This document shows positions 1 through 52,029 of a stretch of 52,029 nucleotides of DNA, piece after piece. The stretch spans positions 1-52,029 of the IMG/VR virus record IMGVR_UViG_3300031953_000021, one strand, 5' to 3'. The stretch is from a virus. Taxonomy: Duplodnaviria; Caudoviricetes. Both the position numbers and the translations under genes were made by a program. The notes beneath the pieces are model-generated. The model saw only the letters and a list, made by a program, of their open reading frames with translations, was not told the origin of the DNA and did no database searches. How positions within the stretch are numbered: position 1 is the stretch's first letter; each line of letters starts with the position of its first letter.

Positions 1-186
1 TTGCTGAAGGTTGGAAGTCGCTCCGTGACTTCGCTGAAAAGACCGACAGCGACACTCCCTCGGCTGAAGCTGCCGCAGCTACCGACGCACCGGCGGCTGA
101 TCCCGCTCTTGCTGCTGAGACGCAGCAAGAAATGGCGCTCTCCGCTGACGTGCTGAAGTCGGCACCGGAAGCAGTTATCAAGGCAA
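1..186. repeat. Terminal direct repeat (copy 1), most likely circular assembly overlap
   Basis: 1-186 matches 51844-52029 except A128 vs G51971; lies inside one continuous ORF. Confidence 0.95.
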
Positions 187-602
187 TCGAATCGCAGCGC
201 GCTGAAATCGCGAAGGCTCGTGAAGAGGTTGCTAAGGAGCGTGACATTCGCCTCGACGGTGAAGCAGTCACGTTCGCAAAAGCCACGTGGCCGAACCTCG
301 GCCTTCCGGAAGAAACCGTCAAGTCGATCCGTCGTGTCAGTGTTGTTGACGCTGATCTGGGCGAGACGCTGAAGCAGATGCTCACGTCGGCAAATGCACA
401 GCTTGACGGCTCCTCGATCCTCGGCGAACTCGGTACCGGTGGTACGTCGGACAACCCGACAGTTAAGGCTGTCGACCGGGTTGAGGACTTGGCAAAAGCT
501 CTTGTCGAAGAAGGCAAGTACGACACGATCCAAAAGGCCCGTGTCGCGGTTTACAACGCCGAGCCTGAACTGGCAACGGCAGTGAAAGAGGAGGCACGCT
601 GA
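1..602 (+). CDS. Capsid scaffolding protein, 3' part (gene starts at 51606 and crosses the junction; about 279 aa)
   Basis: Frame of ORF 132..602 continues from ATG 51606 via the overlap; Ala/Glu/Lys-rich helical protein between protease and capsid genes. Confidence 0.75.
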   Translation, partial: AEGWKSLRDFAEKTDSDTPSAEAAAATDAPAADPALAAETQQEMALSADVLKSAPEAVIKAIESQRAEIAKAREEVAKERDIRLDGEAVTFAKATWPNLGLPEETVKSIRRVSVVDADLGETLKQMLTSANAQLDGSSILGELGTGGTSDNPTVKAVDRVEDLAKALVEEGKYDTIQKARVAVYNAEPELATAVKEEAR

Positions 603-985
603 TGGTTAGCGCGAACGAATGGAACCAGACAGTAGTCAGCCTCGAAGCTGCGACTGATCTGGACGCCGGTGTGATTGTGAAGTACGCATCCGGCAAGGCA
701 GCGAAGGCTGGGGCCGTGACCGACATCGTTGTAGGTGTCACACGAGACTCAGCTAAGGCTGGCGAGACTGTCCCCGTTGTGACCGCTGGTGTTGCTGGCG
801 TGCTCGCATCAGCCGCAATTGCTGAAGGGGTGCTCGTTGGCACCGCAGTGACCACGGCTCGCGGCAAGACGATCGTTGCCGGAACCGACTCGACTCAGTA
901 CATCGTGGGCCGTGCGTTGGAGGCTGCAACCGCAGCAGGCGACATGGTGAGTGTCCTTCTCACCGTAGGGGGCCGAGCCGCTTAG
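602..985 (+). CDS. Capsid decoration/cement protein (DUF2190-like)
   Basis: 127 aa, Ala/Gly/Val-rich, C-terminal VGRALEAATAAGDMVSVLL; directly before MCP. Confidence 0.75.
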   Translation: MVSANEWNQTVVSLEAATDLDAGVIVKYASGKAAKAGAVTDIVVGVTRDSAKAGETVPVVTAGVAGVLASAAIAEGVLVGTAVTTARGKTIVAGTDSTQYIVGRALEAATAAGDMVSVLLTVGGRAA

Positions 986-1018
986 GGCTTGGCAACAAGA
1001 AACTAGGAGAATCAGATA

Positions 1019-1984
1019 ATGGCAAGCACGGTCCCCATTGACCCAGTACTCAGCAATCTCTCGGTTGCTACGTGGCAGGACGCCAAAGGCTTCATCGCCG
1101 ACAAGGTGTTCCCCACTGTTCCCGTTGAGGTGCAGAGCGGTCAGTATTACGTCCTCGATGACGCGAACCTGAACCGAGACACCGCAGAGCGTCGTGCTGA
1201 CGCTTCGGAGTCCGCAGGCGACTCGTTCGTACTGTCGGACGACGCCTACAACGCGACAGTGTTCGCGTTGCACAAGGATGTCGGCGACCAGTTGCAGAGC
1301 AACTACAAGAATGTTCCCGGCACCCCGTTCCAGTCGGCCTCGAAGTTCCTCGTGAACAAGATGCGACTTCGCCAAGAGGTCCAGTTCGCTGCTGACTTCA
1401 TGGCTGCTGGCGTGTGGGGACTTGACGAAGAGGGTGTGTCAGTTTCGCCCTCGACCGACGAGTTCCTTCAGTGGAATGTTTCGGGCTCGGACCCGATCGC
1501 TGATGTTGAGCGTTGGAAGGAGCAGGTTTCTGCTGCTGGCTTCGACGCAAACGTCATGGCAATCGGCAAGCCGCTCTGGACAGCGCTGAAGAACCACCCG
1601 GACATCATCGACCGCTACAAGTACACCAGCGGCGGCGCGAAGGTTTCGCTTGAAGCCATTGCTGATCTGTTCGACCTCGAACGCATCGTTGTGGGTCGTG
1701 CGATTCGCAACACTGCGAAGCGCGGCCAGCCTGCAACCAACGTGTCCGTGATCGGAAACAGCGCGTTGCTCGTCTACACGCCTGATGCTCCCGGCATCGA
1801 AGTTCCGGCTGCTGGGTACACGTTCGCGTGGACCGGTGTGTCGGAAGGGCTCGGCGAGAACATCGGCACCAAGCAGTTCCGTATGGAATCGCTCGCTGCT
1901 GACCGCGTTGAGTCGCAGATCGCGCTCGACAACAAGCTCGTGGCCGCAAGCCTCGGAGTGTTTGCCACGAACGTTGTTGGCTAA
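1019..1984 (+). CDS. Major capsid protein (lambda gpE-like family)
   Basis: 321 aa; IDPVLSNLSVA..FIADKVFPTVPV, SDPIADV, LKNHPDIIDRYKYT motifs; AGGAG RBS; strong terminator follows. Confidence 0.9.
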   Translation: MASTVPIDPVLSNLSVATWQDAKGFIADKVFPTVPVEVQSGQYYVLDDANLNRDTAERRADASESAGDSFVLSDDAYNATVFALHKDVGDQLQSNYKNVPGTPFQSASKFLVNKMRLRQEVQFAADFMAAGVWGLDEEGVSVSPSTDEFLQWNVSGSDPIADVERWKEQVSAAGFDANVMAIGKPLWTALKNHPDIIDRYKYTSGGAKVSLEAIADLFDLERIVVGRAIRNTAKRGQPATNVSVIGNSALLVYTPDAPGIEVPAAGYTFAWTGVSEGLGENIGTKQFRMESLAADRVESQIALDNKLVAASLGVFATNVVG

Positions 1985-1999
1985 CTAAGCAGTTCACTG

Positions 2000-2046
2000 A
2001 ACGGCTCCCCGCTCCCCAAGTAACGGGGGGTGGGGAGCCGTTTTTT
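2000..2046 (+). terminator. Rho-independent terminator after MCP
   Basis: AACGGCTCCCCGCTCCCC..GGGGGGTGGGGAGCCGTT stem followed by a T run. Confidence 0.9.
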
Positions 2047-2063
2047 GTGGGAGGATGCGAACT

Positions 2064-2555
2064 ATGACATGGACCTATGACCCCCCGGCTGGTAGCCCGC
2101 TTGCTTGGCCTTCTCTGAAAGATCACGTGCGCTTTCTGCTGGGCGACCGGAAGCAGTCGGCGTGGTCGCCGTCGGACGAAGATATTGCGGCGTCAATTCT
2201 GATCTGGAATGACACGTACCCGGATCACCTCGACAACGCGAACGGCATTGCTGCGTCGTTGGCTGTGTACCTTGCTGACTGGACGTCGATGTCGGGTGTG
2301 ACCACGGAGTCAAAGACGGTGGGCAATTCGAGCTTGTCGAAAACGTACGTTGCTGATCGTCGGTCGGCGTGGTTGCGGTTGGCGTCTCGTCTTGCTGGTG
2401 GTTCGCCGGTTCCTATCCCCGGCGCTACGATGTCGGGCTTCGGGCTCGCGGCGGAGGGCAGCGGTCCTCCTCGACTCTTTACCTTGGGCCAGTTCGATAA
2501 CGGGCCTCAGTTGCCGGGGCGCACTGTGCCGTCGGCGCTTGACCTCGGAAGGTGA
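2064..2555 (+). CDS. Head-to-tail adaptor
   Basis: MTWTY..DHVRFLLGD..SDEDI and SKTVGNSSLSKTY motifs; position after MCP. Confidence 0.75.
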   Translation: MTWTYDPPAGSPLAWPSLKDHVRFLLGDRKQSAWSPSDEDIAASILIWNDTYPDHLDNANGIAASLAVYLADWTSMSGVTTESKTVGNSSLSKTYVADRRSAWLRLASRLAGGSPVPIPGATMSGFGLAAEGSGPPRLFTLGQFDNGPQLPGRTVPSALDLGR

Positions 2556-2560
2556 CTCAA

Positions 2561-2878
2561 ATGATCGACGTTGAGTTGTTGGAAATGCTGGAATCTGTGG
2601 TGCAGATCGCTCCGGCTAATGAGCGCGCTCTGGACGGCAAGCGTTCGTATGGCACGGCAGCTAACTTCGATGCACACATCGAGGTGCGTAACGACATGGT
2701 GCGGAACACGTCGGGCGAAGAGGTGATGTCGGCAGGCCGCTGTCATCTTGACTCACACTATCCAGCAGTAACGGAGTCGTCACGACTGACGTTGCCGGAT
2801 GGAGAGCAACCGTCTGTGATCGCGGTGGCGCACACGTACGACAGTGACGGCCCGTATCAAACGGTGGTGTTCTGGTGA
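2561..2878 (+). CDS. Head-to-tail stopper/closure protein
   Basis: About 105 aa; MVRNTSGEEVMS, RLTLPDG motifs; synteny. Confidence 0.7.
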   Translation: MIDVELLEMLESVVQIAPANERALDGKRSYGTAANFDAHIEVRNDMVRNTSGEEVMSAGRCHLDSHYPAVTESSRLTLPDGEQPSVIAVAHTYDSDGPYQTVVFW

Positions 2879-3285
2879 GCACGAAGATCACGCTGGTTGG
2901 GCTGGACAAGGTTCAGTCGCTCATGGCGAAGGGCGGCACGGTCGGCGTTGATGTTCTCACTGACGTGCTCCGCGACGACTCACTGATCGCATTCCGCAAC
3001 AGTCAGCGAATGACCCCGCACGCTGATGGTCCGCTCCGTGGATCGGGTGTGGTGCAGCCTCCCTCAGTCACCGGGTCGAGCGTTGAAATCTTGCTTGGCT
3101 ACGGCGGCGCTGCTTCGGCATACGCTCTGTACCAGCACGAAAATCTGGACCTACGGCACCCTGATCCGACGAACCCGCACAGTGACCCGAAAGGGCAGGC
3201 GAAGTATCTGGAAACGCCAGTGCGGGACCAGACCAAGGGTCTTGCCGGTCGGCTGCGGGCTGAACTCGAATCGAGGCTGACATGA
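2875..3285 (+). CDS. HK97 gp10-like neck/tail completion protein
   Basis: PHADGPLRGSG, YALYQHE, GQAKYLETP motifs. Confidence 0.75.
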   Translation: MSTKITLVGLDKVQSLMAKGGTVGVDVLTDVLRDDSLIAFRNSQRMTPHADGPLRGSGVVQPPSVTGSSVEILLGYGGAASAYALYQHENLDLRHPDPTNPHSDPKGQAKYLETPVRDQTKGLAGRLRAELESRLT

Positions 3286-3704
3286 GTGCCACAAGTGCGA
3301 ACGTTGCAGGGCTGATTGCTGGCTCTGGGCTGGGCTGGACCCTTGCCACGAATCTGTTCACCGGCGGCTTGCAGGACGGTGACGACGTTGCTGCTGTGCA
3401 GGCTTCGGTGTCGATGTACTCGGGCACTGCTGACGAGACGTTCACGCACTCGATGATGCGACCGCAGGCTCAGGTGACGATCCGTGGGAATCGGGACTCG
3501 TATGCGGAAGCTGAGAAGGCCGCGTTTGCGATGTGGGACTTCCTTGCGAACGTTCGCAATGTGGATGTCCCCGCGACGGTTGGCTCGCAGGTTGTTGGCC
3601 CGGTGAAGATTCAAGCGTTGACACCCTCGGGCACGGTCAATCCGCTGGGGAAAGATGACCAGCAGCGTAGCCTGTTCAGTATGAACTTCACGGTGACGGT
3701 ATGA
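3282..3704 (+). CDS. Tail terminator
   Basis: QVTIRG..Y and PLGKDDQQRSLFSMNF motifs; synteny. Confidence 0.7.
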   Translation: MSATSANVAGLIAGSGLGWTLATNLFTGGLQDGDDVAAVQASVSMYSGTADETFTHSMMRPQAQVTIRGNRDSYAEAEKAAFAMWDFLANVRNVDVPATVGSQVVGPVKIQALTPSGTVNPLGKDDQQRSLFSMNFTVTV

Positions 3705-3949
3705 CTCAGATCACGAAGGGCGATGCTCTGCTCGCGATTGACGCGGCTATGGCTGCGTTGTCGACGGCTCGTGTCCTCGTTGAAGCGATCGGTGACGAAC
3801 CGGCAGAGGTCGACGGCGGCTGCAAGCACATCCGGCAGCACCAGACTTTCACCAGCAACGTCTGCCGCGACTGCGGAGAGGAACTGGGCGTGCCTGTTTC
3901 GGATGACTCGACTACCGCAGATAGCATTTCGTCGGAGGTATCGCAATGA
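3701..3949 (+). CDS. Hypothetical protein (CxH...CxxC)
   Basis: Overlapping ATGA coupling on both sides. Confidence 0.55.
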   Translation: MTQITKGDALLAIDAAMAALSTARVLVEAIGDEPAEVDGGCKHIRQHQTFTSNVCRDCGEELGVPVSDDSTTADSISSEVSQ

Positions 3950-4155
3950 TGGAGCTCAAAGTGCTGGTCGGGTGCAACTACCCGCCGGACAATACACGCG
4001 CTGAACCGGGCGATCTGATCGAGGTCGACGCGAAGGTTGGTGCTGCTTTGGTCGCTGCGGGCGCTGGGGAGCCCACTGAGGCACCCAAAGCGAAGCGTTC
4101 GACTACTAAGACCACCAAGTCCACCTCGAAGGCCCAGAAAGGCACGGAGGCATAA
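3946..4155 (+). CDS. Small hypothetical virion-module protein
   Basis: GGAGG RBS; PGDLIEVD motif; basic tail. Confidence 0.6.
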   Translation: MMELKVLVGCNYPPDNTRAEPGDLIEVDAKVGAALVAAGAGEPTEAPKAKRSTTKTTKSTSKAQKGTEA

Positions 4156-4158
4156 TCA

Positions 4159-4875
4159 ATGGCTATTCACGGCAAAGCGACTGGGATTCTGCTTGGCGGT
4201 TACGACCTGACGTCAATGTTGAACCAGATCGCGACACCGCAGTCTCTCGATACGGCGGACGTGACACCGTTCGGCGAGACAGCGAAGAAGTACATCCCCG
4301 GAATGGCTGACGCAACCGTCTCCATGAGTGGGTTCTTTGAGGGCGATGCAGCGGCGACTGAAGAAATGCTTGACGTCGCGTCTGACACTGCTGAAGCAAT
4401 CATCGTGACCTACGGGCGCACGTTTGCTGTCGGTCAAGAGTGCAAGTTCGCCAGTATCGTCCGTAGCGCGTTCGAGGTGTCGTCCCCAGTGGGCGATGTC
4501 GTCTCGATCACCGGCGCGGCTCAGGCCGATGGTGGGCTGAAAACTGGTCGGACGCTCATGGCGCGACAGGAAGTCACGACTTCACCTGTGACCGGCACGG
4601 TTGTGGATAACATCACGACGACGACGAACGGTGCGTTGGCTGTGCTGATCCTCTCCGACAACACGCTGGACGATGAAGCAACCGTTCTCGTGCAGCACTC
4701 GGATGACAACTCTGTGTGGGTCGACCTCGGCACCTTTGCGGTCGCCCCCGCCCTGACTGTCGCTTCGGAAATTCTGGCTATCTCCGGAACGATCAACCGC
4801 TACGTCCGCGTAGTGGTTACTCTCGCTGGCTCAACTGGGTCAGCGATAACCACTGTCGCGCTCAGTCGCGGCTAG
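4159..4875 (+). CDS. Tail tube-like protein 1 (tube domain plus about 100 aa C-terminal beta domain)
   Basis: MAIHGK..DTADVTPFGETAKKYIPGMADATVSMSGFF; C-terminal VQHSDDNSVWVDL..RYVRV. Confidence 0.75.
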   Translation: MAIHGKATGILLGGYDLTSMLNQIATPQSLDTADVTPFGETAKKYIPGMADATVSMSGFFEGDAAATEEMLDVASDTAEAIIVTYGRTFAVGQECKFASIVRSAFEVSSPVGDVVSITGAAQADGGLKTGRTLMARQEVTTSPVTGTVVDNITTTTNGALAVLILSDNTLDDEATVLVQHSDDNSVWVDLGTFAVAPALTVASEILAISGTINRYVRVVVTLAGSTGSAITTVALSRG

Positions 4876-4892
4876 AGCAAGGGAGTACGCTC

Positions 4893-5318
4893 ATGGCCGT
4901 TCACGGCAAGAGTACATTTATCAGCATTGCGGACGCGGCGGGAACTCCCGTCGATATGTCGGCTGATATGAACCAAGCGGGCCTGTCACGGTCTGTCGAT
5001 ACTGCGGAGTCGACTGGCTTCGGCGAGGTCGCGAAGAAGTACGTCGCTGGCATGGAAGATGCAACGTCGTCGTGGAGTGGTTTCTTTACCGCCGCGCAGG
5101 ATGCTGTTCTCTCCGGGCTCGTTGATGCGCTTGCTGCCGGGACGATTGACTCGACCGAGATGGTGTACGGCCCAGCGGGTTCTGCCACCGGCAAGGTCAG
5201 CTACACGCAAGACGTCATCATCACCGGCTACGAGGTGTCCGGATCGGTCGGCGACCTCGTGACAGCTACCGTCTCGATGCAGCGAACTGGTCCGTCCGTT
5301 CGCGGCAGCTTCTCCTAA
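4893..5318 (+). CDS. Tail tube-like protein 2 (141 aa, probable major tail protein)
   Basis: MAVHGK..DTAESTGFGEVAKKYVAGMEDATSSWSGFF; paralog of upstream gene; GGGAG RBS; precedes tail chaperone. Confidence 0.8.
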   Translation: MAVHGKSTFISIADAAGTPVDMSADMNQAGLSRSVDTAESTGFGEVAKKYVAGMEDATSSWSGFFTAAQDAVLSGLVDALAAGTIDSTEMVYGPAGSATGKVSYTQDVIITGYEVSGSVGDLVTATVSMQRTGPSVRGSFS

Positions 5319-5352
5319 CGAACAACGCCGTCTAGTCGGGTAGAGTGCACCT

Positions 5353-5748
5353 ATGAGTATTCGCGATACAATCTTTGCCGCTGACGACATCCGTGAAGAG
5401 GTAGTTGAAGTTCCAGAGTGGGGCGTCGATGTGAGGGTCCGTGGGCTTACCCTCGGCCAGCGCAACGACGCTCTCACTGAGTCCCGTGGTGAGGACGGCG
5501 TTCTTAGCCTGTCTCACTACTACGCACTCATTCTGATTGCCACTGTTCTCGAACCTGAGAGTGGCAATCACGTGTTCCTAGAGACCGACGTTGACAAGAT
5601 TCTTGGCAAGTCGAGTGCTCCCGCTGACAACCTCGCGAAGAAGGCTTTGTCGCTTTCTGGTCTGCCTGAAAAGGGCGACGTGCAGGCTGGCGTTGATGCA
5701 GCGGGGGAAGACTCTTCTACGACGGAGAGCGACGTACCCGGTATCTAA
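5353..5748 (+). CDS. Tail assembly chaperone (short form)
   Basis: EEVVEVPEWGVDVRVRGLT motif; located between tube and tape measure genes. Confidence 0.85.
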   Translation: MSIRDTIFAADDIREEVVEVPEWGVDVRVRGLTLGQRNDALTESRGEDGVLSLSHYYALILIATVLEPESGNHVFLETDVDKILGKSSAPADNLAKKALSLSGLPEKGDVQAGVDAAGEDSSTTESDVPGI

Positions 5749-5924
5749 TCGCGGATCGACTTGGGCGGACCCTTGGCGAGTTGGAATACGGCTCGCCGGG
5801 GCACCGCCCATTGTCGATGTCGGAGTACCTAGAGTGGGTAGCCTTAGTCACGATTGTCGAACCGCACGAGCGCAAGAAGGCCGAGTCTCACAAGCGGATC
5901 AACAGCAGGTCTAGGAGGCGATAA
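5703..5924 (+). CDS. Tail assembly chaperone -1 frameshift extension (long form 5353..5924)
   Basis: G GGG GAA slippery site 5703-5709; -1 frame reads ..LIADRLGRTLGELE..MSEYLEWVAL.. to TAA 5922-5924 overlapping the tape measure ATG. Confidence 0.85.
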   Translation, partial: GGRLFYDGERRTRYLIADRLGRTLGELEYGSPGHRPLSMSEYLEWVALVTIVEPHERKKAESHKRINSRSRRR

Positions 5925-8227
5925 TGTCCAGCGAAGTCATGTCAGTCATGGCGCGGCTCGAAGGTGACGCGAAGAGTTTCATTGCCGCGTTCGCTGCGGG
6001 CAGTGATGCACTCTCCGACATCCAAGCGTCTGCGAGCAGCACGGCAACAGGGGTTGCTAGTTCGACTGATCGCATGAGCAAGTCAATGGCTACCGTTTCG
6101 GACAGTGTTGGCGATGTTGCTGGCGATATTGACGACTCCACGAAAGAAGCTGGTGATGCTTTCGAGGACTTGGGCGATGACGCTAAAGATTCTGCTAACG
6201 ATGTGGATAAAGCTGGGGATAAGTCAGCCGATGCGACGGAGAAGTCCAGCGGTCGGATGTCGGGAGCTCTGAAGAACGCTGGCACCGCGTTCGGTGTAGC
6301 TGCTCTCGCGGCGGGTGTTGCGGCAGCAGGCATGGTTGCTGCTTCGGTCGCGGCGTTTGGTGAGCTAGAGCAGAACCTTGGCGGCTCAGAGGCCGTGTTC
6401 GGCTCGTACGCTCAGACGATCCAAGACACCGGTGTTGCGGCGTATAAGAACCTCGGAATCTCGCAGTCGGAATATCTGGCGACGGCAAACAAGATGGGTG
6501 CGTTGTTCCAAGGCTCCGGTATCGCTCAGGTTGACTCGCTGAACATGACGCAGGACGCGATGCAGCGGGCCGCTGATATGGCCTCTGTCATGGGAATCGA
6601 CATGAGTGTCGCGATGGACTCGGTGGCTGGTGCCGCTAAGGGTAACTTCACGATGATGGACAACCTCGGCGTGGCGATGAACGCAACGTCAATCGAGGCG
6701 TATGCGCTCGGTGAGGGCTTCACGGACTTCTCGTTCTCGACGGCGACTGCTGCTGAGAAGGCAGACATGGCGATGAAGATGTTCATGGACAACACGTCGC
6801 AGTATGCGGGCAACTTTGCGAAGGAGTCGACGGAGACGATCACCGGATCGTTGGGGCTGTTGCAGGCTTCCACCTCGTCGCTGCTTGCTGGCCTCGGAGA
6901 CGCCAACGCAGATACCGGCCAGTTGGCCGGAAACGTTGTGGATGCGTTCCAAGCTGTTGTGAACAACGTGGTCCCGATCATCGAGAACATTGCTGATGCT
7001 TTACCTGAAGCACTGGGCACGATGGTTGACGCCGCTGGCCCTCTCATTGGCTCTCTCGGGGGCGTGATTACTGGTCTGATCCCCACAATCCTCGACGCTG
7101 CTATGGGGCTTGCTGAGGCACTGCTGGAAGGCATATCGGGAACGCTCCCTGAATTGATGACCATGCTGCCGGGTGTGATCGTTTCGATGGTCGGCTCGGT
7201 CGCGACTCTGCTCCCGCTGCTTATCACCGCTGGTATGCAAGCGATCACCGCGCTCGTGCAGGGAGTTGCGGCAACGTTGCCGACTTTGATCCCCACGATT
7301 GTTCAGGGGCTCCTCGACGCGGTGAGCGCTTTGATCGAGAATCTGCCGTTGTTGCTGGACGCTGGCGTGCAGATGATCTTTGGTCTGATCGAGGGTCTGA
7401 TTACCGCTTTGCCTATGCTGATCGAGCAGTTGCCGACGCTCATTGTCTCGATCATTGACTTCCTAATCAACGCGATCCCCATGCTGATCGAAGCTGGCAT
7501 CGAATTGTTCCTGTCGATCGTTGACGCGCTCCCCGAAATCATCACTGGCATCGTTGCAGCTATCCCGAAAATAATCATGGGCATCCAGACTGCGATGATG
7601 TCTGCGATTCCGACGTTGATCGAGGCTGGCATCAAGCTGCTGATCGCGATGGTGACGGCAATGCCGACGATCATCAAGACGATCGTTGCTGCTATCCCGC
7701 AGATCGTGACTGGGCTTGTGACCGCGATTATGGATTCGCTCCCTGAAATGATTTCTGCGGGTAAGGACATGATCACCGGGCTGTGGGAGGGCATCAAGAA
7801 CGCAGGCGATTGGCTGTGGCGTCAGATGTCGAACTTCTTCGGCGGAATCATCGACAAGGTGAAGGGTCTGCTAGGCATTCACTCGCCGTCGACAGTGTTT
7901 GCTGAGATGGGCGAGAACTTGGGCCTTGGTATGGCTAAGGGTGTCGAGGCTTCCACGAAGGACGTGCAGGCTGCGATGAACGCGATGGTTGCTGTTCCTG
8001 AGATGGATGCGATGAAGCTTTCGTTGTCGACGTCGGGTAGCAGCAAGTATGCAAGCAACGGCTGGGAGAACCGGGTCGGCAGTGATGGGTTGTCTCGTCC
8101 GCGAGACGATGACGATAAGCCGATGGAGTTGTCCGACGAGACGATTGATAAGTTGGCTCGTGCTCTGGCTAGTCAGGTGCGCGGAAACGACCGACAGGGC
8201 AAGCTGGCTCCTGCTGGCGTTGAGTAG
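5924..8227 (+). CDS. Tape measure protein
   Basis: 767 aa; MMDNLG motif, periodic amphipathic LP.LI.AG repeats, LGIHSPSTVF near C-terminus. Confidence 0.95.
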   Translation: MSSEVMSVMARLEGDAKSFIAAFAAGSDALSDIQASASSTATGVASSTDRMSKSMATVSDSVGDVAGDIDDSTKEAGDAFEDLGDDAKDSANDVDKAGDKSADATEKSSGRMSGALKNAGTAFGVAALAAGVAAAGMVAASVAAFGELEQNLGGSEAVFGSYAQTIQDTGVAAYKNLGISQSEYLATANKMGALFQGSGIAQVDSLNMTQDAMQRAADMASVMGIDMSVAMDSVAGAAKGNFTMMDNLGVAMNATSIEAYALGEGFTDFSFSTATAAEKADMAMKMFMDNTSQYAGNFAKESTETITGSLGLLQASTSSLLAGLGDANADTGQLAGNVVDAFQAVVNNVVPIIENIADALPEALGTMVDAAGPLIGSLGGVITGLIPTILDAAMGLAEALLEGISGTLPELMTMLPGVIVSMVGSVATLLPLLITAGMQAITALVQGVAATLPTLIPTIVQGLLDAVSALIENLPLLLDAGVQMIFGLIEGLITALPMLIEQLPTLIVSIIDFLINAIPMLIEAGIELFLSIVDALPEIITGIVAAIPKIIMGIQTAMMSAIPTLIEAGIKLLIAMVTAMPTIIKTIVAAIPQIVTGLVTAIMDSLPEMISAGKDMITGLWEGIKNAGDWLWRQMSNFFGGIIDKVKGLLGIHSPSTVFAEMGENLGLGMAKGVEASTKDVQAAMNAMVAVPEMDAMKLSLSTSGSSKYASNGWENRVGSDGLSRPRDDDDKPMELSDETIDKLARALASQVRGNDRQGKLAPAGVE

Positions 8228-8242
8228 AAGTGAGGGATTGAC

Positions 8243-8407
8243 GTGGGCATTGCAAAGAACAAGTTTGACGGTCGTGAGTTCGAGTTTGAGCGCTCGGCTT
8301 TGCTAAAGGATCGTGTGATCGTGGACTTCGATCCCGGTCCCGATCTGCAAATTGGCATCTATTCGACTGAAGAGTTTGAGCTGACTTTTGATGTAGTCAA
8401 GGAATAG
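8243..8407 (+). CDS. Small hypothetical protein (54 aa, MGIAKNKFDGREFEF...)
   Basis: Fills the gap between tape measure and minor tail; GAGGG upstream; read manually. Confidence 0.55.
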   Translation: MGIAKNKFDGREFEFERSALLKDRVIVDFDPGPDLQIGIYSTEEFELTFDVVKE

Positions 8408-8410
8408 CTC

Positions 8411-10657
8411 ATGGCCGATTTCTATACGACGTTCTCGGGCAATAGCCAGTACCGTCATCATTGTCAGGTCTTGCAGGGTGGGCAAAATGCTGCTGGCAAT
8501 TACAGCTATGTCTCGGTCAATTCTTGGGTAGAGAAAACATCCGGCTCTGGCTATATGACAAGCAACTCCGGCAACACTTGTAGCGTCTCGGGTGACGTTG
8601 CTTTCGGTGGCGGGGCATGGGCTCCGTACAACTTTGCGAGCTATTCGTCGCGGCAGATTTTGTCTGGTGGCGGCAACGTCGCGCACGCCAGCAACGGTAC
8701 GAAGGTTGCTTCGGGAGGCTATGCAGCTAATGACTCTGCTGGTGGAAACTTCGGTTCCGCTAACGGCTCGTGGTCGCTTGGTCTGACGACGATCGTGAAC
8801 ACTCCGGCGACCCCGACTTCGGTGGGGTGCAGCTACGTTTCCGATACTCAGGTTTCGGTGAGTTGGTCGCGTCCGACGGTGACGAACAATGCTCCGAACA
8901 CGAGCCAGATTCGCAAGTCGGTCAATGGTGCGACTGCGGTGGAGTTGGCACCTATCTCGGTGACGACATCGGTGACGATTTCTGCTGAGGCGAACCAGAA
9001 AATCATCACAGCGGTTCGTGAGGCTAATGCGGCGGGGACTTCGGCGTGGTCGGCGAACTCTTTGGCCGTATACACCACTCCGGCGGCACCTACGGCTCTC
9101 ACAGCGACGAAAGATGCTTCGCTGGATATAAACCTCGCGTTCACCTCGAATGTGGGCTTCACGGAGTACCAGCACGTCATTGAGCACGGCACCGTTGTTG
9201 GTGGAGTCACGACGTGGGATGGTAGCGAGCTTGCGACAGTGCTCTCTGGCGTCACGACTTACAAGCACGTTGCCCCCAATGCGGCACAGCTTCATGTGTA
9301 CCGGGTGTTCGCCCGGAACCTCGACGCGGGCGCACTGTCGTCGGCAAAGCTGACCTCGAACACCGTTCAATTGTTGGCCCCGCCGAACAAGCCAACGTTC
9401 CCGTCGTTGGGTCCGTTTGTTGACAAGGCAAAGGACTTCACGCCCACGTGGGTTCACAACCCGGTGGACACAACGGCGCAGACAGCATACGAGTTTGGCT
9501 ACTCGACCAACGGTGGCGCGGCATGGTCCTCGACAGGGAAGGTCACGTCGAGCACTCCGGCTAAGACGTTCGCTGCCTCGACTTATGCGGCTGATGTTGC
9601 GCTGACTGTTCGCGTTCGGACGTGGGGCCAAGCAGCGACCGGCGGCTCTGACGGCACCGGTGCTTCGCCGTGGTCGGACCAGACAACGGTGACGTTCAAG
9701 ACTCGCCCGGTAGTGACGATCACCGGGCCTCTTGACGCGAGCACTTATGAGCGGGCTGCGCTGACGGTCAATCTTGGCTTCTCGCAGGCGGAGGCGGCAA
9801 CGTTCGTCAATGCGACGATCAAGCTGTACGACGGTGTTGGAGCTCTCCTCGAAACACGGGTGTCGACAACTCGGGCAGCGACGTTGTTGGACACTGCGGT
9901 GGACAACGGTTCGTCGTACACGATCAAAGTCACGGTCATCGACTCGAATGGTCTTGTTTCGGATGAAGTGGAGTCGGACTTCGCGGTCGTCTACACACTC
10001 CCCGTCGCGGCAGCAGTCACGGCAACGTACCTGCCCAATTCGGGCATCGGCCAGCTTGACATCACGGTTGGTAGCCCCGGCGTTGGGGAAGTTGCCGCAG
10101 CGTTGGTCACGATCACGCGCACGATCAATGGCGTGGTTGAGACGATCCTGTATGAGTACCCGTCGTCGCCGACGTTGACGATCCTCGACATGACGCCAAC
10201 GATTGTTGGCACGAACGAGTACCGGGTCACGACTATCTCTGAGGACGGGGCCACGGCCACGACGCTTGTGCTGATGGTGACGGCGGAAACGAAGTGGGCT
10301 TTCTTGTCCTCGGGCGCTGGGTATGCGAACATCATCAGCTTTGGTGCGGCGCTGACGTTGGGCTCAACTCCGACTCGATCATCGACGTTGGTGGAAGCGT
10401 CTGGTCGGAGACGGCCGATTGCTTTGTTCGGGACTTCTGGAACGTTGGAGGTATCGGGAACGACGATGTTGTTCGCGAAGTCGAGTCAGCACGGGTCGAG
10501 TCCTGCTGAGGTCGAAGAGTTCGTGCTGTCGGCAGGGATTGTCTGCTACCGCGATCCGTCTGGACGGCGCATGTTCGGGAAGGTGTCGGGAACTGTCGCT
10601 AGTTCCAACTCGAAGCAGAGCACGTTCGCATACATGATTCAAGAGACAAGCCGATGA
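8411..10657 (+). CDS. Minor tail protein with FN3/Ig-like beta repeats
   Basis: 748 aa Thr/Ser/Val-rich; TPAAPTALTA, WVHNPVDTTAQTAYE, SPWS motifs. Confidence 0.8.
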   Translation: MADFYTTFSGNSQYRHHCQVLQGGQNAAGNYSYVSVNSWVEKTSGSGYMTSNSGNTCSVSGDVAFGGGAWAPYNFASYSSRQILSGGGNVAHASNGTKVASGGYAANDSAGGNFGSANGSWSLGLTTIVNTPATPTSVGCSYVSDTQVSVSWSRPTVTNNAPNTSQIRKSVNGATAVELAPISVTTSVTISAEANQKIITAVREANAAGTSAWSANSLAVYTTPAAPTALTATKDASLDINLAFTSNVGFTEYQHVIEHGTVVGGVTTWDGSELATVLSGVTTYKHVAPNAAQLHVYRVFARNLDAGALSSAKLTSNTVQLLAPPNKPTFPSLGPFVDKAKDFTPTWVHNPVDTTAQTAYEFGYSTNGGAAWSSTGKVTSSTPAKTFAASTYAADVALTVRVRTWGQAATGGSDGTGASPWSDQTTVTFKTRPVVTITGPLDASTYERAALTVNLGFSQAEAATFVNATIKLYDGVGALLETRVSTTRAATLLDTAVDNGSSYTIKVTVIDSNGLVSDEVESDFAVVYTLPVAAAVTATYLPNSGIGQLDITVGSPGVGEVAAALVTITRTINGVVETILYEYPSSPTLTILDMTPTIVGTNEYRVTTISEDGATATTLVLMVTAETKWAFLSSGAGYANIISFGAALTLGSTPTRSSTLVEASGRRRPIALFGTSGTLEVSGTTMLFAKSSQHGSSPAEVEEFVLSAGIVCYRDPSGRRMFGKVSGTVASSNSKQSTFAYMIQETSR

Positions 10658-11838
10658 CTGTTGAGGTGCCGTCAGGGTTTGTACCCGTCAAGGTCTTGAC
10701 TACTGACGAAGTGCTGTACGGAAACCGCACGACATCGTGGCGCTGGGAAGTCCTCGAACACGTGGGCAGCGTTGACTCGCTGATTGGCTATCTGGACGGG
10801 GTTGTTGTTGGTTCGGCGACTCTCGCAGAGTTGTTGTATGCCTCGGTCAAGGGTCGTGGTGGTTTGCGGATTGCCGACCTCGAAGTGGCACAAGCTGGGA
10901 TGTTGCGGATACGCGATCTTGCTCTCTCCTCGATCCGGTTGCGCCCGGTGCAGGTCATCGAAGGGTTGCCGGAAATTGAGTGGGGGCTGTACCTGATTAG
11001 TGCTGCGCCGGAAGAGTGGTCGGATACTGGTCGTGTCTTGACAGTGGAGATACTCGACAAAGCGACAGTGCTTGCACAGGATGAAATTTCGGAGACGTAC
11101 TCGGTCGATACGTCGACGCCGATTCTGGCGGCGGTGGCAGCGGTGGTTGCTTCTTCGGGGGAGTCGATTGAAGTCGATGCTGAGGTCACGAACACTCTGT
11201 CCTCTCCGATGGTGTGGCCTGCCGGGACTTCCAAGCTGACGATCGTGAACGAGTTGCTGGCGGCGCTAAATTACAACTCTTTGCGAGTCGATCGCAACGG
11301 CAGCTTCCGGGCGACTCCGTATGAGCTTCCAGTGGATCGCTCGCTGAAGTATGAATTGTTGAATGTGCTGCGCGAGTTGGTTGACGGCGAGAAGTCGATC
11401 TATGGCAAGGCGTGGACACGCGATCAAGACTTGTACGGCGTGCCGAATAAGGTCATCGCGGTGCAGTCTGCAACAGGTGATGCTGAGGCGTTGGTTGGCG
11501 AGTACACGAACACTGATCCGGACTCTCCGTTCTCTTACCCGTCGCGTGGCCGGTGGATTACGCGCACGTTGGATGGGGTGGAGACGCCGGACGGAACCGA
11601 ACTCGAGGTTGTGGCGTTCTTGGAGGACAAGGCCCGTCGAGCGCTGATTGCGGCATCGTCGCCACAGGCCACGGTGGAGGTGTCGTGCTTGCCGATCCCG
11701 GTGCGTTCTGGGGATGTTGTGCGGTTCAAGAATGTTCCTGCTGGGATTGATGCTCGGCATGTTATTACGTCGATTGACTTGGGCGCTTTCCCGTTGGGCG
11801 TGATGAAGTTGAAGCTGACTGAAATGGTGGTGCTGTAG
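10654..11838 (+). CDS. Minor tail protein (hub/Tal-like)
   Basis: 394 aa; synteny; DPDSPFSYPSRGRWI motif seen in actinophage minor tails. Confidence 0.75.
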   Translation: MTVEVPSGFVPVKVLTTDEVLYGNRTTSWRWEVLEHVGSVDSLIGYLDGVVVGSATLAELLYASVKGRGGLRIADLEVAQAGMLRIRDLALSSIRLRPVQVIEGLPEIEWGLYLISAAPEEWSDTGRVLTVEILDKATVLAQDEISETYSVDTSTPILAAVAAVVASSGESIEVDAEVTNTLSSPMVWPAGTSKLTIVNELLAALNYNSLRVDRNGSFRATPYELPVDRSLKYELLNVLRELVDGEKSIYGKAWTRDQDLYGVPNKVIAVQSATGDAEALVGEYTNTDPDSPFSYPSRGRWITRTLDGVETPDGTELEVVAFLEDKARRALIAASSPQATVEVSCLPIPVRSGDVVRFKNVPAGIDARHVITSIDLGAFPLGVMKLKLTEMVVL

Positions 11839-12488
11839 TGGCTTTCATGTGGGGAACAGTCACAGGGGTGAGCCCGTTGCGGGTGCGACTCGATGGAGAT
11901 ACTTCCGCGGTTCCAGTGACACCGGACTCGTTGGTTGATCCGTTGACGTTGGTAGCTGATGACCGGGTTCGGGTGGAGCTCTCGAACAATCGTCTGGTAG
12001 TGCTGGGCAAATCGGGCGGCGCTGGTGTTCCCTCGGGCGCGAGCATGGACTTTGCTGGTTCTGTCGAACCCGCTGGTTGGTTCTTTGAGGACGGGCGTTC
12101 GTTGCTTCGCTCGGCATATCCGAGTCTTTACGCTGCTATAGGAACGACTTACGGGGCAGCCGACGTTGACCACTTCAACATTCCCAACCAGAAGGGTCGA
12201 GTTTCCGTGACGCGCGACCCGGCCCAGACCGAGTTCGACACGCTCGGCGAAACCGGCGGCGAGAAAAAACACCAGCTAACCATTGGTGAACTTGCTTCGC
12301 ACAGACACAACAACCCGATTGCCGTTGTCTATAACGGTAACGCGAGCGCAAACCGTTCTAGTTTCGCCACGAACAGCCCGTTTTGGAGTATGGCCGACCC
12401 GAACAACGCAAGCGCGGCAACAGGTGGCGACGAACCGCACAACAACCTCCAGCCGTACATTGTTCTAAATACCATCATCAAAATCTAG
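11838..12488 (+). CDS. Tail fibre/spike protein with tail-collar domain
   Basis: PSGASMDFAG..PAGW..DGRSLLRSAYPSLYAAIGTTYG..FNIPN; GGDEPHNNLQPYIVLNTIIKI. Confidence 0.85.
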   Translation: MAFMWGTVTGVSPLRVRLDGDTSAVPVTPDSLVDPLTLVADDRVRVELSNNRLVVLGKSGGAGVPSGASMDFAGSVEPAGWFFEDGRSLLRSAYPSLYAAIGTTYGAADVDHFNIPNQKGRVSVTRDPAQTEFDTLGETGGEKKHQLTIGELASHRHNNPIAVVYNGNASANRSSFATNSPFWSMADPNNASAATGGDEPHNNLQPYIVLNTIIKI

Positions 12489-12496
12489 GGGGAATC

Positions 12497-12802
12497 ATGG
12501 CAGACACAACAGCACAACACATGGCAGCACGCGACGACGAAGACCTCACCGCGCGGCTTGTCGCGGTCGCTGAGCAAGCGAGCATCCCGAACCCGGCGAG
12601 TTTCGTCAAGTCGAACATCGGGCGTTTAGTCTCGACAGAAATCGACACAGCAACAACGCTTACGTCGGTACATGCTTACGCCACGGGACAATATGAAATC
12701 GCGGTCGCAGCACTTCCACCCCGGCCGGGAGTGAACCCGGCTGCGGTCACAGATACCCAACTCGCGGCGGCAGTTCAAGCTGTGTGGGAACCCAACCCGT
12801 AG
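12497..12802 (+). CDS. Hypothetical tail-associated protein
   Basis: GGGGG RBS; PPRPGVNPAAVTDTQL motif. Confidence 0.65.
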   Translation: MADTTAQHMAARDDEDLTARLVAVAEQASIPNPASFVKSNIGRLVSTEIDTATTLTSVHAYATGQYEIAVAALPPRPGVNPAAVTDTQLAAAVQAVWEPNP

Positions 12803-12844
12803 TCATTTCCCAAGAAAATCAGGCTTGAGTCGTAAGATACCTGC

Positions 12845-12913
12845 ATGAGCAATCCAGACGAAGATATTCCAGACTATGGCTCGACCCCCGGCGGAAACGG
12901 CGGTGGGAAGTGA
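12845..12913 (+). CDS. Putative 22-aa leaderless peptide coupled to the endolysin (MSNPDEDIPDYGSTPGGNGGGK)
   Basis: TAAGAT-N6-ATG; its TGA overlaps the lysin GTG (GTGA). Confidence 0.45.
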   Translation: MSNPDEDIPDYGSTPGGNGGGK

Positions 12914-14409
12914 ACGGCTTAGAACTCACCGAGAAGGCTCTTGACCTGTGGAACGACATCCACCCCGGAGAGTCTTTGTACTTGCAGTGCCAGCGCATGA
13001 GTTGGTACTTCCAGTGGGCCTATCAAGGTGACGAGAACATCGTCACTTATGGCACTGCGCTGAAGGCTGCGAAAGCCTCGAAGATGTTCACCACGAAGGT
13101 GAACGATCCGTCGATCAAGGCTGGCGACGAGTTGTTTTGGGACGTCGGAACCGATGGAGACGTTGCCACTTGTGTTGGCCGATCTTCGACGGGGCGGGTG
13201 CTTGTTGCTGCTACTGCGAAGTCAGGCGACACCGTGAAGAGCCTGAGTAATCATGTTGTGATTCGTCATGCTGATACTCAGCCTTGGCCGTTCCTTGGGG
13301 CATCGCGGGCGAACGGTAAGAACAAGCCAAAGTCGGGCATTGTTGACTGGCCGGTTGCTGAGTTGGAAGGGCACCAGCGTCGGGTTGCTCTCGACATCCC
13401 GGCGAATGGTCGGTTGGATGCGACCAAAGCTTCCGCAGTCGTCAACTCGATTGCTGGTCTGGACTTTGGCAACTTCGACGGCTGGAAGCGGGGCGAGTCG
13501 ATTGACGGAAACAACGTATGGTTCCGTGGTGCCTACTCTGGGAACTTCTGGTGGTCGGGCAGTTTCACCGATACCGGCACGCATGATCTTGCTGACCTGA
13601 ACGAAGCGACGATCCCGGCGGGCGAGGTGGGTGTGCCTGTTGTGGAGCTCCCGCCTGCACGCGATCCCGATATGGTTCAGCCGACTGCGGCGGACTTCCC
13701 GTCGTGGATCAAGTTCGACGTCAAGCGGAACGTTCACGATAACCGTTCGGCGATCAACGCTGAGGCCCGCGCATATTACTCGGGCAAGGGTCAGGATGAT
13801 GACTACTACCCGGTGAAGCAGATCGCTCACTGGTGGGGCTCACCTGATGCTGGGTACACGCATGACGGTGTGGTTGGCACGCTGACCGGGAAAGCCGACT
13901 ACTCGGTGCACTTTGTTGTGTCCGGTGGCCGGATCACTGAAGTTCAGCCGTTGGAGCTTGTGGCGTACACCACGGGCTCGGCGTCGATGCAGTCGTGGTC
14001 GACGGAGAATGATCCGCTGCTCACTGACCTCGGATACCGCACTCTGGGCTTCCTGACGTACTTGATGGAGAAGTTGAACCCTCGACTAAAGGGTCAGGCA
14101 ATCGGTCGCCACAATGAGGCACTGAACGTCTCGACGGGCAAGACGTTCCAGACGTCGTGCTCCGACATCGACACGTCGCTGGTTCGCGAGTATGCGGATA
14201 TGTTCGCGCTTGGTGTGCTGGACCCGACGACGGGTGTGGCGCCGGTCGTTGACTCGACGGGGCCGAATCCGACGACGCCGACAGCGCCGACAGTGCCGGC
14301 AGAGCCGACGACGCCTAGTACGTCGCTCTCGATCAAGGGTCTGATCGCTTCGGCTATCGCGATCCTCGGTGCGCTGCTTGCGGCTCTCTTGGATAACGGC
14401 TGGTCGTAG
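12910..14409 (+). CDS. Endolysin: CHAP-like N-domain, cell-wall-binding repeat, amidase_2 domain, Pro/Thr linker, C-terminal hydrophobic helix
   Basis: QCQR..FWDVGTDGDVA; GWKRGESIDGNNVWF..WSGSFTD; IAHWWG..SVHFVV..GRH..TSC. Confidence 0.85.
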   Translation: MNGLELTEKALDLWNDIHPGESLYLQCQRMSWYFQWAYQGDENIVTYGTALKAAKASKMFTTKVNDPSIKAGDELFWDVGTDGDVATCVGRSSTGRVLVAATAKSGDTVKSLSNHVVIRHADTQPWPFLGASRANGKNKPKSGIVDWPVAELEGHQRRVALDIPANGRLDATKASAVVNSIAGLDFGNFDGWKRGESIDGNNVWFRGAYSGNFWWSGSFTDTGTHDLADLNEATIPAGEVGVPVVELPPARDPDMVQPTAADFPSWIKFDVKRNVHDNRSAINAEARAYYSGKGQDDDYYPVKQIAHWWGSPDAGYTHDGVVGTLTGKADYSVHFVVSGGRITEVQPLELVAYTTGSASMQSWSTENDPLLTDLGYRTLGFLTYLMEKLNPRLKGQAIGRHNEALNVSTGKTFQTSCSDIDTSLVREYADMFALGVLDPTTGVAPVVDSTGPNPTTPTAPTVPAEPTTPSTSLSIKGLIASAIAILGALLAALLDNGWS

Positions 14410-14411
14410 CG

Positions 14412-15005
14412 ATGACTCGCGTTTGCGATCTTGACCCTGCGCTAGAGGCTTCCTTTGTTCGGAAGTCTCTGATCCGTCCTGCACGGAAAAAGCCACTGCT
14501 GCTAAAGCGGTGGGAGGCCGAAGCGACGATGGAGCAGTCGTGGTTTATTCGGTGGGCGCGGAGTCAGGTTGCAGCGTATCGACTGGGCATGGTGCTGATG
14601 TACCTTGCGATTATCTACTTCGGCGGGACGTCGTTCTCCTTTGGCGTTCCGTTGTGGGAGATTGCGGCACCGGCAGGGTGGTCAAAGCTTTGGTCTGCTG
14701 TTGTGATGATCGGTGGGATGATTGCGGCGGTCGGCGCGACTCGGGCAGGCCACGAACCGTTGACTCAGACGATCCGGATTTTCAATCGTGTGGAGTTGGT
14801 CGGAGCGATCATGTTGTTCTTGGCCTTGTCCTCGTACTCGGGCTCACTGCTTTACTACGGCTATTTTCTCTCCGATGATGCTCGTGCCACTGTGGGCTCG
14901 GGCTTCCTTGCGTTGGGCATCCACCCGGCAACGCGCATGGCTTGGCTGCTTCTGTATCCGTTCAAGAAGGTCAAGAATCCGCCGGGAGGCTCCACGAATG
15001 TCTGA
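14412..15005 (+). CDS. Multi-pass membrane protein of the lysis cassette (start uncertain)
   Basis: About 4 hydrophobic segments; follows endolysin. Confidence 0.7.
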   Translation: MTRVCDLDPALEASFVRKSLIRPARKKPLLLKRWEAEATMEQSWFIRWARSQVAAYRLGMVLMYLAIIYFGGTSFSFGVPLWEIAAPAGWSKLWSAVVMIGGMIAAVGATRAGHEPLTQTIRIFNRVELVGAIMLFLALSSYSGSLLYYGYFLSDDARATVGSGFLALGIHPATRMAWLLLYPFKKVKNPPGGSTNV

Positions 15006-15354
15006 TCCAACGTTGGCCCCGATCGCCACTGGAATTGCGTCTGTGATCGTAGCCGCGTTGGGAGCGACGGGGTTGATTATCCGCCGTCGGCAGGATGCTC
15101 GTGATGCGAAGTCTGCCGCAAAAACGAGCAAAGAGATTACCGAGAAGGATGGTTACGCTGAGGTGCGTTTAGCTCGGGCTGAAGCCTCCCGTTACTACAC
15201 GTTGTATCGGGAGTTCCAAGAGGTCTATTTCGTGACGATGACGGCACTTCGGCATTTGGTCCGGAAGTTGCATGAGTCTGATCCGGAGTTTGATCTGCCT
15301 CAAGAAATTGTGGATGCTCTCGAATTGAAAGCGCCCGATGATGACGACAAGTAG
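14998..15354 (+). CDS. Single-TM plus coiled-coil membrane protein (lysis cassette)
   Basis: GGAGG RBS; N-terminal TM IATGIASVIVAALGATGLII. Confidence 0.7.
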   Translation: MSDPTLAPIATGIASVIVAALGATGLIIRRRQDARDAKSAAKTSKEITEKDGYAEVRLARAEASRYYTLYREFQEVYFVTMTALRHLVRKLHESDPEFDLPQEIVDALELKAPDDDDK

Positions 15355-15382
15355 TCGTCTTGACAGAAAGTAGGTGTTTGAT

Positions 15383-15766
15383 ATGGACGCTGGAATCCCA
15401 GTGTTTGATTTTGCTAGTCCGTGGGTTGCAATCATCCAGATTGTGCTCTTCTATGTTCTGCCTCGTGTGGTGGGGCTTGTCTCCGATGTGAATGCTTCAG
15501 CGCTTGCTAAGGGTCTGTTCCTCGGTGCGTTGTCGGTGCTTGCTTCGGCTCTGACGTTCTTGCTCGATGTGGCCGTTGCTGATGCGTGGGCGGCTCTTGA
15601 CTGGACGGCGTTTATCAACGTTGTGGTCAATGCTGCGATTACGTGGGTGTTGGCTCAGCAGGTGTTTGATCGGATCATCAAGCCGTCGGGTCAGGCTGCT
15701 TCTGACTCTGCTCACGGTGTATCGTTGATTCCGGCTGCTGCTCCTGTGACGGGGGTTTCAGAGTAG
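15383..15766 (+). CDS. Holin-like membrane protein
   Basis: 3 hydrophobic segments; LPRVVGLV..A.AKGLFLGALS pattern of actinophage holins; last gene before terminator. Confidence 0.65.
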   Translation: MDAGIPVFDFASPWVAIIQIVLFYVLPRVVGLVSDVNASALAKGLFLGALSVLASALTFLLDVAVADAWAALDWTAFINVVVNAAITWVLAQQVFDRIIKPSGQAASDSAHGVSLIPAAAPVTGVSE

Positions 15767-15784
15767 GAGCCTCTTCGGATGGTT

Positions 15785-15825
15785 CGGCCCTTGGCTTTCG
15801 GGTAGCCAAGGGCCGTTCTGCGTTT
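15785..15825 (+). terminator. Terminator ending the late/lysis operon
   Basis: 12-bp stem CGGCCCTTGGCT/AGCCAAGGGCCG then TTCTGCGTTT. Confidence 0.75.
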
Positions 15826-15830
15826 CGGGA

Positions 15831-15906
15831 GTCTAATCTGCTTGACATCATGTGGGACGCTGGCTAAAGTTGAATCATCCGATACAACCACTGGAAAGGT
15901 TCCACT
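15831..15906 (+). promoter_or_regulatory. Promoter/operator/RBS cassette A
   Basis: GTCTAATCTGC-TTGACA-N17-TAAAGT-TGAATCATCCGATAC..CTGGAAAGG. Confidence 0.9.
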
Positions 15907-16362
15907 ATGAACGCCACCGACACTCCCCGCTTCTCGAAGGTGATCTTCGCTGAAGGTCGCACCACTCGTATCTCGGCTCAGACAGCCAGCCGCGACTTCA
16001 CTGCGAAGATCGTTCCCGGCGAATACGTTCTCGAATATCTGAACGGTCGTCAGTACCCCTTGCAAGACGGCCAGTTCCCCTACTACGTTCAGGCGCGAGT
16101 GCAGATCGAGTGCCCGGAGCGCGTCGAGTCGACCGTCGAATTTGGCGGCGTCTGCCTCGGTGCGGAAGTTGTCCCCGCGAGGACTCAGGATCACACGATG
16201 CGTTGGTACGCGCACGAGGTCGAGAACGAAGGCCGCGACGAGCGCCTACAAGGTGCGTTCACTCGTTGCTGCGACGGCACCGGCTGGACTGGGAACCCCC
16301 GCGAGCGTTGCGCCGACCACTATGACATCCCGTCGTACGACTTCGAGGAGGTGTCCGCGTGA
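15907..16362 (+). CDS. Hypothetical protein
   Basis: Directly behind cassette A RBS. Confidence 0.7.
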   Translation: MNATDTPRFSKVIFAEGRTTRISAQTASRDFTAKIVPGEYVLEYLNGRQYPLQDGQFPYYVQARVQIECPERVESTVEFGGVCLGAEVVPARTQDHTMRWYAHEVENEGRDERLQGAFTRCCDGTGWTGNPRERCADHYDIPSYDFEEVSA

Positions 16363-16649
16363 GCGACATCACGAGTTACGAGACGATCCCTGAAGGTTGG
16401 GAGCACGAGGTCGCGGAACCTGACGTCGGCATCATGGCTGACGCGATGACGCACCTCCCTTGTCTTGACTCGAAGCACGAGGGTGCCTGTGATGTGACCG
16501 GGGGCGAAGCTGGCGATCGGTTGCCTCGCGGGATGCAGAAGTTCTCGGAAGTCTGGACTTGCCGCGACTGTGGAACCGCTGAGACGTTCCACACTGAGGT
16601 GTTTACTGCTTGGGACGAACCTGATTATGACAAGGACGTGGAACTGTGA
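16359..16649 (+). CDS. Hypothetical protein (CxxC)
   Basis: GGAGG RBS; GTGA coupling. Confidence 0.65.
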   Translation: MSDITSYETIPEGWEHEVAEPDVGIMADAMTHLPCLDSKHEGACDVTGGEAGDRLPRGMQKFSEVWTCRDCGTAETFHTEVFTAWDEPDYDKDVEL

Positions 16650-16825
16650 ACGTCAAGCAAGGTAGACTGCAAGAAGTAGCTGGTTTGGCCCTCGTTGGGG
16701 TCGGATTGGTTGTTCTGTTCCATTGGGCTCTCTTTACGGAGACGCTGCGGAACGGACAGCCGCTATTGAGCGTTTTGCTCGTGGTGGTAGGAGTTTTGAT
16801 ACATCGAAGGAGCAATAGTGGCTGA
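16646..16825 (+). CDS. Small two-TM membrane protein (59 aa)
   Basis: Read manually: MNVKQGRLQEVAGLALVGVGLVVLFHWALF..LLSVLLVVVGVLI; overlaps both neighbours. Confidence 0.5.
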   Translation: MNVKQGRLQEVAGLALVGVGLVVLFHWALFTETLRNGQPLLSVLLVVVGVLIHRRSNSG

Positions 16826-17009
16826 CAAGCACGCCGGGGTTGTGGCTCGGCTCAAGAAGTCGATCGCCAAAGTCGACGCGGCCCAGTCAGACCGGGACCG
16901 TTTGATCGTTGAGGCGGTGAAAGAGAGCGTGCCTGTGCCGCAGATCGCAGCAGCCGTTGGCCTGTCTCGGGCTCGGGTGTACCAGATCATGTCGGACCAG
17001 CCCAAATGA
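16818..17009 (+). CDS. Small HTH DNA-binding protein
   Basis: RDRLIVEA..VPVPQIAAAVGLSRARVYQI; AAGGAG RBS. Confidence 0.85.
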   Translation: MADKHAGVVARLKKSIAKVDAAQSDRDRLIVEAVKESVPVPQIAAAVGLSRARVYQIMSDQPK

Positions 17010-17854
17010 GTTGGGTAAATCCGACGAAGGGGTGGGGCAACCCGAAGTCGGTGTCGTTCGAGAAGCGGCACGTTCGGATGGTGGTTGTCGATCATCACCG
17101 GCTGAAAGTTCATCGTGTGCTCGCCCCCGTGGTGGAGCGCATTCTCCTCGACCTCGCCGCGCAAGGCTTGACGGCTCAGACTGAGGGTTGGACTGCTGGC
17201 GGTGACGGTCGAGAGTTTCGCATCGTTGTCGACGGCATGGGTCCGGATCGGACGAACGCTGCAATGCTCGCGTATGGCTTTGGGCCGTCGGGAGCGGAGA
17301 ACACGTACCGTTGGCTCGCGGAGAGCCCGCCGGAAGAGGCTGAGGCTTCGCCACAGGCTCCTGAGAGCGCGAAAGTGGTCGAAAGCTTCCCAGTACCCAC
17401 GGCAATCGTTCCGGAGGCTCTGACGGGCGACGACAGGCTTGGTTCTCGTGATCTGGCCGTTGGCGACATCGGGATCGACGTGCTGACGCTGCAAGTGTTC
17501 CTGAGCGCACCCCGCACCGGAGTTTACGATCTGGACACCGAAGCTGTCGTCAGGCGGTTCCACGAACGCAAAGGGTTCCTCTCGGATGGGTCGATGCCGC
17601 TGTCGGCACAGCGCTGGATCATCCCTGAGACAATCGAGCGTTTGCGGACAGGGGCAGCAGGGCTCACTGTCATTTTGTTGTCGGCGGCGTTGATCGCGAA
17701 GCAAGTGCTGCCGATTGATTCGGAGGTAGAGTCTCGATACACGGTCGCTCTGGCGAACATCGTTCGGGACTACCGTGAAAGCATTGGCCTGCCACGGTCA
17801 GAGGTTGTCGATTCGCCAACGTGGGCATCGTTGGTGGATCAGCCACGAAGTTAG
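17006..17854 (+). CDS. Peptidoglycan-binding-domain protein
   Basis: LAVGDIGIDVLTLQVFL..TGVYDLDTEAVVRRFH..G and a second degenerate repeat ending VVDSPTWASL. Confidence 0.65.
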   Translation: MSWVNPTKGWGNPKSVSFEKRHVRMVVVDHHRLKVHRVLAPVVERILLDLAAQGLTAQTEGWTAGGDGREFRIVVDGMGPDRTNAAMLAYGFGPSGAENTYRWLAESPPEEAEASPQAPESAKVVESFPVPTAIVPEALTGDDRLGSRDLAVGDIGIDVLTLQVFLSAPRTGVYDLDTEAVVRRFHERKGFLSDGSMPLSAQRWIIPETIERLRTGAAGLTVILLSAALIAKQVLPIDSEVESRYTVALANIVRDYRESIGLPRSEVVDSPTWASLVDQPRS

Positions 17855-17864
17855 AATGAGAGAA

Positions 17865-17893
17865 GCCCCCCGGCCTCGGCAGGCGCGGGGGGC
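17865..17893. terminator. GC-rich hairpin, possible terminator
   Basis: GCCCCCCG..CGGGGGGC; no clear T-tract on the + strand. Confidence 0.45.
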
Positions 17894-17959
17894 ATATAAG
17901 TCGATTGCGAGCGACGGTTCTAGTGTAGTGCATTAGACCGTCAGATAGGACGGTTCGGC

Positions 17960-18694
17960 ATGACCGTAAACCGAGTTCCAGAAGTTCCGTTTGCACAGAT
18001 CGCGAATGCGATGCTCCGAGACGTCAGGTTGTCGTACAAAGCACGTGGGTTGCTGGCGATGGTCTTGTCGAATACTGGGGACTGGGATACCCCGCGAGAG
18101 TGGTTAGTTTCTCAGTCGGAGAAGGACGGTCGAGAGTCTGTCCAGTCTGCTCTGAACGAGTTGACAGAGCTTGGGTATCGGCGGGTGACGCGAGGCAACA
18201 ACCCGGAAAATGGCTTGTTTCAGACCATCGTGGAATGGTCGCATGAGCCTAACCAGTGGGACCGACCGACGGGAAACCCGACGGACGGACAAACCGACGG
18301 TCGGAAAACCCGTCGGACAACAGAAAACAATCCAGAACACTATTCCGTAACTAAAGTTACGGCGGAATCGGCTCAAACGTTGATTGCTGAGTGGATTGAT
18401 CATTGCGCTTCTAGACCCCCCGGCAGAGTGATCGGGCAGGTAGCGAAAGAGGTCGGGGCGCTCCTCGGAGAAAGCATTCCCTACGAGACGGTTCGCGAGG
18501 GGCTTGGTCGTTGGCATCGGCTCTCTTTGCATCCGTCTGCTGTGGCTTCAGTCGTGAATGAAGTGTTGAATCCGGCAACGGCGTCGAGGGGCAAGAATCC
18601 GTCGACAGCGATACAGGCAGGCAAGAGTCTCGTGGAGCGGTTGGAGGCGGAAGCTGCGGCTCAGTCTCGGATGATCGAGGGCGCACGATCGTGA
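17960..18694 (+). CDS. Replication initiator protein (N-terminal wHTH)
   Basis: FAQIANAMLRDVRLSYKARGLLAMVLS..DGRESVQSALNELTELGY; internal iteron-like repeats. Confidence 0.85.
   Translation: MTVNRVPEVPFAQIANAMLRDVRLSYKARGLLAMVLSNTGDWDTPREWLVSQSEKDGRESVQSALNELTELGYRRVTRGNNPENGLFQTIVEWSHEPNQWDRPTGNPTDGQTDGRKTRRTTENNPEHYSVTKVTAESAQTLIAEWIDHCASRPPGRVIGQVAKEVGALLGESIPYETVREGLGRWHRLSLHPSAVASVVNEVLNPATASRGKNPSTAIQAGKSLVERLEAEAAAQSRMIEGARS
18261..18347. repeat. Putative origin: four 16-bp imperfect tandem iterons plus A-rich tail inside rep
   Basis: ACCGACCGACGGGAAA/CCCGACGGACGGACAA/ACCGACGGTCGGAAAA/CCCGTCGGACAACAGA. Confidence 0.7.
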
Positions 18695-19098
18695 ATCTGA
18701 TCGAAGCGGCGAAGTTCTTGACAGTCTCGTCGGCGATGACGGGCCGGGTGGCCGACGAAGATCAAGCGGAGGCATGGTCGGTGATTCTCGATGACATATC
18801 ACTCGGTGATGCTTTGGCTGGCCTACGGGCTCACTACCGGGCTTCACGCTTCCCGATAATGCCCGCCGATATTGTCGATCAAGTCGGCCAACTAAAGGTC
18901 GCTACGGAGCGGGAAGAGCACCGGGAAGCGATCACCTCGAAGCGTCGAAGCCAGAACGCTGCACACCGCAGGGAACTGTTGGCGAAGTCGGGAGCTCTGC
19001 GCGACACTGATCTGTTGTGGCTGGTGGTTGGCTGGAACGGTGATGACGAGGCGAACGATCCGCTGGCGACGACGATCACGTCCACGAGCATAGAGTAG
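18691..19098 (+). CDS. Helicase loader/inhibitor-like protein (G39P-like N-domain)
   Basis: EAWSVILDDISLGDALAGLRAHY..IMPADI; directly after rep. Confidence 0.6.
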   Translation: MNLIEAAKFLTVSSAMTGRVADEDQAEAWSVILDDISLGDALAGLRAHYRASRFPIMPADIVDQVGQLKVATEREEHREAITSKRRSQNAAHRRELLAKSGALRDTDLLWLVVGWNGDDEANDPLATTITSTSIE

Positions 19099-19107
19099 GG
19101 TGCAAGC

Positions 19108-19362
19108 ATGAAACCTTCTAAGGATCGTCTTGCTGCTGAGGTCGCTGCTGCGGCTGGCCGCGCTGATGTTGCTGCTGCCGCGTCGAAGTCGACTCGAACC
19201 CGGCGGGATGCGACTATGGCGCGTGCTCACCGGGACGGCTTGTCGTATGCGGAGTTGCAGGCTGCGACGGGACTCACGAGAACGGGTGTCTACAAGGCTT
19301 TGTCGTCGGCTGCTGGTGGGTCGCTGAAATCAGTGTCGACAGACGAGCCGATTGTCGACTAG
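19108..19362 (+). CDS. Small HTH DNA-binding protein (probably leaderless)
   Basis: RDATMARAHRDGLSYAELQAATGLTRTGVYKAL; TAGGGT-N6-ATG. Confidence 0.8.
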   Translation: MKPSKDRLAAEVAAAAGRADVAAAASKSTRTRRDATMARAHRDGLSYAELQAATGLTRTGVYKALSSAAGGSLKSVSTDEPIVD

Positions 19363-19371
19363 ACTGGACTC

Positions 19372-19509
19372 ACGCAAGTTGGTCGAGCGGTGGTATCCCG
19401 TTTAGGTTTCGTCGCTGTTGTCCTGATCGGGTTTCTAGGTTCCTTTCCAGCCGCTTGCGTATATCCCCCGGTGCAACCGCGAAAGCAACCGCACCGGGGG
19501 ATTCTCTTT
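19372..19509 (+). ncRNA. Candidate structured small RNA carrying an anti-Shine-Dalgarno sequence
   Basis: TCGACA-N18-TAGACT promoter (19336-19365); internal stems; 12-bp terminal hairpin plus T-rich tail; no ORF; GGTTCCTTTCCAG at 19438-19450. Confidence 0.55.
19463..19509 (+). terminator. Terminator hairpin
   Basis: ATCCCCCGGTGC/GCACCGGGGGAT then TCTCTTT. Confidence 0.75.
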
Positions 19510-19588
19510 GTCTAATCTGCTTGACATCGGCGGGAACGTATCGCTAAAGTTGAATTATACGAAACACCACCTCTGGAAAGGTTCCACA
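19510..19588 (+). promoter_or_regulatory. Promoter/operator/RBS cassette B
   Basis: GTCTAATCTGC-TTGACA-N18-TAAAGT..CTCTGGAAAGG. Confidence 0.9.
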
Positions 19589-19867
19589 ATGAACGCAGTA
19601 ACCGAGACTCACACCGTTGAACTCACCGACTACAACGGCCTCGACATCGTGACCGAAATCAACGCGGCAATCGCCAGCGACCTCGTAGTCACGATCAACG
19701 GCGACACGGTGAACACGCGATTCGGTCGGAAGGTATCCCACTGGGGAACCGGAAGCGTCAGCTTCGAGGTCGACTCAAAGCGTGGAAGCGTCAACACTCG
19801 CACGATGTGGTTGAAGCCGGGTCGCACGATCAACTGGACCTCGACCCCTCTCGCTCCTCGCGCCTAA
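19589..19867 (+). CDS. Hypothetical protein
   Basis: Behind cassette B RBS. Confidence 0.7.
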   Translation: MNAVTETHTVELTDYNGLDIVTEINAAIASDLVVTINGDTVNTRFGRKVSHWGTGSVSFEVDSKRGSVNTRTMWLKPGRTINWTSTPLAPRA

Positions 19868-19891
19868 CGGCCTCCGGAAAGGAACCCCGTA

Positions 19892-20266
19892 ATGCAAATG
19901 TTGCCGCCGTCAGTGTTCATCCTGACGGGACCGGCCACCGCCGAAACTTCTGAGGGGTACCGAATCCGGTACCCGTCGGGGGCTCGGTTTGTGGCGGACC
20001 CTGTGTCGTTGGGATACCTCCCGTTGGATCGTGGCACTCGCCGGTCGATGGGCGAGAGGTACGCCAAGGCGGTCAGGCTCTCGGTCAAAGCTCCGCTTGC
20101 CAAGACAATCGGGTTGCGCGAGCACCTTCTGTACCTCGGCGGGCCGGGAGCGGTTCCGCATCTGGGCAACCGGCACCAAGCGGACTGGGCCGACATCGAA
20201 GGGTTCGTCGTGATGTACGACGGTGGCCGGTATAGGTTCGACCCGAATCGCCGCCGGGACTATTGA
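19892..20266 (+). CDS. Hypothetical protein
   Basis: GGAAAGGAACC RBS. Confidence 0.65.
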   Translation: MQMLPPSVFILTGPATAETSEGYRIRYPSGARFVADPVSLGYLPLDRGTRRSMGERYAKAVRLSVKAPLAKTIGLREHLLYLGGPGAVPHLGNRHQADWADIEGFVVMYDGGRYRFDPNRRRDY

Positions 20267-20339
20267 CAAACCAGCTTGACACTTTGTGAGACGTTCGCTA
20301 AAGTTGAATCATCCGATACAACCTCTGGAAAGGTACCCA
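20265..20339 (+). promoter_or_regulatory. Promoter/RBS cassette C
   Basis: TTGACA-N17-TAAAGT-TGAATCATCCGATAC..CTCTGGAAAGG. Confidence 0.9.
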
Positions 20340-20627
20340 ATGTCTGCACTCACTGTTCACGGAATCGACTACAAGTCGAAGGACGCGATCCGCGACCGCA
20401 TCAAAGAGCTTCACAGCCTGAACAGCCAGTTGGGAGCCAGCGACGGTCGAGTGACCGAAATCGACGCTCTCTTCGATTGCCTGAAGCGCAACCGCCCGCA
20501 GGCACCAGTGTTCTCGATCTACTACCGGACAGCCACCGGCAAAAAGGGCCGGAAGGATTGTGACAGCCGCGAGAAGCAGGCCCGCTTCATCCGGACCACG
20601 CCGCACGCCGTTACGTTCTTCAGCTAA
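20340..20627 (+). CDS. Hypothetical protein
   Basis: Behind cassette C RBS. Confidence 0.7.
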   Translation: MSALTVHGIDYKSKDAIRDRIKELHSLNSQLGASDGRVTEIDALFDCLKRNRPQAPVFSIYYRTATGKKGRKDCDSREKQARFIRTTPHAVTFFS

Positions 20628-20753
20628 AGAGTTTCGGCTGATACAGCCGCAAAGAGGTAACTACACAAGTAGTAGCCCGTGGGCCGAGCGTTTTCTTGGT
20701 GTCTTATAAGTCTCGGCCCACGCATTACCCCCCCCAAGTAGAAAGTAGACCCA

Positions 20754-21041
20754 GTGACTCACTCATACGATCCGTTCCCGGCCTCTCCGGAGGAAGTAAT
20801 TTCGCCAGTGCAGGCACGCCATGTTCTGCACCAGTTCGGCGCGACCGGCGGCTACCAAGCTGGCTCGTTCACGACTCACCTTCTCGCCGCAATCGCCGTG
20901 GCCGACACCAGCAACAATGCTCGATTGTCGAGGGGCTTCCCCGGATACGTGGCGGCGGTTGGCCTTGCCCAAGGTGACGTGAAAGGCATCGAGAAGTTGC
21001 AGAAAATTGCCGTCTCCCCTGAACCCCCGTCAGATAACTAA
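20754..21041 (+). CDS. Hypothetical phage protein
   Basis: GSFTTHLLAAIAVAD..N.ARL..GFP pattern resembling a recurring phage family. Confidence 0.65.
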   Translation: MTHSYDPFPASPEEVISPVQARHVLHQFGATGGYQAGSFTTHLLAAIAVADTSNNARLSRGFPGYVAAVGLAQGDVKGIEKLQKIAVSPEPPSDN

Positions 21042-21107
21042 TCGTCATATAGGCCCAGATGTCAGTCAAACCGGCTATACTGGGATGACTCAAGGAAAGG
21101 AACGACA

Positions 21108-21848
21108 GTGACCAACACTGAAACCCCCGAAGCCGTCATTACGCCCTCGGAATCACCACGAAGTATCGCAAAACTGGCAATGGCTCTCGCCAAGTTCCAA
21201 GGCGAAATGCCGTCAGTGCATAAAGGCAAGACAGCGAAAGTGCCGATGAAGGCCGGTGGTTCGTACTCGTACAAGTACGCCGACCTCGCCGATGTCACCG
21301 CCGCCGCCATGCCGATCCTCTCGAAGCATGGGTTGGCATTCATCGTCCAGCCTGAAGAGGGTAGCCGTGGGTTCATTCTTCGCGGACTGCTCGTGCACGA
21401 ATCGGGGGAGTTCATTGAAGGCATCCTCCCGCTCCACGGCAACGCCAATCAAGAGCTTGGTTCGTCGCTGACTTATCTGCGTCGGTACCTGCTCGGTGCG
21501 CTCACTGGAATCGTGACGGACGAAGATGAGGACGGTGCGGCAGGCAACACGGCTGAGCGTACGACGAAGGTACCGGCACGCCAGCGACAGAGCCGCGCAA
21601 AGCCCGCTTCTGCTTCAGGTGAAGAGTCACCCGAATCGTCTGCACCGCCAGCACCGCCCGCCGCTCCCGTTGCCGCTGATGTCGCGTGGTCTGACAAGAT
21701 CACTGAAGCCGCTACCTATGACGAGCTAACGGCTGTGTTCAATGAAGCCGATGCTGCCGGAGTGTTCGGCCACATGATCGGCGAAGAAACCGTCAAATCG
21801 CGTCTGTACGCACGTCGTACGGAACTGACCTCGAAGGATGCCCAGTGA
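21108..21848 (+). CDS. ERF-family single-strand annealing protein
   Basis: ALAKFQ..YKYADLADV..PILSKHGL..GSSLTYLRRY..GIVTDEDEDG. Confidence 0.9.
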   Translation: MTNTETPEAVITPSESPRSIAKLAMALAKFQGEMPSVHKGKTAKVPMKAGGSYSYKYADLADVTAAAMPILSKHGLAFIVQPEEGSRGFILRGLLVHESGEFIEGILPLHGNANQELGSSLTYLRRYLLGALTGIVTDEDEDGAAGNTAERTTKVPARQRQSRAKPASASGEESPESSAPPAPPAAPVAADVAWSDKITEAATYDELTAVFNEADAAGVFGHMIGEETVKSRLYARRTELTSKDAQ

Positions 21849-22942
21849 GTACCAAAGCAAAAGCGCCAGCGTTCCTCTCCCGCCGTGGAGCTTCAGACAT
21901 CGACCGACCAGCGTGGTTGGCCGAGCGCGAAGGTGGTGTGACGGCCAGCGAAATCGCGAAACTCGGGTCGTACAAAACGACTGCCGGTCGCAACCGGGCG
22001 ATGGGCACGCTTGCTCAGGAAAAGTTGACCGGCGACCAGAACTTCAACGGGAACCGTTACACGAACTGGGGAGTTGAGCGCGAGCCGATTCTCGAAGAGT
22101 GGGCCGAGTTTGCTCATGGCTTCACGCCGGAGTCGCGGATTGCCCGCTCGGAGCATGAGCCCCAGCACCTTGCGTCGATTGATGGTTGGCGAGTCGATCC
22201 TGACGGCACGCTGCACCTTGCCGAAATCAAGACCACGGGTGAACCGCTGACTCGTGAGGCTCTGGTGAAAAAGGGCTACGTCGACCAGACGTTGTGGCAG
22301 ATGTATGTGACCGATGCGGTTGACGCTTTGGTCATGTGGGAGATTCGCGAGGACGACGGGAACGGTTGGTTTGTTCCGGGCGAGCGCGGCACGATTCTTG
22401 TCAAGCGTGACGATGCTCGGATCGCGAAGTTGATCGAGTACGCGACCGCGACTCTGCTGGTGATGATGGATTACCGGGCGGGCGAGGACGGGTCGAAAGA
22501 TGACCCCATGTTGGATGACATGATCGACCGGCTGATGGAGGCGAAGGCTACCGAGAAGGAGCTAGACCCGAAGGTCCGCGAAATGATGTCGTTGGCTGGC
22601 ATGACTGCGGCTAAGACGTCGAAGTGGAACGTCTCGTACGAGGCTGCTGACCCGAAAGACATCCCGGCACCGGAGTTGTTCGAGGAACAGTTGCCGGAGC
22701 AAGCGTCAATCCTCGAAGAGCTTCGCAAGGAGCGTCAGGATTATCTGCGCGAAGAAATCGAGGCAATCGAGTTGGACCGGGGAGAGTATCGCCGGGACGA
22801 GTTGGAAGCCAAGATCAAGGAACGCGAAGAGCACCGGGTTGAAGAGTTTCAGGAGCTTCTGTCGATAGCGGAGAAGTTCACGAAGAAAGCGGCGAAGGGC
22901 AACCCGACGTTGCGGATCACGGCTCGCAAGGACGTCAAGTAA
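21845..22942 (+). CDS. YqaJ/lambda-exonuclease-family recombination nuclease
   Basis: WLAEREGGVTASEI, WGVERE, ASIDG, EIKT, Q..WQMYV. Confidence 0.85.
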   Translation: MSTKAKAPAFLSRRGASDIDRPAWLAEREGGVTASEIAKLGSYKTTAGRNRAMGTLAQEKLTGDQNFNGNRYTNWGVEREPILEEWAEFAHGFTPESRIARSEHEPQHLASIDGWRVDPDGTLHLAEIKTTGEPLTREALVKKGYVDQTLWQMYVTDAVDALVMWEIREDDGNGWFVPGERGTILVKRDDARIAKLIEYATATLLVMMDYRAGEDGSKDDPMLDDMIDRLMEAKATEKELDPKVREMMSLAGMTAAKTSKWNVSYEAADPKDIPAPELFEEQLPEQASILEELRKERQDYLREEIEAIELDRGEYRRDELEAKIKEREEHRVEEFQELLSIAEKFTKKAAKGNPTLRITARKDVK

Positions 22943-23538
22943 TGGCTGGCCCGAGCGCGCCGTGGCAGGCGGACATTGATAAATCGCAAATCGTTGACCT
23001 GAACGCTTTGTGGTTGAAGTGGAACCAGCCCGCTCAGGTGAGTCAGGTGACTAATCACTATTGGGAGAACGAGCAGGTCCAAGTCAGTCCAGAAGAAGTC
23101 GCGGCGCTGCTCGGGCAGGCTCTCACGGAGCGCAAAGAGTGGCTGGAACACAAAGACACCCAGCCCGGTCCTGATCCTCGGAGAAAGCTGTCTACGTCGG
23201 AGCGGATTGATGCCGCGATCATTGAGCACCTTGCTGCGACGGATGCGTACGCGGTCGCGGTGGAGTTGTCGGCGACGTTGGATGCGGAGTCGAAGCGTCG
23301 TGCGGCCCGGAAGTACCTCGAAGTCAAAGCGAACGTTCCTGAAGGGGCGAAGCGAGTGACCGACACTGAAGCGAACCGGGCGGTGGACGCTGACGAGACT
23401 GTCCTCGAAGGGCGGTTGTCTGCCGACATTGCGGCTGCTCAGGCCAAGGCTGCGAAGGCTCGTCTGGATCACTGGGAGCACGTTATCAATTGGGGCCGGT
23501 CGGTGTACTCCCGCGAGAGCAAGGCGGATACGCGATGA
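22942..23538 (+). CDS. Hypothetical protein with helical C-domain
   Basis: TAATG coupling to YqaJ gene. Confidence 0.65.
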   Translation: MAGPSAPWQADIDKSQIVDLNALWLKWNQPAQVSQVTNHYWENEQVQVSPEEVAALLGQALTERKEWLEHKDTQPGPDPRRKLSTSERIDAAIIEHLAATDAYAVAVELSATLDAESKRRAARKYLEVKANVPEGAKRVTDTEANRAVDADETVLEGRLSADIAAAQAKAAKARLDHWEHVINWGRSVYSRESKADTR

Positions 23539-23891
23539 CCTCGACCCCGAAAGCGTTGTTGCGACAGATCACCGATCGCGACGGCCACGTTTCGTTCTGG
23601 ACTGGCGACGACGTGCCCGAGTTGGTCCCGCAGCACCGTCAGGGTGGCATGGGTGGGTCGAAGCGGAAGCATCGCCCGTCGAATGTTGTCTGGTTGGAGT
23701 CGTTGCTGAACGGGCATATCGAGTCGGACCCTGAGTTGCAGGCTGAGGCTGTGCGCCGGGGTATCAAGGTGAGTCAGCACGCTGATCCGGAGAAGGTGCC
23801 GATTATGTCGGCGGACGGCTCGTGGTGGTTGCTGACGGACGACGGCGAAAAGACCCCGTACGCGGGAGACTGGGAGGGCGAACGTGGCTGA
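23535..23891 (+). CDS. Degenerate HNH-like protein
   Basis: RDG..QHRQGGMGGS..SNVVWL..NGHIE..DPEKVP..WWLLTDDG; usual Cys pairs absent. Confidence 0.6.
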   Translation: MTSTPKALLRQITDRDGHVSFWTGDDVPELVPQHRQGGMGGSKRKHRPSNVVWLESLLNGHIESDPELQAEAVRRGIKVSQHADPEKVPIMSADGSWWLLTDDGEKTPYAGDWEGERG

Positions 23892-24141
23892 CATCGAAGG
23901 GCTGAGGATCAAAGGGATGATGATTGCCTCGCTGAAGCGCCGTTTCGAGAACGGCGGTCGCCACCTCCACTCGTCGTCGTGCATCCACAACTTGCCACCG
24001 GTCGAGCAGATCGAACTGCGAGGCAAGACTGTTGAGTGGTGGATGCAGATGGTTGGAATTATGCCTGTGCAGATCACCTCGGATCAGTGGGAAGCCCCTC
24101 CGGTCACGGCAGAATCAGACGATGCAGGAGGCCCGCGATGA
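23884..24141 (+). CDS. Hypothetical protein
   Basis: GGAGGG RBS; operon packing. Confidence 0.55.
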   Translation: MADIEGLRIKGMMIASLKRRFENGGRHLHSSSCIHNLPPVEQIELRGKTVEWWMQMVGIMPVQITSDQWEAPPVTAESDDAGGPR

Positions 24142-24338
24142 CGCTTAGCAGGAAGTGGATCGCAGAGTGCGACTCTGTTGGCTGTGCGGCACGGCTGGTC
24201 TATACGCCGGATGAAGGCCCAGTCGAGAAGGCTGATGCTGGCATGTATGTCAACGATCAAGGTTGGAGCGCGGCACCCGGCAGGTCTGCCACTTTCTGCC
24301 CTGACCACTTCACCGAGACAGCAGCCCACGATGACTAG
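24138..24338 (+). CDS. Small Cys/His putative Zn-binding protein
   Basis: CDSVGC..GW..FCPDH. Confidence 0.6.
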   Translation: MTLSRKWIAECDSVGCAARLVYTPDEGPVEKADAGMYVNDQGWSAAPGRSATFCPDHFTETAAHDD

Positions 24339-24663
24339 GGCATTTACGAAGCGCCCTGTTTGGGCGTGGGTGTGCGACTCGTGCGGACATGGGGACGAGT
24401 TGGCTTGGGAGCGGAGCCAGTTGTCTAGCTTCGATCAGATGCGGGCAAAGGGTTGGTGGATCGCTGAGAAGTTTGGCGATCTGTGCCCGTCTTGTCGCGC
24501 CAAAGCAGAAGTCAGCGCTGACATTGTTCATGCTTGCCCGCCCGGAGATAGCGCGGTAATGCCGTGTTGTGGCCGCGTCCCGTTTGAGGCTTTAGGCGAC
24601 CGGATCACTCTTGACCCGTCGTTAGTAACCTGTACCGGGCTCGCTCAGTCGAGTCCTGAATGA
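24331..24663 (+). CDS. Cys-rich putative Zn-binding protein
   Basis: CDSCG..GW..DLCPSC plus HACPP..MPCCGR..VTC. Confidence 0.6.
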   Translation: MTRAFTKRPVWAWVCDSCGHGDELAWERSQLSSFDQMRAKGWWIAEKFGDLCPSCRAKAEVSADIVHACPPGDSAVMPCCGRVPFEALGDRITLDPSLVTCTGLAQSSPE

Positions 24664-24698
24664 CCACCGTAGTAAGAATCAATCGAAAGGAATCTGAC

Positions 24699-24983
24699 GT
24701 GGAAATCAGAGTCAAAGTAACGCCCGGAGCGAGCAGCATGTTTAGCAGCGTTGCGGAGTCAACCGAAGTCACTGTGATCGTTGGCGATGATGTCGCTGGC
24801 GAAACAACGTCGATGCTGAATATCAGCGGGTTGACAGCAGCGCTAGTCGACATCGTTCGTGACCTCGTGGAAGATGATGACGGCGACGAGAAAGACGTTG
24901 GCCCCGCCGATGACCCCGATTATGTCGGTCGTCACCGTGAGGGCAACACCGCGCAGCACGCTGGATCGGAAGGTTGCTCATAA
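24699..24983 (+). CDS. Hypothetical protein
   Basis: GAAAGGA RBS; TAATG coupling to ssb. Confidence 0.55.
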
Positions 24984-25474
24984 TGGCTGGTGAAACCGTA
25001 ATCACTGTTGTCGGCAATCTGACTGCTGACCCCGAACTCCGATACACGCAGGGCGGGCTGGCCGTGGCGAACTTCACGATCGCGAGCACCCCCCGCAGTT
25101 TCGACCGGGAGACGAACGACTGGAAAGACGGCGAGGCATTGTTCCTCCGTGCGTCGTGCTGGCGCGAGTTTGCTGAGCATGTTGCTGGCACTCTGACGAA
25201 GGGTTCGCGGGTGATTGCTCAGGGCCGTCTACGCCAGCGCTCGTACGAAACCAAAGAGGGCGAAAAGCGGACGTCGATGGAGTTGGAGATTGACGAGATT
25301 GGCCCGTCGTTGCGGTATGCGACAGCGGCGATCACGCGAGCCCCGCGTGAGGGTGGCGGCGGACAGCGCCAGCAGAGCCAGTCGAACGACGAACCGTGGG
25401 CCACGACCGCTCCCGCATCGTCGGGCGACGTGTGGAACACCCCCGGTAACTACTCTGACGAGACTCCGTTCTAA
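24983..25474 (+). CDS. ssb: Single-stranded DNA-binding protein
   Basis: [46 protein letters not shown]; actinobacterial SSB. Confidence 0.97.
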
Positions 25475-25602
25475 TGGGCGCGGCAGAGTTCGCTGGTTGG
25501 GCGTGGACCGTTCTCGGTGTTGTTGCCGGGACTGCGATTGTGGCTCTCGTTGTTGTGTCGTGCTTTGCTGCGGCGGTCAGGCAAATCCGAAAGAAAAGGT
25601 AG
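25474..25602 (+). CDS. Small single-TM protein (42 aa)
   Basis: [42 protein letters not shown]; TAATG coupling. Confidence 0.55.
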   Translation: MGAAEFAGWAWTVLGVVAGTAIVALVVVSCFAAAVRQIRKKR

Positions 25603-25609
25603 ACCAACT

Positions 25610-25684
25610 GTCTACTTGGCTTGACGCAACGCCAAAGGTCAAATAGGTTTGACTCATATCATCCGAACAAAGGAGCAAGGAACC
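25610..25684 (+). promoter_or_regulatory. Promoter cassette D with two palindromic operators
   Basis: TTGACG-N17-TAGGTT; GTCTACTTGGCTTGAC (25610) and GTCAAATAGGTTTGAC (25638). Confidence 0.8.
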
Positions 25685-26974
25685 GTGAAGAAAATCACCG
25701 CCGTATTAGCTACGGCATCGCTCGCGCTGGGAGGTGTCGCGCTCGTTGCGGCCCCGGCTAGTGCACATACCCCCAGTCACACCGTTGACTGTTCAACGTT
25801 GTCGGTCAATCTTGTCAACTACAAGCCGATCATCGTCGGAGTTGATGGGGTAGACGGCCAAGAGTTCGTGGCACCCAGCTACGAGTCACAGCCGAATCCC
25901 GATTACGTTGCATCCTCGACCGGGAGCATCGACCACCCCGCCGTTACGCACACCGAGTACGAGTTTGCCCATAAATGGGACATTCTCCACTTGAACACCA
26001 AGTGGCAGACCAGCCCAAACTGGAACGCGGAGAGCAACGGCCACAGCGTCGGCTGGGAAGCTACCGGCCAGACACGCGATGTTGTCGATAAGGCGGCATG
26101 GACTGAAACCATCGAGCACCCCGCAATCGGAGAGCCGACAGTGCAGGTCGAAGTCGATCCCGGCCAGCCTGAAATCGCCTCAGTTGATGCGATCGAGGGC
26201 AAGGCCAACACGGTCGTTGTGACTGTCGACGGCGCTGAAGTCGAGAATGTCGAGTTCGGTGAGAGCTTCACCGCGACCTACAGTTTCGATCAAGAAGTCG
26301 CGCATGACTGGACCATTGAAGTTGTTGCGTATGACAACGCTCAGTACAACTACAGCGAGTCCGGCACGACGACCCCGTGCGTTGTTCCTCCGCCTGCTCT
26401 TTGTGAGGTCGAGGGAACTACCGGCAACGTCAACGCCGCTGGTGATGACGTGTGGTGGGAAATCCACTTCGGTCGGGACGCGGCAACGCAGAACGAGCCT
26501 GCACTGTGGAACGGTGACTCATACGGTGGGTTCGTCTCCTACGCGGGATATGACGACAAGCCAGTGAAGCACTTGGGCGAAGAGAACGTCTACATCCACA
26601 TGCCAGCGAACGGCGTCGAGGGCGCTAACTGGCAAGAGTGGACATTCGCCGACGGCACTGTGATCCGACTCGACATCAGCGACGACACCTGTAACCCGGT
26701 GTTGACGTGGACGACTAACCCGCCAGTGATCGAGGAGCCGCCTGTCGAGGAGCCTCCCGTTGTGGTGGACCCGCCAGTTGTTGAACAGCCTCCGGTAGTT
26801 ACCGAGAAGCCGGTAGTTCTGACCAGCGCTCCGGCCAAGGATGGGGTGCTTGCTTACACTGCTGACACCGCCAGCCAGTCGGTTGCTTTGGGTACGGGAA
26901 TCGCTGCACTCCTCCTCCTCCTCGCGGGAGCAGGGTTCGTGACGATGAACGCTCTGAAGGCTCGTAAGAACTAG
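25685..26974 (+). CDS. Secreted, probably cell-wall-anchored surface protein
   Basis: Signal peptide MKKITAVLATASLALGGVALVAAPASA-H; PPV repeats; LAYT motif, TM and basic tail KARKN. Confidence 0.8.
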   Translation: MKKITAVLATASLALGGVALVAAPASAHTPSHTVDCSTLSVNLVNYKPIIVGVDGVDGQEFVAPSYESQPNPDYVASSTGSIDHPAVTHTEYEFAHKWDILHLNTKWQTSPNWNAESNGHSVGWEATGQTRDVVDKAAWTETIEHPAIGEPTVQVEVDPGQPEIASVDAIEGKANTVVVTVDGAEVENVEFGESFTATYSFDQEVAHDWTIEVVAYDNAQYNYSESGTTTPCVVPPPALCEVEGTTGNVNAAGDDVWWEIHFGRDAATQNEPALWNGDSYGGFVSYAGYDDKPVKHLGEENVYIHMPANGVEGANWQEWTFADGTVIRLDISDDTCNPVLTWTTNPPVIEEPPVEEPPVVVDPPVVEQPPVVTEKPVVLTSAPAKDGVLAYTADTASQSVALGTGIAALLLLLAGAGFVTMNALKARKN

Positions 26975-26995
26975 CACGACTGCATGACTGCACGA

Positions 26996-27037
26996 TAGGC
27001 CGGGAGCGGGATCAAACCGCTCCCGGCCTACTTTATT
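26996..27037 (+). terminator. Rho-independent terminator
   Basis: 14-bp stem TAGGCCGGGAGCGG/CCGCTCCCGGCCTA then CTTTATT. Confidence 0.85.
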
Positions 27038-27117
27038 GTCTAGGGGACTTGACACCACGCGAGACGTCTAGCTAAAGTTGGATCATACGAAAGATCACCT
27101 CTGGAAAGGAACTGATC
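27038..27117 (+). promoter_or_regulatory. Promoter/operator/RBS cassette E
   Basis: GTCTAGGGGAC-TTGACA-N18-TAAAGT..CTCTGGAAAGGAAC. Confidence 0.9.
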
Positions 27118-27549
27118 GTGACTGAATCAACCGCTACCCGCACCGACGGCCTGAACGACTACCTCGCCGCCAACCGTCCTATCGGCTGGAACGACATGGG
27201 ATCGTCTGAACGCGACCTCTGCGAAGAACGCATGACGCGAGAGTTCGACTCGATCCTCGCCACCGTCCGCGTCGGAAAGTTCGCGCCTGCTCGTGTGACC
27301 ACGTTCCCCGCCTCCGACATCCCAGTCGGCGCACGGATCAGCTACGCCGTCGACAGCGACCACTTCGCCGTCGCGACAGTCCGAGAAACGTCCTCTAACG
27401 GCTCTTACTTCGATGTGTTCGACAAGTACACCGGGTACCACGAAATCCCGGCTAAGGATGTCCTCCAAGTCCTGATGTCACGGTCCACTGGTGCCCCCGC
27501 CTCCGCCGCAATCGACTACACGTCCGAATGGGTCGAGGTCACGAAATGA
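27118..27549 (+). CDS. Hypothetical protein
   Basis: Behind cassette E. Confidence 0.7.
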   Translation: MTESTATRTDGLNDYLAANRPIGWNDMGSSERDLCEERMTREFDSILATVRVGKFAPARVTTFPASDIPVGARISYAVDSDHFAVATVRETSSNGSYFDVFDKYTGYHEIPAKDVLQVLMSRSTGAPASAAIDYTSEWVEVTK

Positions 27550-27788
27550 GCGCCCCGGTCAAGATGACCGCTTCACCTGAAGCCGTCAAGTGGATCAATG
27601 AGAACTACTCCGCCGGGGTCCGCCTCGGCGCGAGGGGTCCGCTGATCCAGAGCACCAGCCGCGAAATCACGCCCGCGATGTGGCGGTCGGACGGCATCAT
27701 GGTTGTCGTCGTTCAGAAGGCTCTGACTCGCTGGAAGGCCGTCGAGTTGAAGCCCGGTGCGTCGTTGACGCTCGTGCAGGAAGGCTAG
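27546..27788 (+). CDS. Hypothetical protein
   Basis: GAGG RBS; ATGA coupling. Confidence 0.6.
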   Translation: MSAPVKMTASPEAVKWINENYSAGVRLGARGPLIQSTSREITPAMWRSDGIMVVVVQKALTRWKAVELKPGASLTLVQEG

Positions 27789-27823
27789 GGTCTGCGACCC
27801 CGCCGGATCAGCAAAAAATCAAC

Positions 27824-27885
27824 TTGACTTTACGCCTGACAGTCAAATAAACTAGACTCATACGATCCACTAGGAAAGGAACATC
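27824..27885 (+). promoter_or_regulatory. Promoter cassette F (operator over -10)
   Basis: TTGACT-N18-TAAACT; GTCAAATAAACTAGAC 27842-27857; GGAAAGGAAC RBS. Confidence 0.8.
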
Positions 27886-28269
27886 GTGAGCATCCAGCCA
27901 CTAACAGCCGAGGAGCGGGCAACCCGCCTTCGCGAGTACATCGCCAAGCAGGTCGCCCAGCGCCCTATCGAGGCAAACATCGTCAAGCGAATCGTCAAAG
28001 TGATGAAGGCCGCTGGCACTCCGATCACGGAAGTGTACGACGGCGAACAGTTCGAGCCTGTCACCGACGAGCAGAGCGTTCTCGATCACGTGTTCAATCT
28101 TGACGAAGCGTCGTTGTTCACCGCCGACGGTGACGGAATCTTCTTGACGATGGGTCAAGAGTGGGACACGATCTGCGACTACAACCTCACGTTGGAAAAG
28201 ACGCTAGAGCCGATTATGGTCTGGGTCTGTAGCGCTGGTGAAGATGATCCCGAGTCGGTGCCCGCATGA
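27886..28269 (+). CDS. Hypothetical protein
   Basis: Behind cassette F. Confidence 0.7.
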   Translation: MSIQPLTAEERATRLREYIAKQVAQRPIEANIVKRIVKVMKAAGTPITEVYDGEQFEPVTDEQSVLDHVFNLDEASLFTADGDGIFLTMGQEWDTICDYNLTLEKTLEPIMVWVCSAGEDDPESVPA

Positions 28270-30488
28270 GCAACGCGACAGTGACTTGTTCCCAGTTCGG
28301 CCACTCGTGGGTGATTCGGCCCAAGGGCGGGATGCTGGTTGAACTCTGCTCTGCTTGCGGAGCCCGTCCAGAGGATGTGTTGAAGTGACCACCCAAGAGT
28401 TCAACGAACTGAAGGATCGCCTGATCGCGGCGACTGGCTCTCCCGGCTTGACGTCGTATGCCGACGAGAGGGTGACGATGCGTCTGAGCGAGTGGCGTCG
28501 TCTGATCGGATTCATAGAAACGTCCCCACTGGTTCAGAAACCGGCTCAGGACGCGACGACAACCGCAGGCAGGGATGACAACACCCCGGCGGAACCCGAA
28601 AGCCCCACAGAGGCACAGAGGGCCGCGCTCGTGAAGGCGTGGCAGCAAGGCGCTGAGCACGGTGCCCGAAAGTGCACGTTCGCGGCTGAGGGCGAGCAAT
28701 GTTCGTATAACCCCTATATCGAGGAGGTTCAATCGTGAGCACCGCTGACAAGGAATTGATCGTGACAGCGAAGGCTCTTTACGAGAGCCGGAAGTACAGC
28801 GGGGACGCACGCCCGTGGCCGATCATCGCGAAGCTTGTTGAGGCGTTGGAAGCTCCGCACCGAGTTGTCGAGTCAGTCGAGGAGTTGGATGCACTGCCGG
28901 ACATGGCTGTGATTATCGACCGGTACGGTGACGTTCTCCAATACCGAGACGGGCTGTGGTGTGGCTACGAATCAAGGCCGTTCGGGTCGGAGTGGGTGTG
29001 GCGCAAGTTCGCTCCGCTGACGCTGATCTTCAGGCCGGAAGGTGATGTCGATGACGAAGCGACCGCGTAACCCTCGATACTTCCCAAAGATGAAGGTCCG
29101 TGGCAAACGTCGACGGATAGCGGCCCGCTACCAACGAGTAGCGCGGGCTGCTGACTTGTTCAGTGCGGCGTGTGCGTCGACAGGGATCGCGTTGTCAGCG
29201 TTCTCGATAGCGGTTTCTCGATCCATAGAACGTGAAGCGGAGGAGTTGAAGCAATGACTGGTCTGAAGCTGGGCGACCGTGTTGCATACGCCAATGGCCT
29301 CGAACGGGGCTACGGCGTCAGTGGCGACGATCTGCGCCGGAACTACGATCGCAAGGAGTGGCACACGGTCAAGCGCCGCAAGCACGACGACAACTACCTG
29401 CTGGAAGGCGAAGGGGTTGTTGTTGGGATGCGGACATACTCGAACGGTCGCCGCTATTGGGACGAGGATGGAGCGACTTACACGCCGGACGAAACGTTCC
29501 GGGTGGTGCTGGTTGCCTTCTCTCTGTTTCGGAATCCTGCTGCTGTTCGGGTCGAGGATGTGACGTTGCTCGATGAAGAGTTTGGTGAGGATGTCGGCGA
29601 CGATTGTGCGGCCTGTGATGGTCTGCTTTCATCGTGTAGTCCGGTTGCTGCTTGCTGTGCTGATTGCACTCATGGGGCGAACTGGGCTAATCGTGCGGAG
29701 CCGCTGGACGGACTCGACATCGAGGGGGTCGGACAGTGATAAAGATTCCAGAGGATCAGCACGGCAATCGTGGCTGGCTCGTCAAGGCCCGGAAGTTTCA
29801 CCGCTGCGACAGCTACGGTTCCGGCTGTAAGAACATTGCTGCCGGGGAGCATTACTACCGGCTGGTGTCGTGGCCGGGGGACGAAGTGAATAGCAGTGGC
29901 AGGCCGTGGATTATGAAGATATGCCGGGTCTGCTTGAACGACTCGATGCGGGTTGCGTTCGAGGCAGTCTTAGCGGGATCATCCGAAACAGAGGAGCAGA
30001 AGTGATCGAGCAAATAAGCAGGGCCGTGTCGCCTGACGGCATGTACGTGTCGGAGTTGTCGGCAGAAGTTGTCGACACTGACCCGATCGCGAATCTCTCG
30101 ACCGTTCGCTACGGGCTGTCGGTGCGCCGCGCCTCGACTCCTCGGGACTGCCCGAAAGTTCGGTGGTGGGATCGACTCCGTAAGCGCCGGGGCCACCGCT
30201 ACCGGAAGAACTCGATCATCTGCCGGCAGTGTGGTCAACGTGCCTAAGATGCCGGAGTTTGTGCCCGTTCCGACCGTTGGCTCGCTCGTCCGCGAAGGGC
30301 TCGCTGAACTTCTTGTTGCTGACAAGGATGGGAATATCCGCATGGCTCACCTGAGCGGTGCAGGCCAAGCACGCATCAACAAAGCTCTGGTAGAAAACGG
30401 CCGTCGCTGGCGAGCCTATGACGAAGCGAAGAAAGCAGAGTCAGTGGTCGTTGCGGAGCCGGAGGGCTCGTGGCCCGCATGGGAATGA
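28266..30488 (+). other. Run of small coupled hypothetical genes: 28266-28388, 28385-28738, 28735-29070, 29051-29257, 29254-29739, 29736-30005, 30002-30247, 30240-30488
   Basis: Mostly ATGA/GTGA overlaps and GGAG-type RBSs; several Cys-rich. Confidence 0.6.
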
Positions 30489-30514
30489 CCAGCTAAATCA
30501 AGTAGAGTAGACGC

Positions 30515-31177
30515 ATGGTAGATACTCCGAAGAAACCGTCGATGAACGTCCAAATGGTCAGTGTGGACAAGCTGGTCCCTGATCCTGATAACCCCCGCGT
30601 GAACAACAGCGCGGTAAGCGTCGTGGCGGAGTCGATCCGCCTGTTTGGGTTCCGGGTGCCGCTGGTTGTGAACAGCGAGTACAAAATCTCGGCGGGGCAT
30701 ACCCGTTACCGGGCAGCGCTCATGCTGGGGATCGAAGAGGTGCCGTGTCTGATCGCTGACGACTTGACGCCGGATCAGTTGGCTGCGTTCTCAGTTGCCG
30801 AAAACCGCACGTCCGACTTCTCGTTCTTTGACGTGGCGAAGTTGGGCCAGTTCGTGACCGAGATTCCGCCGGAGTTGCTGGCGTCGTTCGAGTTGGACAC
30901 GTTGCTGACCGGGAGCACGTCGGATGGTTCCGAAGTGGCTCAGGTCGTGACCGAGCCGACGAAGCGTGCAGGTCTGGACTTAGCACCGTTCGAGAAGTAC
31001 CAGTACGTGATGATTATGTGCCGTACTGAGTTCGACTACACGAACTTGCTGACGATGCTGCACCTCGAAAACGTGCAGAAGGGCTACATCACCGGCGTGC
31101 TGAAGGCTGGCGCGTCGTATGGCCGCGTCATCGAGTACCCCGACTTCATGGACAAGGTTGTTCGCCGTGAAAGTTGA
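30515..31177 (+). CDS. ParB/Srx N-terminal-domain protein
   Basis: KLVPDPDNPRVN..VAESIRLFGFRVPLVV..AGHTRYRAA..AENRTS; TAGAGT-N6-ATG. Confidence 0.9.
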   Translation: MVDTPKKPSMNVQMVSVDKLVPDPDNPRVNNSAVSVVAESIRLFGFRVPLVVNSEYKISAGHTRYRAALMLGIEEVPCLIADDLTPDQLAAFSVAENRTSDFSFFDVAKLGQFVTEIPPELLASFELDTLLTGSTSDGSEVAQVVTEPTKRAGLDLAPFEKYQYVMIMCRTEFDYTNLLTMLHLENVQKGYITGVLKAGASYGRVIEYPDFMDKVVRRES

Positions 31178-31910
31178 TCTGACTCGCTTCCTTGCTGACC
31201 ATGACGTCGCGCTCGCGGTGCCCACGCGGGACCGTAGTGCAACGCTGAAGAAGCTGACCGATACGTGGCTGACCGATTACCACTTGTTCTATTCGGGTGA
31301 GGGCTATGACGACATCGAGTTCAACTGTGTGGACCGGATCAAGGTGCCGCGCAACATCGGTGGGCTGTCGCCGACCCGCAACTTTGTGCTGGATCGCCTG
31401 AAGCAAAAGGTAGTCATTATGTTCGATGACGACATCACCGCGTTCCGCTGGGTTCACGGGTCGAAGTCGATCCGCCTCGATCAAGAGCAGATCAAGCTGA
31501 TGATTATGGACCTCGTTGTCCACGCTCTCGACCAGAACGTCGGCATGTTCGGTATCTCGAACGTGGACCTCCGCAAGTCGAGCCCGCTGATCCCGTTCGC
31601 GACACGTCAAGCGATCACGACCGTAATCGGAGTGGTCGGTCGGCAGGTCCGTTTCGATGAAAGGCAGTCGTTGAAAGACGACCACGACTTCGCTATGGAG
31701 GGTCTGAAGATATACCGCACGATCCACCGCGACAACCGCTATATGTTCCAGAACGACACCGACAAATTGCCGGGTGGCAGCATGGAGTTCCGGACGCAGG
31801 AACGTCGGTTGACTGAGGTGCAGAACCTGATCGACTGGTGGGGTCCAGACATCGTGAAACCGGGCACAAATAAGGCGTCGGAATCGCTGTCAATCCACAT
31901 TCCGAAGTAA
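31167..31910 (+). CDS. GT-A glycosyltransferase (GREB1/TET-associated-like)
   Basis: AVPTRDR..TRNFVLD..IMFDDDI..KDDHDF..PGGS pattern. Confidence 0.7.
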   Translation: MKVDLTRFLADHDVALAVPTRDRSATLKKLTDTWLTDYHLFYSGEGYDDIEFNCVDRIKVPRNIGGLSPTRNFVLDRLKQKVVIMFDDDITAFRWVHGSKSIRLDQEQIKLMIMDLVVHALDQNVGMFGISNVDLRKSSPLIPFATRQAITTVIGVVGRQVRFDERQSLKDDHDFAMEGLKIYRTIHRDNRYMFQNDTDKLPGGSMEFRTQERRLTEVQNLIDWWGPDIVKPGTNKASESLSIHIPK

Positions 31911-31966
31911 CGTTTGGTGTCTAGTAGGCTATACTAAAGGGAAGCCGATGGAAAGGAACCCAAACA

Positions 31967-32572
31967 ATGGCATACGAGGTATTGACTCAGAAAGGCCACG
32001 ACTTCTACGTGGTCGCATCGCTCTTGCAGAAAACGATCCGCCGGGGCGATTCCGTCCTCGCAATTCGTGCTGCTGAGGAGCTACAGCCCAAGTTCATCAA
32101 GTACGTCTGGAATCGTCTCATCATTATGAGCGCGGAGGACTGTGACGACAACATCACCGGAGCGATCGTTGACCTGTACGACGGTTGGCAGATTGTTCAG
32201 AAAGTTGGGCAGCGAGGCGATCCCGGTCGTCTGTTCGTCGCGAAGGCGATCCTGTTGCTCTGCAAGGTGCGCCACTCTCGGGATGCGGACAACCTGTTGC
32301 TGATGATTAGCGAACGGTATCCGGAGCGGGAGTTCGAGTTCACGCTTGAGCAAGAAGCTCAGTCGATGTTGTCGGTCGATGCTCTCGACTTGGAGATTCC
32401 GGAGTACGTGTACGACGTGCACACGCGCCGGGGTAAGGCGAAGGGCAAGACGAAGAAGCAGTTTCTCCGCGAGGAGGATGTCGCTTTGGTCCGAGGGTCG
32501 ACAGTGTTCGACAACCTTGACGAAATGATCGAATCAGGCACGTACGTTGCTCCCGTTGGGCGGTTGTTCTAA
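31967..32572 (+). CDS. Stand-alone MgsA/RarA C-terminal-like helical domain protein
   Basis: FYVVASLLQKTIRRGD..VWNRLIIMSAED..SRDAD..IPEYVYDVHTRRG; own TATACT -10 and TGGAAAGGAACC RBS. Confidence 0.75.
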   Translation: MAYEVLTQKGHDFYVVASLLQKTIRRGDSVLAIRAAEELQPKFIKYVWNRLIIMSAEDCDDNITGAIVDLYDGWQIVQKVGQRGDPGRLFVAKAILLLCKVRHSRDADNLLLMISERYPEREFEFTLEQEAQSMLSVDALDLEIPEYVYDVHTRRGKAKGKTKKQFLREEDVALVRGSTVFDNLDEMIESGTYVAPVGRLF

Positions 32573-34923
32573 TGGCTAGTTTCTTCAACCTGACAGTCCG
32601 TCTCGCGAACTCCCACATGCAGAGCTCTAGTGATGTCGTGTTCGCTCTCGACAAGTTGGGCGCGACGTTGGAGCATGACCAGATGGAACCGGGCAGCACC
32701 GGCAAGGTGTTCGATGTCAATGGCAACTCGGTCGGCCAGTGGAGGATCGAGGCGGAGACGACGGCGGCTGTCGCTGCTGACATGACGGAGCCGGATATTT
32801 ACGAGAAGGCTGCGGCTGCGCTTTGGTACCTAGAGTCCAGCGTGTCGGCAGACACTCGGGTGACGAGCCTAAAAGACCTGAAGCGGTTGCACGATCGTCT
32901 CGTTGCTGCGGGCAAGATCACTGCGGCTTCGGACTCGTGGTGGGCAGACGAGGAGGCGGACGAGTGAGCATCATCACGCAGGCCCAGCCAGAGTTTGTGG
33001 TCTGGACCGACTTCGATTACGCCGCTTCTCACAAGCGCCACCGGATTGTTGTTTGGTCGGGGCCGATGTATAAGACGTTCGAGGCTGAAGGGCTCTCGCT
33101 CCCGTGGGGACAGGGCTACATGCTGACCACGTACAACGGTGACAAAGTTCGTGTGAAGTGTTCGGCTCCTCGCGATCCATTGAACTCGGAGGAGGTCGAC
33201 TTAGCGATTCGGTCGGCGCTGCTTGCTCACTACAAGAAAGTCGGGGCGGTGTTGGCTACTGACAGTGCTCAGATCACGGAGGTTGCTGGCGGGGCGTTTG
33301 TTCGTTGCCCAGCTTGCTCGGTGACGATGGAGTCGAACGTCTTTCACCCGCACCAGTCGATCTGTGTTGCGGACGCCCGGACGACGCGGGTTTGGCTCAA
33401 CGCTGATTCTGGATCACACGAGACATCGAAGCCGGTTCGCACTGGCCGGTTCCGCTGGTACGACATCGTGGGGCTCTCTGTGGCTTCGCTCTTGGGGGCC
33501 GTCGCAATCTCTTTGCTCGTGCTCGCATTCGCACTCGATCTGGTATGGCCGTAGGAGGGCTGAACGATGACTAACAAAATGAAGGTGTACGCATTCTGCA
33601 ACAGCGGGAACGGCACGGACATGCAGACGTGGATCGCAATAGCGGAGACGGGCGAAATCCTGACCAGTCACTTCTCGTCGTCGCGCACGTGGGGAATCCA
33701 TGACGTCGGACCCGAGTGGAAGGCTGAAGCCTATGCGAAGGTTCTCGGCGCTGACGTCGACGTCGACTACATCGTGGTTGATGAAGGCAAGGCTCCCCCG
33801 GCGGAAGTTGTCGAGTTGAACCGTCTCCTCGGCGAGAGGGCCAAGGCTGCGGAGTCGGCAGAATGAATCGGGTCGGGAAAGTCAAAGTTGTGCTGCACTC
33901 GGACAGGGCAGAACCTTCTTGCTCCTGTGGGATTCGCGAGTGGGAAATCTATTTGCCGGGGGGCTGGACGTGGCTCACTCCGTGGGTTGTGCCGCGTGGG
34001 AGAACGTTTGAAGAAACGATGGAATTTGCTCGGACGTTGAACCCGGAAACAGTAGGCATCATCCCGTCTGGTTATCCGGATACGTGGGTGCTCTCTCAGA
34101 AGCTCTCTGAGGCGACGAAGGCGGGGAGCACATCCCGCACTCCCACCGCTGTCGACACGCCCAGTTACAATTGATCGAGGAGGCCCAGACATGGCAAAAC
34201 GTTACAGAGGACCAAGGCTGGTAAGCCCGTTGGCATTCGCACGAGCACTTGTGTACCGGGCAGGTGTCCGACCGAATCCCGGCACGATCCTGTACTCACC
34301 GTCGCTCACGATCATCTATGCGCTGCGGGGGTTCGCCGACGGAATGGAAGTCGGCTTAGCCGCAGGGTTCGAGAAAAAATTGGGTTCGGTCGGGTCACAA
34401 GAGAAAGCCCCCCTCGCTAGGTCAGTAGAGGTGGACCTGAACGAAGAGTTCCGCACGACGTTGACCCCACGAACCGAAACAGGAACCGATCGTCTTGTCA
34501 TCAGCCACCGTGGGAATGACAAGAAGGTCGAGAGGTCACGATGACGAAGCCAACGCAGTTCGCTGTCGTCGCACTCGGCTCACCGCTCCGCCTCAGCCAG
34601 TTGGCCGGGGCCGTCAAAGCGATCAAGTCGGACGCGGGCAAAGTTGATCCGGAAATCACGATAGAGCCGTCAGTGGAGGGAGAGCGCGACCCGTTCACTA
34701 CTGGATACCGGATCATTGCCCGATGGGAGATAGCGTGACCAAGTTCTCAGCGACCGAAGAGTTCACGGCACCGTTGCCGTCGGCAGAGCTCCACACGTTC
34801 CTTCTCGGCTTGCCGGATGAAGCAGTCAACGCTAAAGCGACTCTCGACATCGACCTGATGACGGAAGGCCAGAGGGATGTTTACACCGTGGGGTACCGGA
34901 TAACCGCTAGGTGGGAACAGTGA
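32572..34923 (+). other. Run of hypothetical genes: 32572-32967, 32964-33554 (C-terminal TM), 33567-33866, 33863-34174, 34191-34544, 34541-34738, 34735-34923
   Basis: Coupled starts and RBSs; last two are paralogs. Confidence 0.6.
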
Positions 34924-35582
34924 CCGCCGCAAAGGGACCGGCGAAGAAACCGACCAAGCCACGCATCCCCACGACCAAAGCCCCTGTAGAGCGGATACCC
35001 GCCAGCAAGCCCGCAAACGGTGTCTCAACGATGACCCCCCGCCGACTTGCCGGAATCATCCAAGCAATGCTCGCAGGCGATACCGTCCGTGCAGCCTGTG
35101 GCAGCGCCGCCGTCTCCGTACCCACCTACCAGCGTTGGGCCTCGCAGGGAGCGACCGCAATCAACCAAGCCCGCGCACTCACCGGCGAGGACGACATGGA
35201 AGGCGCTGTCTGGATGTGGCTAGAAGAGAACGGGGGCCACGCCAACGGCTCCCCCAACGCCGCATACTGGACCGCTGGACCGCCGAAGTGGTGGCCTAAG
35301 ACGCTGGCCGATCGGTGGATGCACGTAATACTCGTGATGCTGGTGTACTGGGCGCGGGGGCAGTCGGAGAGGGTTTACCGGCAAGTCATCACGACAGCGG
35401 CTACAGGAGGCGACTGGAAGGCTGCGGAGTTCATGTTGACTCATTCCTACGGGTGGGGCAAAACGGATCGACTGGAAGTCACTGGGGCCGATGGGGGTCC
35501 GGTTCAGGTGCAGGGCGACGAGGAGGCGACGTTGGGTGCTTTGGCGTTGCTGGCTGATCGACGGAAGGCGATTGAACGATGA
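34920..35582 (+). CDS. terS: Terminase small subunit
   Basis: HTH AGDTVRAACGSAAVSVPTYQRW; GDWKAAEFML..RLEVTGADGGPVQV. Confidence 0.75.
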   Translation: MTAAKGPAKKPTKPRIPTTKAPVERIPASKPANGVSTMTPRRLAGIIQAMLAGDTVRAACGSAAVSVPTYQRWASQGATAINQARALTGEDDMEGAVWMWLEENGGHANGSPNAAYWTAGPPKWWPKTLADRWMHVILVMLVYWARGQSERVYRQVITTAATGGDWKAAEFMLTHSYGWGKTDRLEVTGADGGPVQVQGDEEATLGALALLADRRKAIER

Positions 35583-36149
35583 CCGACGACGGCGAGTTCA
35601 AGTGTTCGCAATGCGGGCATGTCTTTGAGCTTCATGGGTCGAAGCGTCAAGGTTGGTGGAGGTTTGTGTATTGCACGAGTCTGAATTGTGTTGGTTGTCC
35701 GGAATCTGGAAGGCGGAGACGATGACTGAGCGTGAGTGTGGTGCATGGACTCGACACCCTCGTTGGTGGGGTCGCATTCTTGACCTTGGCATGTGGGGTC
35801 ATATCGAGCACGACTGTGGTGTGTTGCGTCCCGGTTTCGGGGTGTGCCATGCGTCGTCGCATCGTTGTATGAATTGTGGGCTGGTGTGGCCGTTGGCGGC
35901 GTTTGAGCGGGCGACTGTTCGGATTGCTGGTTTGCGGGATCGAGGGAAGCTGTGAGTGCGTTCCCGACGGTGGAGCGCCCGTTGGTGGTGTCGTCTGCTT
36001 TGTTGGAGGGCATCCGTGATTCGACGGGTCAGAGCTTGGAGTGGGCACGCGGGGCTGTTGAGGCTGCGTTGATTGTCGAGGCGGAGTGGTTGTTGACTCG
36101 TCGTGAGGGTGTCACCCCCGGCGGAATCCGTTGGAAGTCGCTCTCGTGA
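35579..36149 (+). other. Three small hypothetical genes: 35579-35725, 35722-35955, 35952-36149
   Basis: ATGA/GTGA coupling; first two Cys/His-rich. Confidence 0.5.
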
Positions 36150-36604
36150 CGTGGCAGGAGGACCGCGAGCGCCGGGTCCGTGAACGTCGTCACCGCCGAA
36201 ACACTCAGGATCATCTGACTCAGCAACATCGTGAGGAGGCAGAGGCCCGCTGGCGAGGTGGCTACATCATCCCGGCGCGGATCACTCAGGCTCTTGACCT
36301 CAGATCACTGTATGGTCCGGAGGTCGATGCTGCGTTGGGCGTCGAGGAGCCGACGGTCGACCGGTGGGAGGCTGGCGAGTTGTATCCGACGTGGGAGCAG
36401 GTCCAGTCGTTGTCGAAGCTGACAGGGATGGGCGAGCGTTGGTTCACGGATGCGATCCCGTGGCATCACTTGGACGCGATGTTCGTGTGCGATCGGTCGA
36501 AGCGGACTGGCACGAGTTTGGTGGTTCCTGATCCGCCGGTAGTTCGTGCGTCGAGGGCTGCGCTGTCGGAGCATTATGACCGTTTGGCTGTGGAGACGTC
36601 TTGA
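36146..36604 (+). CDS. XRE-like HTH protein
   Basis: RITQALDLRSLYGPEVDAALGVEEPTVDRWEAGELYPTWEQVQSLSKLTG. Confidence 0.7.
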   Translation: MTWQEDRERRVRERRHRRNTQDHLTQQHREEAEARWRGGYIIPARITQALDLRSLYGPEVDAALGVEEPTVDRWEAGELYPTWEQVQSLSKLTGMGERWFTDAIPWHHLDAMFVCDRSKRTGTSLVVPDPPVVRASRAALSEHYDRLAVETS

Positions 36605-36834
36605 CTGATCTGATCGAGGGAGAGAGCCCTATCGCTGAGGTTTGCATGACGGACGGCTACGACGAGAAGGTTCGGTTCGACTGGATCACGTTTCCCCCCG
36701 GTGCGACCGTTGGTCAAGTTCCTTGCCACGAGTGCGGCGGGACTGGCTGGTGGGGGTTCGGCCCGATCCCCTCGACTTGTGGACCTTGTGTCGATTGCAA
36801 GGGCACTGGCCGGGAGTGGGTGGGGCTGGCATGA
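36601..36834 (+). CDS. Small Zn-finger protein (DnaJ-like CxxCxGxG repeats)
   Basis: CHECGGTG..CVDCKGTG. Confidence 0.6.
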   Translation: MTDLIEGESPIAEVCMTDGYDEKVRFDWITFPPGATVGQVPCHECGGTGWWGFGPIPSTCGPCVDCKGTGREWVGLA

Positions 36835-38465
36835 CTGATCTGATCCAAGAGGACGCACCGCCGGTCGCCGACAAAGTAATCGACTGGCTCGTTGGTGAGC
36901 CACCGTCCTACCGCCGCCGCGCACTCCGACGACACCCAGACACCGTGTCCGTAGTCGAGCAGAAAGCCCGTCAGCAGTTGGCTGAACTGTCGCCGATGGG
37001 GTTGGCACAGTCCATCGACCCCAGCTACCGCTCACGCCCGCACCTCGATCACCTCGACATCATCCTTGCCCGTGCAGTGAAACGGGTCGAGGGAGTCGAA
37101 GCGGACGAAAAGAAGGGCATCGTTGGTGTCCCCGGCGAGTCAGTGTTCATCCGTATCTCGGAGCCACCGCGCTCGGGAAAGTCGATGCTCTGCTCGATGT
37201 TCTTCCCCACGTGGGTGCTGAAGAAGCATCCGGAGTGGAAGATCGGTCTTATCTCGTACAGCGACTCGTTGGCCGCTGCGTGGGGTCGACAGGTGCGCCG
37301 GTTTGCTGAGGATGACCGGTTGGGGCTCGGGATCAAGGTCGCACATGACGCTGGTGCGGTGAAGGACTGGGAGACGACAGAGGGCGGTGGCGTGACGGCC
37401 CGGTCGGTCGGCATGGGCATCACTGGTCGAGGCTTCAAGGTGATGATCGTGGATGACGCGGTGAAGGATTACGCGGACGCTCACTCGGAGCCGAAGCGCG
37501 AGGCGTTGCGGAACTGGTGGCAGACGACAGCACGCACCCGGTTGGAGCCGCCGTCGTTGACGTTGGTGATCGGGACACGTTGGCACATGGATGACTTCAC
37601 TGGGTGGGTGGAGTCGACGGGCGACCCGTTTGAGACGGTCGAGTTCCCGGCGATTGCTGAGGAGTCGGATGTGCTAGGGCGCGAACCGGGCGACCCTTTG
37701 TTGTCGCCGCTGATCGAGGAGACACGCGAGGAGGCGTTGGCTCGTTGGCAGTCGATCCGTCGGGCGGTTGGTCCGTACTCGTGGGCGTCGTTGTACCAGC
37801 AAGACCCGTTGCCTGCTGAGGGTGCTGTGTTCGATCTGGACTGGTTCCAGTATTGGACCCGCAACCCTGATCTGGTGTCGGAGAATTGTCGCCTGTTTGA
37901 TCCGACGACGGCGAAGGGGCTGTGGGTGGACTCGTGGGATTTGGCTTCTGAGGCGAAAGAAACGGCTGACTACTCTGTTGGACAGCGGTGGGTTTTGGTC
38001 GGCCCAGATAGGTTCTTGGTGGCTCAATCCCGTAAGCAGACTGCGTTCACGGAGACGTTGGCGAAGATCAAGAAGTGGGCTGAGGCTGATTCGGAGTTGC
38101 ATACCGGGAAGCACGTGAAGTTGCGGCTGATCGAGAAGGCGGCGGTTGGTCGGGCGGTGCTGGATACGCTACAGCGGGAGGTTGCTGGGTTCGTTGGCAT
38201 TGACCCTCGGGGGTCGAAGGAGCAGCGGGCTCGTGCGATCACTCCTGAGATTGAGTCGAAGCATGTGTTTCTGCCGCATCCGTCTGAGGCTGCTTGGGTG
38301 GCTGAGTTGTTGGCGGAGTTGCAGGCGTTCCCGTCGGGTAAGCATGATGACCAAGTGGATGCGTTGTCGCAGGCGTTGGGTCGTTTGGGGGGCGAGAAGC
38401 CGAAGTCGGATACGAAGGCGGTGCCGCAGGTGATCGAGATGTCGAATCCGTGGTCGGGTGTCTAA
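36831..38465 (+). CDS. terL: Terminase large subunit
   Basis: Walker A PPRSGKS, Walker B MIVDD, GTRWH, nuclease DSWDLA and HDDQVDALSQ. Confidence 0.95.
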   Translation: MTDLIQEDAPPVADKVIDWLVGEPPSYRRRALRRHPDTVSVVEQKARQQLAELSPMGLAQSIDPSYRSRPHLDHLDIILARAVKRVEGVEADEKKGIVGVPGESVFIRISEPPRSGKSMLCSMFFPTWVLKKHPEWKIGLISYSDSLAAAWGRQVRRFAEDDRLGLGIKVAHDAGAVKDWETTEGGGVTARSVGMGITGRGFKVMIVDDAVKDYADAHSEPKREALRNWWQTTARTRLEPPSLTLVIGTRWHMDDFTGWVESTGDPFETVEFPAIAEESDVLGREPGDPLLSPLIEETREEALARWQSIRRAVGPYSWASLYQQDPLPAEGAVFDLDWFQYWTRNPDLVSENCRLFDPTTAKGLWVDSWDLASEAKETADYSVGQRWVLVGPDRFLVAQSRKQTAFTETLAKIKKWAEADSELHTGKHVKLRLIEKAAVGRAVLDTLQREVAGFVGIDPRGSKEQRARAITPEIESKHVFLPHPSEAAWVAELLAELQAFPSGKHDDQVDALSQALGRLGGEKPKSDTKAVPQVIEMSNPWSGV

Positions 38466-38539
38466 CTTGCTTGACAGGGTGTTGGGGGTTCGCTAGAGTT
38501 GGATCATCCGATACACAAACTGCTGGAAAGGCAAAGCTC
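38460..38539 (+). promoter_or_regulatory. Promoter/operator/RBS cassette G
   Basis: GTCTAACTTGC-TTGACA-N17-TAGAGT-TGGATCATCCGATAC..CTGGAAAGG. Confidence 0.9.
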
Positions 38540-38794
38540 ATGGAAATCTCGCTCAACAACTGGCCGCTCCCGAATCTCACCAGCGTCACGGTCAACGACC
38601 TGTCGCTCTGGTTCTCCTATGAAACCGTCGTCGCGTTCGTGTTCGAGGGCGACTTGGTTGTCAGCGAGAACCGTTGGGGTCCGACCACGGCAAAGCACCT
38701 GAAGTACATCGACGGTGGAGCCGCTGACGAGAAGGCTGCTCGCTTGCCCGCCGAGGCGTTCGATGCGGCTCTCGCGAAGGCGACCTCGAAGTAA
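38540..38794 (+). CDS. Hypothetical phage protein
   Basis: WFSYETVVAF..NRWGPTTAKHL..IDGG; behind cassette G. Confidence 0.7.
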   Translation: MEISLNNWPLPNLTSVTVNDLSLWFSYETVVAFVFEGDLVVSENRWGPTTAKHLKYIDGGAADEKAARLPAEAFDAALAKATSK

Positions 38795-38798
38795 GCGA

Positions 38799-38879
38799 GT
38801 CTAACTTGCTTGACACTTTGTTGGACGCTGGCTAAAGTTGAATCATCCGATACACCGAATCTGGAAAGGCTCAAAGTTC
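38799..38879 (+). promoter_or_regulatory. Promoter/operator/RBS cassette H
   Basis: GTCTAACTTGC-TTGACA-N17-TAAAGT-TGAATCATCCGATAC..CTGGAAAGG. Confidence 0.9.
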
Positions 38880-39529
38880 ATGGACATTCTCACCGCCGGA
38901 ACCGTCGTCACCACTGGCGCGATCTTCAAGAAGCGCACCGCGACAGTGATTCGTGGAAACGAAGCAGACGAGTGGAACCCCGCCGGTGGTGGCCCCGTCG
39001 ACATCCAGTTCATCCCTGCCCGTCGCGGGTTCCCGCTCACCGACGTAATCACGATGGACCCCCGCGACCTGATCGTCGCCTAACCCTCTCGTTCTCTGGA
39101 AAGGAACCCAATGTTCAAGTTCACCCGTACCGACAAAGGCGTGATTCGCGCCGTCATCATTTCAATCGAGATTGACCTAGAGCAAGGCAAGCTCGGTCAG
39201 CTTTCATTCGAGCAAGTCCAGTCCAACATCACCGCCCGCCTCGCCAGCCTGAAGGCTGCAACCGAGGAGCGGGACCGTTGACCGTCACTGAAGTCGAGCA
39301 CGACTGCATCACCTACGAAGGTGGGTGGAAGCGTGTTCGCGTCCCCGGCCTCGCCCTGATCGGCGGGACCAAGATCGTCGCCCCGTGTGGGTGCGAGTGG
39401 TCGCTCAAAGCGGACATCACGAAGTTGTCTGCGAACTGCAAGCGGAAGTCGTTTGCGGAGTCGGGGCACCAGTTCAAGACTGCCGTGGTGGAGTTCATGC
39501 GGGCAGAGCGTCAGGTGGTGGCGAAGTGA
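38880..39529 (+). other. Small hypothetical genes: 38880-39083, 39111-39281, 39278-39529
   Basis: CTGGAAAGG RBSs at 38861 and 39096; TTGA coupling. Confidence 0.6.
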
Positions 39530-40035
39530 GCGACATCAACTACGTGGAGCAGGCTCGGCTTGCTCACCCCGGCGGGCTCGATTGGCTGTTCAATGACGGC
39601 GGACGGAAAGCCGCAGGGTTCAAGGGATACGCCGGAGATTGCGTCACACGGGCTTTATCCATCGCCGTTGGACTCGACTACGGGGAACTGTATAAAAAGC
39701 TCTCAGAAGGCAACAGGGCGTTCTGGGCGAAGAAGTCTGACCGGGCCAAGAGTCCGGAGCGAGCGACTGCTTATGCGAGACGTGCGAAGCGGACGGCACG
39801 CGAGGGCATCCGTGACGAGGTGTTCACGCCGGTGTTGCTTGAGGCCGGGTGGCGTCAGGTGAAGTTGCCACAGGGGAGTCGGTTGTCTGATCTGCCGACG
39901 GACCAGATGATCGTGGTGTCGTTGCGGAAGCATTTGGTGGCGGTCGATTGTGGGTTGATCCTCGATACGTTCGACTCGTCGTTGGGGTATAACCGGTTGG
40001 CGTTCAACTACTGGGAGAAGGCAGATCGTGGCTGA
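39526..40035 (+). CDS. Hypothetical protein with possible Cys-His-Asp (papain-like) triad
   Basis: NDGGR..AGDCVTRALSIA..KHLVAVDCG..DTFD. Confidence 0.55.
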   Translation: MSDINYVEQARLAHPGGLDWLFNDGGRKAAGFKGYAGDCVTRALSIAVGLDYGELYKKLSEGNRAFWAKKSDRAKSPERATAYARRAKRTAREGIRDEVFTPVLLEAGWRQVKLPQGSRLSDLPTDQMIVVSLRKHLVAVDCGLILDTFDSSLGYNRLAFNYWEKADRG

Positions 40036-40299
40036 CGACATGGAGGCTGCTCCCTATCAGGTGTACGTGTTCGATTGCCCGAGTTGTGGCGGTCAGACGA
40101 TGATCGGTGACGTCGACCCGTCGGACGCGGAGGACTGCGACGATTGTGGCGAGTCCGTGAGGATGACGACATGACGGTCGAGGAGTTGGTTGCTCAGGGG
40201 TACTCGCGAGAGGCTGCTGAGCGTGTGGCTGCTTCGCTGGCTGAGTTGCCGCCGGATGACGACATCGAGGAGTTGCGGTTCATGCGGGAGTTCGGCTGA
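40028..40299 (+). other. Two tiny genes: 40028-40174 (CxxC..CxxC) and 40171-40299
   Basis: Read manually; coupled overlaps. Confidence 0.5.
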
Positions 40300-40306
40300 A
40301 CCGATT

Positions 40307-40380
40307 GTCTAACCAGCTTGACACTTTGTGAGACGTTCGCTAAAGTTGGATTATACGAAACATCCCCGGAAAGGAACCCA
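40307..40380 (+). promoter_or_regulatory. Promoter/operator/RBS cassette I
   Basis: GTCTAACCAGC-TTGACA-N17-TAAAGT..GGAAAGGAACC; 38 bp identical to cassette C. Confidence 0.9.
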
Positions 40381-40739
40381 ATGCCTAACCCCGATCGCCT
40401 CATCGCATTCGCAGACTTCGAGCGTTACATCATCGAAGAGAACGACACCCCCGTTCAAGACCAGCCCGAAATCGTCGCCGACATCAAGAAGGCCCACGAG
40501 CTAGTCGGCAAAGACTGGGCGACCGAGGACGAGTGGATTCTCGCTATCAGCAAGGTGTGGAAGCGATGACCGGCACAGTCGTTCACACGATTCCCGTGAA
40601 GGGGGTGGTCGGCCTGCGTGAAGAGGTCGTCCGCCCGCTCGAAGTCGTCGGGGCCAAGACTCGGGTTTCGTTCATTCGCAACGGTCGCGTGTCGATGAAG
40701 TGGGTCAAGACTGACCGGATCAGCACCCGTGCCCGCTAA
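40381..40739 (+). other. Small genes 40381-40569 and 40566-40739
   Basis: Behind cassette I; ATGA coupling. Confidence 0.6.
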
Positions 40740-40746
40740 ACAATTT

Positions 40747-40821
40747 GTCTAACTTGCTTGACACTCTGGTCAGCGTCGATTAGAGTTGACTTATACGATC
40801 CACCAAGGAAAGGACTTGATC
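40747..40821 (+). promoter_or_regulatory. Promoter cassette J with two operators
   Basis: GTCTAACTTGC-TTGACA-N17-TAGAGT; second palindrome GTCGATTAGAGTTGAC 40775-40790; GGAAAGGA RBS. Confidence 0.85.
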
Positions 40822-41765
40822 GTGAAGAACCCGCAGACCCGCCCCACCGTCCTCGACATCGAGTCGGACGCCGCCAGCTTCGACCTCCTCGACCCGTTCA
40901 ACCGGGTGTTCTGGAAGGACATGCCGAAGGACCGTGCGATTGACGCGGCGAACCAGATGGGCTCTCAGTACCGTCTGATCGAAGCCACTGGCCTCGACTA
41001 CAACGCGAAGGTTGTGGCCTGATGCCCCGGTGCGGAATCCCCGTCACGATTGACGGTGTGATCATGGCCCGGTTCGTTCTCGAAACGGACGCGGAGTTCT
41101 TCGCGAAGTCGTTCTCCGAGAAGTTCCAGAAGCGTGTGACCGTGGACTTCGATAAGAACCAGTCCCCCCGCGTTTACGAGGATGGACGAGAGGCTTTCTA
41201 ATGGGCAAATACATCATCGTGGGAAAGCCGGACATGGGCGAGTTCTACACGTTCAGAGAGGCAACACACTGGGCCTCTTGGATATTCAAGATCACTAAGA
41301 CTCGCTACCGGGTGGTGCCGAAATGACGTTCCCGTCCGTAGTGATCGGGAACACATCCCGAGTCGGTGGAGTTCACGCCGTGCGTCTCTCGACCATGAGA
41401 GCCGATGGTTTCGCGCAAGCGATCTGCCGGTCGAACGTGTGGGCACTTGTGGATCATCGAGACGAGTTGCCGATCCCGGCGACTGCTGACGGAGTGTGGG
41501 GGGATCGCCCGTCATGCTTGGGCTGCGCCCGCAAGTTGGACCGCGAGGTGACGTCGTGAAGCGTTGGCCGAACGGGGCGTTGTCTCGCCTAGCCAAGATC
41601 GTCCCCACTGAGGGGCGACCGAAACCCTGCAAGTCGCCGGTCGGCATCTACCTGAACGCCGACGGTAGCTGGTACGCCTTTCACTTTCACGGTGGCGGGC
41701 ATGGCGGGTTGAAGCATCCAGTAACGCCGGAGCAAGTCCGGTTCTTAGACATCGAGGAGAAGTAA
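40822..41765 (+). other. Small genes 40822-41022, 41022-41201, 41201-41326, 41323-41559, 41556-41765
   Basis: Chain of 1-bp and 4-bp start/stop overlaps. Confidence 0.55.
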
Positions 41766-42446
41766 ATGCGTAACGTTGAACCAGTCCACTCAGAGCCCGG
41801 AGGCCACGGCAGCGAAGGCACTCGACAGACTCACCCGTCGTTCGCGGTAGTGTCCGTGACTCGGGGGCAGGGATCACCTCGTGCGTTGTTCCAGTCGGAC
41901 CTTCAGCACAACCAGTCGATCACCTTGCAAGTGTCGACGGCGGAGCGTGTGCGTGACCTCAACCACGACTGGGTTCACCCCCGAACGTCGTTGGTCGAAG
42001 TCGAAATGTCGTTGGCCCAGTGGGGTGCGCTCGTCTCGTCGGTTGGCATCGGCTCAGGTGTCCCGGTGACGTTGCGGTCGACTGCGACAGATCACCAGAT
42101 TCCGTCGTTGCCTTATGAGCCGCGCATTGCGGAGTCGATCCGTGAGACGCGGACGACGGTGACTGATCTTGTGGGCGAGATTGCGAACACGTTGGCTGCA
42201 CTGGAAGAAGCGATTGAGTCGAAGTCGGGGGTCAAGGTGATTCGGGAACGGCTGCGTGCGTTGCGGGCGAGAGTCGACAATGCTCCCGGCAATGCGGAGT
42301 ACGCGGTGAAGTCGGTTCAGCGGGCGACCGAGGAGGTTGTTGCTCAGGCGCGATCTGACATCGAGTCGCAGATGTTGTCGGCTCGTGGGTTGGTGGATGG
42401 TCCGGTGTCGATTGAGACGCCCAAGTTCGAGGAGTTGGAATCGTGA
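41766..42446 (+). CDS. Hypothetical phage protein with C-terminal coiled coil
   Basis: HPSFA..LFQSDLQH..EVEMSLAQW..GSGVPVTL; GAGGAG RBS. Confidence 0.75.
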   Translation: MRNVEPVHSEPGGHGSEGTRQTHPSFAVVSVTRGQGSPRALFQSDLQHNQSITLQVSTAERVRDLNHDWVHPRTSLVEVEMSLAQWGALVSSVGIGSGVPVTLRSTATDHQIPSLPYEPRIAESIRETRTTVTDLVGEIANTLAALEEAIESKSGVKVIRERLRALRARVDNAPGNAEYAVKSVQRATEEVVAQARSDIESQMLSARGLVDGPVSIETPKFEELES

Positions 42447-42688
42447 GCATGGGTGATTGGGATGACCACGAAGCGAACGTGGGGCCGGGTCGGGACTCGA
42501 CTCGATACACCAAGTGCCGGTACTGCTCCCAGCGGCTCCCGCTCCGAGAGATTGCGGAGCACGCCCGGACGAAGCACCCGGTCGAGAGTCTGCGGTTCAC
42601 GAACTGTTGGCACTGCAAAGAGAAGTTTCCCCTGAACGCTATTCGGGAGCACGCGAGTGTGTGCGCCGGGAAAGGAACGGCAGCATGA
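42443..42688 (+). CDS. Tandem Zn-finger protein
   Basis: CRYC-x10-H-x4-H and CWHC-x10-H-x3-C. Confidence 0.6.
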   Translation: MSMGDWDDHEANVGPGRDSTRYTKCRYCSQRLPLREIAEHARTKHPVESLRFTNCWHCKEKFPLNAIREHASVCAGKGTAA

Positions 42689-43247
42689 GCATGTCGACGG
42701 AAGGGCTGGTGGAGTTTACTGCTCGCCAGCGGAATCTGACCGACGAGGAGTTGGTCGTCAAGATCAGGTTGTCGACGGAGTTGCACGAGGGTGCGGTCTT
42801 GTATCCGACGATGCAGGAGTACGCGGCTGATCTGCGACAGACGTTGAAAGTGCTGGACTCGATCCTCACTGAGCGAGGGTTGCCGTGGCCGGAAGGAGTC
42901 CGACGGTGAGTCAGGACGAAGCGTTCACGGTGGTTGTGACTCTGGTGGCTGTGTTGTCTGCGGCCTTGGCTGTTGGATTCGTGCTGACCTCCCGGTTGAA
43001 CCGTGAGCCCACGCGACAGCAGGAGCGGTACTGGAAGAGTCTGCATAATCCTGACTGGCCGAAGGAGCGGGTGGATGCTGTGCTCTCTGATCTGCCGCCC
43101 GGTTGGTTGTTGGTGGACACGATGGTGATGGACCCGCGAGGGCGCATTCGTGCGTGGTCGTTCGATCACGACCGTGAGTTCTTGGCTCAGTACGTCGAGG
43201 GGCACCGGATTGCGGCTGGCATGGAACCGATTGGCAAACCTGCTTGA
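42685..43247 (+). other. Genes 42685-42909 and 42906-43247 (N-terminal TM)
   Basis: GGAAAGGAAC and AAGGAG RBSs. Confidence 0.6.
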
Positions 43248-43309
43248 CACTCTCGCCGGGGCTGGCTAAAGTTGAATCATCCGATACAACCTCTGGAAAG
43301 GTACCGATC
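43233..43309 (+). promoter_or_regulatory. Promoter/RBS cassette K
   Basis: TTGACA-N17-TAAAGT-TGAATCATCCGATACAACCTCTGGAAAGGTACC (downstream part identical to cassette C). Confidence 0.9.
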
Positions 43310-43504
43310 ATGGCCGCACAATTTACTTCCACCGTCACCCCGCTCGAAGGCGAAGGGTGGAATGACCTTCACTGTTACGGATGCGGCCAGCCGTGGTCCG
43401 CAGAAACCGTCCGCCTGAAGCGACTCGCCAATGGTCCGGACTCGACAGACGAAATCGTTGACCAGTTGAACGCTTCTGGCATCGAGCACGACGCCTGCTT
43501 CTAA
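43310..43504 (+). CDS. Small hypothetical protein
   Basis: Behind cassette K. Confidence 0.6.
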   Translation: MAAQFTSTVTPLEGEGWNDLHCYGCGQPWSAETVRLKRLANGPDSTDEIVDQLNASGIEHDACF

Positions 43505-43533
43505 CCTCTCAACCGTTCTGGAAAGGACAAACA

Positions 43534-44190
43534 ATGCCTAGTCTCACAATGCCGCTCAAAGACGCGATCCTTGCGTCGAAGGGGCTGCTCAATCATGTGT
43601 CAAAGGATGACCTCACTCCCGTCATCATGTGTGCCGCCGTTCTCGAATACGAGGGCAAGAAGTACCTAGTCGGCACCGACCGATATTCGTACGGTCGCTT
43701 CGAGTTGACCGACGCCGACGAGGTGAACACCGCGTACGGTCAGATGATCCCGACAGACGCACTGGTGTGGGTCAGCAAGATTATCGCGAAGGGGCTCCGG
43801 CGCGGGCTCGCCTTAGATTCGCCCAAGGTCGTTTACTCGATCCAGTACACGTGGACGAAGAATCACGATAATCCGAACTCCGAGTTGGAGGTTGTGATCT
43901 TGTTTGAGGGGAAGCCAGAGCGCTCGCAGACGTTCGACGTCGGCTCGGGCCTGTACCCGCCGATCGTTCGGTTGTGGCGTCAGGACGACTACCCGTCAGT
44001 GCCCGCCGTGAAGGTGAAGCTTGCCCACCAGTCGCTTATTAAGATCGCTGCCGACCTCGCGTTGTTCTCGGGCAAGGATGGTTTCGTTGACATGAACTTC
44101 GACGCGAAGGACGGCAAGCATGGGCCGATCCAGTACGCACTCGGAACACGTTGGACGGCGGCTGTCCAGCCCGGATTGTTGGGTAAGTGA
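43534..44190 (+). CDS. DNA polymerase III beta-clamp-like protein (partial, about 2 domains)
   Basis: VSKDDLTPVI..LVGTDRY..GLYPPIVRL resembles the DnaN AxSxDxxRPxL..ATDxxRL..GxYP pattern. Confidence 0.6.
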   Translation: MPSLTMPLKDAILASKGLLNHVSKDDLTPVIMCAAVLEYEGKKYLVGTDRYSYGRFELTDADEVNTAYGQMIPTDALVWVSKIIAKGLRRGLALDSPKVVYSIQYTWTKNHDNPNSELEVVILFEGKPERSQTFDVGSGLYPPIVRLWRQDDYPSVPAVKVKLAHQSLIKIAADLALFSGKDGFVDMNFDAKDGKHGPIQYALGTRWTAAVQPGLLGK

Positions 44191-44191
44191 C

Positions 44192-44395
44192 ATGACAATA
44201 CCTGTCGAATATTCTGTGGCCGGAGAAAGCGAGAGAGGCTTGCCGCTCAGTCTCCCCGATTCTTTGCAGGTCGAGTACCAGCGTGACCTTGACGACTGGA
44301 CCAAGATGGTTGAGTCGTGGGGCAACGTGATGACATGGCGCGACGAGCAGAGCTTCAAGCGTGGCTGGTTGGTCGGACGCGGGGTGAAGCCATGA
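44192..44395 (+). CDS. Hypothetical protein
   Basis: Operon packing. Confidence 0.5.
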   Translation: MTIPVEYSVAGESERGLPLSLPDSLQVEYQRDLDDWTKMVESWGNVMTWRDEQSFKRGWLVGRGVKP

Positions 44396-45105
44396 CGTCA
44401 CCGACCGCCGGGAAAACCGACCGACCGGAAACCCGTCGGTCTACAGAACACAATCCAGAACACTATTCCGCACCTAGCGGTGCGGGGAGCTTGATCGCTC
44501 CCATGCGTTCAATCTCGATCCGACAGCCGTGGGCGTGGGCGATTGTTCACGGTCGGAAGGATGTCGAGAACCGTCGGTTTGGCACACGCCTCGGCCCCGT
44601 TGCGATCCATGCGTCTTTGACGTTCGACCCCTCGGGACCGGAGTTCGCTGCGATGAGAGAAGCGTGGGTGAAGCTGGGGATGCGAGAGTTCCCCCGTGTG
44701 GTCGGCCCGATGCGACAGGGTGAACCGCACTTGCAGGTTGGAGCGATTATCGGGGTGGTCGACATCGTTGATGTTCACTTGGTGAGTCCGACGTTCGGTT
44801 GCTATCACGAGGTCGACATGCTCGGGTGGATGCCGCTCGATGGGTCGGATGCTTCAGCGCCGGGGTGGGAGCCACGTTTCTGTTCTCCGTGGGGCGAGGT
44901 GCCGGATCGTCCGGCGGTTGGGGCGGAGCGTGCGTTGCGTCATCATGTGTTGGCGAACCCTCGACCTCTTGCTAATCCGATTCCGTTTCGTGGGCACCTC
45001 GGAGTTCGACAGTTGCCGGATGGGGTGGAGGAGGCTGTGCGGGTGCAGGTCGCAGGCTATCAGTCAACTCGGCTTGACATCGAAGTCAACCGTTCGCTAG
45101 AGTAG
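44392..45105 (+). CDS. ASCH-domain protein (true start may be 44503)
   Basis: MRSISIRQPWAWAIVHGRKDVENR..VAIHAS..GAIIGVVDIVD..P.PFRGHLG. Confidence 0.8.
   Translation: MTSPTAGKTDRPETRRSTEHNPEHYSAPSGAGSLIAPMRSISIRQPWAWAIVHGRKDVENRRFGTRLGPVAIHASLTFDPSGPEFAAMREAWVKLGMREFPRVVGPMRQGEPHLQVGAIIGVVDIVDVHLVSPTFGCYHEVDMLGWMPLDGSDASAPGWEPRFCSPWGEVPDRPAVGAERALRHHVLANPRPLANPIPFRGHLGVRQLPDGVEEAVRVQVAGYQSTRLDIEVNRSLE
44400..44470. repeat. Second copy of the rep iteron/origin sequence
   Basis: Three 16-bp units ACCGACCGCCGGGAAA/ACCGACCGACCGGAAA/CCCGTCGGTCTACAGA plus 21 bp identical to 18327-18347. Confidence 0.85.
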
Positions 45106-45141
45106 GATCATCCGATACACCACCTCTGGAAAGGTCACACA
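45063..45141 (+). promoter_or_regulatory. Promoter/operator/RBS cassette L
   Basis: GTCAACTCGGC-TTGACA-N18-TAGAGT-AGGATCATCCGATAC..CTCTGGAAAGG. Confidence 0.9.
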
Positions 45142-45693
45142 ATGAAAAAGCAAGACATCGTAATCGGCACCGAGTACAACGTAAAGTACAGCGGCAAGGC
45201 CGTCGTCATCCTCGAAATCGGGGGCTACGAAAACAGCCACGGCTTCTCCCCCGCCGATCGTTGCACGGTGCGGAAAGCTCAGGCCAAGACCGGCTACCGA
45301 TACACCGGGACCAAAATAAAGTCCGACCACCTCGCAATTCGCATCGACACTTCTGACCCTGTGTTGATCGAGCGGGCCAAGGGCTACACCGCTGAGGACT
45401 TCAACAACGGCATCCCGACACCTGAAGGCGCATGGTTGCTCTCGGTTCGGAGTGGCGAGATTGAGGGCTTGTGGGCTGACGAACTCGTGAACATCGAACA
45501 CCGTCGAGTCGTGGCCGAAGCAACAGCCAAGCGTTCGGCCTACCGCAAGAACGTTCAGATTCCCCAAGTCAAGTCGCAGGCTGAACGCCTCGGCCTGAAC
45601 CTCGGCTACATCAGCGATTACGACACGAAGGTCGAAATGTCGTTTCAGCAATTCCTCGACCTCGCCGCACGCATCGAAACAGAGGCGAAGTGA
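45142..45693 (+). CDS. Hypothetical protein
   Basis: Behind cassette L. Confidence 0.7.
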   Translation: MKKQDIVIGTEYNVKYSGKAVVILEIGGYENSHGFSPADRCTVRKAQAKTGYRYTGTKIKSDHLAIRIDTSDPVLIERAKGYTAEDFNNGIPTPEGAWLLSVRSGEIEGLWADELVNIEHRRVVAEATAKRSAYRKNVQIPQVKSQAERLGLNLGYISDYDTKVEMSFQQFLDLAARIETEAK

Positions 45694-46082
45694 TGACCGG
45701 GCTCAACATCGACATGGAGTCGCGGAAGTATCACGACGCGCTCAACATCGAAGCGAACAAGTACACGTCGAGCCTGCCTTATGACGGCTCGGCTCAGGCC
45801 ATAGCGGTCAAGTCAGCGTTCATGGTCGGGGCGAATACTGCCAACCAGTTCGAGGGGGCGGCTCGTCTGACGGCGGCTCTCCGTGCCGGTCGGGTGTGGG
45901 CGCTGGACGATGACAAAGACACTCTCACGAGCGAGGAGTGGGAGCGCTTGTACCGGTTGGCGTCGAAGCATGATGCGGAGGCGGCGAAGCGTTTGCCGAT
46001 GTCGGAGTGGGGCGAGGCCCGTCGTGACCTGATGACCCCGCAGACGATCGCGGAGAACGCCCGGTTGCATCGTGCACGTTAG
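45690..46082 (+). CDS. Hypothetical protein
   Basis: GTGA coupling; GAGG RBS. Confidence 0.6.
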   Translation: MMTGLNIDMESRKYHDALNIEANKYTSSLPYDGSAQAIAVKSAFMVGANTANQFEGAARLTAALRAGRVWALDDDKDTLTSEEWERLYRLASKHDAEAAKRLPMSEWGEARRDLMTPQTIAENARLHRAR

Positions 46083-46160
46083 TCCATCGGACTAGACAAC
46101 AATCTTCCACTCAGCTAGAGTTGGATCACCTGAAACAATGCTCTTGGAAAGGAGCCCCCA
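46082..46160 (+). promoter_or_regulatory. Promoter/RBS cassette M (divergent)
   Basis: GTCCATCGGAC-TAGACA-N17-TAGAGT-TGGATCA..TGGAAAGGAG. Confidence 0.75.
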
Positions 46161-46522
46161 ATGAAGAACGCAAAAGACGGCGCGAACTATGTGCGCCAGC
46201 AAAAGGGCCACAGCCTGACGAAGCACCTGCTTCTCGGATGGGCCGTGTTGTATATCCCCACGATCTACTATGCCGCCAGCCCAAACCACTACTTCCACGC
46301 ATAGGCGACAGCATGAAGATCAAGACGCTTATCAGCCAGTCCCGCCGGGACTTCACCGCTGACTACGAGTGCGAGAGTTGCGGCAACGTGGAGCGTGGCA
46401 CTGGCTACGATGACGCCAACTTTCACCAGAACGTAATCCCCTCAATGAAGTGCAAGAAGTGTGGCGTTGTCGGCGGCAAAGTCACCTCTTCACCGACCGT
46501 ACCGGCAGGAGTAACACTGTGA
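46161..46522 (+). other. Small genes 46161-46304 (hydrophobic, 47 aa) and 46313-46522 (Zn ribbon)
   Basis: MKNAKDGANYVRQQKGHSLTKHLLLGW..; SQSRRDFTADYECESCG..GYDDANFH..VIP.MKCKKCG. Confidence 0.6.
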
Positions 46523-47526
46523 TCGGACTAGAGCAGAGCGAGGACGGGCGCACAGCGTTCGCCACCGCCAATATCAACGCATGGCACCGCCTCGGCACCA
46601 CGACCGTAGGCTGCATGACCGCTGAGGAGGCTCTGATCAAAGCGCACCTGAACGACTGGGAAATCACCAAGCAACCAGTGTTCGCGAAGGTCGGAGACGA
46701 ATACGTGGAAGTGCCGAACAAGTGGGCAACCGTCCGCAACAACCCGTTCAACGAAGGCCAGCATGACGCTCTCGGCGTCGTCGGTCGCTATTACGAGCCA
46801 GTCCAGAACGAGGACGAAGCGGAGCTACTGAACACGTTGGTCAGTGAGTCCGGCGCGCACTTCGAGACTGCTGGATCGCTTGACGGCGGCAAGCGGGTGT
46901 TCATCACGATGAAGCTCCCTGACACCGTGTTGTTCAACGGGCTAGGTCAAGACGAGCGCACCGAGTTGTACCTGTGTGCGCTCGACTCGAAGGATGGATC
47001 GTCGTCGTTCCAGTTCGTCGTCTCGCCGATCCGGTGGGTGTGTGCGAACACAGTCGCGGCGGGGCTTGCTTCAGCCAAGGCACGGTTCTCGGCACGGCAC
47101 ACGAAGAAGTCGGCCAAGGCCCACGTCCTCGAAGCACGCCGCATCCTTGGGCTGACGTTCCAGTACACCGACGAATTGTCGTTGCAGATCGAGCGACTGT
47201 TGGAGCAGGAGTACAGCAACCAACAGTTCCAGCGACTCACGGCATCGTTGTACCCGACGCCAGCGGGCCTCGACCCGAAGTCGTCGCGGGCAATCAACCA
47301 GCAGGATCACCGGGACACGCTCCGCACGATCTGGAACGAGTCGCCGACGCTGGACAACATCCGTGGCACGAAGTGGGGCGCGTACAACGCTGTGACCGAA
47401 TACGTCGACCACTATCACCCCATGAAGGGCGCGAAGGGTCGCGATCCGGAAGTGTCGCGAGCGCTTCAGGTTGTGTCGGGAAAATCCGACGGGCCAAAGA
47501 AGCGAGCGTTTGCGCTACTGTCCTAA
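46519..47526 (+). CDS. DUF932/DUF945 (TIGR03299-like) phage/plasmid protein
   Basis: AWHRLG..LGVVG..YEPVQN..FETAGSLDGGKRVF..PIRWVCANT..GTKWGAYNAVTEYVDH. Confidence 0.9.
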   Translation: MIGLEQSEDGRTAFATANINAWHRLGTTTVGCMTAEEALIKAHLNDWEITKQPVFAKVGDEYVEVPNKWATVRNNPFNEGQHDALGVVGRYYEPVQNEDEAELLNTLVSESGAHFETAGSLDGGKRVFITMKLPDTVLFNGLGQDERTELYLCALDSKDGSSSFQFVVSPIRWVCANTVAAGLASAKARFSARHTKKSAKAHVLEARRILGLTFQYTDELSLQIERLLEQEYSNQQFQRLTASLYPTPAGLDPKSSRAINQQDHRDTLRTIWNESPTLDNIRGTKWGAYNAVTEYVDHYHPMKGAKGRDPEVSRALQVVSGKSDGPKKRAFALLS

Positions 47527-47575
47527 CAGACTCCCTTGCTGGTGCCCATCCCCCAGATGCAGCAGTGAGGTGAGC

Positions 47576-47614
47576 GAAGCCCTCCGGTATTCCAGTACCG
47601 GAGGGTTTCTCTTT
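47576..47614 (+). terminator. Terminator ending the early/accessory region
   Basis: GAAGCCCTCCGGTA/TACCGGAGGGTTTC then TCTTT. Confidence 0.85.
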
Positions 47615-47776
47615 GCCCGGAGACAGGCGACGACAGGTTCGGTGATCCACTAACACCCGGTTGGTGGGTCGGTGGCCGGAGACAGGCATACGCGGTGCAT
47701 ATCGGGGTGTGCAAACGACACGCGGAGACGCGAATCGCAGCGACCGCTGGACCGTGGCGGGCGGTAGAGTTGTGGC

Positions 47777-47944
47777 ATGGACATGAAGAAAAGCACACCG
47801 CAGGGTTCAGACTCGTGTGAGCGTACTCCTCTCGAAACGGCAGCGATTGCCTTGCACGAGACTTACCTAGCGCTGATTGCTGGCGACTTCACCGAGAAGC
47901 AAGCGCTCACGATCATCGCTCAGACGATTGCCGCTCGTGGCTGA
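47777..47944 (+). CDS. Small leaderless gene heading the portal operon (55 aa)
   Basis: TAGAGT-N6-ATG; ..AIALHETYLALIAGDFTEKQALTII..; overlaps portal GTG. Confidence 0.6.
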   Translation: MDMKKSTPQGSDSCERTPLETAAIALHETYLALIAGDFTEKQALTIIAQTIAARG

Positions 47945-49328
47945 CGACACCGGCGAGGACGAGTTCGGAGCGAAGAAAGTCCAAGTCACCTCAGAAATGG
48001 GTGTCTCAGGGCTGAAGCAATCCGGTGGACAGATCACCGAAGAATTCTTGCCCGCACTGCGCGGGATGCAGGGCCAGCGCGTCTATCTCGAAATGGGCGA
48101 AAACGACCCGTTGATCGGTGGAGCTCTGCTCGCTATGCGGGAAGTTGTGTCGCGGTTGGAGTGGAAGATCACCCCGCCGGAAGACCCGTCCCCGGCGGAA
48201 GAGGCACAGGCTAAGTTTGTGCAGGAGTGTCTGGACGACATGAGCGAGTCGTGGGATGTGACGCTCTCGGAAATCCTCTCGTGTCTGCAATACGGGTGGT
48301 CGTTCCATGAAGTCGTTTACAAGTCGCGACAGGGCCGCAATGCTGATCCTCGGATGCGGTCGAAGTTCAACGATGGTCGTATCGGTTGGCGGAAGTTCGC
48401 GATCCGCTCGCAGGAGACGCTGAGCAAGTGGAGCTTTGACGACGCCGGTGGTCTGAACGGCATGTTCCAGATGGACCCGAACGGCAAGAAAGGTCGAATC
48501 TTTATCCCCATCGAGCGGGCGCTGTTGTTCCGCGCCGCCGAACGCAAGGGCTCACCTGAAGGTCGGTCGATGCTGCGGAGTGCGTACCGCCCGTGGTACT
48601 ACCGCAAACGCTTTGAGGAGATTGAAGCTATCGGTGTCGAGCGCGACCTTGCCGGTATGCCTATGGCGTACGCTCCGGAGTCGTGGTTCACCGACCCAGA
48701 GCACTCGACTCAGTTGTCGCGCATCCGTGACCTCGTGACGAAGGCCCGCCGTAACGAGGTCGACGGTGGCTTGCTGCCCTCGATCTATGACGAGCACAAC
48801 AACCAGTTGTTGAAGTTCGAGTTGCTGGCTTCGCCCGGATCACGCCAGTTGGACACGACGGCAATCATCCAGCGGTGGAATACCGCTATCGCGACGTCGA
48901 TGTTGCAGGACTTCCTGACGCTCGGCCACGAGGGTGTCGGTTCGTTCGCACTGGGCAAGGCGAAGATCAGCTTGTGGCAGTTGGTAGTCGACTCGATTGC
49001 CAAGTCGGTGCAGGAAGTCATCAACCAGCACGCGATCCCGCGCCTGATGCGGCTCAACGGTTGGGACTCTGACCGTATGCCGACACTGGACTACGGCAAC
49101 GTGGTCGAGGAGGACTTGTCGATCCTTGGTGACTTTGTTGTCAAGATGGTCGACTCCGGTGTGATCGTTCCGGATGCCCGCCTCGAATCGTTCATGCGCG
49201 ATCTGGCAGAGCTTCCCCCCGCATCGCATGAAGTGTTTGACGACACCGAGTCGACGTTGCCGAAAACAGAGCCAGCACCGATTCCGATTGAGCCTGAACC
49301 GGCTGATCCTGTTGTGAGCCCGGAGTAA
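47937..49328 (+). CDS. Portal protein (DUF935/Mu gp29-like)
   Basis: EMGVSGL..EEFLPALRG..YGWSFHEVVYK..PEGRSMLRSAYRPW..EAIGVERDLAGMP..GSFALG. Confidence 0.9.
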   Translation: MADDTGEDEFGAKKVQVTSEMGVSGLKQSGGQITEEFLPALRGMQGQRVYLEMGENDPLIGGALLAMREVVSRLEWKITPPEDPSPAEEAQAKFVQECLDDMSESWDVTLSEILSCLQYGWSFHEVVYKSRQGRNADPRMRSKFNDGRIGWRKFAIRSQETLSKWSFDDAGGLNGMFQMDPNGKKGRIFIPIERALLFRAAERKGSPEGRSMLRSAYRPWYYRKRFEEIEAIGVERDLAGMPMAYAPESWFTDPEHSTQLSRIRDLVTKARRNEVDGGLLPSIYDEHNNQLLKFELLASPGSRQLDTTAIIQRWNTAIATSMLQDFLTLGHEGVGSFALGKAKISLWQLVVDSIAKSVQEVINQHAIPRLMRLNGWDSDRMPTLDYGNVVEEDLSILGDFVVKMVDSGVIVPDARLESFMRDLAELPPASHEVFDDTESTLPKTEPAPIPIEPEPADPVVSPE

Positions 49329-49330
49329 CG

Positions 49331-50368
49331 ATGCCGAAGCGCAAGGCTGTCCGCAAGGAGCGGATATACAGCGACGAGGTTGTGGAGCGGGAAGCAGCGA
49401 AGTTCGGTCGCGATCTGAACGACGCACTGAACGAGGTTGCAGCGTCGGCCCGGTCGGAGTCTGTGCTTCGCAGTATCCAAGCTGGGGATGCAGCGGCAGC
49501 GGTCGCAGCAGTCAACCTCGACCCCATGCGGTTAGCGATCGGCGGGCAGCAGGATCGGCTCGGTGGCGAGTATCTTCGGCAGGCACTTATCACTGCCGGC
49601 AAAATGACGGCACCGCAGGCGATCCTCCACTTTGACATGATCGAACCGCAGGCGGTGAACTACGCGGCGCAACGGGCTGGTGCGCTAATCAGTCATGTTC
49701 AGCAGCAGGTCCGCGACACCGTGAACGGGCTGGTTGTCGATGCGTTGCAGGGCGATTACACCGCGAGGACGTTGGCGCAGCAGATCGAGCGGGCAATCCC
49801 GTTGACGGCACGTCAGGCTCAGACAGCGAAGAACGTCTACACGAAAACGTTCGAGCGGTTGGTGGCTGAGGGCAAGAAGGTTGAGCGGGCTGAGTTGCTT
49901 GCACAGCGGGCCTCGGCGAAGTCGGCGGCGAATGCGTTGAAGTCGCGGGCGTCGGGCATTGCTCGCACAGAGTTGATGTCGGCGTCGAACGCGGGCCGGT
50001 TCTCGGGCTTCTCCTCGACTATCGCGTCTGGGCTGGACTCGAAGGAGTCTCGCAAAGAGTGGATCACCGGTGGCGACCCTTGCCCGATCTGTGACCCGCT
50101 GGAAGGCGAGACAGTTCAGTGGGATGAAGAGTTCTCGGTGGGACTGTTGATGCCCCCGGCGCATCCGAATTGTCGATGCGTTGGTGTATTCCTCCCCGGC
50201 AAACGGACTCAGAAGCAGCTACACCGCGACGGAACGTATTCGTTCGACCCAACACTCGGGCAGTCGATTCGGCTGGCTCAGATAAGCCGGGAATACATTC
50301 ACGGCCGTTTATCCAAAGTGGCCCACGATGAAGCGTGGGACAGTATTCTCAATTTCAGGAGGTTGTAA
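49331..50368 (+). CDS. MuF-like minor head protein
   Basis: IARTE..KEW..CPIC..PPAHPNCRC. Confidence 0.9.
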   Translation: MPKRKAVRKERIYSDEVVEREAAKFGRDLNDALNEVAASARSESVLRSIQAGDAAAAVAAVNLDPMRLAIGGQQDRLGGEYLRQALITAGKMTAPQAILHFDMIEPQAVNYAAQRAGALISHVQQQVRDTVNGLVVDALQGDYTARTLAQQIERAIPLTARQAQTAKNVYTKTFERLVAEGKKVERAELLAQRASAKSAANALKSRASGIARTELMSASNAGRFSGFSSTIASGLDSKESRKEWITGGDPCPICDPLEGETVQWDEEFSVGLLMPPAHPNCRCVGVFLPGKRTQKQLHRDGTYSFDPTLGQSIRLAQISREYIHGRLSKVAHDEAWDSILNFRRL

Positions 50369-51534
50369 TGCAAATCACACCAAAGGTCATGTCGACCAAG
50401 AAGGCGATCCAGTTCGTTGAGGGTTGGCAAACATCACCGCCAGTCTGGGCGGGCTATTCGGAGGAGGACACCGAGTCGACTATCAACGCGCTCGCTTCTG
50501 CTTTGGCTGAGGCAGTCGACGCGGGGTGGGAGACGGTCCAGATCACGTTGGACGACCTCGACATCCGGGTCGAGCCCGAAACCGGTGTGATGGTCGGCTG
50601 GGTTCTGCCTGACGACCTCGCGTTCCAGTACCAAGTCGACGGCGGCGAGACTGATCTGCATGTGACGGTCAACTTCCTTGGCGACCGTGATGACTTGACG
50701 GTGGAGCAGACGCGCATCCTGACCGGTGTTGTTGCTGAAGTCGCTTCGACTACCCCGGCGCTGTTTGGTGTGTTCGACGGCACTGGCACGTTCGAGAACG
50801 AAGATGCAACAGTCTGGTTTGCTGTTCCGCATATCGAGGGTCTGATCGAGTTCCAAGAGCGCATGTCGGCGGCGCTGAAAGATGCAGGCTTCGAGCCGCG
50901 TGAAGATCACGGCGCGTACACCCCGCACATGACGCTGGCTTATCTCGATGCTGGGGAGGAGCCGCCCGCAGCGACGATCCCCCGGTCGGTGCCGTTCCTG
51001 CTCCAAGCGATTACCGTGTCGGTCGGTGGCACTCGATTCGACGTCGAGTTTGCTGACAACTATGACGCCTACTGGGTGTTTCAAGAGGCGGAGTACGAGG
51101 CCAATCCTGAGATGTGGCGCTCACGTGGTTACGTCCCGTTCGTGAAGAGTGCTATTGAAGCACCGCGTCGGTTCACCCTCGGCCCTTGGTATATCCCGAA
51201 TGAGGTCGATGCTCATGGCGACTGGACTGATCCAGATTCGTTGCAGACTGCGCTGTGGGGGTACGTCCGTTCGGGCTATCGGACTGTTCGGCTTCAGCAC
51301 GCGCCGGACACTGAGGCAGGCGAGTGGGTCGAGGCGATGACGCTCCCGATCGCGATGGAGTTCCCGGTGATTGACGTGAACGGAAACGTTGCTTCGCACC
51401 TGTACCCGGCGGGCACTGTTCTGCTGGGCGTGGTGTGGGAGCCGTGGGCGTGGACGCTCGTGTTGGAGGGCAAGATCACTGGCTATTCAATCGGTGGGTC
51501 GAGCATGTTGACCGACGAGCAGCTTCCTGCCTGA
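50368..51534 (+). CDS. Fusion of 2H phosphoesterase and XkdF-like prohead protease
   Basis: HVT and PHMT 2H motifs; C-terminal YIPNEVDAHGD..LQH..GKITGYSIGG. Confidence 0.8.
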   Translation: MQITPKVMSTKKAIQFVEGWQTSPPVWAGYSEEDTESTINALASALAEAVDAGWETVQITLDDLDIRVEPETGVMVGWVLPDDLAFQYQVDGGETDLHVTVNFLGDRDDLTVEQTRILTGVVAEVASTTPALFGVFDGTGTFENEDATVWFAVPHIEGLIEFQERMSAALKDAGFEPREDHGAYTPHMTLAYLDAGEEPPAATIPRSVPFLLQAITVSVGGTRFDVEFADNYDAYWVFQEAEYEANPEMWRSRGYVPFVKSAIEAPRRFTLGPWYIPNEVDAHGDWTDPDSLQTALWGYVRSGYRTVRLQHAPDTEAGEWVEAMTLPIAMEFPVIDVNGNVASHLYPAGTVLLGVVWEPWAWTLVLEGKITGYSIGGSSMLTDEQLPA

Positions 51535-51605
51535 CATGAACCTTGGCGTGTCGAATTGCGACCGCCAACAACCGCGCCGTACCGTTGGCGCTGAAGGAGG
51601 CGGCT

Positions 51606-52029
51606 ATGACCGGCAAAATGACTAACCTCACTGTTCTCGAAACGAGCGGCGTGGATCACCCCGCCCATCTGCACGAGGGCTTTCTCGTGATGAAGGCCGC
51701 AGACCGTACACAAGCGGAAGCCGTTGTTTCGGCTTTCGGGAAGAAGGAGTCCACCGTGACTGAAAAAAGCACCGCCTCCTCTGTAACCGCAGAGGACATT
51801 ACCAAGGCTGTTGATAAGGCTATCCAGCCGATCCTCGACCAGCTTGCTGAAGGTTGGAAGTCGCTCCGTGACTTCGCTGAAAAGACCGACAGCGACACTC
51901 CCTCGGCTGAAGCTGCCGCAGCTACCGACGCACCGGCGGCTGATCCCGCTCTTGCTGCTGAGACGCAGCAGGAAATGGCGCTCTCCGCTGACGTGCTGAA
52001 GTCGGCACCGGAAGCAGTTATCAAGGCAA
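51606..52029 (+). CDS. Scaffolding protein, 5' part (continues at position 187 via the overlap)
   Basis: AAGGAGG RBS; N-terminal LETSGVDHPAH motif; second in-frame RBS and GTG at 51756. Confidence 0.75.
   Translation, partial: MTGKMTNLTVLETSGVDHPAHLHEGFLVMKAADRTQAEAVVSAFGKKESTVTEKSTASSVTAEDITKAVDKAIQPILDQLAEGWKSLRDFAEKTDSDTPSAEAAAATDAPAADPALAAETQQEMALSADVLKSAPEAVIKA
51844..52029. repeat. Terminal direct repeat (copy 2)
   Basis: Matches 1-186 with one mismatch. Confidence 0.95.

Follow-up and report, generated by a model that had tools for sequence, protein, structure and literature searches.

The genome of the uncultured phage analysed here appears to encode a small RNA directed against the phage's own translation signals. 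We consider it fairly probable that this 138-nt RNA, predicted from the DNA sequence, pairs in trans with the GGAAAGG ribosome-binding site (RBS) of 18 phage genes and lowers their translation as a group, and we are confident that the underlying element is real, selected, structured and non-coding. Directly visible in the DNA are the sequence itself, a unique inverted copy of the shared site, purifying selection and kept base pairs. If the reading is correct, a single phage RNA would exert regulon-wide translational control via a private ribosome-site code, and the RNA/RBS pair could be used to tune expression in actinobacteria.

The genome and the setting of the RNA locus

The window, by which we mean the whole stretch of DNA analysed (52,029 nucleotides), is a complete 52-kb phage record with a 186-nt terminal repeat. 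An actinobacterial host is likely: the terminase shares 54-58% identity with the terminases of Microbacterium EC phages, and the capsid protein 47% with its counterparts in Arthrobacter phages. Neither an integrase family nor an antirepressor family was found among the 31 phage proteins scanned. The RNA locus occupies the space separating an 84-aa HTH-like gene from a repeated promoter cassette, of which the genome has about a dozen (Table 1). The product of the rep gene matches phrog_8064, and 10 of the 11 homologues of the 84-aa protein gave weak matches to the HTH family phrog_686 (best E 6.9e-5).

We also observed other features in this genome. Iteron-like repeats with a 16-nt period lie inside rep at 18261-18362 and recur at 44400-44485 in an unrelated gene (about 85 nt of context, 80% identity), and the gap preceding rep (window 17854-17960) contains a G/C hairpin that is kept in the related phage described below. 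At 50335-51534, a gene that adjoins a MuF-like gene combines a head maturation protease-like domain with a domain of the 2H phosphoesterase (2'-5' RNA ligase-like) type.

A metagenome scan for the cassette promoter returned 38 stretches, which gave five related fragments from one assembly. Since the five fragments are syntenic and non-overlapping, they are taken as one related phage, presumably a single genome; only one of them, L047, holds the RNA. Together they comprise 30,863 bases with 18 sense copies of the site, all before starts, and one inverted copy.

Table 1. Features of the RNA locus and the shared ribosome-binding sites in the window. All 18 RBSs (the 17 listed singly and the one at 19575) are targets as predicted from complementarity.
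Feature	Position	Strand	Remark
HTH-like gene, 84 aa	19108..19362	+	final gene in the rep / unknown gene / HTH run; 3' end contains the RNA promoter
Predicted SigA-type promoter TCGACA-N18-TAGACT	19336..19365	+	9/12 consensus; HTH stop codon opens the -10 box
Predicted non-coding RNA, 138 nt	19372..19509	+	fold z -4.2; identity to L047: body 83/91, core 77/79
Closing stem, 19372-19378 with 19454-19460	19372..19460	+	7/7 pairs kept, double changes in 2
Inner stem, 19397-19406 with 19422-19431	19397..19431	+	9/9 pairs kept, one U-G to C-G
Apical loop, 15 nt, invariant	19407-19421	+	within the inner stem
Anti-RBS segment GGTTCCTTTCCAG	19438..19450	+	sole CCTTTCC of the + strand; invariant in L047
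Terminator-like hairpin, GAAA tetraloop, short T-rich tail	19463..19509	+	10/10 pairs of the lower stem intact, U-A to C-G
Next cassette promoter TTGACA-18-TAAAGT and GGAAAGG RBS (19575)	19521..19585	+	RBS is a predicted target
Target RBS	15893..15899	+	9 nt contiguous complement
Target RBS	19876..19882	+	11 nt complement
Target RBS	20327..20333	+	9 nt contiguous, 12/13
Target RBS, ERF annealing protein gene	21094..21100	+	10 nt complement
Target RBS	27103..27109	+	12 nt complement
Target RBS	27873..27879	+	10 nt complement
Target RBS	31950..31956	+	12 nt complement
Target RBS	38525..38531	+	10 nt complement
Target RBS	38863..38869	+	9 nt complement
Target RBS	39098..39104	+	perfect, 13/13
Target RBS	40368..40374	+	11 nt complement
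Target RBS	40807..40813	+	8 nt complement
Target RBS	42669..42675	+	10 nt complement
Target RBS	43295..43301	+	9 nt contiguous, 12/13
Target RBS	43520..43526	+	10 nt complement
Target RBS	45128..45134	+	9 nt complement
Target RBS	46146..46152	+	9 nt complement

An inverted copy of the shared site within a predicted RNA

The genome contains 19 copies of the motif GGAAAGG. Of these, 18 belong to the + strand, all of them 6-10 nt before an ATG or GTG, and the lone inverted copy (- strand, 19442-19448) lies in the gap 3' of the HTH-like gene. An earlier note on this DNA had stated that the segment at 19438-19450 is the exact reverse complement of CTGGAAAGGAACC and that no start codon follows the inverted copy on the - strand; the former is correct, with a 13/13 match to the site at 39096, and the latter is true of both the window and L047. 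When the 13-mer was used as a query, 13 matches were found at up to 2 mismatches, against a mean of 1.04 in shuffled sequences (0/100 shuffles reached 13). The same note had listed 13 RBS sites, all placed correctly except 43294 (true start 43293), but 18 are present, and the five missing from its list are at 21094, 27873, 40807, 42669 and 46146. The sites have the properties by which start-associated sequences (SASs, and ESASs in Cluster EF) are recognized, in that an over-conserved RBS is found near non-structural gene starts in a single orientation, with a promoter cassette upstream of a subset of the sites.

The predicted promoter and the A at 19372 are where the earlier note had placed them, and the related phage has TCGACA-N18-TAGGCT. 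In 9 of the 11 HTH homologues the C-terminus consists of Ser-Thr and six variable residues, followed by the protein end. Such a conserved tail would be expected if the Ser-Thr codons had to contain the -35 box and the -10 box overlapped the stop codon; the promoter spacing in these nine is deduced from the protein tails and not from DNA. Two GTCGAC palindromes (19335-19340 and 19354-19359) overlap the RNA promoter, and the related half-sites GTCNAC or GTCTAA flank the cassette promoters; the palindromes are candidate operators for an HTH protein (that of 19108 or of 16818).

Folding reproduced both the inner stem and the stem between the 5' and 3' parts of the RNA that had been drawn before. 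The folding z value of the 138-mer was -4.2 with the terminal hairpin and only -1.6 without it, and folding energy alone is therefore weak evidence for the RNA body. As for the proposed terminal hairpin with a T-rich tail, the hairpin covaries, but the tail is weak and a consensus scan made no terminator call; the T-run is better in the relative than in the window. The promoter and the terminal hairpin are conserved in L047, and the transcript itself is predicted. The anti-RBS segment is not freely bulged, as had been suggested, but partly paired: opening the 13-mer would cost 7.0 kcal/mol, and opening its 7-nt core 4.2 kcal/mol. The most open part of the RNA is the apical loop (opening cost 0.86 kcal/mol), for which no enriched RBS target and no phage partner was found when it was scored against the phage RBSs. 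The claim that the RNA has no ORF was mistaken, since a 41-codon GTG ORF is present on the + strand at 19390-19515.

No Rfam family matches the RNA at E up to 1, 6S included, and its identification as a tRNA, 6S, 6C or c4 RNA was dropped for want of such a match. A 6S-like RNA was further set aside on its form: there is no long hairpin with an open central bubble, and the body is only 89 nt. We also rejected a reverse-strand decoy transcript, as no - strand promoter was found in 15500-21500, and a second pairing arm (19389-19397) directed at the 5' ends of the cassette leaders in a three-way junction, which could be drawn on paper but had none of the 18 RBSs among its top 29 non-self hits.

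Conservation of the RNA locus in a related phage

Between the window and L047 the structure is kept and the flanks diverge, which is the opposite of the pattern that the earlier note had named as speaking against the RNA (motif and structure varying while the flanks hold). Nine flanking proteins are 42-85% identical (62% for the upstream HTH-like protein), and four-fold sites are identical at 256/496 positions, as compared with 77/79 in the RNA core; the binomial probability is about 1e-19 against the four-fold sites and 2.5e-9 against the overall coding identity of 0.716. The RNA alignment of 140 columns contains 13 substitutions and 2 insertions, and all seven substitutions in helices keep pairing. 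Two pairs of the closing stem and one of the terminator stem have changed on both sides, and the inner-stem change from U-G to C-G is compatible with the + strand only. All 28 modelled pairs are kept, against 27-45% paired in slid controls, and a pair-shuffle control gave 55/500, which with two sequences only is not significant. Conserved structure and non-coding status are likewise judged from two distinct sequences only. The anti-RBS segment and the RBS consensus are both identical between the two phages, with no covariation within the family, and the L047 homologue of the gene after the next cassette promoter has lost its GGAAAGG site.

Elsewhere in the window, 126 nt (42442-42567) are 100% identical to the second phage in surroundings of 67-88% identity; this is likely a recent recombination tract.

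Searches of other collections yielded few copies. In cultured phages, blastn of the RNA gave 10 short chance matches, none spanning the RNA. Exact-pattern searches of viral contigs recovered a near-identical copy in 1/6 and 1/31 hits, the remainder being unrelated by eye, and none of the 7 hits in GTDB genomes was homologous. HTH profile scans found nothing but the near-identical copy in viral contigs and no match in metagenomes or genomes, and a handle search of 4 records returned one 16-nt chance match.

Complementarity to the shared ribosome-binding sites

The summed longest complement of the RNA body to the 18 sites was 180, against 105 +/- 9 in shuffles (0/5000 reached 180), and none of the 2577 other + strand 89-mers of the genome reached this value. 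The predicted duplexes with the 18 sites have energies of -14.9 to -23.3 kcal/mol and are stronger than that of the 16S tail at 17 of them. After the cost of opening both RNAs, the median net energy was -7.5 kcal/mol, with values below -5 at 15/18 sites. Among 30 other gene starts scored (two positions approximate), 28 had a complement of at most 6 nt, every structural gene included, and two non-structural genes near 24693 and 25685 had 8 nt. In a free duplex scan that allowed G-U pairs, 8 of the 29 top non-self hits were these RBSs; the best three were not.

The earlier note had described the RNA as a mimic of the 16S anti-SD. The actinobacterial 16S tail ...CCTCCTTTCT was found at up to 1 mismatch in 55/81 Actinomycetota genomes (52/78 without the three genomes marked as unpublished, G005, G022 and G052). 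The 13-nt seed has 7 nt in common with this tail, but its other 6 nt match phage-specific flanks. Because the complement extends over those flanks, the element fits an anti-phage-RBS RNA better than a 16S mimic. Moreover, the RNA matched its own sites over a mean of 10.0 nt and the sites of four Microbacterium phages over 6.1-6.8 nt. From the phage-specific seed flanks and this difference, we read the RNA as one that would be directed at the private RBS of its own phage and might affect host mRNAs only incidentally.

A second conserved hairpin was observed at window 20678-20725 and at about 100-150 on the - strand of L047. An 18-nt segment of its loop is invariant between the two phages, and its stem has undergone a double change from T-A to A-T. 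The loop shows complementarity to the leader of the 40807 cassette (-22.7 kcal/mol) and, to a lesser degree, to that of 27873. This hairpin may be a further antisense RNA or an inverted operator.

Proposed mechanism and alternative explanations

In the mechanism that we favor, the host SigA polymerase would make the RNA, or cleavage of the rep-HTH message would release it from the 3' end, and it would build up as a stable closed hairpin. The + strand is our inference from the T-tail and from the replacement of U-G by C-G, and we likewise infer transcription, pairing, timing and the sign of the effect. The partly open CCUUUCC would nucleate on GGAAAGG and extend into the phage-specific flanks to form 8-13 contiguous pairs. 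The 30S subunit would then be excluded and the strong cassette genes damped, and the structural genes, which have no site, would escape. A second layer of shut-off, which is speculation, may come from the HTH protein as a repressor of the same cassette promoters. The earlier proposal that the RNA silences the shared-RBS genes gains from the structured element and from predicted duplexes that beat the 16S tail at 17/18 sites; the description of these genes as early was drawn from their promoters. Against our model, the seed is partly paired (7.0 kcal/mol to open, with predicted net binding favourable at 15/18 sites), the free duplex scan ranks only 8 of these RBSs among its 29 top non-self hits, and about 60 other invariant bases, the apical loop included, have no explanation in it.

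Such bases would be expected if a real RNA acted mainly by binding a protein or a machine (the HTH protein, RNA polymerase, a ribosomal component or an antitermination complex), with the anti-RBS segment as part of a conserved surface or as a relic of an inverted leader. The entire core is invariant, beyond the seed, its most open part has no RBS target, and the Cluster K anti-SAS loop is an optional hairpin of a structured element of about 270 nt in the reported late-start gap. We nevertheless regard this explanation as unlikely, because a unique and invariant 13/13 match to the own-site consensus would have to be incidental, and Rfam contains no family that matches at E up to 1, 6S included. 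Host mRNAs could instead be the main targets, with the RNA serving as an anti-SD decoy on GAAAGGA-led genes or acting through an apical-loop seed and thereby freeing ribosomes. The 7 nt that the seed has in common with the 16S tail and the apical loop without a phage partner are in keeping with this. However, 6 of the 13 seed bases match phage-specific flanks and cannot be paired by the 16S tail, and any such RNA would strike the 18 phage sites harder, which makes host targeting distinctly unlikely. It is also conceivable that the pairing is real but activating or stabilising, in that the RNA opens or protects the cassette leaders or aids loading. In the distance from its -10 box to +1, the predicted RNA promoter is like those of the cassettes, which would allow co-expression with the targets, and a phage sRNA is reported to support the lytic cycle. 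Yet the SD itself would lie within the duplex, and the 16S tail would lose out to the RNA at 17/18 sites; we consider activation very unlikely indeed.

The locus directly follows the rep run, where a DNA element such as an origin or operator might be placed, and a tract of 126 nt elsewhere is 100% identical between the two phages, so that the identity here could have come from recent recombination between co-occurring phages. Nevertheless, the 13 substitutions and 2 insertions are spread over all 140 columns, 7/7 substitutions in helices keep pairing, the change from U-G to C-G fits one strand only, a promoter and a terminator-like hairpin stand on either side of the element, and the iteron-like repeats sit inside rep (18261-18316) and not at the RNA locus. 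We thus think that a DNA element or a recombination tract is a very unlikely explanation. A small hydrophobic peptide from the 41-codon ORF, or the RBS of a reverse gene, is extremely unlikely. The ORF is present, and both phages have an open hydrophobic frame of 16 codons. The start and end of the ORF, however, are frameshifted between them, it extends through the terminal hairpin, and 12/12 four-fold sites are unchanged (p about 4e-4), unlike what is seen in protein evolution. The frameshift and the unchanged four-fold sites indicate that the ORF is not the selected thing, and no reverse start codon is present in either phage.

Anti-site elements in other actinophages

According to the passages on SASs in Pope 2011 (PMC3203893), four K1 mycobacteriophages have a single SAS in the opposite orientation without a start, and either RNA or protein could be the SAS binder. 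The role of the SAS was still called unknown in 2024 in the corresponding passages of PMC11373665, which place a late transcription start in the Adephagia gene 92/93 gap. In Adephagia, the gap separating genes 92 and 93 contains a hairpin (z -4.7) whose loop, we found, is the inverted SAS. In seven K phages, picked for their pyrimidine-rich loop, double changes occur at 6 of the 18 stem pairs. Among the 11 K phages examined, the exact loop is present in 5, has drifted in 2 (Ekdilam and Shandong1), and is absent in 4 (Pixie, ShedlockHolmes, Pharb and Yuna). A test for covariation between loop and SAS in Cluster K was negative, as the SAS of Ekdilam and Shandong1 is of the standard form (11 sites per phage in 19-20 kb examined) despite their drifted loops. 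In the 50 of 56.7 kb of AnnaSerena examined, we counted 10 SASs, and an inverted one is lacking even when 2 mismatches are allowed; TM4 has none in the 30.8 kb examined. These K and AnnaSerena results count against the model. An anti-site RNA recurs, yet it cannot alone hold the SASs constant, since the SAS is fixed where the K loop has drifted or is absent.

In the late-leader gap of Cluster K, a TAGACT box is followed by a structured element that is conserved and about 270 nt long (L116:33590-33860, which is Adephagia 58590-58860; also L118 and L120-L128). It was found in 151 records by blastn, with no Rfam match in the nine K loci scanned, and may be an antitermination or other large leader RNA.

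In the gap after ssb, four EI phages (Matzah, Terij, Margaery and Kozie) and two EC-like phages (Teamocil and Merry) have a promoter-like box, a hairpin and a terminator-like hairpin. The post-ssb element complements the GAAAGG starts of its own phage better than any other window in Matzah (0/649 windows as good), Kozie (0/997) and Teamocil (0/1133), and is near the top in Merry (8/1137 windows as good). The Matzah gap was selected after its match had been seen, and the gaps of the other phages by synteny. The Teamocil element is without CCUUUC. By blastn, the EI, EC and K analogues have no homology to the RNA described here.

We noted some further details of these loci. The loop of the EI/EC terminator-like hairpin resembles the reverse complement of a repeated cassette motif (L023:12395-12435, and L067 to L071). 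The RNA region of Merry is annotated as a 47-aa hypothetical protein, probably wrongly. In Matzah, Terij and Margaery a loop (L023:12350-12372) is complementary to the RBS, the following 6 nt and AUGAC, and could thus mask the SD as well as the start codon; its - strand also reads like a 17-codon ORF.

Taken together, we put forward tentatively, as an idea that falls somewhat short of probable, that actinophages have repeatedly evolved an address-and-reader translation system, in which a private set of extended RBSs is switched off by one mirror-image RNA. The RNA described here would be its free-standing representative, with the K1 inverted SAS hairpin and the EI post-ssb RNAs as versions that arose independently. 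The role of the SAS has been open since 2011, and our finding offers a concrete, predicted RNA partner; if the idea is true, it would give the SASs their missing counterpart. It can be tested in cultured phages, namely Adephagia on M. smegmatis (public RNA-seq, given in the paper as GSE271014) and the EI phages on M. foliorum.

Comparison with known systems

In Firmicutes, C/U-rich anti-SD sRNAs such as RsaE and RNAIII use an anti-SD seed on several mRNAs; these are host regulators with UCCC loops. The phage RNA has no sequence or Rfam match to RsaE or RNAIII. The earlier note knew of no phage system of this kind. Full-text searching, which covered few subscription journals, found no phage RNA targeting a shared phage RBS, and to that extent the statement stands; it is too broad in view of three precedents, namely the 6C/B11 RNA, the c4 RNA and the SASs of Pope 2011.

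The sites resemble the SAS of Cluster K mycobacteriophages and the ESAS of Cluster EF Microbacterium phages, which the relevant passages of PMC3203893, PMC7302621 and PMC11373665 describe as an over-conserved 13-nt RBS before non-structural genes, with a frequent upstream promoter cassette and in one orientation save a single inverted copy without a start. The site CTGGAAAGGAACC differs from both consensus motifs as published in those passages, and the likeness is one of analogy without homology. The anti-site here belongs to a small predicted promoter-to-terminator unit, whereas that of Cluster K is part of a structured element of greater size, and 6/11 phages examined lack it or have a drifted form. 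In the passages on these motifs, the SAS/ESAS papers (PMC3203893, PMC7302621, PMC11373665) do not propose the inverted copy as a regulator.

The 6C/B11 sRNA of Actinobacteria resembles the phage RNA in that a single RNA represses many mRNA RBSs through a pyrimidine-rich segment; as described in 10.1101/2022.10.27.514065, it is host-encoded and uses two C-rich terminal loops against G-run targets. The phage RNA has no Rfam 6C match and lacks the two C-rich loops, and its seed, an internal and U-rich one, matches a site private to the phage. The c4 antisense RNA of P1/P7 is likewise a phage-encoded structured RNA that blocks translation by pairing around the RBS, according to the portion of PMC12197685 on c4, and the phage RNA differs from it in having no Rfam C4 match. 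The same portion (PMC12197685) has c4 controlling one antirepressor message in a temperate immunity circuit, whereas the RNA proposed here would address 18 dispersed genes.
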